64,000 nt of DNA from Candidatus Omnitrophota bacterium (GCA_028715785.1 JAQURC010000002.1:76322-140321), one strand, 5' to 3'. Shown: positions 1 through 64,000, counted from the first letter of the stretch. The notes: a model not told the origin generated them from the sequence alone. Translations and numbers: made by a program.

Positions 1-5
1 GAGAA

Positions 6-1274
6 ATGAGAATAGTTCCAGTTGCAGGTTGGTTTTTAGCAGCGCAGTTGGTCCTGGCGACCTTGTCGTTTGCCGCTGAAACTGATGTGGACAGGCTGCT
101 TGAGTTTTTGATCAAGGAGAGAGTTATTACCCAGGAAAAAGCTACGGAATTCAGGGCGGATTTAGCGATAAAGAAACAGGATGAAAAGCAGCCATCGGCT
201 GTTCCTGATTGGGTGTCCAGGACAAAATTAAAAGGAGATTTTCGCCTGCGTTATGAGTGGGACCAGAATAAAGGCCAATCCGATTACAACAGGGCCAGAA
301 TCATGGCCAGGTTAGGCCTGGAAACCAAAGTTAATGAAAAAGTAAAACTGGGTATTGGAATAGCCACAGGTTCCTCAAGCGATCCCCGTACATCATATGT
401 CACCTTGGGCACTAACGTTGGCCAAACTAACACTCCGGACTCCGCTAAAAACGTGGTCTTGAATTATGCTTATGGAGAGTATACGCCTTTTAAAGAATTA
501 AGGCTCATCGGTGGAAAGTTCCAGGATGTAATTTGGCGGCCGTCGGATGTATTTTGGGACACGGACATAAATCCTGAAGGCGCGGGGTTTAACTTTGACT
601 ATAAGCTTAATTCCAAGGTTGGTTTATTTTGGAACGAACTGTTCAATGTATTGAGGAATGATGATCGTACTTCTAAGCAGGTGTTTATGTCAGTAACCCA
701 GCCGGGCGTAAACATTGCGGTTAATGATGAAATTAACCTTAAGTCAGCGTTGGCAGTCAATGTTTTTTCGAATATCAAAGGAGCGGCGAAATTTTCAAAT
801 TCCAGCGGCACCAACAGCTTAACTGCGGGAAATCAATACAAGTATAATTACAATTCTTTCCAACCTTCTTTGGAATTGAGCTTTAAGGAGCCTTTTGGCG
901 GGTTGGTTCCTTATGGGGCTTTATTCGGCGACTATGTCTATAATTTTAGTTTGCCCGATAGCGCCACCGGCAGAGGGGGTTATGATTTTGGCCTGAAATT
1001 CGGGAAAGCAAAAGTTGAAAATTGGAAGGATTGGCAGGCTAAGATTATCTATTCAAAAGTGGGCCGGGACGCCTGGTTGGATATTTTTCCGGATTCTTCC
1101 CGATATTCCGGAAAGACTAATGATCAGGTTGTTGAAACACAGTTTGATTTTGGCCTTGGTAAAAATACCTCGCTGACTCTAGACTACTATTATGGCTGGA
1201 ATCTTATTAAGTCAAACAGCGCCTCCAATGCGCCGGCGCAGGTCCTGCAGGTTGACTGGAATGTGAAATTCTAA
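6..1274 (+). CDS. outer-membrane anion/phosphate-selective porin (OprO/OprP-like)
   Basis: 422 aa. Signal peptide MRIVPVAGWFLAAQLVLATLSFAAE, then a charged coiled-coil segment and a beta-rich body ending in ...DWNVKF (C-terminal Phe typical of OM beta-barrels). Lies directly upstream of pstSCAB. Confidence 0.55.
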   Translation: MRIVPVAGWFLAAQLVLATLSFAAETDVDRLLEFLIKERVITQEKATEFRADLAIKKQDEKQPSAVPDWVSRTKLKGDFRLRYEWDQNKGQSDYNRARIMARLGLETKVNEKVKLGIGIATGSSSDPRTSYVTLGTNVGQTNTPDSAKNVVLNYAYGEYTPFKELRLIGGKFQDVIWRPSDVFWDTDINPEGAGFNFDYKLNSKVGLFWNELFNVLRNDDRTSKQVFMSVTQPGVNIAVNDEINLKSALAVNVFSNIKGAAKFSNSSGTNSLTAGNQYKYNYNSFQPSLELSFKEPFGGLVPYGALFGDYVYNFSLPDSATGRGGYDFGLKFGKAKVENWKDWQAKIIYSKVGRDAWLDIFPDSSRYSGKTNDQVVETQFDFGLGKNTSLTLDYYYGWNLIKSNSASNAPAQVLQVDWNVKF

Positions 1275-1275
1275 A

Positions 1276-1325
1276 CACCCCGCGCTTATAAGGTATTGCG
1301 CGGGTGTGCCCTTGTGGGCTAGGAG
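1276..1325 (+). repeat. intercistronic two-hairpin element, copy 1 of 5, immediately 5' of the pstS RBS and start
   Basis: CACCCCGCGC-TTATAAGGTATT-GCGCGGGTG (about 9-bp stem) + GCCC-TTGT-GGGC (4-bp stem) + AGGAG, 8 nt before the ATG. Near-identical copies at 6765, 46996 and 63701; a covarying copy at 41808. Confidence 0.7.
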
Positions 1326-1331
1326 CTAAAA

Positions 1332-2270
1332 ATGAAAAATATAATTATTAGTTTATTGGTAGCAAGTTTCTTGAGTGTTTCAGGAGGCAGTGTTTTAGCC
1401 CGGGATAAAGAGCCCGAGGGGACAATAACCCTGTCCGGCGCCTGGGCGATCTATCCAACGGCAGTGGCCTGGGCCGAGGCGTTTCAAAAGAAGTATTCTA
1501 AAGTAAAAATCGATGTTTCAGCCGGAGGCGCGGGAAAAGGCGCCGCCGATGCTATTGCCGGTTTAGTGGATATCGGGATGGTTTCGCGCGATCCGGATCC
1601 CGCGGAAATAAAAAAAGGGATAACTCCAATATATATCCTGCATGACGCGGTATTCCCTGTGACTAGCGACAAAAATCCGGCAGTTGCCGGGCTTCTAAAA
1701 AAAGGAGTGAAGCTGAGCACTTGGATTGGTATCTATATTGACGGATTGGTTACTACCTGGGATCAGGTAGTCGGCAGCAAGGTGGATAAAAAGATCCATG
1801 TTTATACCCGTTCGGATTCCTGCGGCGCGGCCCAAAGCTGGGCGGCATATTTAGGCAAGAAACAGGAGGATTTAAAGGGTGTAGGTATTTATGGCGACCC
1901 GGGCCTGCTGGAAGCAGCCAAAAGAGACCCTATAGGCCTTGGTTTTAATAACTTCAGTTATATTTTTACCCGGGATGGAAGTGTAGTTAACGGAGCAAGG
2001 ATAGTGCCGATTGATTCCAATGAAAATGGCATTGCCGATAGCGATGAAATCTATACAAACCGTGAAGCCGCCATTAAAGCCATCCGGGCCGGCAGGTACC
2101 CGGCGACAAGAAAAAATTATTTTTTTGTTAAAGGCAAGCCCGGCGGGTTAGTCAAGGAGTTTATCGAGTTTACGCTTTCTGAGGAAGGCGCAAAGATAGT
2201 TGATGAAACCGGGGCGAGTTTATCTTTGCCTCGGGCAGAAAGAGAAAAGATATTGAAAAATCTGGAATGA
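1332..2270 (+). CDS. pstS: phosphate ABC transporter substrate-binding protein PstS
   Basis: 312 aa with signal peptide; PBP-type motifs (TLSGAWAIYP, SAGGAGKGAADAIAGLVDIG); followed by pstC, pstA and pstB. Confidence 0.8.
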   Translation: MKNIIISLLVASFLSVSGGSVLARDKEPEGTITLSGAWAIYPTAVAWAEAFQKKYSKVKIDVSAGGAGKGAADAIAGLVDIGMVSRDPDPAEIKKGITPIYILHDAVFPVTSDKNPAVAGLLKKGVKLSTWIGIYIDGLVTTWDQVVGSKVDKKIHVYTRSDSCGAAQSWAAYLGKKQEDLKGVGIYGDPGLLEAAKRDPIGLGFNNFSYIFTRDGSVVNGARIVPIDSNENGIADSDEIYTNREAAIKAIRAGRYPATRKNYFFVKGKPGGLVKEFIEFTLSEEGAKIVDETGASLSLPRAEREKILKNLE

Positions 2271-2282
2271 TAGTAATAATAA

Positions 2283-2308
2283 GGGAGGGCAGTAAAAGCT
2301 GCCTTCCC
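2283..2308 (+). terminator. hairpin after pstS (terminator-like)
   Basis: GGGAGGGCAG-taaaag-CTGCCTTCCC inverted repeat just after the pstS stop; the downstream T-tract is weak. Confidence 0.35.
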
Positions 2309-2362
2309 TTACTGCAAAGATAGTTAATAAAATACTGCGCAAGCTACAGGGCAAGGAGAGAT

Positions 2363-3292
2363 TTGAATATCAGAATAATTAAAGAAAATTTGGTTCGCCG
2401 GGCCATGTTTGGTCTATGCCTTTTTGTGTTTAGCCTTATATTTCTGATGGCGTTTGGTTTGTACCAAAAGTCTAAACCAATACTGGCAATAGTAAGTTTA
2501 AAAGATTTACTGTTTTCTTCAAGCTGGCATCCGACTCAAGGCCATTTTGGTTTGAGTAGTTTTATCGCCGGTACATTTTGGGTAACGGCAATCGCGGTGA
2601 TTATTGCCGTGCCTTTAAGTATACTGACGGCCATATATATTTCAGAATATGCCTCTGGCTGCGTACGGAGGCTTGCTAAACCGATAATTGATTTGCTCGC
2701 AGGTATTTCGCCGATTATCTTCGGTGTCTGGGGTATAATCGCGGTTGTGCCTTTGGTGCGGGATTATCTGATGCCCTTTTTTAGCAGGAGATTTTCGTTT
2801 TTTCCATTTGTTTCTGATAATTATACCGGTTTTTCCGCCTTAACCGGGGGCATTGTTTTGGCGGTAATGACTTTTCCGATAATAATTTCCGTTGTCGAAG
2901 AGGTATTAAGAACCGTGCCCTTTGAAATTAGAGAAGCTTCATTGGCATTAGGGGCGACTAAATGGCAAACCATAAAATATGCTGTTTTGAAGAAAGCCAG
3001 GCCCGGAATAATTGCGGCGGTAATCCTGGGGGTTTCGCGCGCCTTTGGGGAAACAATGGCGGTTTTAATGGTGGCAGGTTGTTCTCTGGGCGTATTTCCT
3101 AAATCCGTCTTTGATCCTGCTTATCCGTTGCCGGCCTTGATTGCCAATACCTACGGTGAAATGATGTCTATACCGTTATATGATTCAGCGGTGCTTTTGG
3201 CGGCATTTATCTTATTGATCGTAACCGCTTTATTTAATATGGTTGGCTGGGGAATACTGCTTTACATTGAAAGGAAACAAGCCAGTGGATAA
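2363..3292 (+). CDS. pstC: phosphate ABC transporter permease PstC
   Basis: 309-aa polytopic membrane protein with the ABC permease EAA-like region (EASLALGATKWQTIKYAVL). TTG start per ORF track; an alternative ATG at 2405. Confidence 0.75.
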   Translation: MNIRIIKENLVRRAMFGLCLFVFSLIFLMAFGLYQKSKPILAIVSLKDLLFSSSWHPTQGHFGLSSFIAGTFWVTAIAVIIAVPLSILTAIYISEYASGCVRRLAKPIIDLLAGISPIIFGVWGIIAVVPLVRDYLMPFFSRRFSFFPFVSDNYTGFSALTGGIVLAVMTFPIIISVVEEVLRTVPFEIREASLALGATKWQTIKYAVLKKARPGIIAAVILGVSRAFGETMAVLMVAGCSLGVFPKSVFDPAYPLPALIANTYGEMMSIPLYDSAVLLAAFILLIVTALFNMVGWGILLYIERKQASG

Positions 3293-4136
3293 AAGAAGGA
3301 TTGAAGAGAATGTATTTAAAGGGCTCATGGTATTTTCTACGTTTATTGTGGCCAGCAGCTTAGTTCTTATTTTGATAACTATATTTATAAAAGGATTTCC
3401 CGCGTTAAATTTAGACATGATCATTAAGACGCCTAAGGGCGGGTATTATCTGGGTAAAGAAGGCGGGGTGCTCAATGCTATCTTAGGGTCGCTTATTTTA
3501 GGAACAGCAGCGACATTTTTGGCTTTATTGGTCAGCTTACCTTTAGTTTTTTATTTAAATTTATACCTGAAGAAAAATTCAAGGCTTGCTTTATCCGTGC
3601 GTTTCATCCTGGACGTGCTCTGGGGTATACCGTCCATTGTTTATGGCGCGTTTGGTTTTACCTTGATGGTATTTTTCGGACTGCGGGCCTCGCTCTTAGC
3701 CGGCATAATTACCGTGGCGTTATTAATAATTCCCATTATGGCAAGAAGCATAGATGAGGTTTTAAAGATGATTCCTTTTGAATTAAAAGAAGCCTCATAC
3801 GCTTTGGGGGCGACTAAATTAGAAACGTCAATTAAGGTGATTTTCAGGCAAGCCCTGCCGGGCATATTAACGGCAATCCTGATTGCCTTTGGCAGAGGCA
3901 TAGGGGATGCGGCCTCGGTTTTATTTACAGCCAGCTTTACCGATTCCCTGCCTTATTCTTTATTTAAACCGGTAGCTACGCTGCCTTTGTCCATATTTTT
4001 TCAATTAGGCACTCCTTTTCCTGAAGTTCAGCAGCGCGGCTACGCCTCCGCGTTAATCTTAACGGTGATAATTCTATTCATAAGCATATTATCCAGGATT
4101 TTATCCGGGAAATTTACCAAGCATACGATCAAATAA
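3285..4136 (+). CDS. pstA: phosphate ABC transporter permease PstA
   Basis: Membrane protein with EASYALGATKLETSIKVIFRQALPG permease signature. Probable GTG start at 3285 in the ORF that begins at 3243 and overlaps the pstC 3' end. Confidence 0.75.
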   Translation: MDKRRIEENVFKGLMVFSTFIVASSLVLILITIFIKGFPALNLDMIIKTPKGGYYLGKEGGVLNAILGSLILGTAATFLALLVSLPLVFYLNLYLKKNSRLALSVRFILDVLWGIPSIVYGAFGFTLMVFFGLRASLLAGIITVALLIIPIMARSIDEVLKMIPFELKEASYALGATKLETSIKVIFRQALPGILTAILIAFGRGIGDAASVLFTASFTDSLPYSLFKPVATLPLSIFFQLGTPFPEVQQRGYASALILTVIILFISILSRILSGKFTKHTIK

Positions 4137-4148
4137 GAGGTGAAAACA

Positions 4149-5162
4149 ATGAAATTTAAGACTCACATAAGCGTAAAAAATTTAAGCGTCTGGTATGGCC
4201 GGCATCAGGCGTTGAATAATATCTCCATCGATATCCCGGATAAAAAGATAACCGCGATAATCGGGCCTTCCGGCTGCGGAAAGTCTACTTTGCTTAAGTC
4301 CTTTAACCGTTTGGTCGAGTTGCAGGACGGGGCTAAGGTCGCCGGGGAGGTATTGGTTGATGGAGAAGATATCTATAATCCTAAAGTCGAAGTTACGCAT
4401 TTAAGAAAAAAGATGGGCTTGCTTTCTCAGCGGCCCCAGGTTTTGCCGGCATCTATTTATGAGAATGTGGCTTATGGGTTAAGAATACACGGCATAAAGG
4501 ATAAGAGAAAATTAGATGAAGTTGTGCGGCATTATTTAAAAGAGTCAAATCTTTGGGATGAAGTAAAGGATAGGCTGCATAGTTCCGCTTCGAAATTATC
4601 TATCGGCCAGCAGCAAAGGCTCTGCCTGGCAAGAGGTTTAGCGGTTGAGCCGGAGGTAATCTTGGGGGATGAGCCTACCTCGGCATTAGACCCGCTTTCT
4701 GCGGAATGCATTGAACAACGTTTATTAGAGCTTAAAAATCAATACACCATAGTTTTGGTTACCCATATTTTAAGGCAGGCCAGGCGCCTTGCCGACCACA
4801 TTATTTTTTTGTATTTAGGCAACCTCATTGAGCATGGCCCGGCAGAGGAGGTTTTAAAGAACCCCAGGTATCTAAAAACTAAAAGTTATCTTGAGGGCAA
4901 ATTTATCGAAGAGCCAAAAATCGATAAAGAACTGAATTTAAGAGGGGTCATTTACCCGGATAATTTAATAGCGGCAAAATTGGCATTGGGGGATTTACAA
5001 TTTGGCCAAATATTAAAGATCATCGTTGATTATGAGCAGGCGGCAAGCGAACTTCCCAAAGCAATCGAGCATGAAGGCCACAAGATCCTTGAAGTAACAA
5101 AACTTGACAAAAACGATGGGGCGATAATTGTTCAGAAACATAATGGCGGCTATGTGATATAA
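4149..5162 (+). CDS. pstB: phosphate ABC transporter ATPase PstB with C-terminal Cys-less TusA-like domain
   Basis: Walker A GPSGCGKST, signature LSIGQQQRL, Walker B ILGDEPTSALD. An extra 85 aa follow the PstB core (ELNLRGVIYPDNLIAAKLALGDLQFGQILKIIVDYEQAASELPKAIEHEGHKILEV...) that match the TusA fold pattern, but the CP of the CPxP motif is replaced by YP. RBS AAGAGGTG sits 6 nt before the ATG at 4149. Confidence 0.8.
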   Translation: MKFKTHISVKNLSVWYGRHQALNNISIDIPDKKITAIIGPSGCGKSTLLKSFNRLVELQDGAKVAGEVLVDGEDIYNPKVEVTHLRKKMGLLSQRPQVLPASIYENVAYGLRIHGIKDKRKLDEVVRHYLKESNLWDEVKDRLHSSASKLSIGQQQRLCLARGLAVEPEVILGDEPTSALDPLSAECIEQRLLELKNQYTIVLVTHILRQARRLADHIIFLYLGNLIEHGPAEEVLKNPRYLKTKSYLEGKFIEEPKIDKELNLRGVIYPDNLIAAKLALGDLQFGQILKIIVDYEQAASELPKAIEHEGHKILEVTKLDKNDGAIIVQKHNGGYVI

Positions 5163-5210
5163 TCAGATAAGAGAGAGTATAATATTTTAGGCTAAAAGAG
5201 AGGCTCAAGC

Positions 5211-6176
5211 GTGAATTTTTATCTTATCGGAACAGATTGTCAAAGCGCGGATTTAATTAAACGCGAGCAGATCAGCGCAAGGCGCCGGCAGATCAGCCTT
5301 TACTGGGCAAAGTTTTTTTCTGAAATGGCGGCATTATCTACCTGTAATCGTTTTGAGCTTTATGGAATTGCCGGTGAATCAATAAAATTTCCGCGGATTG
5401 AGGCGGGTTGGTATTTTATAGAGGGCAAGGTAAATGTTTTTGCTCACGCTTTGAGGGTGGCTGTCGGCCTTGAGTCCCGCCTTAAAGGGGAATTACAAAT
5501 TTTAGAGCAGATAAATTCCTGGTCTAATAAGATTCCCGCAAGCTTAGCCGGACTTTGGAACAGGGCTTACTCCGACGCTCTTCTTATACGCGGGGAATCA
5601 GGGCTCAATGGCCGGGATAATATTGCTACTTTTGTATTCGATGACATGAAAAAAAAATTAACCCGGGGAAATGAATTGAGAATTGTGGTAATCGGAACAG
5701 GCAAGATTGCCGGGCTTTTGGCGGAGCACCGGCCTGCTAAGGCGCGTTTAATTTTTGCGGCCCATAAAAATAAATTTGCCGCCGAAAAACTGGCGGAATC
5801 AGCCCGCGGCGTAACGGTATCTTTAAGTGGCTTAGCTGAAGTTTTAGCTGAAGCGGATTTTTTAGTCAGCGCTACCGCAAGCCCGCATTTTATTCTTAAG
5901 GCGGAAGAATTGGAAAGGATAGCTTGGCGGCGCAAGAGGCCATTGTATATTTATGATTTAGCCGTCCCCAGGGATATCGAGCCGGCGGCAGGCCAAATAG
6001 CGGGGATAGTTTTAAAGAACCTTGATGATTTATCTTTTGTTTTCAAAGAGCATAATGATAGAATAAAAAATAATTTGTTTCTGGCGGAATACCTTGTCGG
6101 AGAAAAGATTAAAGAATATGAAAAAAACTTTAAGGTTGGGAGCCCGCCCAAGCCCGCTATCCTTAAAACAGGTTGA
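5211..6176 (+). CDS. hemA: glutamyl-tRNA reductase HemA (short; C-terminal dimerization domain apparently absent)
   Basis: LSTCNRFELYG catalytic-Cys motif and NADPH-binding VIGTGKIAGLLAEH. Only 321 aa versus about 420 canonical. GTG start. Confidence 0.65.
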   Translation: MNFYLIGTDCQSADLIKREQISARRRQISLYWAKFFSEMAALSTCNRFELYGIAGESIKFPRIEAGWYFIEGKVNVFAHALRVAVGLESRLKGELQILEQINSWSNKIPASLAGLWNRAYSDALLIRGESGLNGRDNIATFVFDDMKKKLTRGNELRIVVIGTGKIAGLLAEHRPAKARLIFAAHKNKFAAEKLAESARGVTVSLSGLAEVLAEADFLVSATASPHFILKAEELERIAWRRKRPLYIYDLAVPRDIEPAAGQIAGIVLKNLDDLSFVFKEHNDRIKNNLFLAEYLVGEKIKEYEKNFKVGSPPKPAILKTG

Positions 6177-6831
6177 TGAAATAAAGGATATTTTCCCCTT
6201 TATTGATTTTGAGGTTCTTACTTATCAAACGCAGGGGGATAGGGATAAACATACGCCTTTTACGGGCTTGGAAGGCAGTGATTTTTTTACCCGCCGGCTT
6301 GAAGAGGCGTTGTTAAAAAACGAGATAGATGTTGCGGTGCATAGCGCTAAAGATTTAGAAGAAAATCCGCCTTCCGGATTAACAATTGCCGCGATCACCG
6401 CCTCCATAAGCCCTTATGAATGCCTGGTTTCTTGCGGCAATAAACTTTTGGGGGCGCTTAAGCCGGGCAGCAAGGTTGCTACCAGCAGCTCCAAACGCAA
6501 AAACGCGCTTTTACGCTATCGCAGCGATCTTGAAATATGCGATGTGCGCGGCAATATCGAAGAACGTTTATATCAGTTGGATGCGGGGAAGTTTGACGCT
6601 CTCATTGTGGCGCATGCGGCCCTGATTAGGCTTGGGCTTGAAAATAGGATCGCGGAAATTATCCCTGATTGGATTATTCCCGCGCACCCTTTGCAAGGGT
6701 CTTTAGCCCTGCAGGTGCGCAGTGATAATCAAGGTTTAATAGATCTATTCAGTGTAGTAAGCAACACCCCGCGCTTAAAGGAATTGCGCGGGTGCGCCCT
6801 TGCGGGCAAGGAGAAAAAGAATGCGGATTAA
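6118..6831 (+). CDS. hemC: porphobilinogen deaminase HemC (short; most of domain 3 missing)
   Basis: MKKTLRLGARPSPLSLKQ N-terminus with HSAKDL and ALIVAHAALIRLGLE motifs. About 237 aa versus about 310. The last ~20 codons are encoded by repeat-element copy 2. Overlaps the hemA 3' end by about 59 nt in another frame. Confidence 0.65.
   Translation: MKKTLRLGARPSPLSLKQVDEIKDIFPFIDFEVLTYQTQGDRDKHTPFTGLEGSDFFTRRLEEALLKNEIDVAVHSAKDLEENPPSGLTIAAITASISPYECLVSCGNKLLGALKPGSKVATSSSKRKNALLRYRSDLEICDVRGNIEERLYQLDAGKFDALIVAHAALIRLGLENRIAEIIPDWIIPAHPLQGSLALQVRSDNQGLIDLFSVVSNTPRLKELRGCALAGKEKKNAD
6765..6813 (+). repeat. intercistronic two-hairpin element, copy 2 (overlaps hemC 3' codons; 5' of thiS-metY start)
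   Basis: CACCCCGCGC-TTAAAGGAATT-GCGCGGGTG + GCCC-TTGC-GGGC + AAGGAG, then ATG at 6821. Confidence 0.7.
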
Positions 6832-8260
6832 AATAAACGGCAAAGAACAATTGGTTGATGATCGGGATCCATCGATTACCGGATTACTAAAGGCGGCTAA
6901 TGTGGAAAATCCCCAGATGGTCTCTGTTCAGCTCAACGGGAAATTTGTTGACCGGTCGAAATTTGACAAGCTGCGTTTGAAAGAGGGTGACCATCTGGAT
7001 TTTCTTTATTTTATGGGAGGAGGGAACGGATTAAGATTTATCACTAAAATTTTGCATACTAAATTTTCAAAAGAAGATCCGCACGGGTCTTTGCATATGC
7101 CGGTCTATGACAATGTGGCTTTTGAGTTTAAGACCGCCGAGGACCTGGAGCTTGCCTTCCAGGGCAAGAAACCTTCACATATGTACAGCCGCATAAGTAA
7201 TCCTACGGTCGAACATTTTGAACAAAGAATCAAGGCTATAACCGCTGGCGCGGGTGTAATCGCGCTTTCTTCCGGAATGGCGGCTATCTCCAATACCATT
7301 TTAACCGTTGCCAGGAGCAAAGATAATATCATTACTTCCAAACACCTTTTCGGCAACACCTATTCTTTATTTGAAAATACGCTTAAAGAGTGGGGTTTAG
7401 AGACCCGCTATGTTGATTTGACCAGGCCGGAAAAAGTAAGCCGGCTTATCGACGCAAAAACCAAAGCGATATTCCTTGAGACAATTACCAATCCCCAGCT
7501 TGAGGTGGCGGATATCAAGGCTCTTTCTGAAATAGCTGGAAGAAAAAATATCCTGCTTATTGCCGATACTACCATGACCCCGCCGTATATTTTTTCAGCC
7601 AAGGAATTCGGCGTGGATATTGAAGTTATCTCAAGCACCAAGTGGATTTCCGGAGGCGCAACCAGCGTCGGAGGTTTAATTATCGACCATGGGCTTTATG
7701 ATTGGAAAAAGAATGATAAGCTGCATAGTGACGCGGTTAAGTTCGGCCCTTTTGCTTTTATCAGCCGGCTCAGGCGTGAGGTGTACAGGAACATCGGGGC
7801 CTGTATGTCCGCGCATAACGCCTATCTTCAAGGCTTGGGGCTGGAAACATTGCCGTTGAGGCTTGATATTGCCTGCGCCAATACGCTTAAGATCGCGGAA
7901 TTTTTAAAAGAGGCCTCCCGGGTGAAATCCGTAAATTATCCCGGGCTTGGCGATTCTGCTTACTATGAAACTGCCCGTAAGCAATTCGGGGATAAGCCGG
8001 GGGCGGTTTTAACTTTTGACCTGGCATCGAAAAAAGAGTGTTTTTGTTTCCTGAATAACTTAAAACTTATCCGCAGGGCTACGAATTTACATGATAACCG
8101 CTCGCTGATTTTGCATCCGGGATCAACGATCTTTTGCGAATACGACGACGCGCTTAAAAATGAGATGGGGGTAAGGGACACTTTGATCAGGCTTGCCGTG
8201 GGTATCGAGGATTACCGGGATTTAATTTCCGATATACAACAGGCCCTGGAGGGTTTATGA
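6821..8260 (+). CDS. ThiS/MoaD-like sulfur-carrier domain (ends FMGGG) fused to O-acetylhomoserine sulfhydrylase (MetY)
   Basis: The N-terminal 66 aa have the ThiS pattern and end in Gly-Gly-Gly. The remainder is PLP-dependent OAH sulfhydrylase (HMYSRISNPTV, SSTKWISGGATSVGG). The ATG is preceded by the element RBS. Confidence 0.75.
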   Translation: MRIKINGKEQLVDDRDPSITGLLKAANVENPQMVSVQLNGKFVDRSKFDKLRLKEGDHLDFLYFMGGGNGLRFITKILHTKFSKEDPHGSLHMPVYDNVAFEFKTAEDLELAFQGKKPSHMYSRISNPTVEHFEQRIKAITAGAGVIALSSGMAAISNTILTVARSKDNIITSKHLFGNTYSLFENTLKEWGLETRYVDLTRPEKVSRLIDAKTKAIFLETITNPQLEVADIKALSEIAGRKNILLIADTTMTPPYIFSAKEFGVDIEVISSTKWISGGATSVGGLIIDHGLYDWKKNDKLHSDAVKFGPFAFISRLRREVYRNIGACMSAHNAYLQGLGLETLPLRLDIACANTLKIAEFLKEASRVKSVNYPGLGDSAYYETARKQFGDKPGAVLTFDLASKKECFCFLNNLKLIRRATNLHDNRSLILHPGSTIFCEYDDALKNEMGVRDTLIRLAVGIEDYRDLISDIQQALEGL

Positions 8261-9066
8261 TGAGTTTTACCGAACAGCAGATAGAGCGTTATAGCCGCCA
8301 CATCATTCTTGGCGACGTCGGAGTTGAGGGGCAGGAAAAAATTTCGAATGGAAAGGTGCTGATTATCGGTACCGGAGGGCTTGGCGCGCCGGCTGCTTTA
8401 TATTTGGCAGCCGCCGGTGTCGGCACGATTGGTTTAGTTGACGGGGATAATGTCGAGCTGTCAAACTTGCAGCGGCAGGTCATTCACTTTACTCCCGATG
8501 TCGGTAAGCCTAAAGTATTGTCGGCCCAAGAAAAAATCGCTTCTATTAATCCGGATGTCAAAGTCGTTACCTATCAGAGCAGGGTTTATTCAGGCAATAT
8601 CGCCGGAATTATTAAAGGTTACGATTTTATTATCGACGGGACGGATAATTTTGCCGCTAAATTTTTAATTAATGATGCCTGTGTTTTCGCTGCTAAGCCG
8701 TTTTCACACGGGGGAATTTTACGTTTTGACGGACAGAGCATGACTTATCTTCCGGGCCAGACATGTTATAGGTGTATATTTACCGGGCCTCCTCCTAAAG
8801 GGGCGGTTCCGACTTGTTCGCAAACCGGTATTTTAGGGGCGGTTGCCGGTATGCTGGGCACGATCCAGGCGGCTGAAGCCTTGAAATTTCTTATTGGAAA
8901 AGGGGAGCTTCTGGTGAACCGGCTGCTGATCTTTAATGCTTTGGATATGAAGTTCCGCCAGGCGCAGTTCAAAAGAAATCCGGATTGTCCTGTGTGCGGA
9001 AATAATCCGACAATTAAGGGATTGATTGATGAAGAACTGCCTGCTTGTGATTTAAAACATAAATGA
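8257..9066 (+). CDS. E1-like adenylyltransferase (MoeB/ThiF/HcyF-type)
   Basis: GTGGLGAPAALYLAAAGVG nucleotide-binding loop; C-terminal CxxC...CxxC zinc motif (CYRC, CPVC). Confidence 0.8.
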   Translation: MMSFTEQQIERYSRHIILGDVGVEGQEKISNGKVLIIGTGGLGAPAALYLAAAGVGTIGLVDGDNVELSNLQRQVIHFTPDVGKPKVLSAQEKIASINPDVKVVTYQSRVYSGNIAGIIKGYDFIIDGTDNFAAKFLINDACVFAAKPFSHGGILRFDGQSMTYLPGQTCYRCIFTGPPPKGAVPTCSQTGILGAVAGMLGTIQAAEALKFLIGKGELLVNRLLIFNALDMKFRQAQFKRNPDCPVCGNNPTIKGLIDEELPACDLKHK

Positions 9067-9470
9067 AAATAACCAGGAAAGTAATTAAAGAGATAGTGGA
9101 GCAGGCTAAAAAGGAGGCGCCGCTTGAGGCCTGCGGGTATCTTGGCGCCAAAGACGGTATTATTACAAAAATATACGCGTTGACCAATATCGATAAAAGT
9201 AATGAGCATTTTTCTTTTGAGCCAAAAGAACAATTCCTGGCAGTTAAAGATGCCCGCGCTCAAGGACTGGAGATTTGCGCTGTCTATCATAGCCATCCAG
9301 CCAGCCCGGCCCGGCCGTCAGAGGAGGATATAAAACTGGCATATGATCCGGATAAGAGTTACTTTATTATTTCTCTGGCCGGATCTAACGAAGAGTTACG
9401 GGCATTTTCAATAAAGAGCGGTGTTGTTACTGAAATTAATCTGGAGGTCATTGATGATCAAAGGGTATGA
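9063..9470 (+). CDS. JAMM/MPN+ metalloprotease (Mec+/HcyD-like; would cleave after Gly-Gly)
   Basis: EACGYL ... HSHPASPARPSEED JAMM motif; 135 aa; adjacent to the E1 and to the ThiS-MetY fusion. Confidence 0.75.
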   Translation: MKITRKVIKEIVEQAKKEAPLEACGYLGAKDGIITKIYALTNIDKSNEHFSFEPKEQFLAVKDARAQGLEICAVYHSHPASPARPSEEDIKLAYDPDKSYFIISLAGSNEELRAFSIKSGVVTEINLEVIDDQRV

Positions 9471-11817
9471 TTTGCCTCTTGGGTTGGATGAGGAAATCAG
9501 CCAGCTTGAAGAGCTGATACGTAAATATAGGGCAGGCGAGGTTTCGGCAACCGAACTTAAGGCGCATCGCGTGCCTTTTGGCGTATATGAACAGCGCCAG
9601 GCTGACACCTACATGGTGAGGATCAGGTGCGCCGGAGGTTTTGTTACCCCCTTACAGCTGGAAAGCGTTTCTGCCATTGCCCGGGAATACGGAGTAAACC
9701 AGCTGCATATTACCTCCCGGCAGGAGCTGCAAATTCATTATGTGAAATTGGATGATATTGTTAGCCTGATCAGGCGCTTAAAAGAGATCGGCCTTTCTAC
9801 AAGGGGAGGCGGCGGCAACACTGTGCGCAATATTGCCGCTTGCGATGACGCCGGAATTGACCCGCAGGAAGTCTTTGATGTGTCTTGGTATGTTGCGGCT
9901 TTGACCACAAGGATGATTGCCGAGGGGGATTCCTGGAATTTGCCGCGAAAATTTAAAATTGCTTTTTCCGGTTCCGCGGAGGATAAGGGGTATGCCACTC
10001 TTTCCGACCTGGGTTTTATCGCGAAAATAAAAAACGGGATAAAAGGATTCAGGGTTTACGCGGCCGGAGGCTTGGGCGCTAAATCAGCCGAGGGGAAACT
10101 TTTATTTGATTTTATTGAAGCAGGCCAGGTTTATCCAATTGCCGAGGCGCTGAAAAATGTTTTTTTCAAATTTGGCAACCGCAGGAATAAGCATGCGGCC
10201 CGCCTGCGTTTCTTATGGCAGAACCTCGGTGAAGAGGAGTTTAAGAAAAAGTTTAATCAAGAGTATGAACGGATTAAAGCCGAAGGTTTTAGGCCCTTAG
10301 ATATTGTTGAACAGGAGCAGGGGCCTGGATTTTTCTCCGGTTTACCCAAAGATAAACCTTTTGATGCCGGCGGGTTTTTATTATGGAAAACGCGCTTTGT
10401 AAGAAAGCAAAAACAGGAGGGATTATTCTCGGTATTAATCCCTATAGAGCTGGGTTTTATTTCTTGCGTAGAAGCCGCTAAACTAGGCCGGTTCCTGAAA
10501 CCCTTTGGCAGCGATATGTTGAGGATGACGCGGGACCAGAATTTCCTCATACGCAATATCCCTTTGGATTATTTAGGCGCGGCCTATAATTTCTTGAAAG
10601 AAACTATACCCGAGGCAAGCCGGCCTGCTCTCTACGGCAAAATATTATCCTGCGCCGGAGCTGCTACCTGCCAGCTTGGGATCTGCCTTTCCCGCCAGGC
10701 AGCAGGCGTTTTGATCGCTGAACTTAAAAAAAGCAATTTGGACCTGGATAAAATAGGAGATATTAAAATCAATATTTCCGGATGCCCTAATTCCTGCGGC
10801 CATCATCCGGCGGCTGATCTGGGTTTTTCGGGCAAGGCATTGAGGAATGGCGACCGGTTGTATCCGGCTTATAATGTGTTTGCCGGAGCGGTTATTGGCG
10901 ATGGCAAAACTAAGCTGGCAGAACATAGCGGCGAGATCCCTGCCAAGGCCTTGGCCCTGCTGGTAAAGGATTTTCTTAAAGGTTATCTCTCCAAGTCCGG
11001 GCAGTTTAAGGATTTTCGGGAGTATATTCACGGCGAAGGAAAAAGCGATCTAAAAGAAATCATTTCGCACTACTCTAAGGCGCCTGATTTTGATGAAGAT
11101 AAAAATTATTATTTTGACTGGGAAGCGGATACGCTTTTTTCTTTGGCCGAGCGTAAGGCAGGGGAATGTTCCGCCGGATTCTTCGATCTTTTGGAAATGG
11201 ATTTAAATAATCTAAAAAATACTCAGGCGGCGCTTGCAGCAGGCGCGCAGGATGAAGAGGAAAAAAAGAAATCACTCGGCGAGCTTGTATTTTATGCCAG
11301 CCGGGCGCTTTTGATTACCCGCGGGCTTGATGCAAAAAGCCAGGAGGAGGTGTATACGGGATTCCTCAAATATTTTATCGAAACAGGGCTGATCGATGGC
11401 TCATTTAGGGAGATCATCACTATTGCCCAGCGCGGCGATTATAAAGAGATTTTAGCAAAGCAGGCTCAGGCGCTTGAACTGGCCAAGGCAGTGCAGGCGC
11501 TGTATGAAACTATGGATAATAGCTTTAATTTTTCCCGCCCATCGGTAAATATATCGGGCGGGATCCCGCCGGAGGCGGGAAAAACGATTATATCGCCTAT
11601 CATTGTTAAAGATCTCCGCGGAGTTGCCTGTCCGCTTAATTTTGTCAAGACTAAGATCGAGCTTGCCAAGCTAAAATCCGGAGAGGCATTGGAAATTTGG
11701 CTCGATGACGGGGCTCCGATTGAGAATGTCCCCGGCTCGGTAAAAGCCGAAGGCCACAGGATTATTTCGCAGAAAAAGATCGCCAATTACTGGTCGGTAG
11801 TAATTAATAAAAAATAA
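9454..11817 (+). CDS. assimilatory sulfite (nitrite/sulfite-family) reductase hemoprotein with C-terminal TusA domain
   Basis: NiR/SiR siroheme-4Fe4S cysteine cluster (SCAGAATCQLGICLS...SGCPNSCGHHP). The C-terminal 70 aa form a canonical TusA domain (LRGVACPLNFVKTK). Starts MIKGYDL at 9454. Confidence 0.75.
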   Translation: MIKGYDLPLGLDEEISQLEELIRKYRAGEVSATELKAHRVPFGVYEQRQADTYMVRIRCAGGFVTPLQLESVSAIAREYGVNQLHITSRQELQIHYVKLDDIVSLIRRLKEIGLSTRGGGGNTVRNIAACDDAGIDPQEVFDVSWYVAALTTRMIAEGDSWNLPRKFKIAFSGSAEDKGYATLSDLGFIAKIKNGIKGFRVYAAGGLGAKSAEGKLLFDFIEAGQVYPIAEALKNVFFKFGNRRNKHAARLRFLWQNLGEEEFKKKFNQEYERIKAEGFRPLDIVEQEQGPGFFSGLPKDKPFDAGGFLLWKTRFVRKQKQEGLFSVLIPIELGFISCVEAAKLGRFLKPFGSDMLRMTRDQNFLIRNIPLDYLGAAYNFLKETIPEASRPALYGKILSCAGAATCQLGICLSRQAAGVLIAELKKSNLDLDKIGDIKINISGCPNSCGHHPAADLGFSGKALRNGDRLYPAYNVFAGAVIGDGKTKLAEHSGEIPAKALALLVKDFLKGYLSKSGQFKDFREYIHGEGKSDLKEIISHYSKAPDFDEDKNYYFDWEADTLFSLAERKAGECSAGFFDLLEMDLNNLKNTQAALAAGAQDEEEKKKSLGELVFYASRALLITRGLDAKSQEEVYTGFLKYFIETGLIDGSFREIITIAQRGDYKEILAKQAQALELAKAVQALYETMDNSFNFSRPSVNISGGIPPEAGKTIISPIIVKDLRGVACPLNFVKTKIELAKLKSGEALEIWLDDGAPIENVPGSVKAEGHRIISQKKIANYWSVVINKK

Positions 11818-11819
11818 AA

Positions 11820-13217
11820 ATGGGAAGAGCTAAAGTGTATTTAATCGGCGCCGGCCCCGGAGCCAAGGATTTGATCAGCTTAAGGGGCCGGCAGGCGCTT
11901 GAGCAGGCAGAAGTCATAATCTATGATTATCTTGTGGATAGGGAGGTGCTTGAGGATGTAAACCCGCAGGCAAAGCTGATCTGCTGCGATAAGTTAGGCA
12001 AGAGGCAGCCGCAAGAGGGATCTTTTGACTCCCAGGCTAAAGTCAACTTGGCGATGGTAAAATTTGCCAAAGGCGGAAAACTAGTGGCGCGTTTAAAAAA
12101 CGGAGACCCTTTTATTTTTGGCCGGGCGCAGGAAGAGATAGAAGCGCTTTTAAAAAATCGCATAGAATTTGAGGTTATTCCGGGAATTACCGCCTCCCAA
12201 GCTGCCGCTTGTTTTTCCGGCATACCTTTGACCAGCCGCAAAATTTCATCCAGCGTTATCTATGTCAGCGGCCAACAGGCAAAAGGAGAAAAACCGGCTA
12301 TTGATTGGAGTTCCATTGCTAAAAATGAAACTATCGTCTTATATATGGCGGTAAAAAATATCCGCCAAATAGCCGAACAGCTGATTAAAAATGGCAAGCC
12401 CGCGGATACTCCGGCGGCTGCGATTGCCCGGGCAGGAAAGATCGACCAGAGAGTTGCCATCGCTAAACTTGAGGATATCGCCGGGAGGGTTAAGAAAGAT
12501 AAGATTAGTGCGCCGGCTATTTTTATTATCGGCCCGGTTGTGCGTCTGAGCCGGAGATTGAATTGGTTTAAAAAAAATAAGCGTATTTTGTTTACGGGGC
12601 TTTCGGCAAGACGGTTTTTTTTAAAAGGAAATTATTTCCATTTGCCGATGATTAAGATTGCCCCTGCCGGTAATTATGCGGATTTTGACAGGCAGATTAA
12701 GGCAATCCGGAGTTTTGACTGGATAATTTTTACCAGCCGTTATGCTGTGCAGTATTTTTTCCAGCGCCTGGATAAAATCGGCCTGGATGCGCGTTCACTG
12801 CAGAATATTAAAATTGCGGCAATCGGAGCTTCTACGGCCGCCAGGCTTAGGGGCTTGGGGATTATTGCGGATTTAATTCCCAAAGTTGAGAGATCAAAAG
12901 GCCTGCTTGGCGCCTTAAAAAGGATTCCCTTAACAGGCAGAAGGATTTTTTTGCCTCATTCCGATATTTCGGACAAAGGATTGGCAAAAGGATTAAAGAG
13001 TCTGGGCGCCAGAGTTACCGCTTCTGTTGCCTATAGAAATATCATGCCTGAAAAACTTCCTGACTTTGCTGTGGATACATTTGACGAAATAGTTTTTACC
13101 AGCCCATCCTGCGTGCGTAATTTCGTTAAACGTTACGGGAAACCGCCAAAAAAAGTGGCTATAAAGTGCATAGGGGATGTTACCCTTGCCCAGGCTAAAA
13201 AGTTACGTTTATTATAA
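11820..13217 (+). CDS. uroporphyrinogen-III C-methyltransferase (CobA) fused to uroporphyrinogen-III synthase (HemD)
   Basis: The N-terminal half has the SAM-dependent MTase VYLIGAGPGAKDLISLRG motif. The C-terminal half is a HemD-like fold. A known cobA-hemD fusion architecture. Confidence 0.75.
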   Translation: MGRAKVYLIGAGPGAKDLISLRGRQALEQAEVIIYDYLVDREVLEDVNPQAKLICCDKLGKRQPQEGSFDSQAKVNLAMVKFAKGGKLVARLKNGDPFIFGRAQEEIEALLKNRIEFEVIPGITASQAAACFSGIPLTSRKISSSVIYVSGQQAKGEKPAIDWSSIAKNETIVLYMAVKNIRQIAEQLIKNGKPADTPAAAIARAGKIDQRVAIAKLEDIAGRVKKDKISAPAIFIIGPVVRLSRRLNWFKKNKRILFTGLSARRFFLKGNYFHLPMIKIAPAGNYADFDRQIKAIRSFDWIIFTSRYAVQYFFQRLDKIGLDARSLQNIKIAAIGASTAARLRGLGIIADLIPKVERSKGLLGALKRIPLTGRRIFLPHSDISDKGLAKGLKSLGARVTASVAYRNIMPEKLPDFAVDTFDEIVFTSPSCVRNFVKRYGKPPKKVAIKCIGDVTLAQAKKLRLL

Positions 13218-13219
13218 AA

Positions 13220-14152
13220 ATGCAAAACCTGTCTTCCAAAAACCTGATTATGCCGTATTTTGTTATTGAAGGGCGCAATAAAAAAGAACCTGTTGCCAAT
13301 ATGCCGGGTATTTCCAGGCTGACTGTTGATAATCTGTTAAAAGAAGTATCAGAGTCAAAGCAGCTGGGTGTATCCAAAGCGCTTCTTTTTGGAGTCTGCC
13401 CTCGGCACTATAAAAATGAACTGGCAAATTATGCCTATGCCAAAAACAATATCGTATCCAGGGCAGTGGCAGAATTAAAGCGCAAGATAAAAGGCTTATC
13501 TGTCATTACCGACGTATGCCTTTGCGCCTACACTTCGCACGGCCATTGCGCCATCCTTGATAAAAAAAATAAAATAGACGGCAAGAAAACTCTGGAGGCG
13601 CTTTCTAAAATTGCCCTTTCCCATGCTGCCAGCGGAGCAGATTGGGTTGCCCCTTCGGCAATGGCTAAAAAACAAGTTTTGGCGATAAGGGAAGCATTGG
13701 ATAAAAACGGATTTTCTAATGTGAAGATTATGGGCTATTCGGCTAAATTCGCCTCGAACTTTTACGGCCCATTCCGCGACGCGGCGGATTCGGCCCCTAA
13801 ATTCGGAGACAGAAAGGCTTATCAATTGGATTATAGCGACGCAAAAAAGGCGTTAAAGGAAATAGGGGATGATATCCGGGAAGGCGCGGATATGGTCATG
13901 GTTAAGCCGGCGCTAAGCTACCTGGATATTGTTAAAGAAGCAAAACAGAAATTTAATTATCCGCTGGCCGCTTATAATGTCAGCGGAGAGTATGTCTTGG
14001 TAAAAATGGGAGCTGGTATCGGGCTTTGGCAGGAGAAGAAAATTGTTTTTGAAATCACTGCTTCTATAAAACGCGCCGGAGCCGATTATATCATTACCTA
14101 CCACGCAAAGGACATTGCGCGATGGATAAAACAAAAGAATTATTTAACCTAG
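13220..14152 (+). CDS. hemB: porphobilinogen synthase (delta-aminolevulinate dehydratase)
   Basis: 310 aa with conserved HemB blocks (DVCLCAYTSHGHC metal-binding, active-site Lys region MVKPA). Confidence 0.85.
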   Translation: MQNLSSKNLIMPYFVIEGRNKKEPVANMPGISRLTVDNLLKEVSESKQLGVSKALLFGVCPRHYKNELANYAYAKNNIVSRAVAELKRKIKGLSVITDVCLCAYTSHGHCAILDKKNKIDGKKTLEALSKIALSHAASGADWVAPSAMAKKQVLAIREALDKNGFSNVKIMGYSAKFASNFYGPFRDAADSAPKFGDRKAYQLDYSDAKKALKEIGDDIREGADMVMVKPALSYLDIVKEAKQKFNYPLAAYNVSGEYVLVKMGAGIGLWQEKKIVFEITASIKRAGADYIITYHAKDIARWIKQKNYLT

Positions 14153-15381
14153 CCAGGCGTTATTTAGTCGGCGGCGTAGACAGCCCGGTGCGCAGCTTTA
14201 AGTATGCAGGCGGCCGCCCGCTGCTGCTTAAGTCCGGCAGAGGCGCTAAGGTATTTGATTATAATAATAAAGAATACCTGGATTATGTCCTTTCCTGGGG
14301 CGCGGCAATCTTAGGGCATGCTCATCCGGCTGTGCTTAAAACCATTAAGCAAAAATTAGGATTGGGTTTAGGTTTTGGCACAACTAACCAAGCTGAAATC
14401 GAGTTAGCGCAGGAGATTGCCCGGGCGATTCCTCTTATTGAGAAAATACGTTTTGTCAATTCCGGGACTGAAGCAGTGATGGGAGCAATAAGGCTGGCCC
14501 GTGCCTATACGGGAAGAGATAAAATCATAAAGTTTGCGGATTCTTACCATGGCCACGCGGATTATCTTTTGGTTAAGGCCGGCTCCGGGCTGGCAACTTT
14601 GGGGATTCCGGCAAGCGCTGGAGTGCCGAAAGATTTTATTAAGCATACACTGGTAGTTCCCTTTGGCGATGAAGAAGCGCTTGAGAAAGTATTTAAAAAA
14701 TATAAAAATGAAATCGCCGCGGTTTTGCTTGAGCCAGTAGGCGCAAATTACGGTGTTTTACCGGCAGATACCGGATTTTTGAAGAGAGTAAGGAGCCTGA
14801 CCAGAAAATATAACTCTTTACTGATCTGCGATGAAATAATTACCGGATTTCGTTTTAGATTCGGGGCAGCTTCCCATGATTTCGGGATTATTCCGGATTT
14901 AATCTGCTTGGGAAAGATTATCGGAGGAGGTTTGCCTATCGGGGCTTATGGCGGAAGCGCAAAAATCATGAATAACTTAGCTCCTTTGGGGAAGGTTTAT
15001 CAAGCTTCTACTTTTGCCGGTAATCCTGTTGTCATGCAGGCAGGCCTGGCTGCGCTTAAAATACTTAAAAATTTAAGCGACGGCTATCTGCGGATTAAGG
15101 ATTTAACCGAATATTTGTGCGCCAATTTAAAGGAAGCGGCGTTGGCTTCCGGAGTGGATTTAGAAATAAATTACTATGAGAGCATGTTCAGTTTGAAATT
15201 TAAATCAAGGTTTGAGTTTAGCAAATTTTACAGGCCAATGCTTGATAAGGGCGTATTTTTTGCGCCTTCGGAGTTTGAAGCGAACTTTTTATCTTTTGCC
15301 CACACAAAGAGTGATGTGGATAAAACTTTATATGCCGCAAAAGAGATTTTTAAAAAACTAGAAAAAAGACTTGACAAATAA
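14122..15381 (+). CDS. hemL: glutamate-1-semialdehyde 2,1-aminomutase
   Basis: 419 aa class-III aminotransferase (DSPVRSF, LICDEIITGFR, NSGTEA). Confidence 0.85.
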   Translation: MDKTKELFNLARRYLVGGVDSPVRSFKYAGGRPLLLKSGRGAKVFDYNNKEYLDYVLSWGAAILGHAHPAVLKTIKQKLGLGLGFGTTNQAEIELAQEIARAIPLIEKIRFVNSGTEAVMGAIRLARAYTGRDKIIKFADSYHGHADYLLVKAGSGLATLGIPASAGVPKDFIKHTLVVPFGDEEALEKVFKKYKNEIAAVLLEPVGANYGVLPADTGFLKRVRSLTRKYNSLLICDEIITGFRFRFGAASHDFGIIPDLICLGKIIGGGLPIGAYGGSAKIMNNLAPLGKVYQASTFAGNPVVMQAGLAALKILKNLSDGYLRIKDLTEYLCANLKEAALASGVDLEINYYESMFSLKFKSRFEFSKFYRPMLDKGVFFAPSEFEANFLSFAHTKSDVDKTLYAAKEIFKKLEKRLDK

Positions 15382-15440
15382 TTTTTTTCTGTTAAACTCC
15401 TTATTGTCAATTGAGAATATAGAGAATAGGTGAAATTCAG

Positions 15441-15902
15441 ATGAAGATATCAAAAAAAGGTGAATACGCATTAAAAGCGCTGATCGAGTTAGCAATTAAT
15501 TACGATAAGGGAGTAGATGTGACATTAATTAATGAGATTGCTAACCAGGAAAATATTCCCCCGAGATATTTAGAGCAGATTCTTCTTAGGCTTAAAAATG
15601 CCGGGATATTGGTAAGTAAGCGCGGGGTAGGCGGTGGATATTCTTTAAGCAAGGCCCCGGAAAATATAAGCCTGGGAGAAATAATAAGAATAGTAGAAGG
15701 CCCTTTGGCGCCTTTGGATTGCGTAAGCGTAAGCCGGCATGTAGATTGTTCCGAGCAATCGCGTTGCGGCATATATAGTGTTATGCATGAGGTCAGAGAC
15801 GCGATTGCAAATATCCTGGATAATATTTCATTAAAAGATGTGGCAAAAAGAACCCTTGATTTAAGAGAGAAGAACCAGCTTGTTTTGAGTTACGCTATAT
15901 AA
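15441..15902 (+). CDS. Rrf2-family transcriptional regulator (IscR/CymR-like)
   Basis: 153 aa; wHTH EIANQENIPPRYLEQILLRLKNAGILVSKRGVGGGYSL; three C-terminal Cys (C-x5-C-x5-C) consistent with an Fe-S sensing Rrf2 protein. Confidence 0.75.
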   Translation: MKISKKGEYALKALIELAINYDKGVDVTLINEIANQENIPPRYLEQILLRLKNAGILVSKRGVGGGYSLSKAPENISLGEIIRIVEGPLAPLDCVSVSRHVDCSEQSRCGIYSVMHEVRDAIANILDNISLKDVAKRTLDLREKNQLVLSYAI

Positions 15903-15985
15903 ATATAATTTTGTAGGACGGGACAACCCGCTACCAAGTAATAAGCAAAACGGTTAGTGGGTTTTTTGTTATTAAGGAGAGGGTA

Positions 15986-16177
15986 ATGAGTTTAAGGCAA
16001 AATCAGAGAAGCATTGTAAATGAGGCAATCATAAAAGAAATAATCGAAGCGTTGAATAGCTTAAAATACGGGTACGTTCAAATAACCGTGCATAATTCAA
16101 GGGTAGTCCAAATAGATAAGACAGAAAAGACGCGTTTGGATGATATCTGGCGCCTAGAGAATGGCGCAGGGATTTAG
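15986..16177 (+). CDS. small DUF2292 (YezD-like) protein
   Basis: 63 aa; YGYVQITVHNSRVVQIDKTEKTRL matches my recollection of the DUF2292 signature (VQDGRVVQIEKTEK). Confidence is limited. Confidence 0.4.
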   Translation: MSLRQNQRSIVNEAIIKEIIEALNSLKYGYVQITVHNSRVVQIDKTEKTRLDDIWRLENGAGI

Positions 16178-16216
16178 CAGTAATTGATCTAAGAATATTA
16201 AGCTGACCGGTCAACT

Positions 16217-16273
16217 GGAGGCTAAGAATACATCCTGGAATCGCAGGATGAGTTTTTAGCCTCCTTTATTTTC
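16217..16273 (+). terminator. compound hairpin followed by T-tract (intrinsic terminator)
   Basis: GGAGGCTAA ... TTAGCCTCC stem enclosing a CATCCTG-gaatcg-CAGGATG hairpin, then TTTATTTTC. Confidence 0.45.
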
Positions 16274-16285
16274 AAGGAGTTGGAT

Positions 16286-16552
16286 GTGGAGTATAAAACT
16301 GTAACCGTGGAAAATCCTAATGGAATTCACTTAAGGCCTGCGGCAAAGATAGTGAATATTTCTAAAAAATATAATTCAAGGATTTCGCTATCCTGCAAAA
16401 ACTGCCCTTTTGTGGATGCGGACTCAATTATGCAATTGCTGCTTCTCCAGGCGACAAAAGGAGCGCAAGTTACGGTTAAAGCTGAAGGGCCGGATGAGAA
16501 AGAGGCGGTAAAAGAGATAACGCATTTTTTTACTGACGGGGCGGGGATATGA
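16286..16552 (+). CDS. HPr-family phosphocarrier protein
   Basis: NGIHLRPAAKIV active-site His region; about 88 aa. Probable GTG start, 9 nt after AAGGAG. Confidence 0.6.
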   Translation: MEYKTVTVENPNGIHLRPAAKIVNISKKYNSRISLSCKNCPFVDADSIMQLLLLQATKGAQVTVKAEGPDEKEAVKEITHFFTDGAGI

Positions 16553-16586
16553 GTTGTGGGGAGATATTGAAACAAGGAGGATATTA

Positions 16587-17966
16587 ATGATAAAGATATT
16601 TAGGATTTTAGCCATAGGCGTGTTTCTTTTTGTAAACTTTAATTCTCTGCTATTTGCCGCTGAACTTGAAGATTTAAAAAGCGAAGTTCAGGTATTGCGG
16701 GAGGAAGTTAAAAGCTTAAGGGAGGAATTAAGGGCTGTTAAGAAAGAGCAGCCTGTGGCAGCGGCGCAAAAAGAAACAGTTACGCAGGTGGATTTACAAG
16801 GTGTAAGAACCGAGGTAGAAACCTTGCGTGACCAATGGCAAAGGACGCTGGATAAAAAGACCGCTCAGACGACAAGATCCCTTACTTTTGGCGGGACTGT
16901 TGCGACCAGATATACGCAAACCAGAGATGAAACTACAAAAAGCGGCTTTAGCCTTAGTTCGCTTATCCTCAGCTTCAAGGGAAACTTAAGAAGGGATTAT
17001 GAATTAGGAAGGAATCTTGATTATGCATTTAGCCTATCCAGCGATACAACTGATAATTACAGGGTAAAGCCGCTCGATGCCTACCTTACTTATTCACCTT
17101 TGCCTTCTCTCGACCTTGAAAAACCACGTCTTACTCTGGCTCTTGGCCAACAGAAGAAACCTTTTGGCCGCGATCCTCAGACCACTGAAGAATATAAGCC
17201 TACGCTTAGGAGCGCGCAATTTGATACAAATTTAGGCCTGGGCACGCGCGATATCGGTTTTATTGCGAAGGGAGATTTATTTCCCATTGTTGATTATGGG
17301 TTTAATTACCGGGCGCCTTTGTTTGAGTATGCTGTTGGGGTAATTAACGGTGCTGGCCCAAACACGACCGATAATAATAATCAAAAAGATTTTGTGGGAA
17401 GGATTGGCATTAATGCTCCAGTAGAATACAATTCCATCTTTAGGGGGCTTTCTGCCGGGATTTCAGGGTGGACTGGGCAAAAGAGCCTAAGCTTAGGCTC
17501 AGGTGCTACCGCAATTACTCGCCGGGGCCATAAAAATAGATGGGGTTATGATCTGGCTTATAACCGTACGCCTATCGGAGTAACAGCGGAATATGCTCAA
17601 GGCACGGATGCGACTCTCTCGGGCAGCGTAGCAAATCCTGTTTTGGGCGCTGTTAAGAGTGATGGTTATGCCGCTACCGTATTCTATAATTTCGGGCAGC
17701 AGTTTGTAAAAGGATTTAAGGGGCAGAATAGATATGATGATTGGTATCCTTTAACTTATCAGCCGTTCGTGAGATTTGATAGCTGGGATCCCAATACGCA
17801 TCTTGGTAATGACCGGATTAATGTGACAACTTTAGGTTTTAACTGGTTTTTTGCCGAGACCACGAAACTGCAATTCAACTATAACATTGTCAAAAAACAA
17901 GATAAATCCGGTTCCAATGGAAGCGGCTATAACGAATTCCTAGCCCAATTCCAGTATGGATTTTAA
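16587..17966 (+). CDS. outer-membrane porin (OprO/OprP-like) with N-terminal coiled coil
   Basis: Signal peptide MIKIFRILAIGVFLFVNFNSLLFAA, a coiled coil (ELEDLKSEVQVLREEVKSLREELRAVKKE), a beta-rich body and a C-terminal ...QFQYGF. Directly upstream of the Ssu-type importer. Confidence 0.5.
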   Translation: MIKIFRILAIGVFLFVNFNSLLFAAELEDLKSEVQVLREEVKSLREELRAVKKEQPVAAAQKETVTQVDLQGVRTEVETLRDQWQRTLDKKTAQTTRSLTFGGTVATRYTQTRDETTKSGFSLSSLILSFKGNLRRDYELGRNLDYAFSLSSDTTDNYRVKPLDAYLTYSPLPSLDLEKPRLTLALGQQKKPFGRDPQTTEEYKPTLRSAQFDTNLGLGTRDIGFIAKGDLFPIVDYGFNYRAPLFEYAVGVINGAGPNTTDNNNQKDFVGRIGINAPVEYNSIFRGLSAGISGWTGQKSLSLGSGATAITRRGHKNRWGYDLAYNRTPIGVTAEYAQGTDATLSGSVANPVLGAVKSDGYAATVFYNFGQQFVKGFKGQNRYDDWYPLTYQPFVRFDSWDPNTHLGNDRINVTTLGFNWFFAETTKLQFNYNIVKKQDKSGSNGSGYNEFLAQFQYGF

Positions 17967-17981
17967 AGAGAGGAGGACAAA

Positions 17982-19058
17982 GTGAAAAAGTTATTAAATA
18001 GCTTGTTAATCGCGGGTTTGTTAATAGGGGTGACGGGAGTGAATTCCATTTTTGCCGAAGGAAAGAAACCAAAAGTCATTCGTCTGGGTTCTGCTTATGG
18101 CGGGGGTTACGGCAAACCCTTTTCATCGGGAACTATCGGTATTGTTCACGCGAAAGGATTGTTAGAAGAAGAGTTTAAAAAAGACGGCGTCAAAATCGAC
18201 TGGTATTTTTTTAAAGGCGCCGGCCCGGCTACAAATGAGGCTATTGCCAATAATACCCTTGATTTTGGCTATATCGGAGATTTGCCGTCAATCGTTGGAA
18301 GGGCAGGCGGATTAAAGACTAAACTTCTTGCTGCCGGCTCGGTGCGGGCGGAAATTTACATATTGATTCCGGCGGATTCCCCGGTTACCTCAATAAAGGA
18401 ATTAAAAGGTAAAAAGGTGGGAATATTTAAGGGGATAAATTCTCATCTGGGAATTACCAGGATTTTAGAAGCAAATGGTTTAACGGAAAAGGATTTGAAA
18501 GTATATAACTTAGGGACAGCAGATATTGAGGCGGCTCTGGCTTCTAAAGATATCGATGCCGGCGGAGGCGGCTTGCGTTTGCGTGACTTAGGTCTGGTGA
18601 AAGTACTTCTTTCGACAAATCCCGTCCTGCCAGGGATAGATGCTTCATTAAAAGTGCCGATTCAATGGAAACCTACAGGCGGGCTATTTGTTACGGAGAA
18701 ATTTGCTAATGAATATCCGGATATAGTTAAACGGGTGGTAAGGGTTTATGTGGAGGCCGCAAAGTGGGGCTCAGAGGAGAAAAACAGGGAAGAAGTGTTT
18801 CAACTCTGGTCAAAAGTGGGAACACCTCTTAGTCAAATTAAAGAAACTAATGCTGGTAAAACGCTGAAACAGTTAAATACCCCGCTTATTGACGGATTTT
18901 ATGTTACTCATTATAAAGACGCCTTGCTTTATAGTAAAGAACATAAATTTATCAGGAATACTTTTGATGTGGATAGTTGGATAGATAGAAGCTATTTGAA
19001 TGCGGCGTTAAAAGAATTGGGATTAGAGAATTTTTGGCAACCATACGAAGCAGAATAA
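17982..19058 (+). CDS. ABC transporter substrate-binding protein, NitT/TauT (SsuA/TauA-like) family
   Basis: Signal peptide; SsuA-like blocks (KVIRLGSAYGGGYGKPF, DFGYIGDLPSIVGRAGG). Confidence 0.7.
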   Translation: MKKLLNSLLIAGLLIGVTGVNSIFAEGKKPKVIRLGSAYGGGYGKPFSSGTIGIVHAKGLLEEEFKKDGVKIDWYFFKGAGPATNEAIANNTLDFGYIGDLPSIVGRAGGLKTKLLAAGSVRAEIYILIPADSPVTSIKELKGKKVGIFKGINSHLGITRILEANGLTEKDLKVYNLGTADIEAALASKDIDAGGGGLRLRDLGLVKVLLSTNPVLPGIDASLKVPIQWKPTGGLFVTEKFANEYPDIVKRVVRVYVEAAKWGSEEKNREEVFQLWSKVGTPLSQIKETNAGKTLKQLNTPLIDGFYVTHYKDALLYSKEHKFIRNTFDVDSWIDRSYLNAALKELGLENFWQPYEAE

Positions 19059-19072
19059 AAGGAGAAGAGAAA

Positions 19073-20377
19073 ATGAGCAAGAATAACGGTGAATTGAATT
19101 TAAAGCAAGTTGCGGAGAAACACACGGATTTCCCTCAACTAATCATTCGTAAAATTGATACCGCTCTTCGTGGGGTAAATTTTACTGAAAGGGCCGTGAA
19201 AAAAGCTTGGGATTTAAATGCTTTGTATGACGCGGCTCCTGAGCTTGAAACAAAGGGAGCAGGGTTAGTTTTTGGCGGGGCTTTATTCAGAGATGGGACT
19301 TTAGTGCAGGGGGTTGAATCCATATCTTCGCTGCGGGGTAGAATTTTAAGAAAAGATAAAGCCGCGCCCTATACCTTAGATGCGATTGACGGAAAATTAT
19401 GGCTCTTAGACGATAAACAGCCTGTGGAGGAGATTGATTTTGTGCCTATTCCCGAATATTACGGTAAAAAAACCAGCCGGGGAACTCCCATGATTAAGGT
19501 GGTAAGGACAGGCCCGCCGGACTGCTTGAATGTCAATGTATATGGTTACTGCCTTTTTTGGAAAGAAAAACTTCCCTGCAAATATTGCTGCTTTCAGGAG
19601 AGTTTATTGCGGGAGGGCCTGCACACGCAGGAAAGTTTAGACGATATTTATGAAACAGTAAGCGAGGCGTTAAAAGAAAAGGGCAGGTGGACAGGAATGC
19701 GTTTGATTGCCGGCTCTGATTTTAGGGGGAAAACTCCTTACGAGAATGATTCTAACGAGTATATCAGGGTATTAAAAACATTGCAGAGATCGTTTGGCAC
19801 GAAAAATATTTACGCGCGGTTAGTTGCCAGCGCCGTTCCCAAAGAACATCTTGAGAGGGTAAAAGAAGCGGGCGCAGTTGCTTATGAGCCGCATATCGAA
19901 GTATGGGATAAAAAAGTATTCGGGAAAATCTGCCCCGGAAAGGCAAAGTTTTTTGGATGGCAGTATTGGGTGGATAATATTATTGACGCGGTAAAGGTTT
20001 TCGGCAGAGGCAATGTTTGCTCCCAGCTTGTAGCTGGAGCCGAATTGGCCCAGCCATATGGCTTTAAAAGCGTTGAGAAAGCCTTAAAATCAAATCTTGA
20101 GGGCGTTGAATTTCTTGCCCAGCACGGAGCGAATGTTTCTTTTTGCGTCCTCTGGGTAGGTCAGGGTTCCGTATTTTTCGCGGAAAAGCAAACAGCGGCG
20201 CCATTAGAATATTATGTGAGATTAGCCAAGGGAATCCGGGATATCCGTAAAAAATATAAGCTGGCCGTGGATTTCAACGACTACAGGCGCTGCGCGATTC
20301 ATCCGGATACTGATTTAGCCAGGCTTGACTATAACGAAGTATCGTATGAGCCTGTTGGGGCAGGGGAGGGAAGATAA
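19073..20377 (+). CDS. uncharacterized Cys-rich protein, paralog 1 (Cx8Cx2C motif; possible Fe-S / radical-SAM-like)
   Basis: 434 aa; CLFWKEKLPCKYCC motif and further Cys conserved with the paralog at 20909 (about 45% identity; shared DYYGKKTSRG, ICPGK, GFK[ST][IV][DE][EK]ALKSN). Confidence 0.5.
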   Translation: MSKNNGELNLKQVAEKHTDFPQLIIRKIDTALRGVNFTERAVKKAWDLNALYDAAPELETKGAGLVFGGALFRDGTLVQGVESISSLRGRILRKDKAAPYTLDAIDGKLWLLDDKQPVEEIDFVPIPEYYGKKTSRGTPMIKVVRTGPPDCLNVNVYGYCLFWKEKLPCKYCCFQESLLREGLHTQESLDDIYETVSEALKEKGRWTGMRLIAGSDFRGKTPYENDSNEYIRVLKTLQRSFGTKNIYARLVASAVPKEHLERVKEAGAVAYEPHIEVWDKKVFGKICPGKAKFFGWQYWVDNIIDAVKVFGRGNVCSQLVAGAELAQPYGFKSVEKALKSNLEGVEFLAQHGANVSFCVLWVGQGSVFFAEKQTAAPLEYYVRLAKGIRDIRKKYKLAVDFNDYRRCAIHPDTDLARLDYNEVSYEPVGAGEGR

Positions 20378-20412
20378 CTTAATAAGTAAAAAAATTTTAA
20401 GGAGGAATAAAA

Positions 20413-20886
20413 ATGTCTAAATTGTCAAAAGAAGTGGTGGATTTAATTAAAGATTGTGCATCAATCAAAATTGTTACTACGACCGATGAAAACGGCAATC
20501 CGCATGCCGCTTTTAAAGGGTGCTTAACCGTGCTTGAGGACGGGAATTTGGCTTTTGCCGAGACCCTTGAGGGCTCACAAAACAATATTAACCTGGTGCG
20601 CAGCCTTTGGTTTGATAAAAATGTGCAGCTAACCGTCCGGGGCAAGGACGGGAAAACCTTTCAGATTAAAGGTAAGCCGTATAAGTATAGTTATACAGGG
20701 CCGCTATATAAGAAGTTTTATCTTGCGGCAAGAAAAAAACGGGGGCAGGATTCTGAGATTTCCGGCGTATGGGTTATTGTGCCGGAAGAAGTCAGAGATG
20801 AAACCTACGAGGCAAGGAAAAAAATAGAGGATGAACTGCACCCGTTCTTTAGGCATTTTGACCGGGAGAGTGTTTTGGTTAAATAA
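20413..20886 (+). CDS. pyridoxamine-5'-phosphate-oxidase-like FMN-binding split-barrel protein
   Basis: 157 aa; N-terminal KEVVDLIKDCASIKIVTTTDENGNPH typical of the PNPOx-like family. Confidence 0.6.
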   Translation: MSKLSKEVVDLIKDCASIKIVTTTDENGNPHAAFKGCLTVLEDGNLAFAETLEGSQNNINLVRSLWFDKNVQLTVRGKDGKTFQIKGKPYKYSYTGPLYKKFYLAARKKRGQDSEISGVWVIVPEEVRDETYEARKKIEDELHPFFRHFDRESVLVK

Positions 20887-20908
20887 AATTATGAAAGGGG
20901 AAAATAGA

Positions 20909-22159
20909 ATGGGTAAGAATAACGGTAAGTTAGGCGTGGAAGAGTTGGTAAGCAAGTACCCGGATATATCACGGTTTATTATCCTTAAACTTGATGTGCA
21001 AAAAAGGGGGATTGAGTTAACGGAAAACGCCCAGGAAGCGGTTCAGGATTCTAAGTATCGTTTCAGGCCCAGGAGCGCGGCTTATAGCGGAGACGACGGT
21101 TCTAAGAAAGCTAATCCGGGGCCGTTATTACTGCGTGACGGCACAACTGTGCTTAGCGGGGCGGGGCTTAAATACGAAGATCCTTATAGAGTGCATCATG
21201 TTGATGGCAAATTTTTTCTTTTTGATAAAGGTAAAAAAATTGAGGAGGTGGATTTTACTCCCAGGCCGGATTATTACGGCAAAAAAACAAGCCGGGGAGT
21301 CCCTATGGAATCAATTGCTTCGGCCCGGCCGCAGCGGTTAGATATTTCTCCTTACCGTTATTGCCATTTTTGGGATACGGGTGATCAGTGCAAATATTGC
21401 GCGTTTTTCACGGATATGGAAGAACAAAGGCAATTAGCGGATAAGAATTTTCCGAAGGTTATTGATCCGGAAGATATTTATGAAACAGTAAGGGAAGCTT
21501 TAAAAGAGCCGGGGAGGATTTCACAGATAAACCTGACTGCCGGCGCGGATTACAGCGGCGATCCGCCTTTTGAAAATGAAGTGAACCGGTATATAAAGGT
21601 TTTGCAGGCTATCGGCAGGAATTTTAAGTCAAGAAGGTTTCCCAGCCAGCTAATTGCGCCTGCGTATACTAAAAGGCAGATTAAAAGAATTTATGACGAA
21701 ACTGGCCTTTCTTCATACTGCCCGGATATTGAGGTATGGGATGAAAAGTTGTTTAAGTGGATCTGCCCGGGAAAAGAAAAATGGCTGGGAAGGGACCATT
21801 GGATAAAGTCAGCTCTTGACGCGGTTGAGATTTTTGGAAAAGGCAATGTTTATACAAACTTTGTCGCGGGGGCAGAGACCGCTAAACCTTATGGGTTTAA
21901 GACCATTGACGAAGCTTTGAAGTCCAATTTTGAAGCCTGCGAATTTTTTTCTAAACACGGTGTAGTGTTTTTAAGCTTAGTTTGGCGGCCGTGGAAAAGT
22001 TCCAAATTTGCCGGCCAGAAACAGCCGCCCCTTGAATATTATGTGCGGCTGGTAAAAGGACTACACGAAATAAGGAAAGCACATGGCCTGACTTCTGACA
22101 ATGATGATTACAAACATTGCGGTAACCATGGGGACAGCGATTTAGAAAGAATAGACTAA
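20909..22159 (+). CDS. uncharacterized Cys-rich protein, paralog 2 (Cx8Cx2C)
   Basis: 416 aa; CHFWDTGDQCKYC; homologous throughout to the 19073 gene. Confidence 0.5.
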   Translation: MGKNNGKLGVEELVSKYPDISRFIILKLDVQKRGIELTENAQEAVQDSKYRFRPRSAAYSGDDGSKKANPGPLLLRDGTTVLSGAGLKYEDPYRVHHVDGKFFLFDKGKKIEEVDFTPRPDYYGKKTSRGVPMESIASARPQRLDISPYRYCHFWDTGDQCKYCAFFTDMEEQRQLADKNFPKVIDPEDIYETVREALKEPGRISQINLTAGADYSGDPPFENEVNRYIKVLQAIGRNFKSRRFPSQLIAPAYTKRQIKRIYDETGLSSYCPDIEVWDEKLFKWICPGKEKWLGRDHWIKSALDAVEIFGKGNVYTNFVAGAETAKPYGFKTIDEALKSNFEACEFFSKHGVVFLSLVWRPWKSSKFAGQKQPPLEYYVRLVKGLHEIRKAHGLTSDNDDYKHCGNHGDSDLERID

Positions 22160-22176
22160 AATAAGGAGAAAACAAA

Positions 22177-22668
22177 ATGTCAAAGTTACCTAAAGAATTA
22201 GTTGATTTATTAAAAGACCGCGAAAGCGTAAAAGTGTTGGCAACATTAAATCAGGACGGTTCTCCGCATACAGTAATTAAAGGTTCATTAACTACTTTGG
22301 ACGGAGAAGCGATAGCTTTAAGTGAAGGGCTGGACACTTATCAGAGCAATAAGAATTTAGTAAGAAGTATCTGGTTCGATAAATCCGTATCAATTAATAT
22401 TACTAAGGGGCCGGTCAGCTATCAAATAAAAGGCAAACCTTATAAATGTTTGATTACCGGAGAGATTTTTAAACAGTTTCTTCTTAAAGCCAGAGAAAAA
22501 AAAGGGCCTGACGCGGATATTGCCGCGGTTTGGATAATTACGCCTGAGGAAGTCAGGAATGAATCTCCGGCAATTCGAAGAAAAGAAGAGGAAGAAAAAA
22601 GGCCGTATTTTAACCGGCATCTAGACAGGGAAAGTTTAATAAATAGAGAGCTTTCTTCAGCAAGATAA
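22177..22668 (+). CDS. PNPOx-like FMN-binding split-barrel protein (paralog of the 20413 gene)
   Basis: 163 aa; KELVDLLKDRESVKVLATLNQDGSPH; same domain order as 20413. Confidence 0.6.
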   Translation: MSKLPKELVDLLKDRESVKVLATLNQDGSPHTVIKGSLTTLDGEAIALSEGLDTYQSNKNLVRSIWFDKSVSINITKGPVSYQIKGKPYKCLITGEIFKQFLLKAREKKGPDADIAAVWIITPEEVRNESPAIRRKEEEEKRPYFNRHLDRESLINRELSSAR

Positions 22669-22716
22669 AAATACGCCAATAACCAGAAGAGAAGTAGTCA
22701 AAGAGGATGCCTTAAA

Positions 22717-23244
22717 ATGGATATTTATGAAATTATTTCAGCCAGGCACAGTATAAGAAAGTATAAATCTATTCCTATAGAAGAGGAAAAGTTAAACCGG
22801 GTTTTAGAAGCAGCCAGGATTGCTCCGTCCGCGGGAAATCGGCAGCCTTGGCACTTTATCGTGATAAAGGATGAAGAGGTGAAAAAACAGCTTAAAGAAG
22901 CGCAAGTTTATATCTCTCCTAAAGGAGGAGATTGGTTTTACTCCGCGCCGGTGATAATTTGCGCCTGTGGCGAATCTTCTAAAAGCTGGATAAGAAAAGA
23001 CGGAAAGGATTATCGCGATGTGGATCTGGCTATTGCTTTTGACCATCTTATTCTGGCCGCGACAGCAGAGGGCCTTGGGACCTGTTGGATAGGCGCCTTT
23101 GATCCAATACCGGCTAAAAAAGTTCTTGGGATTCCTGAAGGCATTGAGCCTATTGTTTTTACTCCTTTGGGATATTCCGATGATTCTCCACAGGACAGAG
23201 GGCGCAAATCCAAGAGTGAAATTATTCACCAGAATAGATGGTAA
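22717..23244 (+). CDS. nitroreductase-family FMN oxidoreductase
   Basis: RHSIRKYK ... APSAGNRQPWHFIVI signature. Confidence 0.7.
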   Translation: MDIYEIISARHSIRKYKSIPIEEEKLNRVLEAARIAPSAGNRQPWHFIVIKDEEVKKQLKEAQVYISPKGGDWFYSAPVIICACGESSKSWIRKDGKDYRDVDLAIAFDHLILAATAEGLGTCWIGAFDPIPAKKVLGIPEGIEPIVFTPLGYSDDSPQDRGRKSKSEIIHQNRW

Positions 23245-23271
23245 TCAGTTAACCATAGAAGGGAATTTATT

Positions 23272-23910
23272 ATGGTAAAGATAGTCGGTTTATCCGGGAG
23301 CCCGCGTAAAGACGGTAATACTGAGATTTTGGTAAAAGAGGCTTTAAAAGCGGCAAAAAGCCGCGGCGCGGAAACAGAATTTGTCAGTTTGGCTGGAAAA
23401 GAAATACAACCTTGCCAGGCTTGTTATACCTGCCGTTTAGAAGAGTCTAAAGGCGAATGCGCGATTGAGGATGATTTAGCGGAAATATTCGAAAAATTTA
23501 AAGAAGCAGACGGGATAATTATCGGCAGCCCCGTATATTTTCTTACAGTTACCGCGCAATTAAAAGCGTTATTTGACCGGAGCCTTGTTTTGAGATACGG
23601 AAAGGGCAAAGTTAAAGGAAAACCCGGGATCAAGAGAACGCCTGACTTTTTGCTCAGCAATAAAGCCGGCGGCGCTATTTCTGTTGCCGGCAGCACTGGG
23701 CAGCAGCTTACTATTTTAGAAATATTAAAATGGATGGTCTTCCAAGATATGGTTGTAGTCGGTAACGAGTTTGATTTAGGCACAAACGCACGCGCGGGAC
23801 TAAAAGGTGGTGCGCGTAAAGATAAAGCAGCTTTGCAGCAGGCGCGGCATACCGGGTTAAGAGTGGCTGAGATTGCTAAAAGATTAAACCCGGGGAAAAT
23901 AACGGGATGA
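23272..23910 (+). CDS. NADPH-dependent FMN reductase / iron-sulfur flavoprotein (Isf-like)
   Basis: [13 protein letters not shown] flavodoxin-like N-terminus plus compact CQACYTC...C motif. Confidence 0.65.
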   Translation: MVKIVGLSGSPRKDGNTEILVKEALKAAKSRGAETEFVSLAGKEIQPCQACYTCRLEESKGECAIEDDLAEIFEKFKEADGIIIGSPVYFLTVTAQLKALFDRSLVLRYGKGKVKGKPGIKRTPDFLLSNKAGGAISVAGSTGQQLTILEILKWMVFQDMVVVGNEFDLGTNARAGLKGGARKDKAALQQARHTGLRVAEIAKRLNPGKITG

Positions 23911-25073
23911 AAAATCTCTTTGCCAATAATAAATTTATTCTAAACTTGATGCTTTTAGGGGTTTTCGGCGGTATTAATATGGGGATTTTACATATTGTTA
24001 TCAATCTCTATTGCATAAATTTAGGGGCAACATCATCGCAGTTAGGAATAATAAGAAGCGCACAAGGCTTAAGCGTATTATTGATGGTTTTACCGGTTGG
24101 ATTTTTTATTGACCATTTTGGGGCAAGAAAATTATTTATGCTTGGCGGGTGGGTGAGCGCGTTAGTAATTTTGTTCTTTCCGTTAGTAAAAAGTGTGCAG
24201 ATTATCCCATTTTTTACGGCAATTATGGGGCTCGTGGGCTCAATGCGTTTTACTTCAATGAGTTCGGTTTTCTTGACTCATTTAAAAGGGATGGGAAACG
24301 GAAAAGCCGGATGGTTCCGGGGGTCGCAATCCATAGGCCTGATGTTTCTTGGGCCCTTATTAGCGGGGTATTTGGTAAAAAGCCTGAATTTCACCATGAG
24401 TTTTGTTTTGTTAAGCGTTTTTACGGTGGCTATTGTAATTTTTGCTTTTTTTGTTTTTGCCAAAAAATCAGATTACGAAAAAAAATTTTTTGATCCAGTG
24501 GTTTTTTCTTTTAAAGATATAGTTAAAAATTTAAAGCTGCTATTAAGGAATAGAACCTTGGTTAGGGCATCTGCCGCCGAAGGAGTAAGTATAATGTGTT
24601 TTTCTTGTTATACTACTTTTATTATAGCCATGGCGTTACGCGTTTTTGGCCTGTCACAGCAGGCAGCCGTTAGTTTAGTGGCTGCGCAAGGATTGGCCTT
24701 TATATCAACGGTTTTTTTAGGCGGTTTTTTATTGGATAAATACCCGGTAAAAAAACTTTACTTAGTCAGTTTATTAATATTGGCCCTAGCTTCCCTTATT
24801 CTTGGTTTAACCAAAGAAGTAAAATTTTTATGGCTAGGCGCTTTCATTTTCGGAATAGGATTGGGAGTGGTTAATGTGATTAATCTAGCATGCCTGGCGA
24901 ATATCGAGGGTAAAAAGGGTAAAATAACCGGTTTTTTTTCTTTGAGTACCAGCATGGGTATAGTGTTGGGCTCTTTTTTGGGCGGGATTATCGGAGATGT
25001 TTTTGGGATACAGGCTATTTTTTTGGCATTGGCGCCGGTGTGTTTAATTGCCGGATTAATATTGCATAAGTAA
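23907..25073 (+). CDS. MFS transporter
   Basis: 388 aa with about 12 predicted TM helices in a 6+6 arrangement. Confidence 0.55.
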   Translation: MKNLFANNKFILNLMLLGVFGGINMGILHIVINLYCINLGATSSQLGIIRSAQGLSVLLMVLPVGFFIDHFGARKLFMLGGWVSALVILFFPLVKSVQIIPFFTAIMGLVGSMRFTSMSSVFLTHLKGMGNGKAGWFRGSQSIGLMFLGPLLAGYLVKSLNFTMSFVLLSVFTVAIVIFAFFVFAKKSDYEKKFFDPVVFSFKDIVKNLKLLLRNRTLVRASAAEGVSIMCFSCYTTFIIAMALRVFGLSQQAAVSLVAAQGLAFISTVFLGGFLLDKYPVKKLYLVSLLILALASLILGLTKEVKFLWLGAFIFGIGLGVVNVINLACLANIEGKKGKITGFFSLSTSMGIVLGSFLGGIIGDVFGIQAIFLALAPVCLIAGLILHK

Positions 25074-25128
25074 TACTCCTTACTAAAAGCACAAGTTATA
25101 AACGAGCTGAAAGAAAGAGGCGTGAAAA

Positions 25129-25902
25129 ATGATTTTAAATAAGATCAAAGATAAATTATGGGGGTTCGTTCTTCCTCTGTTAGTACTTATAACTTGGGAG
25201 ATAGTAACCCGTTTAGAATTGTTTCCTATTCAGTTGTTAGTTCCGCCTAAACAGGTAGTTTTTACTTTTATAGATTTACTTAAAAAAGGAGATTTATTAA
25301 CCCATTTAAGGATAAGTTTTATGAGGGTGTTAGCCGGATTCGCGATAGGCACATCAATCGGATTTATTTTTGGGACTGCGATGGGTTTATCAAGAAGGAT
25401 AGAAAAATATTTCGGGCCGTTATTTCACGCGGTCAGGCAGGTTCCTTTGCTAGGCTGGATGCCTTTGTTGATGTTATGGCTGGGAATTGGAGAAGCCTTT
25501 AAGGTAGTGCTTATTTCCATAGGCGCTTTTTATCCGGTAGTCTTGAATACTTTTGAAGGGGTAAGAAGCGTGCCGAAGGAGTATGCGGAAGTAGCGCAGG
25601 TATTTGAATATAGTAAATTTAAACTCTTGCGAAAAGTTATTATTCCGGCAGCTTTGCCATCAATTCTTACCGGCATAAGGATTGCTTTGAGTATGTCCTG
25701 GTTATTATTGGTGGGCGCTGAGCTTATGGCTGCTAGCGAGGGAGTAGGTTTTTTGATGACGCAAGGCAGGCGGTTTTTTCAAACAGACGTGGTAATGGTG
25801 GGGGTGCTTATTATTGGCGTTATCGGCTTGGTTATAAATAATACGGTAGCAAGGATAGAAAAATATTTTCTGCGCTGGAGCAGGACATTTGAGGCCGGAT
25901 AA
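25129..25902 (+). CDS. ABC transporter permease (SsuC/TauC-like)
   Basis: Six TM helices; EAA-like loop AASEGVGFLMTQGRRFFQTD. Confidence 0.75.
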   Translation: MILNKIKDKLWGFVLPLLVLITWEIVTRLELFPIQLLVPPKQVVFTFIDLLKKGDLLTHLRISFMRVLAGFAIGTSIGFIFGTAMGLSRRIEKYFGPLFHAVRQVPLLGWMPLLMLWLGIGEAFKVVLISIGAFYPVVLNTFEGVRSVPKEYAEVAQVFEYSKFKLLRKVIIPAALPSILTGIRIALSMSWLLLVGAELMAASEGVGFLMTQGRRFFQTDVVMVGVLIIGVIGLVINNTVARIEKYFLRWSRTFEAG

Positions 25903-25903
25903 T

Positions 25904-26683
25904 ATGACTAAAATTACTTTAGGCCGGTTATGGGAAAAATTCCAAAGCAGTTTTGTTTTTTGGGTGTTATTAGCAATTTGGTGGGCGGCAGCCGGATGGA
26001 AATTAGTTTCTCCCGCGATACTTCCGGCGCCAAGTCAAGTTGTCAGTACCTTTATTGATTTAGTTAAGAACGGTATTTTGATTTTTAATCTCAAGGCAAG
26101 CCTCTTGAGAGTGATTAGCGGATTCCTTATAGGGGCATCTATAGGGTTTGTTTTAGGCGTTTTAATGGGGTTATCAAAGATTATAGAAAAGCTGGTTGCG
26201 CCTTCATTCCACGCGATCAGGCAGGTGCCATTATTGGGCTGGATACCTTTAATAATATTGTGGTGCGGTATCGGAGAAATTTCCAAAATAGTTTTTATTG
26301 CTCTTGGGGCTTTTTATCCGGTGGTTCTGAATACCTTTCAGGGAATCAGGAGCGTAAAGAAAGAGTATATAGAGTTATCCCAAGTATTTGAATATAGTAA
26401 AATTAAGCTTTTACGAAAAGTGGTCTTTCCGGCGGCACTGCCATCTATTCTTACCGGAATAAGATTTAGCCTGAGTGTCTCGTGGCTATTGGTAGTGGGC
26501 GCGGAAATGTTTACCGCCGCAGCCGGGGGCATTGGCAGTATGATGACGGAAGGCAGGGAGCAATGGCGGATGGATATTGTTTTTGTGGGAATAATTGTTA
26601 TAGGAGTAATAGGGTTTATTATGAATAACTCTATAGGGTTATTAGAAAGGCGGTTTTTACGCTGGAGAAAAACTTTTTGTTAA
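25904..26683 (+). CDS. ABC transporter permease (second SsuC/TauC-like paralog)
   Basis: Close paralog of the 25129 gene (FEYSK[FI]KLLRKV[IV]PAALPSILTGIR). Confidence 0.75.
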   Translation: MTKITLGRLWEKFQSSFVFWVLLAIWWAAAGWKLVSPAILPAPSQVVSTFIDLVKNGILIFNLKASLLRVISGFLIGASIGFVLGVLMGLSKIIEKLVAPSFHAIRQVPLLGWIPLIILWCGIGEISKIVFIALGAFYPVVLNTFQGIRSVKKEYIELSQVFEYSKIKLLRKVVFPAALPSILTGIRFSLSVSWLLVVGAEMFTAAAGGIGSMMTEGREQWRMDIVFVGIIVIGVIGFIMNNSIGLLERRFLRWRKTFC

Positions 26684-26767
26684 AGGAGGTGGTTTATCTT
26701 AGTACTTACGTTGAAGATTATATTTTGAAAGTTAACTGAACCGGTGAATTAAATTAAGGAGGCAAAA

Positions 26768-27259
26768 ATGTCTTTCGACAAAGAAGAAATCAAGTCTTAT
26801 ATCAATAACACAAAATTGTTTACCCTGGCTACAATAGATAGCGGGAATGGAGAAATTTATCCCGCTTTAAGGGTGATTGGCGCGTTTGCCACGAATGGTT
26901 TTACCATTTATTTTTCAACCGGCAAAGACAGCGCTAAGTCAAAGCAGATTGAGAATAACCCGAATGTTACGGCTTATTTTCAGCAGGAAGGCCAGGCGCT
27001 GCCGAATTTCCGCAACGTAACTGTAATTGGTAAAGCCAGGCTTTTGCAGTGTGAAGGCGAGTTTAATAAAGCATTAGAGCTTATCGGTAACAGAAACCCC
27101 CGATTTAAAGAACGGATTAAAAATAACGGCAGGGACAAAGTCGCCATTTTTAAGATTAAACCGGAAACAATTAAAAGCTTGGATTATGGCCGTGGCCACG
27201 GGGCTCAGGCTGTTGAAAAAATTAAGATTGATTCCGCCTGTTGCGCCAGCACAAAATAG
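26768..27259 (+). CDS. PNPOx-like FMN-binding protein (general-stress-protein-26-like)
   Basis: 163 aa; LFTLATIDSGNGEIYPALRV and NPNVTAYF blocks. Confidence 0.55.
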   Translation: MSFDKEEIKSYINNTKLFTLATIDSGNGEIYPALRVIGAFATNGFTIYFSTGKDSAKSKQIENNPNVTAYFQQEGQALPNFRNVTVIGKARLLQCEGEFNKALELIGNRNPRFKERIKNNGRDKVAIFKIKPETIKSLDYGRGHGAQAVEKIKIDSACCASTK

Positions 27260-27310
27260 CCGAGGGTAAATTGATAGTACTTGGTAGGGTTTGAAATGGA
27301 GGCGCGCAAA

Positions 27311-28087
27311 ATGGAAAAATTAGGAACTTTAAGAGTAGAAAATCTAAATAAAAAATTTCAAGTTGAAAACAAGGAAATCTCAGTTCTTGAGAATATCAAC
27401 TTAACCGTTTCTCCGGGTGAATTTGTCAGTATTGTCGGCACAAGCGGCTGCGGCAAGAGCACCCTCTTGAGGTTAATTGTCGGATTGGGAGATGAATATC
27501 AAGGCAATATTCTTTTAGACGGCAAAAGGATTAACGGCCCCAGCGTCAATAGAGGCATAGTATTCCAGGATCCCAGGCTTCTACCGTGGCTGACAGTGGA
27601 AGAAAACGTGGGTTTTGGTTTGGACGGCAAGAAAAGCATTGATAGGAGGAAAATTATCCAGGAACACATCAATTTAGTAGGCCTGAAGGGTTTTGAGAAG
27701 GTATATCCTTATAAGTTATCCGGCGGCATGGCTCAACGGGCAGCTATCGCCCGAGCTTTAGTAAACAGGCCGGAGATTTTATTGTTGGATGAACCTTTAG
27801 GGGCATTAGATGCTTTAACGCGTATGTATATGCAGGAGGAATTAGAAAAGATCTGGAAAAGAGAAGGAATTGCCAATATCATGGTTACCCACGATATTGA
27901 AGAGGCGATTTATCTTGGCGACAAGGTTATAATTATATCCTGCCGTCCGGGAAAAATAAAAAGAACTATCCCTGTGCCGTTATCACGGCCGCGCGACCGG
28001 GATAGCCTTGATTTCATAAGGATAAAAGAAGAGGTGTTAAAAGAGTTTCATTTGCAGGCAGAGCAGTATTTTAGTTACGCCATATAA
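27311..28087 (+). CDS. ABC transporter ATP-binding protein (SsuB/TauB-like)
   Basis: Walker [10 protein letters not shown], signature LSGGMAQR, Walker [12 protein letters not shown]. Confidence 0.8.
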
Positions 28088-28112
28088 AACAGGGATAAAG
28101 GAGAAGAACAAT

Positions 28113-29042
28113 ATGGGCAGAATTTATGAAGATATCACCAAGACAATCGGCAATACCCCGCTTGTGCGCTTAAACAGAGTTGCCAAAGGAATTGGGGCAA
28201 CGGTGTTGGCAAAGTTAGAATTCTTTAATCCGCTTTCAAGCGTCAAAGATAGGATAGGTGTGTCAATGATTGAAACAGCTGAAAAAGACGGGCTGCTGAA
28301 GAAAGATACGATTATAGTCGAACCGACAAGCGGAAACACGGGAATCGCCTTGGCGTTTGTTGCTGCGGCAAAAGGGTATAAATTGATTCTGACTATGCCG
28401 GAGACTATGAGTATAGAAAGAAGGCAGTTACTTTCACTTTTCGGCGCGGAGCTTGTGCTTACTCCGGGAACAGAAGGCATGACCGGAGCAGTTAAAAAGG
28501 CGGAGGAGATTACGAAGAATACGCCGAATTCTTTTATGCCCCAGCAATTTAAGAATCCGGCAAATCCGGAAATCCATAGAAAGACTACCGCTGAAGAAAT
28601 TTGGAAAGACACGGATGGTAAGGTAGATATCTTGATTTCAGGTGTCGGCACAGGCGGGACCATTACCGGCGTAGCAGAGGTGATAAAAAAGCGAAAGCCG
28701 GAATTTAAGGCTATTGCCGTAGAGCCCGTTGATTCGCCTGTGCTTTCAGGAGGAATGGCTGGAGCACATAAGATTCAGGGGATAGGTGCGGGGTTTATAC
28801 CGGAAATTTTAAATACCGGGATAATCGATGAGATAGTAAAAGTAAGCAATGATGATGCGGGTGAATTTGCCCGACGGTTAGCTAAAGAAGAAGGGATATT
28901 AGCAGGGATATCAAGCGGCGCTGCTACCTGGGCAGCTTTGGAAATAGCAAAGAGGCCAGAGAATAAAGGTAAGCTTATTGTTGTTATCTTGCCCGATACA
29001 GGTGAGAGGTATTTGAGCACCTGGATTTTCCAGCAAACATAA
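28113..29042 (+). CDS. cysK: cysteine synthase (O-acetylserine sulfhydrylase) CysK
   Basis: PLP-Lys motif [24 protein letters not shown]. Confidence 0.85.
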
Positions 29043-29079
29043 AATTTTCTAATACACTTTTTAACAGAAAGGAGCTACA

Positions 29080-30237
29080 ATGCAGGGTAATTATTTAATC
29101 ACTTCTGAATCCGTTGGTAACGGCCATCCGGATAAGGTTTGCGATCAGATCTCAGATGCTGTTTTGGACGCTGTTTTAAAAGACGACCCTAAGGGCCGTG
29201 TGGCATGCGAAACTTTTATCAGCGCGGGTTTGGTGATTGTGGGCGGCGAAATCACGACCTCAGCTTTTATTGATGTTCACCGTCTTGTGCGCGGGGTTTT
29301 GAATGAAATCGGCTATACGAACCCTGTGTACGGATTTGATGCCCATACGGCCGCGATTTTGAATGCCATCAATCCTCAATCTCCGGATATCGCTCAGGGA
29401 GTGGATGTAGGCGGAGCGGGTGATCAGGGGATCATGTACGGTTATGCGACTGATGAAACTAAAGAACTTATGCCGCTGCCGATCACTCTTGCGCACAAGC
29501 TTGTGAAACGAATTGAGGAGGTTAGGACCAAGAAAATCCTTGATTATCTCGGCCCTGACTGTAAAAGCCAGGTAACTGTGGAATATGTTAAGGGGTGGCC
29601 GAAGCGTATTGATTCTGTTGTTATTGCCGCACAGCATACGGAGAAAATCTTGGATAAAACCGGCAAAAGGATTACGGATAAAGCACGTAAAGAGATTATT
29701 GGAGTTGTTGTGCGGCCTATTGTTGGAAAACTTGTCGATAAGAATACGAAATACTATATTAACCAGACTGGTAAATTTGTAGTCGGCGGACCCCAGTCTG
29801 ATACGGGGGTTACGGGCCGTAAGATTATCGTTGATACTTACGGCGGGATTGTCCCGCATGGCGGTGGGGCTTTTTCCGGAAAAGATCCGACCAAGGTGGA
29901 TCGTTCAGCAGCCTATGTGGCGCGTTATATTGCTAAAAATATTGTCGCGGCAGGAATTGCTAAGAAAGTGCTTATTCAGCTAAGTTATGTTATCGGTAAG
30001 GCTGAACCTTTGAGCATTTTTGTGGATACCTTCGGTACCGGAAAGATCTCGGAACAAAAGATCGTTGAACTTATTCGCAAGAATTTTGACTTGACGCCCC
30101 GGGGGATTATTGAAAGCTTGGATCTTCGTAAGCCGATCTTCCGCCGGACCGCGGTATACGGCCATTTTGGTAACTCGGAGTTTAGGTGGGAAAAGACGGA
30201 TAAGGCAGCGAAGCTTAAGAAAGATGCAGGGGTATAG
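29080..30237 (+). CDS. metK: S-adenosylmethionine synthetase
   Basis: [31 protein letters not shown]. Confidence 0.9.
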
Positions 30238-30253
30238 TGAGAAAATATAACTT

Positions 30254-30726
30254 ATGGAAAAAGATAAAAAAGTAGCTAATTCAGTGTTAGATTTAATTGG
30301 CTCTACGCCTATGGTAAAACTAAATAAAGTAGTAGATAAAAAAAGTGCAACCATCTATGCAAAATTAGAATCTTTTAATCCTGGTGGCAGCGTGAAAGAC
30401 AGGATTTGTCTGAGTATGATTGAAGATGCTGAGAAGAAGAGTATATTAAAACCCGGCTCAACTATTGTTGAATCCACAAGCGGCAACACTGGTATCGGTT
30501 TAGCCATCGTTTGCGCTGTGAAATTATTCAGGTTGATAATAATGATGCTCACGCTACTTCAAGGCGTTTAGCCAGGGAGGAGGGTTTATTTGTGGGTATA
30601 TCAGCAGGAGCGGCAACTTGGGCAGCTTTACAGGTAACTCGTCAATTAGGCCGAGGGAAATTAGTGGTTACAATTTTACCTGATACCGGAGAAAGGTATT
30701 TCAGTATGGAACAATATTTTACTTAA
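30254..30726 (+). pseudogene. cysK paralog with internal deletion/frameshift (N- and C-terminal fragments only)
   Basis: The 30254 ORF encodes the CysK N-terminal 90 aa ([13 protein letters not shown]...[12 protein letters not shown]). The 30511 ORF, in another frame, encodes the CysK C-terminal 65 aa ([12 protein letters not shown]...[11 protein letters not shown]). About 150 central residues are missing. Confidence 0.7.
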
Positions 30727-30769
30727 ATGTTTGTTAAGATATGAAGGAAAAGGTGGGCCGGATAATAAT

Positions 30770-31354
30770 ATGAAAGTAGCAGCGATTAACGGAAGCCCCA
30801 GGAAAGATGGGAATACATATATTCTTATAAACCGTGTTCTTGATGAGCTTAAAAAATCCGGGATAGACACAGAGATAATTCAGCTCGGCGGAGAGAAAAT
30901 TAGAGGATGCCTGGCTTGTAATATCTGTTGGAAGAATAAAAATAAACGATGCGCTATCGAAGACGATATTATAAACACCTGTATTGAAAAGATGTTAAAA
31001 GCGGATGGCATTATTATAGGTTCCCCAACTTATTTCTCAAATGTTACTACAGAAATAAAAGCATTGATAGACCGGGCGGGATCTGTTGGATGCGCCAACG
31101 GTAATATGTTTAAACGCAAGATTGGCGCGGCGGTAGTCGCGGTTAGAAGAGAAGGCGCGATTCACGTTTTTAATTCAATTAATCATTTTTTTTTGATAGA
31201 AGAAATGATTGTCCCTGGATCCTGTTATTGGAATATAGGTATTGGATTCGATAAGGGCGAAGTAAATAACGATACAGAAGGTTTGCAAACAATGAAAATT
31301 CTTGGCCAAAATATGGCATGGTTGTTAAAGAATATAAATAAACAGCGGGGATAA
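30770..31354 (+). CDS. NADPH-dependent FMN reductase / iron-sulfur flavoprotein (Isf-like), second copy
   Basis: [13 protein letters not shown] plus [15 protein letters not shown]. Confidence 0.65.
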
Positions 31355-31560
31355 CCTATTAGAATATGTTTATGTGGTTTCTCTGGTAAACTGATATGGA
31401 AATCCATCAATTACCGCATTCGGGAACGGCAAAGCCGCTTTTGTTCCCACTGTGCCGGAAAGATGGAAAGAATTGACGGCACCTGGGCTAAGCGCTGCGT
31501 GGCGTGCCGTGTAGAACATTTTCCTCTGAATAAATCTGATTTACAATAAAGGGAATTAAT

Positions 31561-33405
31561 ATGTCAGGATGGCGTATAGTTTGGTCATATGTTTACAAGC
31601 ACCGCTTTGTCTATTTTTTCGGAGTAATGCTTGTTGCGGCATCAAGTTTATTAGCGGTATGGATCCCGCGGCTGCTTGGCAGTTTTACGGATAGTTTACA
31701 ACATGGCTCTTTGAGTTTTTCAGGAATAGCGAATTTCGCCTGGATGATAATTGTTATTGGTATCATCCGTGTGTTTGCGGGTTGGTCTGGCCGTATTCTT
31801 GTTCATCGTCATGGCCGTATTCTGACATATAAGTTGCGGCAGGAGTTGTTTTTAAAATGGGGGACTCTTTCACAGGCTTATTACCACCGGCAGAGCATCG
31901 GTAATTTATTGTCTCATGCTTTAAGCGACGTAGAAGTTGTGCGGGAATTGGTAACGATGGGTATAAATGTGTCAATCGGCGGCCTTTCTATGCTTGCAGC
32001 CGCGCTTTATATGATGGTGATATATATGGATTGGCGCCTGGCTCTGGCCGGTTTAGGGCCGTTGGTTGCCATCCCGGTTATTATCAGATATTTAGGCCCA
32101 AAAATCAGGAATCAGTTTCTGCGTTCCCAAGCGGCTCTTGGCAGTATGGCCCAGACGGTTGAAGAGTCCATTAGCGGTATCCGCGCTGTCAAAGCATTTG
32201 GCAATGAACGAGTGTCCATCAACCGGTTTGAACAAAAAATAGATACTATTGTTCAGGAAAAGATAAAATTTGTCCGTCTTTCTTCTCTTTTTGGTTCTCT
32301 TGTCCCTTTAATGGCTGCTTTAGGTTTCATTATTGTTATGGGCTACGGTGGTTTTCTGACGATCAAAAAAGTCATTAGCCTTGGTGATTTTATTGCATTC
32401 ACCCTGTATTTAGCGATGTTGCGTATGCCTTTGGAGCAGTTTGGCCGGGTGCTCAACATTATTCAAGGCGCGTCCGCATCGCTCAATAGGCTCTCTGAAC
32501 TGTTACAGGTTGTTCCGGCAGTCACCGACAGACAAGGGGCCTTACTTAACCGGAATGTCCGGGGAGAGGTAAAGATTGAAAAACTGACATTTCGTTATCC
32601 CGGAACAGAGAGGGATGTGCTGACAGATATTTCTTTTACCGTTAAGCCGGGTCAAACGTTGGGCATTGTTGGTTCTATAGGCAGCGGCAAGACCACATTG
32701 GTAGATTTGTTATTGCGTTTATACGACCCGCCGGAAGGAACGGTTTTTATTGACGGCGAGGATATACTCAGTTATCCTTTAGCCCGGCTAAGGCAGGGTA
32801 TTGCTTACGTACCGCAGGACGGTTTCCTATTTTCTACTACTGTCCTTGAGAATATCGGATTTTCAGATGAGGAGCCCGATAGGGAACGGGCAGAACATTC
32901 TGCCAGAATTACCATGGTTTATGACGACATAAAGCGGTTTCCTGAAGATTTTGAAACAGAGATTGGAGAACGGGGGGTGCGGTTGTCCGGCGGGCAAAAG
33001 CAGCGTGTCGCCATAGCAAGAATGATTTATAAAGATGCGCCTATTCATATTCTGGATGACAGTTTGAGCGCGGTAGACACAAAAACAGAACGGATAATCC
33101 TGAAAAATTTACGGGGAATCAAGAACAAGACGACTATTGTTATCTCGCACCGGCTAAGCGCTATTCGGCATGCGGATAAAATTCTTGTTCTTGAGGAAGG
33201 CCGCATTGTAGGGCGGGGGAACCATGCTGAGTTGATTAAGTCTAGCGGTTTATACTCCAGGCTCTGGTATATGCAGTCTGGTTTGACAGAAGGAGCGGAA
33301 TCCATAAAGCCCGTCGTGACAGAAGAAGTAGGATCCCTGCAGTCCGGTTTAACAGAAGGCATAGGATTCATACAGCCCGATGTGACGGAAGAAGGTGACG
33401 CATGA
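31561..33405 (+). CDS. ABC exporter, fused permease-ATPase subunit (MdlA/CydD-like)
   Basis: Six TM helices plus a nucleotide-binding domain (GSIGSGKTT, LSGGQKQR, ILDDSLSAVD). C-terminal 2 x 22-aa tandem repeat. Confidence 0.75.
   Translation: MSGWRIVWSYVYKHRFVYFFGVMLVAASSLLAVWIPRLLGSFTDSLQHGSLSFSGIANFAWMIIVIGIIRVFAGWSGRILVHRHGRILTYKLRQELFLKWGTLSQAYYHRQSIGNLLSHALSDVEVVRELVTMGINVSIGGLSMLAAALYMMVIYMDWRLALAGLGPLVAIPVIIRYLGPKIRNQFLRSQAALGSMAQTVEESISGIRAVKAFGNERVSINRFEQKIDTIVQEKIKFVRLSSLFGSLVPLMAALGFIIVMGYGGFLTIKKVISLGDFIAFTLYLAMLRMPLEQFGRVLNIIQGASASLNRLSELLQVVPAVTDRQGALLNRNVRGEVKIEKLTFRYPGTERDVLTDISFTVKPGQTLGIVGSIGSGKTTLVDLLLRLYDPPEGTVFIDGEDILSYPLARLRQGIAYVPQDGFLFSTTVLENIGFSDEEPDRERAEHSARITMVYDDIKRFPEDFETEIGERGVRLSGGQKQRVAIARMIYKDAPIHILDDSLSAVDTKTERIILKNLRGIKNKTTIVISHRLSAIRHADKILVLEEGRIVGRGNHAELIKSSGLYSRLWYMQSGLTEGAESIKPVVTEEVGSLQSGLTEGIGFIQPDVTEEGDA
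33274..33402 (+). repeat. 66-nt tandem duplication at the 3' end of the exporter gene
   Basis: QSGLTEGAESIKPVVTEEVGSL / QSGLTEGIGFIQPDVTEEGDA. Confidence 0.55.
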
Positions 33406-35162
33406 ACACTCAACGCCTGCCACCGGGAACTTGGGGATTTTTTTCTCCTTACATCCAAAGATACCGTTTGCGGATTATCTTTCTGCTTGGACTGATAATC
33501 ACCGTGGTCACCATTGATTTGGCTCAGCCTTATCTGGTTAAAGAGGCTATTGATCGTTATATTGCTGTTGCCAATCCCAATGCCGCGGCTATCCTGCGGA
33601 TGGCCGCGATTTACCTCGGGTTGGTCTTATTTTCCTTCGGATTAACATATTACCAGGATATTCTCCTGCAGTATACCGGCCAGTCTATTGTCCGGGCAAT
33701 CCGTGTTGACTTGTTTAAACACATTCAAAGCTTATCCTTAAGATTTTTCGATCAAACCGCTTCAGGCCGTATTATTACCAATGTTGTCAATGACACAGAA
33801 GCACTCAATAACTTTTTTACCCAGTTTTTAACGAATACTCTTCGCGGCGTCCTTTCGCTGTTCCTGATTATGTTTTTTATGCTGCGGTTGAATGTGACTA
33901 TTGCATTATACTGTTTTATCTTAGTTCTGGCAATTGTAACAATTTCTTTTTTCTTTCAGAGGATTTTACGTAAGATTAACGGGCAGATACGCAGTCGTTT
34001 GGCTACGGCAATTGCCTTTTTAGCTGAGAACCTCAATGGTATGGCTATTGTCCAGATTTTTCATCAGGAGGCAAAACAGCAAAAAGAATTTGATAACCGA
34101 AACCAGGCTTTGCTTAAGGCGACAATCAAGGAGAATAGGATAATGCTTCTTTTTTTTAATTTCACAGAGTTATTTGGCGACCTGGGAGTAGCCGCCCTGA
34201 TCTGGTTTGGCGGCCAGGCGGTCATCCGGGAAGCAATCTCCTTTGGCGTGCTTTATGCTTTTGTCGGGTATATCCGGCGTTTTTTTCAGCCGGTCGTCAT
34301 GATTACTCAGCAGCTTAACACATTACAATCTACGATTGTCGCTACAGAGCGTATTGCCCGGACTCTACAGGAACAACCGGATATTAAGGAGTTTTCGGGA
34401 GCATCGGCTCCGGTGGTGCGGGGACAGATAACCTTTGAACATGCCTATCTTGCTTATCGGCCGGGACAGACTATTCTTAATGATATCTGTCTGGCAATTA
34501 AACCCGGGGAAAGGGTCGGTTTTGTGGGAGCTTCGGGCGCCGGTAAAACATCGTTGATGAATTTGCTGGCCAGGTTTTATGATACGACAAAAGGGTCTGT
34601 GATTATTGACGGTAAGGATATTAGGCAATGGCCATTGGTAGACCTGAAGCGGACAGTGGGTATAGTCCAGCAGGATGCGACTCTTTTTTCCGGGACAATT
34701 CTTGATAACCTACGTTTTTTTCGGGAGGAAATTCCGGAAGACCGGGTGCTGGCGGCTAGCCGGTTAGTTGGAGCGGAACCATTTATCTTGAAGTTACCGC
34801 AAGGATATAATACCGTATTGTCTGAGCGCGCAAGTACGTTGTCGGCTGGTGAAAGGCAGCTGCTGTCATTTGCCAGGGCGATGGTGTTTGACCCTAAGAT
34901 ATTAATTTTAGATGAAGCGACAGCTAGTCTTGATTCCGAAAGCGAAGCAGTATTACAGGAGGCAATTCACAAGGTGTCGGCTGGGCGTACCTTATTGGTC
35001 ATTGCCCACCGGCTATCCACAGTGCAACAAATGGATTATATCGTCGTTCTCGATCATGGCAAGATTGTTGAAAGCGGAACTCATAGCGAGTTATTAGGGC
35101 GCCAGGGCTATTATCAGCGGCTGTATCAATCAGGAATACTGCTGGAGGAAGCTGTATTTTAA
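33402..35162 (+). CDS. ABC exporter, fused permease-ATPase subunit (MdlB/CydC-like partner)
   Basis: TMD plus NBD (GASGAGKTS, LSAGERQL, ILDEATASLD). The 4-nt overlap with the preceding gene suggests a heterodimer. Confidence 0.75.
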   Translation: MNTQRLPPGTWGFFSPYIQRYRLRIIFLLGLIITVVTIDLAQPYLVKEAIDRYIAVANPNAAAILRMAAIYLGLVLFSFGLTYYQDILLQYTGQSIVRAIRVDLFKHIQSLSLRFFDQTASGRIITNVVNDTEALNNFFTQFLTNTLRGVLSLFLIMFFMLRLNVTIALYCFILVLAIVTISFFFQRILRKINGQIRSRLATAIAFLAENLNGMAIVQIFHQEAKQQKEFDNRNQALLKATIKENRIMLLFFNFTELFGDLGVAALIWFGGQAVIREAISFGVLYAFVGYIRRFFQPVVMITQQLNTLQSTIVATERIARTLQEQPDIKEFSGASAPVVRGQITFEHAYLAYRPGQTILNDICLAIKPGERVGFVGASGAGKTSLMNLLARFYDTTKGSVIIDGKDIRQWPLVDLKRTVGIVQQDATLFSGTILDNLRFFREEIPEDRVLAASRLVGAEPFILKLPQGYNTVLSERASTLSAGERQLLSFARAMVFDPKILILDEATASLDSESEAVLQEAIHKVSAGRTLLVIAHRLSTVQQMDYIVVLDHGKIVESGTHSELLGRQGYYQRLYQSGILLEEAVF

Positions 35163-35197
35163 CAAAATACTTTTAAACAAACATAATCGTAGTATAA

Positions 35198-36529
<1,332 letters not shown>

Positions 36530-36544
36530 GATTATTTAAAATCA

Positions 36545-36601
36545 AGGGGACGGTTCTATTTTTCCGTCGTCCGGATGAGCTAAAAAATAGAACCGTCCCC
36601 C
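36545..36601 (+). terminator. 19-bp perfect-stem hairpin after metY (terminator/attenuator)
   Basis: AGGGGACGGTTCTATTTTT ... AAAAATAGAACCGTCCCCT, followed by TATTT; directly precedes the cysK RBS. Confidence 0.5.
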
Positions 36602-36619
36602 TTATTTCAGGAGGAAGTC

Positions 36620-37555
36620 ATGGGAAAAATATTTTCTGATATTACTAAAACAGTTGGGAATACCCCGTTAGTCAAGCTTAACCGTATCGGAGAAGGTTTG
36701 GGGGTAACCTTGCTGGTTAAATTAGAATCTTTTAATCCGCTCTCCAGCGTAAAAGACAGGATCGGAGTGGCGATGATCGAAGACGCGGAGAAAAGAGGGG
36801 TGCTTAAAAAAAATACCACGATCATTGAGCCGACCAGCGGCAATACGGGGATTGCTTTGGCGTTTGTCGCCGCGGCCAAAGGTTACAAGTTAATTCTGAC
36901 TATGCCCGATACAATGAGCATAGAGAGAAGGCAGCTTTTGGCGATTTTTGGCGCGCAGTTAGTTTTGACTCCGGGGGTAGAAGGGATGAAGGGGGCGGTA
37001 AAAAAAGCCGAGGAATTAGCTAAAGAGACTCCTGATGCGATTATTTTGCAACAGTTTAATAATCCGGCTAATCCGCAGATCCATCGTAAAACTACCGCCG
37101 AAGAGATTTGGGATGATACTGATGGTAAAGTGGATATCCTTGTGTCCGGAGTCGGCACAGGCGGGACAATTACCGGCGTTGCTGAAGTGATCAAAAAAAG
37201 AAAACCAAGCTTTAAGGCGATCGCGGTTGAACCCGATGCTTCGCCGGTTTTATCCGGAGGCACTGCCGGGCCGCATAAGATCCAGGGGATTGGCGCCGGA
37301 TTTATTCCTCAGGTTTTAAACCGCCAGGTTATTGATGAGGTTATCCGGGTGACTAATGAGGATTCCGGAGAAACCGCCCGGCGCCTGGCCAGGCTTGAGG
37401 GAATATTGGCCGGTATTTCCAGCGGAGCGGCATTGTGGGCGGCATTAGAGGTGGCTAAGCGCAAGGAAAATAAAGGGAAAGTCATTGTGGTTGTTCTTCC
37501 CGATACCGGCGAGCGGTATCTAAGCACCTGGCTTTTCCAAGAGGTTAAAGTATGA
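36620..37555 (+). CDS. cysK: cysteine synthase CysK (second copy, about 80% identical to the 28113 gene)
   Basis: Same motifs as the first copy. Confidence 0.85.
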
Positions 37556-38709
37556 TCAAAGAAAAAATAAACCCGGCCAATAGCGTAGGGGTGGTTAAAA
37601 CTCAAAGTTTTACTTTTGAGTCTTTAAAACTTGAGAGCGGGGAGAAGTTTGGCCCGGTTACTTTGGCTTATGAGACATACGGCGTTTTAAATAAAGAAAA
37701 ATCCAATGCTGTTCTTATTGTGCATGCCCTTTCAGGCGATGCCCATGCCGCCGGTGTGCATGAAGGGAGCAATGATTTAGGCTGGTGGGATTCTTTTATC
37801 GGCCCGGGTAAAGCTTTCGATACGGAAAAATACTTTGTGATCTGTTCAAATATACTCGGCGGCTGTAAGGGGTCAACCGGGCCCTCAAGCATAAACCCTA
37901 AAACCAATAAGCCGTATGCTTTGGATTTTCCGTTAATCAGCATTAATGACATAGTCAATGCCCAGAGGCATTTGATTACTCATTTAGGTATCGAAAAATT
38001 GCTTTCTGTGGTCGGCGGCTCGATGGGCGGCCAGCAGGTTTTATCGTGGCTGGCTAACCACGCGGACATAATTCATAGCGCCATTCCGATTGCCACCACG
38101 ATTAAACATTCGCCGCAGCAGATAGCATTTAATGAGGTCGGCCGCCAGGCGATTATGGCCGATGCCCATTGGAAATCCGGCAATTATTATGACGGCCCGT
38201 TTCCTTTAAAAGGATTAGCCGTAGCCAGGATGATCGGCCATATTACATATATGAGCGACAGCTCGATGGCTGAGAAATTCGGCCGCCAGAAAAAAGGCGG
38301 CGCCGAACCGTTTAAATTTACGGCTGATTTTGAAGTCGAGGGATATTTGCGTTATCGCGGCGATAATTTTGTCAAGCGCTTTGACGCAAATTCCTATCTT
38401 TATATAACCAAGGCAATGGATAATTTTGACGCTTCAGGCGGCAGGCCATTTTCCGAAGTCCTGCGCGGTATCAAGGCCAAGGTTATGGTCATATCTTTTA
38501 AATCCGATTGGCTGTATCCGGCTTATCAGTCAAAAGAGATCGTTAAGGCCTGCAAGCTTGCCGGCATTGCGACAACCTATTGCGAGATCGATTCGAATTA
38601 CGGACATGACGCTTTCCTTTTGGAAGTTGAAGAGGAGACGCATTTGATCAAACATTTCCTTAAAAAAATATTTTATGCTTATGAGGTGACCGGTGCCTAC
38701 GGAGAGTAA
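37552..38709 (+). CDS. metX: homoserine O-acetyltransferase MetX
   Basis: alpha/beta-hydrolase fold with GGSMGG nucleophile elbow. Confidence 0.85.
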
Positions 38710-39292
38710 AGGGATTCAGTTGGACCATCAAGTCATACTGGATTTAGTTGACCAGCAATCCAGCGTTTTAGATTTAGGCTGCGGCACAGGGGATCTTTTG
38801 TATCTTTTGATTAAAGAAAAAAAAGTGAGTGGCCAGGGCATTGAGATTGACGACCAGGCAATCTATAAATGCGTGGCCAAGGGCTTAAATGTTTTCCACG
38901 GAGATATCGACAGCGGCCTTGCCGAATTCAGCGATAAATCTTTTGACTACGTGGTGCTTAATCAAAGCATGCAGCAGATTTTGCATGTCGATAAGGTGCT
39001 TACCGACGCCTTGCGGGTGGGTAAAAAGGTGATCGTGGGATTTCCCAATTTTGCCTATTATAAGTCCAGGCTGCAGATGTTTTTTCAGGGCAGGTCCCCG
39101 GTAACCGCAAGCCTCCCTTATCAATGGTATGAAACCCCGAACCTGCATTTTTTAAGCATAAGCGACTTTAAGGATTATTGCCGCGTGAAGAAAATTAATA
39201 TCGAACGCAGCGTTTGTATCGGGGAAAGAAGGAAAATTCCGTTCTTACCTAATTTATTCGGACAGACCGGGATATTTTTGATTTCAAAATAG
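38693..39292 (+). CDS. metW: methionine biosynthesis protein MetW
   Basis: [12 protein letters not shown] methyltransferase-like motif; 17-nt overlap with metX (the metXW pair). Confidence 0.8.
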
Positions 39293-39311
39293 GAGAAAGG
39301 GGAAGGGTTAA

Positions 39312-39491
39312 ATGCCTTATATAAATTTAAAGCTAGTCGGTAAACTCACCAAGGAGCAAAAAGAAAAGATCGCCAAAGAATTTTCTGATACCCTTTTAAA
39401 AGTAGCCGGAAAACCCAAAGAGAGCCTTTATTTGGTTATCGATGAGGTTAGCGGCGAAAACTGGGCAAAAGGCGATAAGTTTTTTGGCTAA
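39312..39491 (+). CDS. 4-oxalocrotonate-tautomerase-family protein (not in supplied ORF track; 59 aa)
   Basis: MPYINLKLVGKLTKEQKEKIAKEFSDTLLKVAGKPKESLYLVIDEVSGENWAKGD: Pro1 and overall 4-OT pattern. Confidence 0.6.
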   Translation: MPYINLKLVGKLTKEQKEKIAKEFSDTLLKVAGKPKESLYLVIDEVSGENWAKGDKFFG

Positions 39492-39514
39492 TGCCAGCGC
39501 AGGAAGAATATAGG

Positions 39515-39546
39515 CCCTTATGCTTTGGCATAAGGGTTTTGTTTTT
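39515..39546 (+). terminator. intrinsic terminator (9-bp stem + T-tract) just upstream of thiS
   Basis: CCCTTATGC-tttg-GCATAAGGG followed by TTTTGTTTTT. Confidence 0.65.
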
Positions 39547-39558
39547 AAGGGAGATAAA

Positions 39559-39813
39559 ATGCTAATCAACATTAACGGTAAACCTGAAGAAGTCAAAATG
39601 AAAGCCAATCTCGCTGAACTTATTTTATCCAAAGGTTTGTGCGCGGAGAAAGTAGTTATTGAGCATAATCTCCGGATTGTCCCCAGGCAAGAGTGGAATA
39701 AAGTATTTTTGGGTGAAAATGATAATATCGAAATAGTAAGTTTTGTCGGGGGCGGTACTGAGCCTCCGATAAATAATGGAGACTCAGTAATATGGAAGAT
39801 TTTTTGGAGATAG
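39559..39813 (+). CDS. thiS: ThiS sulfur-carrier protein with 18-aa extension after Gly-Gly
   Basis: [12 protein letters not shown]...[10 protein letters not shown], then [18 protein letters not shown]. Overlaps the thiG start. Confidence 0.7.
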
Positions 39814-40562
39814 CCGGAGAAAAATTAAATAACCGGCTTTTTATCGGAACGGGAAAGTTTTCCAGCTACCCGATAATGAAGCAGGCTTTGGAAGAGGCAG
39901 GCACCCAGGTTGCTACAGTGGCTTTAAGAAGGGTGGATGAGGGCTCTAAAACAGAGAATATTATGGCTTATATTCCACGGGGCTGTAAAGTTATGATCAA
40001 TACTTCCGGAGCCAGGGACGCGCAGGAAGCCCTGCGTATTGCCCATCTGGCAAAAGCAGCCGGAGCCGGAAACTGGATAAAAATAGAGGTTATCCGTGAT
40101 AATAAATATTTGCTTCCCGACAGCCTTGAGACTTTAAAGGCGGTTGAAGTTTTGGCCAAAGAAGGTTTTATTGTGTTTCCGTATATGAGCCCGGATTTAT
40201 CGATTGCCAGGAGAATGGTTGATGCCGGAGCCAGCGCGATTATGCCTCTAGGCTCTCCGATAGGCAGCAATCGCGGGGTAAAAACCCGCGAGCTGATCGA
40301 AATAATGGTTAATGAAATTAAACTGCCGGTTATCGTTGATGCCGGCCTTGGAAGGCCTTCGCAAGCTTGTGAATGTATGGAACTGGGGGCTGCGGCAGTG
40401 TTGGTTAATACCGCAATTGCCGTTTCAGAGGATCCGGTAAAGATGGCTAAGGCCTTTGCTCAAGCAGTTTATGCGGGCAGGCTTGCCTATTTATCGGGAA
40501 TCCCGTCAGCAGTAAAAACAGCCCGCGCTTCCAGCCCCCTGACCGGATTTTTAAGGCAGTGA
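39792..40562 (+). CDS. thiG: thiazole synthase ThiG
   Basis: 256 aa; LFIGTGKF and VMINTSGA blocks. Confidence 0.85.
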
Positions 40563-40572
40563 TTTTTTCTAG

Positions 40573-40605
40573 ACCGTAGCGGAGGTTTAAACCTCCGCTA
40601 CGGTC
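40573..40605 (+). repeat. 33-bp perfect palindrome between thiG and thiH (hairpin or operator)
   Basis: GACCGTAGCGGAGGTTT|AAACCTCCGCTACGGTC. Confidence 0.5.
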
Positions 40606-40646
40606 CTGATGGAGATCTATTTTTTGACAATCTAACTGAAACTATA

Positions 40647-41762
40647 ATGAATTTTTATGGCATCTATTCCCAAAATAAAGATTTAAACCTGGGGAAAGCT
40701 TTTAGTTTTATTTCACCTGTCTCTATCCAGGAATCCCTGGAAGAAAATAATCTGGATACAAAGCAGTTCCTGGGGTTACTTTCTCCACAAGCCGAAAATG
40801 ATCTTGAAAGTATGGCCCAGAGAGCGCGGGCAATCACCAGGAATTATTTCGGCAATACCATCCAGCTTTATGCCCCGATGTATCTATCCAACTATTGCGA
40901 TAATTCCTGCCTTTATTGTGGTTTTAACCTGGACAATGAAATTCAAAGGAGAAAGCTTACCCTGGAGGAAGTGGAAAAAGAGGCGCAATTTATTTCCTCT
41001 TCGGGTTTAAAGCACATCCTTATTTTAACCGGGGAATCAAGGCTTCAGAGCCCGGTCAGCTATATCCAGGATTGCGTCAATGTCTTAAAAAAATATTTTA
41101 CTTCGATATCCATTGAAGTGTATCCTTTGACTGAAGATGAATATGTTTGCTTGGTTGCCGGCGGGGTGGATGGCCTGACAATCTATCAAGAAGTATATGA
41201 TGAGCGGCTTTACGCAAAAATGCATATTTTTGGCCCTAAAAAAGATTATCTATTCCGCCTGGATGCCCCGGAAAGAGGCGCAAAAGCCAGGATGAGAAGT
41301 GTTTCTATCGGGACATTGCTTGGTTTAGGTGACTGGAGAAAGGAAGCGTTCTTTCTGGGGTTGCACGCAAAATACCTGCTGGATAAGTTTCCGGATGTAG
41401 AAATTGGGATATCTGTTCCCAGGATTCAGCCGCAGGTCGGAGGTTTTAAACCAATTTGCCGGGTAAGCGACAAAAACCTCGTCCAGATAATTTTGGCTCT
41501 CAGGATTTTTCTGCCCCGGCTTGGGATTACGATCTCAACGCGGGAAAATCCGGAATTCAGGGAGAATCTCATACCCCTTGGTATTACTAGGATGTCGGCA
41601 GGTTCAACGACTAATGTCGGCGGCCACACTCTTTACGGAGAGGAAAAAGGGCAGTCTTCTCAGTTTCAGATCCAGGACCAAAGATCCGTGGGTCAGATTA
41701 AGGCTGCGCTTGAGAGAAAGGGGTATCAGCCGGTTTTTAAGGACTGGTTGTGTTTATTGTAG
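40647..41762 (+). CDS. thiH: 2-iminoacetate synthase ThiH (radical SAM)
   Basis: CDNSCLYCGF CxxxCxxC motif; 371 aa. Confidence 0.8.
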   Translation: MNFYGIYSQNKDLNLGKAFSFISPVSIQESLEENNLDTKQFLGLLSPQAENDLESMAQRARAITRNYFGNTIQLYAPMYLSNYCDNSCLYCGFNLDNEIQRRKLTLEEVEKEAQFISSSGLKHILILTGESRLQSPVSYIQDCVNVLKKYFTSISIEVYPLTEDEYVCLVAGGVDGLTIYQEVYDERLYAKMHIFGPKKDYLFRLDAPERGAKARMRSVSIGTLLGLGDWRKEAFFLGLHAKYLLDKFPDVEIGISVPRIQPQVGGFKPICRVSDKNLVQIILALRIFLPRLGITISTRENPEFRENLIPLGITRMSAGSTTNVGGHTLYGEEKGQSSQFQIQDQRSVGQIKAALERKGYQPVFKDWLCLL

Positions 41763-41807
41763 ATTATTTTTGTTAGATTTTTCGCCTTCCTGCGTCAATT
41801 GGGGCAG

Positions 41808-41858
41808 ACACCCGGCGCTAAGCAGAATTACGCCGGTGCGTGTCTCTACACAGGGAGG
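41808..41858 (+). repeat. intercistronic two-hairpin element, copy 5 (covarying variant)
   Basis: ACACCCGGCGC-TAAGCAGAATTA-CGCCGGTGCGT + GTGT-CTCT-ACAC + AGGGAGG, 8 nt before ATG 41866. Both stems differ in sequence from copies 1-4 yet keep their pairing. Confidence 0.6.
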
Positions 41859-41865
41859 TGACAAA

Positions 41866-43440
41866 ATGCGGAAAATAGTCATTGGTTTTGCCGTGGTTTG
41901 GTTGGGGGCGCTGGCTGGTGTTATTTGGGCCCAGGATCTGAATTGGGATGACCTAAGCAGTGGCAATCATAATGCCCAGGTGATTTTAGTTAACCCAAAC
42001 GATAGCAAAATTATTTTTGCCGGGATGCCGGGGAGCATATTAAAAAGCGAGGATGGCGGCAATAGCTGGCGAACTGTTCTATCCATAAGAAGCGCAGCGC
42101 GCAATATTAATGCTTTAACAATGAATCCTTCAAATCACAATGTCGTTTATGCGGCTGCCGATAATGGCCTATACCGCAGCAATAATTCAGGCGGCCGATG
42201 GGACAGGATATTTAGAGGCAGAAATAATTTAGAGAATCGATGTTTGGCGGTGTTGAATACTCCACTTGCCCTGTTTGCCGGTACCAGCGCCGGACTTTTT
42301 ATAAGCCGGGATAACGGCCGCAGCTGGGATAAGGAAAATAAAATAATCGGCAATACCGCCGTTCTTAACCTTGATTATTGCCATAATCAAAATTCAGTCA
42401 TTTATTTAGCCGCCGCAAGCGGGATATTTAAATCTTCGGATTATGGTAAAAACTGGGAGAGGATTTTTTTGAGTCATCCCGGAGAAGATAATCAGAACGA
42501 ATTTGACGGTGAAGAAGCAGATATTCCGGAGGAGTCATCGGATATCCGTTTTGTAAAGGCAGGTATTAATAACGCAAACCTGGTATATTTTTCATGCGCC
42601 AAAGGAGTTTATCGAAGCTTGGACCAAGGCAGAAGTTGGGATAAATTATCCGAGCATGGTTTGTTAAACCGGGATGTGAAAATGCTTTGTTTATCGGGTA
42701 GCCTTCAGATTTTTGCGCTTAGCCAATCGGGTGTTTTTATTTATGAAGATGGGCGCTGGAGAGAAGTTTCTTTCGGTTTGTCAGCGGGAAAATTAAATTA
42801 TTTTACGTTAGATACTATGGATAATATTTATGTTGCCGCAGAAGGGGGAATATTTAAGGCCAAGCAAGATAGCCAGGCAGTCTTTATCCGGCAGGGTTTA
42901 ATCCAGGAGTATATTAAGGATGAGCCAAAAATAAAAGAGGTACAGGAGGCGGCAATAAAATACGCAGAAGTTGGCCCTGAAAAAATATCTCAATGGAGAA
43001 AGAAAGCGGCAAAAAAAGCGTTATTGCCGCAGGTCAGCGTCGGCCTGGACCGCAACACGACTGACTTATGGCACTGGGAGGGTGGTTCGACTACTAAAAC
43101 CGACGATGATATTCTGCGGCGGGGCAGGGATAACCTGGATTGGGATGTTTCTTTAAGCTGGGATTTAAGCAATTTGATCTGGGATGATGCCCAGACAAGC
43201 ATCGATGTGCGGTCAAAGCTGATGGTGGAGCTGCGCGATGATATTTTAGACCAGGTAAACAAGCTCTATTTTGAGCGCTTGAGGATAAAATCTGAGCTGA
43301 ATAATTTAGCCATTGAAGACAGGAATAAAAGATTCGATAAACAGTTAAAACTTGAGGAGTTAACCGCTTCCCTGGACGCGCTTACATCCGGGTATTACTC
43401 GCAACAACTGCGCAAGTTATCCCCAAAAAAGCAAAGCTAA
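41866..43440 (+). CDS. secreted BNR/Asp-box repeat beta-propeller protein (Ycf48-like) with C-terminal coiled coil
   Basis: Signal peptide; repeated SxDxGxxW motifs (SEDGGNSW, SNNSGGRW, SRDNGRSW, SSDYGKNW, SLDQGRSW). True start at 41866 after GGGAGGTG. Confidence 0.6.
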   Translation: MRKIVIGFAVVWLGALAGVIWAQDLNWDDLSSGNHNAQVILVNPNDSKIIFAGMPGSILKSEDGGNSWRTVLSIRSAARNINALTMNPSNHNVVYAAADNGLYRSNNSGGRWDRIFRGRNNLENRCLAVLNTPLALFAGTSAGLFISRDNGRSWDKENKIIGNTAVLNLDYCHNQNSVIYLAAASGIFKSSDYGKNWERIFLSHPGEDNQNEFDGEEADIPEESSDIRFVKAGINNANLVYFSCAKGVYRSLDQGRSWDKLSEHGLLNRDVKMLCLSGSLQIFALSQSGVFIYEDGRWREVSFGLSAGKLNYFTLDTMDNIYVAAEGGIFKAKQDSQAVFIRQGLIQEYIKDEPKIKEVQEAAIKYAEVGPEKISQWRKKAAKKALLPQVSVGLDRNTTDLWHWEGGSTTKTDDDILRRGRDNLDWDVSLSWDLSNLIWDDAQTSIDVRSKLMVELRDDILDQVNKLYFERLRIKSELNNLAIEDRNKRFDKQLKLEELTASLDALTSGYYSQQLRKLSPKKQS

Positions 43441-43605
43441 TTAGGGAACGTTTCTATTTTTCCTGGTCTCTTGGGGACCCCATTTCCCGATTAGCCAGGA
43501 AACTGTTTCGCCTTTCGCCTTTTTTGCTTGCAATTGTCAAATGTTTGTGATAATTTAAATAAACCTGCCAATTTTATTAACCCTTTTAATACTAAGGAAT
43601 AAAGT

Positions 43606-43929
43606 ATGAGTACTTTACATTTTACGGACGTCAATTTCAAGAAAGAGGTCCTGGAGTCGGATCTGCCGGTTTTAGTCGATTTTTGGGCTGCCTGGTGCGG
43701 CCCGTGCAAGATGATCGCTCCTTTTATCGATGATCTGGCCAAGGAATATGCCGGAAAAATGAAAATCGGTAAAGTGGATGTTGATTCCAATTCTAAAGTA
43801 GTTACCCAATACGGGGTGATGTCAATACCGACGGTAATAATCTTTAAAAAGGGCAGGGTGATGAGCCAGCTGGTCGGAGCGGTAAGCAAGCTTGATTTGA
43901 AGCATAAAATAGAAGAAAACCTACAGTAA
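43606..43929 (+). CDS. trxA: thioredoxin
   Basis: WAAWCGPCK active site; 107 aa. Confidence 0.9.
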   Translation: MSTLHFTDVNFKKEVLESDLPVLVDFWAAWCGPCKMIAPFIDDLAKEYAGKMKIGKVDVDSNSKVVTQYGVMSIPTVIIFKKGRVMSQLVGAVSKLDLKHKIEENLQ

Positions 43930-45017
43930 TGCGCAAGATCTTTATCGCCGCCACCAAACAAAATGACGGCAAAACCACGGTTTCCCTGGGGATAATCAGG
44001 AACCTGCAGCAGAAATTCGGCAGAGTCGGTTTTATCAAGCCGATCGGCCAAAGGTATCTTGAAGAAGAAGGCTTAAAGATCGATGAAGATTCGGTTCTTA
44101 TCGAGGAGGTTTGCGGGATAAAATGCGGGCTTAAAGATATGAGCCCGATCGCGGTGGAAAAAGGCTTTACCGAAAAATATATTGCCAAGCCGGATAAAAA
44201 TAATATTTCCAGGCAGATCCAGGATTCTTTCCGCAGGATCTCTAAAAACCAGGAGCTGGTGGTAATCGAGGGGACAGGCCATGCCGGAGTGGGCTCGGTA
44301 TTTGACCACTCTAATGCGGCTGTCGCCAAACTTTTGGGCTCCAAGGTAATTATCATCTCTTCCGGAGGAGTCGGCCGCCCGATAGACGAGATAGTTTTAA
44401 ATAAGGCGCTTTTTGAAAAAGAGGGGGTCAAGGTTTTGGGGGTGATTATCAATAAGGTCCTTCCCGGAAAATTCGAGAAGATTAACCGCCTGGTAAGAAA
44501 GGGCCTGGAGAGAAAGGGGATCGACGTGTTAGGCGTGCTCCCTTATGACCCCATGCTGGCAAAGCCTTCGATTGAACAGATCTTGGAAGAAACGGATTTT
44601 GAAGTCCTTTGCGGAGAGCAATATCTGGAGCGGTCGGTGGCCAAAGTGATTGTCGCGGCAATGGAGCCGCGCGATGCCGAGCGCTATATCACCGAAGACG
44701 CCCTGATGATTACTCCCGGCGACCGGGAGGATATGATTAATATTGCTCTTAACTGTTTTCGTGATTCCGGCAGTAAAAAATTGAAGATTTGCGGGATAGT
44801 TTTGACTTGCGGCATTACTCCGCAAGGGCCGATTATGGAACTTTTAGCAAAAGCCGAGATTCCGGTTTTATTGGCTGACTCCGATACTTATGATGTGGCT
44901 ACTTGCGTGCACGATCTAACGGTAAAGATCAGGCCATGCGATACTGAAAAAATTAACGCCGTAGTAAAATTAATGAAAGAGAATGTGGATTTCAATAAAA
45001 TTTTGAAAGGGATTTAA
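43929..45017 (+). CDS. phosphotransacetylase N-terminal-type domain protein (P-loop/CobQ-like + DRTGG), standalone
   Basis: ATKQNDGKTTVSLG P-loop; resembles the about 350-aa N-terminal region of long Pta enzymes. Separate gene, 1 nt before the pta catalytic gene. Confidence 0.55.
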   Translation: MRKIFIAATKQNDGKTTVSLGIIRNLQQKFGRVGFIKPIGQRYLEEEGLKIDEDSVLIEEVCGIKCGLKDMSPIAVEKGFTEKYIAKPDKNNISRQIQDSFRRISKNQELVVIEGTGHAGVGSVFDHSNAAVAKLLGSKVIIISSGGVGRPIDEIVLNKALFEKEGVKVLGVIINKVLPGKFEKINRLVRKGLERKGIDVLGVLPYDPMLAKPSIEQILEETDFEVLCGEQYLERSVAKVIVAAMEPRDAERYITEDALMITPGDREDMINIALNCFRDSGSKKLKICGIVLTCGITPQGPIMELLAKAEIPVLLADSDTYDVATCVHDLTVKIRPCDTEKINAVVKLMKENVDFNKILKGI

Positions 45018-45018
45018 G

Positions 45019-45948
45019 ATGGATGCTGTCATGAGGATCAGGAAGCTGGCGAAAAGAAAAATCAAAACGATAGTTTTGCCGGAATACGATGACGATCGGA
45101 CGCTTGAGGCCGCCCGGATTATTGAAAAGGAGAAGTTAGCCAAGCCTTTGGTTTTGACTCCGGATATGGTCGATAAGAATGAATTGGAGCGTTACATCGA
45201 GGGGTATTATAAATTATACCAGTCAAAAGATATCGATTTGGACACGGTCAAAAAACTTTTTTCGGATAATCTCTATTATGCGGCGATGATGACCAGAGAA
45301 GGAAAGGCCGACGGCCTGGTTGCCGGAGCAATCCATACTACCGCGGATATGGCCCGCGCCTGTATCCGTTGTATCGGCTTGGAAGAAAGGTTTACCATTG
45401 CTTCAAGTTGTTTTATTATGGATGTGCCCAACTGCCAGTATGGCGATAACGGCACATTTATTTTTGCCGATTGCGGAGTTATCCCCGATCCTAATGCCCG
45501 CCAGCTATCCTGCATTGCTTTAACCGCCGCGGAACTGGCCGCTAAAGTCCTGGATCTTACTCCGCGCGTGGCATTTTTGAGTTATTCCACGAAAGGATCG
45601 GCAAAAACAAAATCTGCCGAAAAAATCAGCCAGGCCCTGGCTTCACTCAGAGAGTTATCGCCGACAATATTAGCTGACGGAGAAATCCAGGCGGACGCGG
45701 CAATTGTCCCGGAAGTTGCCAGGATAAAATGCCCGGACAGCCCGATTAACGGAGAGGCGAACGTGCTGATTTTTCCAAACCTGGAAGCCGGCAATATCAG
45801 CTATAAGCTTGTGCAGCGGCTAAGCGGATGCCGGGCAATCGGGCCGCTATTTTTGGGTTTAAATAAACCGGCAAGTGATTTATCGCGCGGTTGTTTCGTC
45901 GAAGATATCGTTGACAGCGTGGCAGTTACGGCAATCAGGGCGCAATGA
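45019..45948 (+). CDS. pta: phosphate acetyltransferase (catalytic PTA_PTB domain)
   Basis: 309 aa; SYSTKGSAK and GNISYKL motifs. Confidence 0.8.
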   Translation: MDAVMRIRKLAKRKIKTIVLPEYDDDRTLEAARIIEKEKLAKPLVLTPDMVDKNELERYIEGYYKLYQSKDIDLDTVKKLFSDNLYYAAMMTREGKADGLVAGAIHTTADMARACIRCIGLEERFTIASSCFIMDVPNCQYGDNGTFIFADCGVIPDPNARQLSCIALTAAELAAKVLDLTPRVAFLSYSTKGSAKTKSAEKISQALASLRELSPTILADGEIQADAAIVPEVARIKCPDSPINGEANVLIFPNLEAGNISYKLVQRLSGCRAIGPLFLGLNKPASDLSRGCFVEDIVDSVAVTAIRAQ

Positions 45949-47009
45949 TGAAGATACTGGTAATTAACAGCGGAAGCTCATCGATTAAATATAAACTTTT
46001 TGATATGCCTTCCCAGCGCCTGATTACAAAAGGATTGATCGATCGTATCGGTGAAGCAGGTTCAAAGTTTAGCAACCATTATTCAGGTTTAAAGGTCATA
46101 CTGGAGAAGATCAAATCGGTGGACGCGGTGGGCCATCGCGTAGTCCACGGAGCGGAAAAATTTAAAAAGCCCACACTGGTTGACCAAAACGTGATTAAGG
46201 GGATTAAAAAATGCTGCGCGATCGCTCCTTTGCATAATCCGGCAAATTTATCGGGTATACTTGCCTGCCAAAAGCTTCTGCCCGGGACAAAACAGGTTGC
46301 GGTTTTTGATACCGCGTTCCACCAGAGCATCCCGGAGCATGCTTATATCTACGGGTTGCCGTATGAGTATTATCAAAGATTAGGTGCCCGAAAATATGGT
46401 TTTCACGGCACCAGCCACGAGTATGTTGCCGCCGAGGCCAGCCGTATTTTAAAGAAACCTCTGAATAAGTTAAAATTGATTACCTGCCACCTGGGCAATG
46501 GCTGCAGTATTACCGCTATTGACAAAGGCAAATCCGTTGATACCAGCATGGGCTTTACTCCTTTAGAGGGCTTGGTTATGGGCACCCGCTGCGGCGATAC
46601 GGACCCGGCCTTAATCATTCATATTATGCGCAAGAAAAAATTGGATACCAAACAAATGGACCGTATTTTGAATAAAGAAAGCGGGTTAAAAGGGATATCC
46701 GGCATCAGCAATGATGTGCGTTTGCTGGAGGAGAAGGTAGGCGCCGGGAACAAGCGGGCCAAACTGGCTTTGGATATATTTGTTTACCGGATCAGGAAAT
46801 ATATCGGCGCCTACCTGTCGGTTTTAGGCGGGCTTGACGCTTTGATATTTACCGCAGGTATCGGCGAGAACCAGGCTGATATCAGGGAGAATATTTGCCG
46901 CGGCTTGTTTGGCTGCTTAGGAAAAAAACCAAAAATCATGATAATCCCTACGAATGAAGAGCTGATGATCGCCCGGCAGACCTTTAAGTTGATAACACGC
47001 CGCGCTTAG
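45945..47009 (+). CDS. ackA: acetate kinase
   Basis: ILVINSGSSSIKYKLFDM, HRVVHG, PTNEELMIARQT. The stop codon lies inside element copy 3. Confidence 0.85.
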   Translation: MMKILVINSGSSSIKYKLFDMPSQRLITKGLIDRIGEAGSKFSNHYSGLKVILEKIKSVDAVGHRVVHGAEKFKKPTLVDQNVIKGIKKCCAIAPLHNPANLSGILACQKLLPGTKQVAVFDTAFHQSIPEHAYIYGLPYEYYQRLGARKYGFHGTSHEYVAAEASRILKKPLNKLKLITCHLGNGCSITAIDKGKSVDTSMGFTPLEGLVMGTRCGDTDPALIIHIMRKKKLDTKQMDRILNKESGLKGISGISNDVRLLEEKVGAGNKRAKLALDIFVYRIRKYIGAYLSVLGGLDALIFTAGIGENQADIRENICRGLFGCLGKKPKIMIIPTNEELMIARQTFKLITRRA

Positions 47010-47064
47010 CGGAATTGCGCGCCTGCCTGCCGGCAGGCAGGGGTGTGCCCTTCTGGGCAAGGAG
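46996..47064 (+). repeat. intercistronic two-hairpin element, copy 3 (with nested 20-bp palindrome insertion)
   Basis: CACGCCGCGC-TTAGCGGAATT-GCGCG [CCTGCCTGCC|GGCAGGCAGG] GGTG + GCCC-TTCT-GGGC + AAGGAG, then ATG of panD at 47073. Confidence 0.65.
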
Positions 47065-47072
47065 AAAATAGA

Positions 47073-47423
47073 ATGTTAAGGACAATGTTAAAATCAAAGA
47101 TCCACCGGGCAACCGTAACCGAGGCCAACCTTTATTATGAAGGCAGTATCACCATTGATGCCGATTTGATCCGGGCAGCCGATATCCTGGAGCACGAAAA
47201 AGTGGAGGTGTTGAACCTTAATAACGGCCAGCGTATTGAAACTTATGTGATTAAAGGCAAGGCCGGCAGCGGGGTGATTTGCCTGAATGGGCCGGCAGCC
47301 CGCGGTTCATGCCCCGGCGACACCGTGATTATTGTTTCGTACGTATCAGTGGAAGATAAGGAAACCAAATCTTTAAAGCCCAAGATCATTAAAGTAAATG
47401 CCAGGAACAAAATTAAAAATTAG
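47073..47423 (+). CDS. panD: aspartate 1-decarboxylase
   Basis: [29 protein letters not shown] (pyruvoyl Gly-Ser cleavage site). Confidence 0.85.
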
Positions 47424-47916
47424 AGTATTCGGCGACCCTGTTTTACGCAAAAAGGCAAGGCCGGTCAGCAGGATTACTGGCGAACACCGGGAGATCTTAA
47501 GCCAGATGTCCGGCTCCATGTATGAAGGAGGCGGCATCGGTTTGGCTGCTCCGCAAATCGGCATAAGCGCGCAATTAATTGTCGTAGATATCGGAGAAGG
47601 GCTTTATAAATTAATTAACCCTAAGATTGTCAAGAAGCTGGGGTCGCAGGCTATCCAGGAGGGTTGTTTGAGCGTGCCCGGCGTTTGTATAAAGGTCAAG
47701 CGCGCCCGGCAGGTTTGGGTGGAGGCCAAAGATGAAAATAATAATTTGGTAAACATTCACGCCAGGGATCTTTTTGCCTGTGTTTTACAGCATGAGATCG
47801 ACCACTTGAAAGGCAAGCTGATAATTGATTACGCCTCATTCCTGGAAAAGTTACGGATTAAAAGAAAACTGGCGGCGCTAAAAACAACTGCCAAAGCCTG
47901 TAAATTACAGCTTTAA
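47398..47916 (+). CDS. def: peptide deformylase
   Basis: [22 protein letters not shown] motifs. Confidence 0.85.
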
Positions 47917-47937
47917 TGAAAAGAGGGAATTAGATCA

Positions 47938-48849
47938 ATGCTTGATTTAATTATTATCGGAGGCGGGCCGGCGGGATTGACCGCGGCTATCTATGCCGGG
48001 CGCAGCCGGCTTGAGACATTGTTGATTGAGAAACTGGCTGTCGGCGGCAGGATCCTGATGAGCGAGACCATTGAAAATTATCCGGGTTTTCCCGGAGGGG
48101 TCTCTACGCAGGAGTTGATGGGGCGCATGGAAGCGCAAGTTAAAGAGTTAGGGGTAAAAATCGTAAGCGATGAAGTTTTAGATCTGGACTGCCATAAGAA
48201 AACGGTTAAGGTAACAAATGAAATTTATCAAGCCCGCGCGGTTATAATTGCCAGCGGAGCCAGGCCGCGTAAGTTAAATATACCGGGTGAGGAGAAATAT
48301 ACCGGCCGGGGTGTTTCTTACTGCGCTACCTGCGACGGGCCTTTTTTTAAAGAAAAGAAAGTGGTCATTGTCGGAGGAGGGAACGCGGTTGCCGAAGAAG
48401 CGATATATTTGAGCCGTTTTGCCAGCTCGGTGAGCGTAATCCACCGCCGCCAGGACCTGCGCGCTGCCGCGATACTTCAGGAAAAAATGCAGGAGAATAA
48501 AAAAATAAATTTTATTTTAAGCAGCGTGGTCACCGGGATTAAAGGATTGCAAAAGGTGGAGGCGGTTACGATCAAGGATGTCGCAAGCGGTAAAGAAAAG
48601 GATTTTAATTGCGACGGAGTTTTTATCTACATTGGCTATGAGCCGGAAACAACTTTCCTGAAAGGTAAATTAGGAATGGATGAAGCCGGATTTATGGTTA
48701 CGGATGAGAATATGGCTACTTCTGCCGAAGGCGTATTTGCTTGCGGCGATTGCCGTAAAAAAGGGTTATATCAGGTGATTAACGCTTGTGCTGACGGGGC
48801 AGTGGCAGCTGATTCCGCCTACAAGTTTATCGCAGCTAAGGGTAAATAG
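47938..48849 (+). CDS. trxB: thioredoxin reductase
   Basis: IIGGGPAG FAD site; CATC redox motif. Confidence 0.85.
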   Translation: MLDLIIIGGGPAGLTAAIYAGRSRLETLLIEKLAVGGRILMSETIENYPGFPGGVSTQELMGRMEAQVKELGVKIVSDEVLDLDCHKKTVKVTNEIYQARAVIIASGARPRKLNIPGEEKYTGRGVSYCATCDGPFFKEKKVVIVGGGNAVAEEAIYLSRFASSVSVIHRRQDLRAAAILQEKMQENKKINFILSSVVTGIKGLQKVEAVTIKDVASGKEKDFNCDGVFIYIGYEPETTFLKGKLGMDEAGFMVTDENMATSAEGVFACGDCRKKGLYQVINACADGAVAADSAYKFIAAKGK

Positions 48850-50646
48850 ATGAATAAGGTTCCGACAACCAATAAAAAGCTTATCGATTGGGTAAATAAA
48901 ATGGCCAAGCTTTGCGGGCCGCAGGATATTGTCTGGATCGACGGCAGCGAAGAGCAAAAATTAGCTTTGGAAAAACAATCGGTGAGCTCCGGTGAATTGA
49001 TCCGTTTGAACCAGGAAAAACTGCCGGGTTGTTTTTTGCACCGCACTGCCCACGATGATGTCGCCCGTACCGAACACCTGACTTTTATCTGCACTAAGAA
49101 GAAACACGATGCCGGGCCGAATAATAACTGGATGTCGCCGGCTTTGGCATACCGGAAAGCCAAAGCCATATTTAAAGGAGCTATGGCCGGCAGGACAATG
49201 TATGTTATTCCTTTTTCAATGGGGCCGGTGGGTTCTCCTTTTAGCAAAATCGGAGTAGAGCTGACTGATTCCCGATACGTAGTTTTGAATATGTTGATTA
49301 TGACCCGTTGCGGAGAGCCGGTTTTAAGGCAGCTTGAAAAAGACGACGGTTTTACCAAATGCCTTCACTCTAAAGCCCAATTAGATATCAAAAAGAGATT
49401 AATTTTACATTTTCCGGAGGATAATACTATTTGGAGCGTAGGTTCCGGTTACGGCGGAAATGTCCTCTTGGGCAAGAAATGCCTTTCCCTGCGGATTGCC
49501 AGTTTTATCGCCAGGAAAGAAAAGTGGATGGCTGAGCATATGCTGATTATGGGTATCGAGGAGCCCAACGGCCATGTTGAATATATCGCCGCGGCTTTTC
49601 CCAGCGCTTGCGGAAAAACAAACCTGGCGATGACGATCCCTCCGGAAGGGCTTAAAAATAAAGGTTACCGTATTTGGACCGTGGGTGATGATATTGCCTG
49701 GATACGGGTTGATTCCGATGGTTCTCTTTGGGCGATTAACCCGGAAACCGGTTTTTTTGGGGTTGCTCCCGGAACAAACTCCAAAGCAAATCCAAATATG
49801 GTCGAAACTATTAAAAAAGACACTATTTATACAAACGTTCTTTTAAAGCCGGATAATACGGTTTGGTGGGAAGGGGCTGACGGAGAAGTGCCCAGCCAGG
49901 GTATCGATTGGAAAGGCCATCCTTGGAAACCAAATACTTTGGACGCGCAAGGCAAAGTGGTTAAAGGCGCCCATCCTAATTCGCGTTTTACCACTCCGAT
50001 TACTAACTGTCCTTCGGCGTCATTCCGCCTGGAGCAGCATCACGGTGTGCCGATTTCGGCGATTGTTTTTGGAGGAAGGCGGGAGCATGTCGCTCCGCTG
50101 GTTTATGAATCATTTAATTGGCAGCACGGCGTCTTTGTCGGGGCGACGATGGGCTCAGAGTTAACTGCCGCCCAGGTTGGTAAGCTGGGGCAGGTACGCC
50201 GGGATCCCATGGCCATGCTTCCTTTTTGCGGCTATAATATGGCGAAATATTTTCAGCATTGGTTAAATATGGGTAAGTTGATGGCCAAGCAGCCAAAGAT
50301 CTTTCACGTGAACTGGTTTCGCACGGACGATCAAGGCAAGTTTTTATGGCCGGGATTCTGCGAAAATCTAAGGATCTTAGAATGGATATTGGACCGCTGT
50401 AATAATAAAGTAAACGCGATGCAAACCCCGATAGGCTATCTTCCTTACGCGTTTGATATTGACCTGACCGGCCTTAATCTTGCCGAGGGGGCGCTGGAAA
50501 AATTATTTAAGATCAACAAGGATGAATGGCTGGAGGAGTTAAAGGGAGTAAATAAATTCTTTGGTGATTTTAAGAAGGACCTGCCCAAAGAGCTGTGGAA
50601 TGAGTATTACGCCTTATTGGAAAGGTTTAAGCGTTATGGGCAGTAA
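48850..50646 (+). CDS. pckG: phosphoenolpyruvate carboxykinase (GTP)
   Basis: [12 protein letters not shown] kinase P-loop; 598 aa. Confidence 0.85.
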
Positions 50647-51520
50647 TGTCCTTTTAAAAACCGACTTTAGAGATTTAAAGCTTTTTCGCCGCGGTAAAGT
50701 CAGGGATGTTTATGATTTAGGGGACAAGCTTTTAATTGTTTCTACCGACCGCATATCCTGTTTTGACGTTGTTTTGCCTTGCGGCATACCCGATAAGGGC
50801 AAGGTCTTAACCGCTATATCTGAATTCTGGTTTGATTTTATCAAAGATATAATCCCGCACCATTTAATTACTACTGAGGTCGATAAATTTCCCCTTGACC
50901 TGAAAAAATATAAATCGGATTTAGCCGGCCGCTCGATGCTGGTTTTAAAAACCAAGCCTTTGCCGGTTGAGTGCGTAGTGAGGGGTTATCTTTGCGGTTC
51001 AGCCTGGAAAGAATATCAAAAAAAGCAGTCAGTTTGCGGTATCAGCCTGCCTAAGGGTTTAAGGGAATCGGATAAGCTGCCGGAAGCGATATTTACTCCG
51101 TCGACTAAGGCGGATGCCGGGCATGATCAAAATGTTGACCAGAAATATGTCGAGGATTTAATAGGAGTGGATATGGCGGCAGGCTTGAAGAAAATAAGCA
51201 TAGATGTTTACCGCAAGGCCAGCGTTTATGCTTTACAAAAAGGGATTATTATTGCCGATACCAAATTTGAGTTTGGCATACATAACGGCCGCCTGATTAT
51301 TATCGATGAGGTGCTTACTCCGGATTCATCGCGTTTCTGGCCGCTGGATGGATATCAGCCGGGAGGCTCCCAGCCGAGCTTTGATAAACAATTTGTGCGC
51401 GATTACCTCGAGACCCTGGATTGGGATAAGACCCCGCCTGCTCCGGGGCTACCCGAAGAAATAATCAATAAGACAAGGGAAAAATACCTGGATGCTTACC
51501 GGAAATTGACCGCAAAATAA
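50636..51520 (+). CDS. purC: SAICAR synthetase
   Basis: [29 protein letters not shown]; true start MGSNVLLK at 50636. Confidence 0.8.
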
Positions 51521-51533
51521 ATTCAAGCTAAAA

Positions 51534-52520
51534 ATGATGAGGCTTAAAAGTATATTATCTGTTTTATTGAGGATTGGCGTAAGTATCATACTTCTAGTTC
51601 TTTTGTTCAAGTTTAACAAAATCGATTCCCATGCTTTGATCCGGGACATAAAAGGCGCGGATAAGTTGTTTTTATCTGTAGGTTTTATAATATATTTTCT
51701 TGTTTACCTTCTTGGTTTTTTCCGTTGGCGGATGCTGCTTAAGGCGGCAGGATTCGATATCCCTTTAAAGAGGCTGGTGAGTTCATTTTCCGGTGGGATT
51801 TTTTTCAGCATTTTCCTGCCTTCGACTATCGGCGGAGACCTGGTCAGGGCGGTTGACCTCGCCGGGCATACCCGGAAGGCAAAGGAGGTCATTGCCACGG
51901 TTTTTTTGGACAGGTTCAGCGGTTATATCGGTTTGGTGTTTGTAATCCTGCCCGCTTTATTACTGGGCAGAAACCTTATCCTGGATAAAGTCGTTTTCAC
52001 TTCTGTTTCCGTGATTGTAATTCTACTGGTGGTTATCCTGCTAGTCTTGTTTAATAATTCTATTTATTCCGGGATCAGCAGGTTTTTAACGGTGCCTAAC
52101 GCGGGAAAAATAAGAGAGACAATTAAGGATATGCACCGGGAAATCCACGTCTTTGGTAACCATAAAAAGATGATCCTTTTTAATTTAGCCATTTCATTTT
52201 TAATCCAGGCCCTTTGTCCGGTCTGCGTTTATTTTATCGGTTTGGCTTTGGGGGTAAAAATAAATTTTATCTATTTCCTCATCTTTTTACCTATTATCAG
52301 CGCGATTACCCTGCTTCCTATTGCCATAGGAGGGCTGGGGTTGAGAGAAAGTTTATTTGTAGTTTATTTTGCCAAGGCCGGGGTAATAAAACAGTTGGCT
52401 TTGGCCATGTCGCTTTTATCGTTTTCTTTTGTCGTTTTTTACGGTGCTATCGGAGGACTCATCTATGTCCTTACAGTACATCATCGACGGATACAATCTC
52501 ATAAACAACCCGCACTTTAG
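51534..52520 (+). CDS. membrane protein, lysylphosphatidylglycerol-synthase-TM / UPF0104 (flippase-like) family
   Basis: About 8 TM helices; FFRWRMLL and GDLVRAVDL blocks. Confidence 0.5.
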   Translation: MMRLKSILSVLLRIGVSIILLVLLFKFNKIDSHALIRDIKGADKLFLSVGFIIYFLVYLLGFFRWRMLLKAAGFDIPLKRLVSSFSGGIFFSIFLPSTIGGDLVRAVDLAGHTRKAKEVIATVFLDRFSGYIGLVFVILPALLLGRNLILDKVVFTSVSVIVILLVVILLVLFNNSIYSGISRFLTVPNAGKIRETIKDMHREIHVFGNHKKMILFNLAISFLIQALCPVCVYFIGLALGVKINFIYFLIFLPIISAITLLPIAIGGLGLRESLFVVYFAKAGVIKQLALAMSLLSFSFVVFYGAIGGLIYVLTVHHRRIQSHKQPAL

Positions 52521-52953
52521 GCCTGCCGTGAAACTACCTGCGAATGCCTGCCATTGCCTGGCAGATTTTATTAAGTTAAACAGGCTGACCGGCAGTAGAA
52601 ATAATACCCTTACCCTTGTTTTTGACGGCTATCCCCCAACCGGACAGGATATCCCGCAAGATGCCGGCCTGGTTTGTTTATTTTCGCGCATGATTGAAGC
52701 GGATGAACTGATAAAGCAGATAGTTGAAAAGTCGTCTTGCCCCAAAAATATTATCGTAGTTTCGGATGATAAGGAAGTGCGATTAATGAGCAGGTTTTTG
52801 CATGCGCGGACCTGCGGCGTGGAGGAGTTTATCCGCGGCAAGAAAAATAAGAAGCCAAATCCTGCTGCGGGAGCAGATGCAGCTGATTTCAAGTTGAATT
52901 TTTCTGCGATGCAGAAGATAAACGCGGAGTTAAAGAAAAAATGGCTGAAATAA
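52465..52953 (+). CDS. NYN/PIN-like (YacP-type) RNA-binding nuclease domain protein
   Basis: YIIDGYNLIN ... LVFDG ... VVSDDKEV pattern; start MSLQY at 52465. Confidence 0.5.
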   Translation: MSLQYIIDGYNLINNPHFRPAVKLPANACHCLADFIKLNRLTGSRNNTLTLVFDGYPPTGQDIPQDAGLVCLFSRMIEADELIKQIVEKSSCPKNIIVVSDDKEVRLMSRFLHARTCGVEEFIRGKKNKKPNPAAGADAADFKLNFSAMQKINAELKKKWLK

Positions 52954-52964
52954 GATGAATATTC

Positions 52965-52993
52965 TTGACATAACCGGTTAATCATGATAGAGT
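52965..52993 (+). promoter_or_regulatory. sigma70-like promoter (TTGACA-17-TAGAGT)
   Basis: CTTGACAtaaccggttaatcatgaTAGAGTtataaa upstream of the 53027 gene. Confidence 0.35.
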
Positions 52994-53026
52994 TATAAAA
53001 ATAGAAATACAAAAAAGGAGGGTAAT

Positions 53027-53704
53027 ATGAGCAGTTTGCAAGTAGTGTTATTAGAACCTGCGCGTGTAGTTTTGGCTCAAATCAGCCAATTCATGGTCAA
53101 CGCATTACTGGTGATCATTATTTTGATCATCGGCTGGTTACTTTCCAAAGTTATTAAATCTATCGTCAGTAAGGCCCTTAAACTAGTCAAGATCGATGAT
53201 ATTTCTAAACGTATTGAACTTGATAAGCTGTTTAGCAAGGGCGGAATAACATATTCCTTATCCGATTTAATCGCTGTAATTTGCTATTGGCTCGGGCTTT
53301 TGATAACCTTTATGGTCGCAATAAACGCCGTGGGCGTGACCATTGCCGCTGATTTGTTAAAACAAGTTATCCTTTATATCCCCAATGTTATTTCAGCTTT
53401 GTTCATCCTTGTCCTGGGGATGTTCGTGTCGACTTTATTGAAAAATATTGTGCGGACTGCGGTAAATAACGCCGGATTAGGCCACGGCAGGCTCCTGGCC
53501 CAGTTGGTGGAGACAGTGGTTATTGTTTTTGCAATTTTCGTGGCGCTAGAGCAGCTGCAAATCGGTATCCATATAACCGAATTGACCGTTTCGATAATTT
53601 TAGGTGCCGTGGGATTAGGCCTGGCCCTGGCTTTTGGTTTAGGGTGCAAAGATATCGCCGGAAGGTTTGTGGCCGAAACTATAGAAAAATTAAAAAAGAA
53701 ATAA
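53027..53704 (+). CDS. membrane protein with repeated conserved-TM-helix units (MscS-N-terminal-like)
   Basis: 225 aa; several amphipathic or TM segments; no enzymatic motifs. Confidence 0.4.
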   Translation: MSSLQVVLLEPARVVLAQISQFMVNALLVIIILIIGWLLSKVIKSIVSKALKLVKIDDISKRIELDKLFSKGGITYSLSDLIAVICYWLGLLITFMVAINAVGVTIAADLLKQVILYIPNVISALFILVLGMFVSTLLKNIVRTAVNNAGLGHGRLLAQLVETVVIVFAIFVALEQLQIGIHITELTVSIILGAVGLGLALAFGLGCKDIAGRFVAETIEKLKKK

Positions 53705-53730
53705 TGTATCCGGTTATCATTTAAGAAAAT

Positions 53731-53765
53731 AAACCCCGTGCCTTGCGGCGCGGGGTTTATTCTTT
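53731..53765 (+). terminator. intrinsic terminator
   Basis: AAACCCCG-tgccttgcggcg-CGGGGTTT followed by ATTCTTTGTG. Confidence 0.55.
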
Positions 53766-53775
53766 GTGTAAAACA

Positions 53776-55185
53776 ATGAAAAAAAAGAAACCTTTGCACG
53801 CTGGTAATCCCGGCGTATCCGGTACCCGCATTGTCGTCGCCAGCATGGTCGGCACGACGATCGAGTTCTACGATTTTTACATCTATGCTACGGCTGCGGT
53901 TTCGGTATTCCCGCTTCTTTTCTTCCCGAAGGCTGATGCGGGAGCATCTCTCCTTGCGTCCATGGCAACTTTTGGTGTTGCCTTTGTGGCGCGGCCGATC
54001 GGCTCGGTATTCTTCGGCCATTTTGGGGACCGGATCGGGCGTAAAGCAACTCTTGTCGGGTCGCTTTTGACTATGGGGATCGCCACATTCCTTATCGGCC
54101 TGCTGCCTACGGTCATGCGCATCGGCTTGCTGGCCCCCGCGTTGCTGACGATTTTGCGTTTCTGCCAGGGGCTTGGGCTTGGCGGTGAATGGTCGGGAGC
54201 GGCTCTCTTGGCGACCGAGACTGCCGCAGAGGGAAAAAGAGCAAGGGCGGCGATGTGGCCGCAATTGGGCGCGCCATTTGGGTTTATTCTGGCCAACGGT
54301 TCCTTCTTGCTGCTCACCATGTTCTTTAACTATAATTCTGCCGAGGCTGGCCTGCGGGGCGATTTTCTTGAGTGGGGCTGGCGGATCCCGTTTTTGGCTT
54401 CGGTTGTTATGGTGGCAGTGGGGTTGTATGTGCGATTTAAACTTGATGAGACCCCGGTATTTGCCCGGGCGCTGGCCCGCGGCGAAAAACTCAAAATCCC
54501 CTTGGCCGTTGCGATGAAGCATCATCTTAAGGAGCTTCTGCAGGGTGCTTTTATTATGCTTGCTACGTACGGTTTGTTTTATTTGATGACCACTTGGATA
54601 CTTTCCTACGCAATCGGGTCAACAGAGTTTGGTTTTTTAGGCATTGGTTACCGTGGTTTTCTAGTGCTGCAGCTTCTTTCCGTGCTTTTATTCGCGGGGA
54701 TGATCCCGGTTGCCGGTTGGCTGGCGGATAGGTACGGCCGCCGCGGTTTCCTTTTGCTGGTGACCGCTGCCATTATCCTCTTTGGTTTAACATTTAAATT
54801 TTTTCTTGATCCTGCGGTTATGGGAACAGGGAACGGGGCGAATATGGGGCTTATGCTGTTCTTTTTATGCATCGGTATGACGCTGATGGGCCTGACTTTT
54901 GGCCCGATGTCGGCAGTCCTGCCGGAATTGTTTCCCACGAATGTGCGCTATACCGGCTCGGGTATTTCCTATAACATGTCCTCTATTCTGGGCGCTGCCT
55001 TGACCCCCTTTGCGGCTGTCTGGCTTGCCCGTAATCACGGTGTTGGCGCTGTCGGGCTGTATCTTTCGGCGCTGGGAGTGTTGACATTTATTGCCCTGTG
55101 GTTTTCCAAAGAGACCAAGCATACCAACCTTGATACGCGGGAGGAAAGAAAAGCGGCCGTAGGCATTGAAACGACCTCGCCGTAG
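53776..55185 (+). CDS. MFS transporter, metabolite:H+ symporter (MHS/ProP-like) family; markedly GC-rich
   Basis: TIEFYDFYIYATAAV N-terminal signature and 12 TM helices. Local GC is about 58% versus about 44% in the flanks. The long antisense ORF at 53374..54525 is a GC artefact. Confidence 0.7.
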   Translation: MKKKKPLHAGNPGVSGTRIVVASMVGTTIEFYDFYIYATAAVSVFPLLFFPKADAGASLLASMATFGVAFVARPIGSVFFGHFGDRIGRKATLVGSLLTMGIATFLIGLLPTVMRIGLLAPALLTILRFCQGLGLGGEWSGAALLATETAAEGKRARAAMWPQLGAPFGFILANGSFLLLTMFFNYNSAEAGLRGDFLEWGWRIPFLASVVMVAVGLYVRFKLDETPVFARALARGEKLKIPLAVAMKHHLKELLQGAFIMLATYGLFYLMTTWILSYAIGSTEFGFLGIGYRGFLVLQLLSVLLFAGMIPVAGWLADRYGRRGFLLLVTAAIILFGLTFKFFLDPAVMGTGNGANMGLMLFFLCIGMTLMGLTFGPMSAVLPELFPTNVRYTGSGISYNMSSILGAALTPFAAVWLARNHGVGAVGLYLSALGVLTFIALWFSKETKHTNLDTREERKAAVGIETTSP

Positions 55186-55257
55186 GAAAACGTAAACACA
55201 GAATAAAGGAATTTTCGACACTGGTTATATTTTTTTTGGTTTTAATAAGGATAAGTT

Positions 55258-56088
55258 ATGAAAAATAAGATTACTGAAATACCGTCAAAGGGCGAAATTA
55301 TCATTTACCGGACCAAAGACAAGAAAATCCAGCTTGAAGTTAAATTGGAGCAGGAAACGGTTTGGCTTTCTCAGAAACAAATTGCCGATTTGTTTATTAA
55401 AGATATCCGGACGATTAATGAGCATATACAGAACATATTCAAAGAAAAGGAGTTAAAGAAAAATTCAGTTATCCGGAATTTCCGGATAACTGCCGCTGAT
55501 GGTAAAAGCTACGAGACAAATTTTTATAATCTTGATGTAATTATTTCGGTTGGGTATCGTATAAAATCTCAAAACGGCACACGGTTCCGTATTTGGGCTA
55601 CGAATGTGCTAAGAAGGCATCTTATAGATGGCTACACATTGAATGAAAAGCGATTAAAGGAGCAAACTCTAAAACTTCAGGCCTTGCAACGGGCAGTAAA
55701 GCTTATTGGCAGCATGAAGGATCGTAAACAACTTGAATATAAAGAGGCCATGGGGTTGCTTGAAGTTATCAGCGATTATAATTACGCGCTTGGATTATTA
55801 GACGACTACGATTATAAGCGGCTTAAGATAGGCAAAACGTCAAAAGAAGAGAAATTTGTCTTAAGCTACGAATTAGCGATAGAAGCCGTAGACAAGCTCA
55901 AGGAAAGAATCGGCACTTCAGATCTCTTCGGTACAGAGCGGGATAAATCGTTTAAGAGCTCGGTATCTTCGATTTATCAGACGTTTGACGGGAAAGATTT
56001 ATATCCAAGCATTGAGGAGAAGGCAGCTAATCTTCTTTATTTTATTGTCAAAAATCATTCTTTTGTTGATGGCAATAGGAATAATTAA
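55258..56088 (+). CDS. RhuM-family protein with Fic/Doc domain truncated inside the Fic motif
   Basis: N-terminus IIIYRTKDKKIQLEVKLEQETVWLSQKQIADLF ... YNLDVIISVGYRIKSQNGTRFRIWATNVL is the RhuM signature. The C-terminus ends ...LLYFIVKNHSFVDGNRNN* = HxFxDGN(K)R and then stops. Confidence 0.6.
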   Translation: MKNKITEIPSKGEIIIYRTKDKKIQLEVKLEQETVWLSQKQIADLFIKDIRTINEHIQNIFKEKELKKNSVIRNFRITAADGKSYETNFYNLDVIISVGYRIKSQNGTRFRIWATNVLRRHLIDGYTLNEKRLKEQTLKLQALQRAVKLIGSMKDRKQLEYKEAMGLLEVISDYNYALGLLDDYDYKRLKIGKTSKEEKFVLSYELAIEAVDKLKERIGTSDLFGTERDKSFKSSVSSIYQTFDGKDLYPSIEEKAANLLYFIVKNHSFVDGNRNN

Positions 56089-56120
56089 GACTGTGAAAAA
56101 AATCATTACACTTATATAAA

Positions 56121-56291
56121 ATGAATCGCAAAATTTTCCTAAAAACTTTCGGTTGCCAGATGGACAAATTGTTACACTCGGATTTTACACTCCTTGAGAG
56201 AATGGTATAATAAGAATTAATTATTTGCGGTATAAGGAGTTATAGAAAACCGCAAAGAGAAAACCGAACCTAAGTGGGAAGGGGAGAAGCG
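56121..56291 (+). repeat. direct repeat unit A: degenerate miaB 5' end + 48-bp core + leader
   Basis: ATGAATCGCAAAATTTTCCTAAAAACTTTCGGTTGCCAGATG (compare miaB ATGAACAAAAAAGTATTTATACGCACTTTCGGCTGCCAGATG), then TGGACAAATTGTTACACTCGGATTTTACACTCCTTGAGAGAATGGTAT. The unit repeats 760 bp downstream. Confidence 0.7.
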
Positions 56292-56891
56292 ATGAAAAAT
56301 ACGTTTTCGACTTTTTTCGTAGTATTTGTAACGCTTGTATTTGTCATAATTTGTTTGGGGCGGGCTGGAGTATATGCTCACTGCGATACTATGGGCGGTC
56401 CCGTGGTAAAAGACGCGAAAATGGCGTTAGAGAAAAAAGACGTTACGCCTGTTTTAAAGTGGGTTAGCAAGGAAAAAGTGCCTGAGGTTCGCGCAGCATT
56501 TGAAGCTGTCCTTCTTGAAAGAACTAAAAGTCCTGAAGCGAAAGAAAAAGTGGATATGAAATTTTTCGAGACCCTTGTCCGGATCCATCGTGAGGGGGAG
56601 GGCGTCACTTTCACTGGCATAAAGCCGGCAGATGCTATAGATCCCATTGAGGCAGAAACTGACAAGGCTTTAGAGGTTGGGTCAGTTGATGATCTGACAA
56701 CCGAGATGTCGCGGCATTTGACCAGCAGCATTAAAGAACGCTTCACCCGGGTTCTTGATAAAGAGAAACACATGAATGATAGCGTTGAGGCCGGGAGAGA
56801 ATATGTCGAGGCGTATGTGGAATATCTGCATTACGTAGTAGGTGTACATAAAGCGATAGCAGGAGAAGACGAACATCACCATGAAGAATAA
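56292..56891 (+). CDS. secreted protein with HCDTMGGPVV motif and His-rich C-terminus (possible metal-binding); cassette 1
   Basis: Signal peptide MKNTFSTFFVVFVTLVFVIICLG; ends GEDEHHHEE. Confidence 0.4.
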   Translation: MKNTFSTFFVVFVTLVFVIICLGRAGVYAHCDTMGGPVVKDAKMALEKKDVTPVLKWVSKEKVPEVRAAFEAVLLERTKSPEAKEKVDMKFFETLVRIHREGEGVTFTGIKPADAIDPIEAETDKALEVGSVDDLTTEMSRHLTSSIKERFTRVLDKEKHMNDSVEAGREYVEAYVEYLHYVVGVHKAIAGEDEHHHEE

Positions 56892-57041
56892 GGTTTTCAT
56901 CCGGACCCTGGGATGGCTGATGGACAAATTGTTACACTCGGATTTTACGCTCCTTGAGAGAATGGTATTATGTAGATTAACTGTAGGCAGAATAAAGGGT
57001 TATAAAGACTCATAGAAAGTGAAGCGAACGTAAGTGAGAAT
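56884..57041 (+). repeat. direct repeat unit B (47/48 identical core; more degraded miaB 5' remnant)
   Basis: AAGGTTTTCATCCGGACCCTGGGATGGCTGATG + TGGACAAATTGTTACACTCGGATTTTACGCTCCTTGAGAGAATGGTAT + homologous leader. Confidence 0.7.
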
Positions 57042-58154
57042 ATGACATTAATTGCAGGATTCTTAAAGGATGAATGCCCTATATTGATGGGAGATTTATT
57101 AATTTCCTCTCAAGGCGATTCCAATGATAAAGAGATCGTTTTCCCAACTGTCGGGAAGATTTCTAATAAAGATATTTCTTGTGGAGAGTATAAGCCGACC
57201 GGTTTTTGTCAAAAAGTAAATCTTTTAAGTCCGAAATTGGCTGTTGCATGGGCTGGAGCAAAGATATATGCATCGAGTTTTATGAAAGAAGTCATCAAGT
57301 GCAATTTACATAATACCCCTTCAAGGGAATCGCTATCCAAAGTGTTTAACGAGATTGATAAAGGTCAAGGAAAGTTTTCGATTATAGGATTATACAGAAA
57401 CGGAACAGAAATGATAGTTTTTGAGTTTAATACCGGTGGCAATGGTTCGCTGCCTTTAGGTTTTAAATGGTTTAAAGCAGATGGCACTGGTTATAAATTT
57501 CTCTTGGAAAGCCTTTCCAATTTAACAAATAGTAATATAACATCTGGACAGCCAAACAAATTGGAACGGGCAATATCTGAAGCAGTACATCTTATTACGG
57601 ATTTGATCTCGCAAGAGATTCTTACTGCAATTCCGCTCCAAAATCTGTTTGGAGCAGGTTATGAAATAGTGCATCCTTTAAGGAGAGATTTAGCAAAATT
57701 TTCTAATCTAACTTATTTATTTTGGAAGGCAGAAGAAGAAACTCAAGGAACTTGGAAGCTTCAACCATTTCCTTTTTTAGGGTCAAATTATTCATACTAT
57801 AAAGATATTTTAGTTATAAGAAGTATTCGTTTATCATCGAATGTGAAGCCTTTTTCTTGTAAAGTCGATAGTGATGAGTTGCACGTTATCTCACCAACAT
57901 ATCGCACTGTAGTTAAAGATGAGCTCGTTGGCTATGCTCCTGTTTCGCTTAATTCTAGTTGGATATGCAATACTTTTTTATGGAAAGATCATAATGGCAA
58001 TATGGGCGCATTTGCTACCTTTGGTCGTTATGTCTCACAATCGCCACCTCTAATATGGAAGAACGAGTTTAAGAGCGACGAAGGTATCGATGTTAATGCT
58101 CAATTTGTGCAATCATCTATTTCTAAAATAGCGGCACAGGCCTTAGAGAGATAA
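57042..58154 (+). CDS. hypothetical protein, AT-rich orphan (cassette 2)
   Basis: 370 aa with no motifs I recognise. Noticeably lower GC than the neighbours. Confidence 0.4.
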   Translation: MTLIAGFLKDECPILMGDLLISSQGDSNDKEIVFPTVGKISNKDISCGEYKPTGFCQKVNLLSPKLAVAWAGAKIYASSFMKEVIKCNLHNTPSRESLSKVFNEIDKGQGKFSIIGLYRNGTEMIVFEFNTGGNGSLPLGFKWFKADGTGYKFLLESLSNLTNSNITSGQPNKLERAISEAVHLITDLISQEILTAIPLQNLFGAGYEIVHPLRRDLAKFSNLTYLFWKAEEETQGTWKLQPFPFLGSNYSYYKDILVIRSIRLSSNVKPFSCKVDSDELHVISPTYRTVVKDELVGYAPVSLNSSWICNTFLWKDHNGNMGAFATFGRYVSQSPPLIWKNEFKSDEGIDVNAQFVQSSISKIAAQALER

Positions 58155-58245
58155 AATATATACGCAGTCGTGCTAATGTACGGTTCTCTGGATAACTTTT
58201 GACAGGTATTAAAAATTTATGCAATTCTAATTAATTTCATAAGTT

Positions 58246-59409
58246 ATGAACAAAAAAGTATTTATACGCACTTTCGGCTGCCAGATGAATGAGCGGGATT
58301 CGGAGGTGATCGGCGGCCTGCTGAAAAAATCAGGGTATCAAATCAGCGCAACCGATAAAGAGGCGGATGTTATTATTTTTAACACCTGTTCCGTGCGCAA
58401 GCACGCTGAAGACAGGGTATGGAGTTTAATCGGCAGTTATAAGGGCTCTAAAATAATCGGTTTAGTTGGGTGTATGGCCCAGAATTACAAAGAAAAGGCT
58501 TTTGAGCGGGATGCCAATATCAGTTTTGTTGTCGGGCCGCAGGATATCGATAAGATTCCGGAGGTGCTCGGGAAAATATTAGAAACAAGGGGACAGTCCC
58601 CGAAAAACGGGGACAGTCCCCTTTTATTGGAACGCAAGATTTGGGAGGCAGATAGTAGTATTCGACCAGAGGAGATTTACCACACTGGTTTTTATCAGGA
58701 TAAAAATCATGCCTATGTAGTTATTTCCGAGGGGTGCTCTAATTTTTGTTCTTATTGCGTAGTGCCTTATGTGCGCGGCCCGCTGCGCCACCGCAAAAGT
58801 AAAGACATACTGGCAGAAATTCAGGGCGCCATCGCGCAGGGAATCACTAGGGTGACTCTTTTAGGCCAGAATGTTAATGCCTATCTGGATGGAAAAATTA
58901 ATTTTAATAAGCTGCTTGCGCAGGTTAACGGCCTTACCGGTTTAAAGGAGTTTGATTTTTTTACCTCCCACCCCAAGGATGCTAACATTGATTCTTTTAA
59001 AGCAATCCGTGACCTGGATAAATTAGTTAAACGGCTGCATCTACCGTTGCAGTCAGGCTCCGACAGGATCCTTAAACTGATGAACCGCGGGTATCTGGCA
59101 AAAGAATACTTGGAATTAATCGATTCTTATCGTAAAATTGTTAAAGGCGGCTTGTTGACTACGGATATTATCGTAGGGTTTCCGACAGAAACCGAAAAAG
59201 AGTTCAAGGAAACTTGCAATCTGGTTAAAGAGACAGAGTTTAACGCGGCTTATCTTTTTAAATATTCATCCAGGCCGGGGACGCAGGCGGAAAAAATTGC
59301 CGGAGATCTAAGCCGGGAGGAAAAAGAAAAACGGCACAAACAGATCCTGGATTTACAGAGGGATATCTCAAAAAAATTAAGGCATAAGCGCTCGCATGAA
59401 AAAAAATAA
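58246..59409 (+). CDS. miaB: MiaB-type radical-SAM methylthiotransferase lacking a recognizable C-terminal TRAM domain
   Basis: MNKKVFIRTFGCQMNERDSE, EGCSNFCSYCVVPYVRG. 387 aa; ends soon after the radical-SAM core. Confidence 0.7.
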   Translation: MNKKVFIRTFGCQMNERDSEVIGGLLKKSGYQISATDKEADVIIFNTCSVRKHAEDRVWSLIGSYKGSKIIGLVGCMAQNYKEKAFERDANISFVVGPQDIDKIPEVLGKILETRGQSPKNGDSPLLLERKIWEADSSIRPEEIYHTGFYQDKNHAYVVISEGCSNFCSYCVVPYVRGPLRHRKSKDILAEIQGAIAQGITRVTLLGQNVNAYLDGKINFNKLLAQVNGLTGLKEFDFFTSHPKDANIDSFKAIRDLDKLVKRLHLPLQSGSDRILKLMNRGYLAKEYLELIDSYRKIVKGGLLTTDIIVGFPTETEKEFKETCNLVKETEFNAAYLFKYSSRPGTQAEKIAGDLSREEKEKRHKQILDLQRDISKKLRHKRSHEKK

Positions 59410-60163
59410 ATTATTTTTTGTGCTTTTAAATTTTTTCATAATCCCCGCAATCGCCCAGGCGGCGGATATGGACAGCTTAAAGGCTGACTTTCTGCAGGGA
59501 AATTACCGCCGGGTTATTTTTGAAGCCCAGGCGCAGCTTAACCGGGCTGATGCCGGCAGGGCCGAGGAATTAAACTATATTTTAGGTTTAAGTTATCTTA
59601 AAGAAGGCAGGTTAGAGCAGGCCCAGGATTGTTTCAAACGTATCCTAGGTGCTTCGTCCAATAAATTTAAGGCGCCTGCAAGCTTAGGGTTGGCTGATAC
59701 CTATTTAATGTCCGGCAGGTTTCAGGATGCCCAGGATATCTACGCTAAGCTGGTTATCGATGATCCAGACAACAGCCAGAAGGCAGCGGTATTGTACCGT
59801 TTGAGCCAATTAGAGTTTAAAAAAGGCAATACCCTGCAGGGCAGTGATTATCTGTCTAAGTTAAAGAATGATTTTCCTCTTAGCCCGGAGTTAAGGTTAG
59901 CCAAGGATTTGCCCTTAATTGCTCCGCCGGTTTCAATCGCAAAGGATACCGCAAAATATTCTGTGCAGGTAGGTTTTTTTACCAGCAGCGATAACGCGAA
60001 TAATTTTAAAAATAAATTACTGGCTGAAAATTATCCTGCCTACCTGGAAGATTCCGGCACAGGTTACCGGGTAAAGGTGGGAAGGTTTAAGAGCCAAAAA
60101 GAAGCATCCGATTTAGAAAGCAAGCTTTCCAAAGAAGGTTTCCAAACCAAGACCTGTCCGTAG
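59396..60163 (+). CDS. TPR-repeat protein with C-terminal SPOR (peptidoglycan-binding) domain
   Basis: Signal peptide; SPOR pattern VQVGFFTSSDNANNFKNKLLAENYPAYLEDSGTGYRVKVGRFKSQKEA. Confidence 0.6.
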   Translation: MKKNKLFFVLLNFFIIPAIAQAADMDSLKADFLQGNYRRVIFEAQAQLNRADAGRAEELNYILGLSYLKEGRLEQAQDCFKRILGASSNKFKAPASLGLADTYLMSGRFQDAQDIYAKLVIDDPDNSQKAAVLYRLSQLEFKKGNTLQGSDYLSKLKNDFPLSPELRLAKDLPLIAPPVSIAKDTAKYSVQVGFFTSSDNANNFKNKLLAENYPAYLEDSGTGYRVKVGRFKSQKEASDLESKLSKEGFQTKTCP

Positions 60164-60168
60164 TTCTT

Positions 60169-61089
60169 ATGCTGAAAAAAGAGATAATTTTCCTGGTTGG
60201 CCCTACCGGTATCGGTAAATCCGCCGTAGCCATAAGCCTGGCTAAAAAAATCAATGCCGAAATTGTGTCTTGCGATTCCATGCAGGTATACCGCAAGATG
60301 GATATTATCACTTCCAAGGCAACCCCGTTTCAAAGAAAAAAGGTCAAACATCATTTGCTCGGCATAATTGATCCCGCAAAAGAATACGATGCCGCTAAAT
60401 ACCGCAAGGATGTCTTGTTAATTTGCGATAAATTATTTTTAAAAGGCAAAACACCCCTGGTAGTCGGCGGCACCGGGCTTTACTATTCGATTCTCATCGA
60501 CGGGCTATTTTCGGCAGCCCCGCAGGACAAGAAGATCCGGGCGAAATTAAATAAACAGTTGGCGCTTAAGGGCAGCGCCTATCTTTATAAAAAATTAGCT
60601 GAGATCGATCCGCAGGCCAGTAAGAAAATCCACCCCAATGATGTCAGGAGGATTATCCGTGCCCTGGAAGTTTATTTAAAAACGGGCAAGCAAATTTCGG
60701 TGTTACAAAAAAACAGGATTGGGCTGGGCCGGGAATATGAAATAAAAGTTTTTGGATTAAATACCGACAGGGAATTTCTTTATGATAAGATCAATCAAAG
60801 AGTCGATAAAATGTTTGATTCAGGTTTAATTAACGAAGTTAGCCGGCTGTTTAAACAGAAATTAAGCAAGACTGCTGCCTGCGCAATCGGGATCCGCCAG
60901 TTAAAAGGGTATTTTGACGGTTTATATTCTTTAAGCGATGCCCGGGGCCTTATTCAGCGGGACAGCCGCCATTACGCTAAACGTCAGCTTACCTGGTTTA
61001 GAAAAGACAAGCGTATTCAGTGGATTAATATTAATAAAAAAGAATCTCCAGCCCAAGTTGCTTTAAAGATATGGAAAAAGCTCTCTTAG
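60169..61089 (+). CDS. miaA: tRNA dimethylallyltransferase
   Basis: IIFLVGPTGIGKSAVAISLAKKINAEIVSCDSMQVYR. Confidence 0.85.
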   Translation: MLKKEIIFLVGPTGIGKSAVAISLAKKINAEIVSCDSMQVYRKMDIITSKATPFQRKKVKHHLLGIIDPAKEYDAAKYRKDVLLICDKLFLKGKTPLVVGGTGLYYSILIDGLFSAAPQDKKIRAKLNKQLALKGSAYLYKKLAEIDPQASKKIHPNDVRRIIRALEVYLKTGKQISVLQKNRIGLGREYEIKVFGLNTDREFLYDKINQRVDKMFDSGLINEVSRLFKQKLSKTAACAIGIRQLKGYFDGLYSLSDARGLIQRDSRHYAKRQLTWFRKDKRIQWININKKESPAQVALKIWKKLS

Positions 61090-62330
61090 TCAGTATTCAA
61101 TTAAAAACAGATAAAGGCCATTGGCGCATCGAAGATATTTCCTCGGAGCTGGAGGAGCTGGCGTTTTCAACTTCGGTTGAGGTGGTTGAAAATATCATTT
61201 GTATCTGTGATAAAGCCACCGCCAATTATCTTGTCGGAAAAGGCAAGGTTGAGGAGATCAGCCTTATCGCCAATGAAGAAGGGGTGGATACGGTAATTTT
61301 TAGCCATGACCTAAGCGGAACGCAGCAGCGCAACCTGGAAAAGGCCATCGGTAAAAAAACCATCGACCGCACGCAGTTAATTTTAGATATTTTTAGCCAC
61401 CGGGCCAGGAGCCCCGAAGGCAAGATGCAGGTAGAGCTGGCGCAGTTGCAGTATTTGCTGCCGCGCTTGAGCGGCAAAGGGATAATGCTTTCAAATTTAG
61501 GCGGCGGTATCGGCACCCGCGGCCCCGGTGAAACCAAGCTTGAGGTTGACCGCCGTCAAATCCGCAAGAAAATCGGTAAATTAAAGAATGACCTTAATGT
61601 GTTTAGGCTCCACCGTTTGACCATGCATAAAAAGAGGAAGGCCAATAATCTGCCGGTGGTGGCGCTGGTGGGTTATACCAGCGCGGGCAAATCCACGCTG
61701 CTTAACCGGTTGACCGAATCTAACCAGGTTACCTCGGAAAAATTATTTACGACCTTGGACCCGCTCTCTAAAAGCCTGCAGCTTCCTAACGGGCAAAATA
61801 TTATTGTTTCCGATACGGTGGGGTTTTTGCATGATCTTCCGCACCATTTAATCGAGGCTTTTAAAGCAACGTTAGAAGAGGTTAATGACGCGGATTTATT
61901 AATCCACGTTTTAGATGTGGCTGACAGCCGGCTTTACCAGCATAACCAGGCTGTGCTTAGTGTTTTAGATGAATTGGGGGCAAAGGATAAGCCTGTCTTA
62001 ACGGCATTGAATAAAATTGATTTAGTCAAGGACCGTTCCTGGCTGGAAGTTTCAAAAAAAGATTTTTCCGGCTCTATCCTTTTGTCCGCCAAGACGGGAG
62101 AAAATTTAGGCGCATTGATTGCCGGGATTGAGGAATATTTTTCCGGGCTCATGTTAAGCTTAAAAATAATCATTCCTCATGGCCGGATGGAGCTGGTAGA
62201 CTTTTTTTACCGGTTGGCCAAAGTAAATAAAATCGATTACCTGCAAGAAGGGGTAGAAATTGATTTAACCATTCCCCGCAAGCTTTATGACAAAATCGCC
62301 CAAGACAAAGATATAAAAATTATAAATTAG
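61071..62330 (+). CDS. hflX: GTPase HflX
   Basis: GYTSAGKSTLLNRLT G1 motif, DTVGF G3; N-terminal HflX domain. Confidence 0.8.
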   Translation: MEKALLVSIQLKTDKGHWRIEDISSELEELAFSTSVEVVENIICICDKATANYLVGKGKVEEISLIANEEGVDTVIFSHDLSGTQQRNLEKAIGKKTIDRTQLILDIFSHRARSPEGKMQVELAQLQYLLPRLSGKGIMLSNLGGGIGTRGPGETKLEVDRRQIRKKIGKLKNDLNVFRLHRLTMHKKRKANNLPVVALVGYTSAGKSTLLNRLTESNQVTSEKLFTTLDPLSKSLQLPNGQNIIVSDTVGFLHDLPHHLIEAFKATLEEVNDADLLIHVLDVADSRLYQHNQAVLSVLDELGAKDKPVLTALNKIDLVKDRSWLEVSKKDFSGSILLSAKTGENLGALIAGIEEYFSGLMLSLKIIIPHGRMELVDFFYRLAKVNKIDYLQEGVEIDLTIPRKLYDKIAQDKDIKIIN

Positions 62331-62353
62331 CACTCTGGTGATTTAACTGCTAA
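62327..62353 (+). promoter_or_regulatory. degenerate CIRCE-like inverted repeat
   Basis: TTAGCACTC-N9-AACTGCTAA versus consensus TTAGCACTC-N9-GAGTGCTAA (7/9 in the right arm). Located upstream of hrcA. Confidence 0.4.
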
Positions 62354-62358
62354 TTTTG

Positions 62359-62386
62359 TTGACAAAATAGCAAATTATGTTAAAAT
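62359..62386 (+). promoter_or_regulatory. sigma70-like promoter TTGACA-16-TAAAAT for hrcA-grpE-dnaK
   Basis: Hexamers read directly from the sequence. Confidence 0.4.
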
Positions 62387-62433
62387 TACGGTTTAGCGTT
62401 AACGGTTAGAAAGTGTAAATAGGAGATAAAAAA

Positions 62434-63168
62434 GTGCGTACCGTTGATTATAGTTCCCGTAGAAAGTCAGTTTTGAACGCGGCGATCAACCGTTATATCA
62501 AAAACGCGCTTCCCGTGGCTTCGGATGAAATTGCCGAGGAGTTCGATTTAAGCCCGGCGACGATCAGGAATATCTTTTCCGAACTTGATGACTCAGGGTA
62601 CTTAAAGCATCCTTATACCTCAGGCGGCAGGGTCCCTACGGACAAGGGCTACCGTTATTATGTTGATTTTCTTGTCCAGCAGATGGAGTTAGTGGATGAT
62701 GAGAAGCAGCGTATCCTTAGGGATTGCAAAAGGCAAATGCGCCGGCTTGACGATGCCCTGGAGAATACTTCAGAGGTGATCTCCGAGATTACCCATTACG
62801 CCGGGATTGTTTCATTTTTAGAGTGGCAGGATAAATTTTTTTACAAAGGGATCGGCCGGATATTGGACCAGCCGGAGTTCAGGGATGTTGATAAGATACG
62901 CCTTCTGGTCAGGTTGATCGAGGACAAGAAGCGTTTACTGGATATCATTAACCGGGATTTCTCCGGCAAGGTGAAGGTTTATATCGGAAGCGAACTGGGT
63001 TTTCCGGATATTGAGAGTTGTTCTTTGGTTGTCTCCAGCTTTAAGCTTAAGAACCAGCCTTCAGGGAGGCTGGCGGTATTGGGCCCGATGCGCATGGAGT
63101 ATAATCATATTATTCCGGCAATGGAATATATTTCCGAGGTTTTAAGCCAGGTCTTGGAGGAGTTCTAA
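62434..63168 (+). CDS. hrcA: heat-inducible transcription repressor HrcA (short form)
   Basis: GTG start; N-terminal wHTH LPVASDEIAEEFDLSPATIRN; 244 aa. Confidence 0.7.
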   Translation: MRTVDYSSRRKSVLNAAINRYIKNALPVASDEIAEEFDLSPATIRNIFSELDDSGYLKHPYTSGGRVPTDKGYRYYVDFLVQQMELVDDEKQRILRDCKRQMRRLDDALENTSEVISEITHYAGIVSFLEWQDKFFYKGIGRILDQPEFRDVDKIRLLVRLIEDKKRLLDIINRDFSGKVKVYIGSELGFPDIESCSLVVSSFKLKNQPSGRLAVLGPMRMEYNHIIPAMEYISEVLSQVLEEF

Positions 63169-63172
63169 AAAA

Positions 63173-63700
63173 ATGGAAGAGCCTGAAAAGAAATCCGCCT
63201 CCGGCGGAAAGGAAGAAAAAACAGTTACCCTGAAAGAAGCGGAATATTTGGCGCTTTTGGAAGAGGTCAAAAAGGGCAAGGACAGCTGGGACAAAATGCT
63301 CCGGAACCAGGCTGACCTGGAAAATACCCGTAAGCGCTTAGACCGGGAAAAACAGGAATTTATAAAATTTGCCAATGAAGGTTTGGTGCTGGACCTGCTC
63401 AATGTGCTCGATGACCTTGAGCGGACGGTTAATTTAGCGGAATCAACCAAACAGGACCTTGCTGCTTTCTTAAAAGGCGTAGAGATGATTCTTGCGCACT
63501 TGTATGAAATGTTAAAAGAGCACGGAGTAAAGCCGATTGAGGCTGAGGGTAAAATATTTGATCCAAATTACCATGAAGCCTTGATGCAGGTTGAAAGCAA
63601 GGATTTACCGGAGCACACGATAATTGAGGTTTTGCAAAAAGGATATTTAATTCACGAGCGGGTACTGCGTACCGCCAAAGTAAAAGTTTCAAAAAAATAA
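63173..63700 (+). CDS. grpE: nucleotide exchange factor GrpE
   Basis: [13 protein letters not shown], then the C-terminal beta-domain. Confidence 0.85.
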
Positions 63701-63750
63701 CACCCCGCGCTTATAATGAATTGCGCGGGTGCGCCCTTGTGGGCAGGGAG
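63701..63750 (+). repeat. intercistronic two-hairpin element, copy 4 (between grpE and dnaK)
   Basis: CACCCCGCGC-TTATAATGAATT-GCGCGGGTG + GCCC-TTGT-GGGC + AGGGAGG, then ATG 63757. Confidence 0.7.
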
Positions 63751-63756
63751 GATAAT

Positions 63757-64000
63757 ATGGCAAAGGTAATCGGTATTGATTTAGGGACATCTAATTCAGC
63801 GGCAGCAGTTATGGAAGGCGGCAGGCCGGTAATTATTCCATCAGCCGAAGGCGCAGGCGTTGCTTCAGGCAAGGCGTTTCCTTCTTATGTCGCTTTTACT
63901 AAAGACGGACAGCGCCTGGTCGGTGAGCCGGCAAGGCGTCAGGCAGCCATTAATGCCGAAGGGACAATCCAGGCGGCTAAGCGCAAAATGGGCACGGATT
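63757..64000 (+). CDS. dnaK: chaperone DnaK (5' partial; runs off window)
   Basis: [18 protein letters not shown]. Confidence 0.9.

Follow-up and report, generated by a model that had tools for sequence, protein, structure and literature searches.

A putative integration hotspot for serine-integrase elements and gene cassettes at the 5' end of miaB in Omnitrophota

Known gene-capture systems and the miaB locus

Several systems are known in which mobile DNA is integrated at, or accumulates next to, one defined gene. Serine-integrase prophages such as SPbeta, whose SprA integrase acts in spsM, and A118, which resides in comK, insert into protein-coding genes, and the integrase gene lies at the element end beside the att site. 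Their target gene is split and restored only on excision. The tycheposons of Prochlorococcus consist of tandem cargo modules accompanied by partial target-gene copies and recombinase-less satellites; mostly tRNA genes are targeted and tyrosine recombinases are employed. In integrons, co-oriented and mostly single-gene cassettes are gathered at one site, with the newest at the insertion point and the recombinase encoded outside the cassettes. The SXT/R391 elements in prfC belong to the islands that replace the 5' end of their target gene. The dusA-specific islands also insert into the 5' end of a gene and replace it (PMC4482086), and the composite SCC islands at rlmH/orfX include pseudo-SCC modules that lack ccr (PMC7029136).

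The locus described here lies in a 64,000-nucleotide stretch of DNA from a Candidatus Omnitrophota bacterium (the window), and about 45 related Omnitrophota loci were compared with it, all of them on MAG or metagenome contigs. It was concluded that the miaB start is evidently a hotspot where mobile DNA was inserted at least twice in the lineage of the window. The locus works like an SCC island. In both cases large serine recombinases (LSRs) act at one position within the terminal part of a conserved gene for RNA modification, insertion is serial, and the resulting module arrays are bounded by gene-end repeats and contain many modules with accessory cargo and no recombinase. In the strict sense it is not an SCC, since the target is miaB and the organisms belong to the phylum Omnitrophota. 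Further, SCC uses the 3' end of rlmH, whereas the target here is the 5' end of miaB, so that each element has to bring its own start codon and about 11 functional codons. The nearest solved-structure matches of the LSRs were the TP901-1 and SPbeta SprA integrases, and the cassettes, unlike those of SCC, are often single genes with a shared promoter and leader.

As in the dusA and SXT islands, insertion affected the 5' coding region of a housekeeping gene, which received a new 5' end while the old one was left behind: the native start is stranded at 56121, and the current start at 58246, set against the sister genome, is unrelated left of a TG dinucleotide and conserved right of it. However, those islands are large and encode tyrosine integrases in cis, whereas the recombinases at the miaB junctions were all serine integrases and most units had none. 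The integron-like order of the cassettes was accompanied by neither IntI nor attI/attC hairpins. No tyrosine recombinase was found in the scanned ORFs and no inverted repeats bounded the cassettes; unlike integron cassettes, each one has its own predicted promoter, and the site falls within a gene of the essential type, which every insertion rebuilds. The integron reading was rejected. LSR integration into a protein-coding gene is shared with SPbeta and A118, but miaB survives undamaged, since a surrogate start comes with the element. Tandem accretion of modules between partial target copies, together with recombinase-less satellites, is shared with the tycheposons. The miaB hotspot adds a new case to an already known type of gene-capture hotspot and involves no new mechanism. 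No paper linking miaB to a serine recombinase site was found in the literature searched.

Structure of the variable region in the window

All features described below are on the + strand. The conserved left flank of the variable region is a 225-aa MS-channel-like gene (53027..53704; PF05552 in homologues), which lies directly 5' of miaB at the empty site of locus L055 and is also syntenic in L009, L019, L020 and L042-L045. Over 53.7-58.2 kb the GC content ranged from 0.34 to 0.59, compared with 0.42-0.45 in the flanks. The GC-rich end of this range (0.50-0.59) was recorded for an accessory MFS transporter gene (53773..55185; Pfam Sugar_tr/MFS_1) that is common to the sister loci L042, where it is frameshifted, and L043, and is absent from L044 and L055. 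A miaB remnant was sought beside the MFS gene and 5' of the Fic gene in the window, and none was found.

The next feature is a RhuM-Fic pseudogene (55258..56088; Pfam RhuM E=8e-25 and Fic E=4e-8; blastn and BLASTP against L043), the ORF of which ends in ...HSFVDGNRNN* at 56088, 32 nt before the first repeat unit. The earlier note regarded this stop as premature and ascribed the truncation of fic to the first integration event. In the sister locus L043 a full RhuM-Fic gene of 332 aa is followed by the same 82 nt, comprising the stop codon, the intergenic DNA and the native miaB start, and these are 99% identical in the two loci. Relative to L043, the window gene has an in-frame internal deletion of 177 bp at an AATA microhomology (56074-56077), which takes the second half of the HxFxDGNKR motif and keeps the last three native codons and the stop. 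Thus, the stop codon is the native one, and Fic was inactivated by a separate internal deletion rather than cut by an insertion.

A direct-repeat search of the window yielded one 160-nt pair, 56121-56280 and 56881-57040, with 73% identity and a spacing of 760 bp. This confirmed the two units noticed earlier: in each, a miaB-like start leads into a 48-bp core, identical at 47/48 positions, to which a related leader is attached. The true miaB start (58246-58287) matched 56121-56162 over 42 nt with 71% identity in the same search. A 47-nt core pattern was present exactly twice in the 64 kb, at 56162-56208 and 56922-56968 with a single-base difference, and was absent from 100 shuffles. The miaB-like starts are translated as MNRKIFLKTFGCQM and MKNKVFIRTLGWLM, compared with MNKKVFIRTFGCQM in MiaB.

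Unit 1 is preceded by native Fic-miaB intergenic DNA and opens with the displaced native miaB start (together 56089..56155, assigned from the 82 nt shared with L043). The start itself, termed the B arm, extends from the ATG at 56121 to the TG of Cys codon 12 (56154-56155), and the whole segment is read as the left half of attL-type junction 1. It is followed by a putative element-side half-site of class A (P', CCAGATGGACAAATTGTTACACTCGG) and a predicted promoter (56156..56211; core matches, promoter scan and 26 copies elsewhere), and by leader 1 (56212..56291), the primary sequence of which is conserved (ATAAGGAGTTA and AACCGAACNTAAGTG) in an alignment of 26 units. The cargo gene of cassette 1 (56292..56891) encodes a DUF6448 protein (Pfam E=2.3e-54), the N-terminus of which is hydrophobic and the C-terminus rich in His. 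The stop codon of the gene falls within the second displaced miaB-like start (MKNKVFIRTLG.., 56881..56915, up to the TG at 56914-56915; repeat and remnant comparison), and this start is interpreted as the P arm at the right end of cassette 1. The nearest remnants to this start were those of L006 and L024 (0.79 and 0.76), with the remnant of unit 1 at only 0.60. The class A P' half-site, promoter and leader 2 occupy 56916..57041 (core, promoter scan and unit alignment), and leader 2 falls into an 'AACTG' subgroup together with L001, L007, L016 and L026.

The cargo gene of cassette 2 (57042..58154; GC 0.35) encodes a 370-aa protein. It had been described as an orphan, a view that did not survive the finding of 64 homologues, some of them outside miaB contexts. 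Thr2 is near-invariant, and the AF2 model (pLDDT 89.8) gave 20S beta subunits as the best Foldseek matches (E about 1e-6); the N-terminal domain is predicted to be proteasome-beta/Ntn-hydrolase-like. The right end of cassette 2 (58155..58280, from the sequence) comprises a 91-nt spacer and the working miaB start, the putative P arm, from the ATG at 58246 to the TG at 58279-58280. The miaB body (58281..59409) covers the B' side of the site together with all that remains of the gene; an exact look-up of the MiaB sequence gave no record. The gene 3' of the array is intact, as was stated earlier, with UPF0004 and Radical_SAM domains and 93% identity to P0001, and SPOR/TPR, miaA and hflX lie downstream. 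Compared with the sister locus L040, the sequence is near-identical right of the miaB TG and unrelated left of it.

The class A unit family

The 48-bp core appears to be composed of the P' half-site (~26 bp) and a strong predicted promoter of the sigma-70 type. In unit 1, TTTACA (56184-56189) is separated by 16 nt from TGgTATAAT (-10 at 56206-56211), and the promoter scored 11/12 in the scan, with an extended -10; unit 2 reads TTTACG (56944-56949) and TGgTATTAT (-10 at 56966-56971). As a functional prediction, this promoter probably drives the cargo and, through the cargo, miaB.

An exact 23-mer of the core was matched in 2 genome and 24 metagenome loci, all of the Omnitrophota type. At least 26 distinct copies of the class A core and leader were recorded outside the window, with a miaB-like start ahead and in register in 26/26. 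Part of the core's near-identity between genomes reflects ascertainment, because the external copies were fetched with the exact core 23-mer. The recurrence of the core beside other cassettes, raised in the earlier note, was borne out by many copies with differing cargo genes. The cargo was unrelated almost everywhere and included hemerythrin, DUF6901, glycosyltransferases, deaminases, an antiporter, helicases, TPR proteins, methyltransferases and radical-SAM proteins. No recombinase was present among the class A cargo genes in the loci scanned.

The remnant left arms gave entropies of 0.64/0.61/1.70 bits by codon position and thus appear to have diverged as coding sequence. After the TG, conserved non-miaB bases (TGGCCGATGGAC in 11/24 copies) give the dyad TCGGC-TG-GCCGA. 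Other left-end classes (B, C, D and E) were detected with nhmmer on the same miaB piece, which is seen as the common denominator of the left-end classes. Viral contigs were scanned five times, with patterns for the core, the remnant, the leader and classes B and C; the scans returned nothing or chance matches without miaB context.

The leader was also considered as a structured cis-regulatory RNA or riboswitch. This was rejected, as an Rfam scan of 55000-58600 gave sub-threshold chance matches only, none at E<=5 reaching any family threshold, and RNAalifold predicted 0 pairs in 25 leaders. The spacer palindrome CACTCC..GGAGTG was discarded as a structure, since no covariation was seen and a G/A change in the 3' arm is uncompensated in the unit alignment. 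A small leader ORF (M-E-I-G-K-E-G-T-E-R-K) exists only in copies with GTTATGG, while others have ACG, AGG or ATA, and is therefore not conserved. The remnants were likewise rejected as conserved uORFs, with an in-frame stop at the Cys codon in 4/24 indel-free copies.

Local tandem duplication of the promoter/leader segment, including a miaB start, followed by divergence would account for the 47/48 identity of the cores and for a window-specific spacer (GAGAGAATGG) unseen in other copies; these features suggest that some local homogenisation may have taken place. However, the leader of unit 1 was nearer to those of L006 and L019 (0.85 and 0.83) than to unit 2 (0.71; rank 19/24), and the two remnants are 60% alike, each nearer to remnants in other genomes. 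The units also flank unrelated genes of differing GC, and the same unit type was found at the same site with other cargo in many genomes. The duplication, which the earlier note had kept as the alternative, was therefore rejected as hardly credible.

Recombinases, junctions and the origin of the cassettes

The comparison of the fic-miaB region in relatives revealed an empty site (L055), a near-empty one (L044), single cassettes (L019 and L020), arrays (L003, L010, L021 and L045) and complete recombinase-bearing elements at exactly this junction (L040/L043, L041 and L052). In the last group, the miaB start overlaps with an LSR gene (542-556 aa) in L040, L041 and L052, where miaB is 93%, 90% and 80% identical, respectively, to that of the window. 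The LSRs contain Resolvase, Recombinase and Zn_ribbon_recom domains with the N-terminus YIRVSTEDQ, which includes the catalytic RVST motif, and Phage_rep_O, Terminase_2 and MerR genes were found beside them. Residues 4-493 of the L040 LSR align with SPbeta SprA, and the TP901-1 and A118 integrases were also matched. In the window itself no recombinase was found, in agreement with the earlier note, by tblastn with the LSRs, the ORF list and Pfam analysis of ambiguous ORFs, an LSR-directed check in which most ORFs were judged from their first residues only. The missing type of integrase was identified as a putative LSR, as found at the same site in sister genomes.

The MAG that is the closest relative of the window (L040/L043) contains an attL, an attR and an attP-like junction, all breaking at the TG of the Cys codon. 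L043 ends in the native B arm, TG and class C P', and L040 has a P-TG-B' junction (attR). Additionally, L040 carries a 157-nt copy of P with 100% identity, which stops right after ..TTCGGCTG and gives way to class C P'; this attP-like junction belongs to a 157-nt inverted repeat where a contig ends, and it may be an assembly artefact. Among the relatives, an LSR gene lies at the element end beside att, and hybrid attL/attR sites share one central dinucleotide within an imperfect dyad. The attL of the L041 and L052 elements was not located within the flanks examined. In L010, comparison of the class A unit with L040 showed a sequence switch at the same TG as in class C. Six of the 24 indel-free class A units, including unit 1 of the window, read TG(C/T)CAGATG|GAC, which fits either a P' variant or a crossover at a second TG, so that the class A crossover is not uniquely fixed.

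Since complete elements carry an LSR and their junctions break at the TG, the window units are taken as attL-type junctions at an LSR attB, and we infer that an LSR made the class A junctions of the window. Overall, it is likely that miaB codons ~11-12 (ACN TTC GGN TG|C CAG ATG AAT) serve as attB for LSR-using integrative elements. Serial insertion is indicated by two relatives: in L010 an LSR gene of the L040 type has left its 3' end (81%, aa 270-542) as the arm on the left of a class A unit, and in L051 an L041-type P arm is stranded 5' of a RhuM-Fic cassette. Repeated site-specific integration, each event displacing the prior miaB start, was already the reading of the earlier note and, given the occupancy series and the LSRs at the junction, is the best explanation.

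The direct link to an LSR in cis is confined to class C and the L041 and L052 types. The P' of class A differs from that of class C, and the L040-type enzyme may therefore lack class A activity. It could be supposed that class A is moved by a different machinery, a tyrosine recombinase (integron-like or Xer-dependent) or a transposase encoded elsewhere, and that LSR elements merely share the target. HTH_17/MerR excisionase-like genes 5' of the class A units in L006 and L023 and a TopIB-like gene in L007 would fit this proposal, as would the lack of a cis LSR linked to class A. However, no tyrosine recombinase was found in the scanned class A cargo and neighbour ORFs or the scanned window ORFs, and no attC-like hairpins or terminal inverted repeats were seen. 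Moreover, the P' arms of classes A, B and D share an inner GCCGATGG/GCCGTTGG that mirrors the left-arm TCGGC around the TG, which is the layout of a serine-integrase site, and the class A junction of L010 breaks where class C does. Such a machinery was considered quite improbable.

A swap of cassettes by homologous recombination, with the core and leader on the left and miaB on the right as homology arms, would require no present site-specific step, the remnants being ancient scars. The core and leader are indeed more conserved than cargo or flanks (between L003 and L020, 83% identity compared with an average of ~67% for shared cargo) and could therefore serve as such an arm. The L042 homologue of the 370-aa cargo (370/379-aa) is 67% identical to that of the window, while the flanks are 86-87% identical. 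This homologous cargo, however, has a class D and not a class A left end in L042, and swapping accounts neither for tandem units with their own, different coding-type miaB starts nor for the LSR genes at the junction. We regard it as improbable.

A more serious alternative is that each class A unit is what is left of a larger element or prophage that bore an LSR, and not an independent cassette. Internal deletions would have removed the DNA between an attL-proximal 'moron' gene and the P arm, which was kept by selection because miaB needs it. Promoter-bearing genes beside att sites are common in prophages, and decay by deletion is directly visible in an N-terminally truncated LSR and in ResIII/HsdR gene fragments in the second cassette of L010, as well as in an LSR-type P arm without an LSR in L051. 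On the other hand, the ~14 class A cassettes seen end to end contained no LSR, no LSR debris (tblastn) and no other recombinase, and a class A left end was never found on a full LSR-bearing element. The cargo stop abuts or overlaps the next miaB-like ATG in cassette 1 of the window, L003, L018 and L020, an arrangement that random deletion would rarely produce. Decay of this kind is possible but rather unlikely. That the class A cassettes are instead small recombinase-less elements, presumably mobile and captured in trans, was given about even odds.

The following mechanism was proposed for LSR integration. An incoming circle would carry an attP with a left arm P, acting as a surrogate miaB start, and an element-specific right arm P'. 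Crossover at the central TG would separate the old miaB start from the body of the gene by the length of the element; that start would be fused to P' and stranded upstream as an attL-type junction, and the P arm of the element would become the new working start. Because this start re-creates a usable site, later arrivals would be inserted beside miaB, with the newest cassette nearest to it, and each insertion would leave a displaced gene start and one cargo gene. Accordingly modelled, unit 1 would join the native miaB start of the lineage to a class A P', and in unit 2 the P arm of cassette 1, which has the DUF6448 gene, would meet the class A P' of cassette 2, which has the Ntn-hydrolase-like gene; the present miaB start would be the P arm of cassette 2. 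With P and B arms nearly equivalent, attL/attR would resemble attP/attB, and directionality is a difficulty for the LSR model.

As one tentative reading, which we hold with less than even confidence, Omnitrophota may possess an integron-like gene-capture platform run by serine integrases. Class A (perhaps also B, D and E) cassettes, small and devoid of a recombinase, would circulate as minimal attP circles with a promoter and a surrogate MiaB N-terminus, and would be inserted next to miaB by integrases encoded elsewhere by phage-like elements. The array would grow from the miaB side, and every cassette promoter would also feed miaB.

For annotation, the short miaB-like ORFs would be treated as scars and the truncated Fic as a pseudogene. 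The candidate attB/attP sequences and the three candidate serine integrases are possible tools for genome engineering. The locus would represent a widely used integration hotspot, not described before, in a phylum that is uncultivated. An LSR can apparently act on the 5' coding end of a housekeeping gene and leave the gene active, as a replacement start is carried on the element. The promoter/leader module and its recombinase-less cassettes may offer a tractable case of how accessory genes for defence, transport and the cell envelope are built up in streamlined environmental bacteria.

Repeat units at the miaB start and the class A family

Both strands of the region were inspected, and a repeat search found a 160-nt direct repeat at 56121-56280 and 56881-57040 (73% identity, spacing 760 bp) as well as a 42-nt match of 71% between the miaB start (58246-58287) and 56121-56162. 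The 47-nt core occurred in exactly two copies in the 64-kb window versus none in 100 shuffles. In a three-way alignment of the two repeats (units 1 and 2) with the miaB start, the miaB-like ATG...CAGATG block was present at all three sites; the core and the leader were confined to the units and absent at the miaB start. The flanking ORFs were assigned by Pfam to an MFS transporter, RhuM plus Fic, DUF6448 and, for miaB, UPF0004 plus Radical_SAM, and the 370-aa ORF (57042-58154) had no family. Because the repeat search, core count, alignment and Pfam calls agreed, the earlier note was correct in its description of the repeats.

The best promoter-like site of the region was located by a consensus scan inside the core of unit 1 (TTTACA, 16 nt, TGgTATAAT, 56184-56211, 11/12), with its unit 2 counterpart at 56944-56971. 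The leader had no match in Rfam, and no consensus RNA structure was predicted from an alignment of 25 copies; it was kept as primary sequence (ATAAnGAGTTA and AACCGAACGTAAGTG). All plausible genes of the window (1-64000) were on the + strand, and a tandemly duplicated gene pair, radical-SAM-like (447 and 442 aa) then PNPOx-like (157 and 163 aa), was observed at 19034-22668.

A 27-mer of the core was recovered from two other Omnitrophota MAGs and a 23-mer from 24 metagenome contigs, with no matches in the viral contigs searched. The miaB-like start preceded the core, in register, in 26/26 distinct copies. The 23-mer was invariant by construction, being the search query; the GATGGAC flank, promoter hexamers and leader motifs were also conserved, though not part of the selection. 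The gene maps shared a backbone of purC, LPG-synthase-like, YacP, a 225-aa MS-channel-like gene, a variable stretch, miaB, SPOR/TPR, miaA and hflX. The cargo genes were all oriented as miaB and functionally diverse; the core, as the earlier note had asked to check, does lie beside other cassettes. Arrays with two such class A units were also found in loci L003 and L010, and no recombinase was among the cargo of the scanned class A loci.

The palindrome GGGAC(A/T)GTCCC was present in 29 copies in 406 kb of Omnitrophota loci versus ~0.8 expected, all inside miaB wherever miaB was mapped (window 58589-58621; L001, L019, L040-L042, L044, L051, L052 and L055). The sites, one to six per gene, were usually paired, 16-20 nt apart and in frame (GDSP/GQSP/GTVP).

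A large serine recombinase gene and the junctions at miaB

A profile search built from the units revealed more miaB-like remnants without the core, joined to other sequences, and the miaB piece rather than the core is the real common element. These left ends formed class B (..GATGGAY RYRCTATAGG..; for example just upstream of the L009 Fic gene, three times in L045, and in L005, L021 and L025), class C (..TGGCC TTWTGYTTCGGCTTTACAATG; L013, L002/L008, L024, L043), class D (L042, L021) and class E (L051). The class C end consisted of a conserved 60-nt segment, ~400 nt of GC-rich hairpins, then a promoter and an HTH-like gene (MQDKIIKLFYDN..) (L013 2060-2778; L008 10978-11274; L024 11667-12017; L040 1-300). 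Contigs often broke at this end, which suggests a multi-copy element.

Left of the Cys-codon TG the remnants varied mainly at third codon positions (entropy 0.64, 0.61 and 1.70 bits at positions 1, 2 and 3), so the arms diverged as functional N-termini of MiaB. To the right of the TG most copies had a common non-miaB sequence; GCCGATGGAC followed in 11/24 copies, giving TGGCCG, where true miaB has TG(C/T)CAG, and it formed with the left arm the dyad TCGGC-TG-GCCGA. TG(C/T)CAGATG was retained before GAC in 6/24 indel-free class A units, unit 1 included, so the class A crossover could take place at either TG.

The contigs of the closest MiaB homologues were examined for genes next to miaB. In L040, L041 and L052 (MiaB 93%, 90% and 80% identical to that of the window) a 542-556-aa protein with Resolvase, Recombinase and Zn_ribbon_recom domains was encoded directly upstream of miaB, overlapping its start. 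Phage_rep_O, Terminase_2 or MerR-type genes adjoined this large serine recombinase (LSR) gene. The L040 LSR (N-terminus ..YIRVSTEDQ) could be aligned almost end to end with SprA, the integrase of SPbeta, and also matched the TP901-1 and A118 integrases.

L043, from the same sister MAG as L040, carried the MS-channel and MFS genes and then RhuM-Fic at its full 332 aa. The next 82 nt matched window 56074-56155 at 99% identity and comprised the Fic stop, the DNA between the genes and the start ATGAATCGCAAAATTTTCCTAAAAACTTTCGGCTG. In L043 this start was joined to a class C end, and the junction is attL; the match shows that unit 1 of the window holds the native miaB start of the lineage. L040, in which the LSR 3' end and a surrogate start are joined to the miaB body, holds attR. 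Its head carried a 157-nt, 100% copy of the attR arm, the identity ending exactly after ..TTCGGCTG, then a class C end, forming an attP-like junction. This junction of the LSR 3' end with the element end lay in a perfect 157-nt inverted repeat (1-457 vs 2765-2921) at the end of the contig. Either it records the element in its excised state or in tandem, or it arose as an artefact by fold-back during assembly; the head sequence nevertheless implies reads joining both element ends.

Other genes were also observed near the units. Homologous 130-139-aa HTH_17/MerR (excisionase-like) genes, possibly encoding directionality factors or regulators, lay directly upstream of class A units in the unrelated loci L006 (381-800) and L023 (3998-4390). 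A TopIB-like gene directly preceded such a unit in L007 (8680-9756), an IS3-family transposase gene ran into a remnant in L014 (3-707), and an IS200/IS605 Y1 transposase gene was in the variable region of L051 (5168-5830).

Probable serial insertion and its cargo

In L010 the arm left of a class A unit was the 3' portion of an LSR gene of the L040 type (81% identity, aa 270-542), and relative to L040 the sequence switched from CCAGATGAAT to GCCGATGGAC directly after the Cys-codon TG. An L041-type arm was stranded upstream of the RhuM-Fic cassette in L051. The search for empty sites in relatives, also proposed earlier, gave a series from an empty site (L055: MS-channel gene, terminator, miaB) and a near-empty one (L044) through single cassettes (L019, L020) to long arrays, such as L045 with defence genes.

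The ~14 class A cassettes that could be followed over their full length contained neither an LSR nor any other recombinase in cis, and L010 was the only locus where LSR debris was linked to class A. Class A cassettes are therefore either minimal elements that were captured in trans or stumps left by deletion. Two features slightly favour capture in trans: many cassettes have no base to spare, their cargo stop codon running into the following miaB-like ATG, and the left end is more constrained than the cargo (83% versus about 67% identity between L003 and L020).

We proposed that 56121-56211 comprises the native start, the class A element-specific half-site (P') and the promoter, followed by the leader and the DUF6448 gene. 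Cassette 1's own miaB-like arm (56881-56915) would then be joined to the class A P' of cassette 2, followed by the leader and the 370-aa gene. After a 91-nt spacer, cassette 2's arm (58246-58280) would serve as the present miaB start. Tandem duplication, the alternative of the earlier note, was rejected, as the unit 1 leader was nearest to L006 and L019 (0.85, 0.83) and only 0.71 to unit 2. A spacer specific to the window is common to the two cores and points to a degree of local gene conversion.

The GC content across 53.7-58.2 kb supports the view that this entire stretch is foreign. The MFS gene (53773-55185; GC 0.50-0.59, much above its surroundings) was absent at the empty site. Since no miaB remnant was found beside it, the gene either entered by another route or its scar decayed.

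The Fic gene (55258-56088) had been thought truncated by insertion; instead, relative to the undamaged 332-aa gene in the sister MAG, 177 bp had been lost from its interior, in frame, at an AATA microhomology (56074-56077). This deletion took away the remainder of the catalytic motif and 59 codons and inactivated the gene; the last three codons, stop and downstream DNA were intact. Fic genes were repeated cargo at the hotspot (L001/L009, L043, L051). The supposed orphan 370-aa gene had 64 homologues spanning phyla; one was in Desulfosarcina, and others lay away from miaB, some of them in plasmid- or phage-like surroundings. A predicted proteasome-beta/Ntn-hydrolase-like N-terminal domain was seen in a confident structure model (pLDDT 89.8); the C-terminal domain was beta-rich, and Thr2 was near-invariant in the family.

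Relation to known islands

In the literature searched, miaB was not described as a target of serine integrases, and no islands of this kind were reported from Omnitrophota. The miaB system belongs neither to SCC, dusA-type islands nor integrons. With SCC composite islands it has in common serine recombinases, a housekeeping RNA-modification gene as the target, and repeat-bounded modules with or without a recombinase (PMC7029136). Like dusA islands, the miaB elements replace the 5' end of the gene (PMC4482086).
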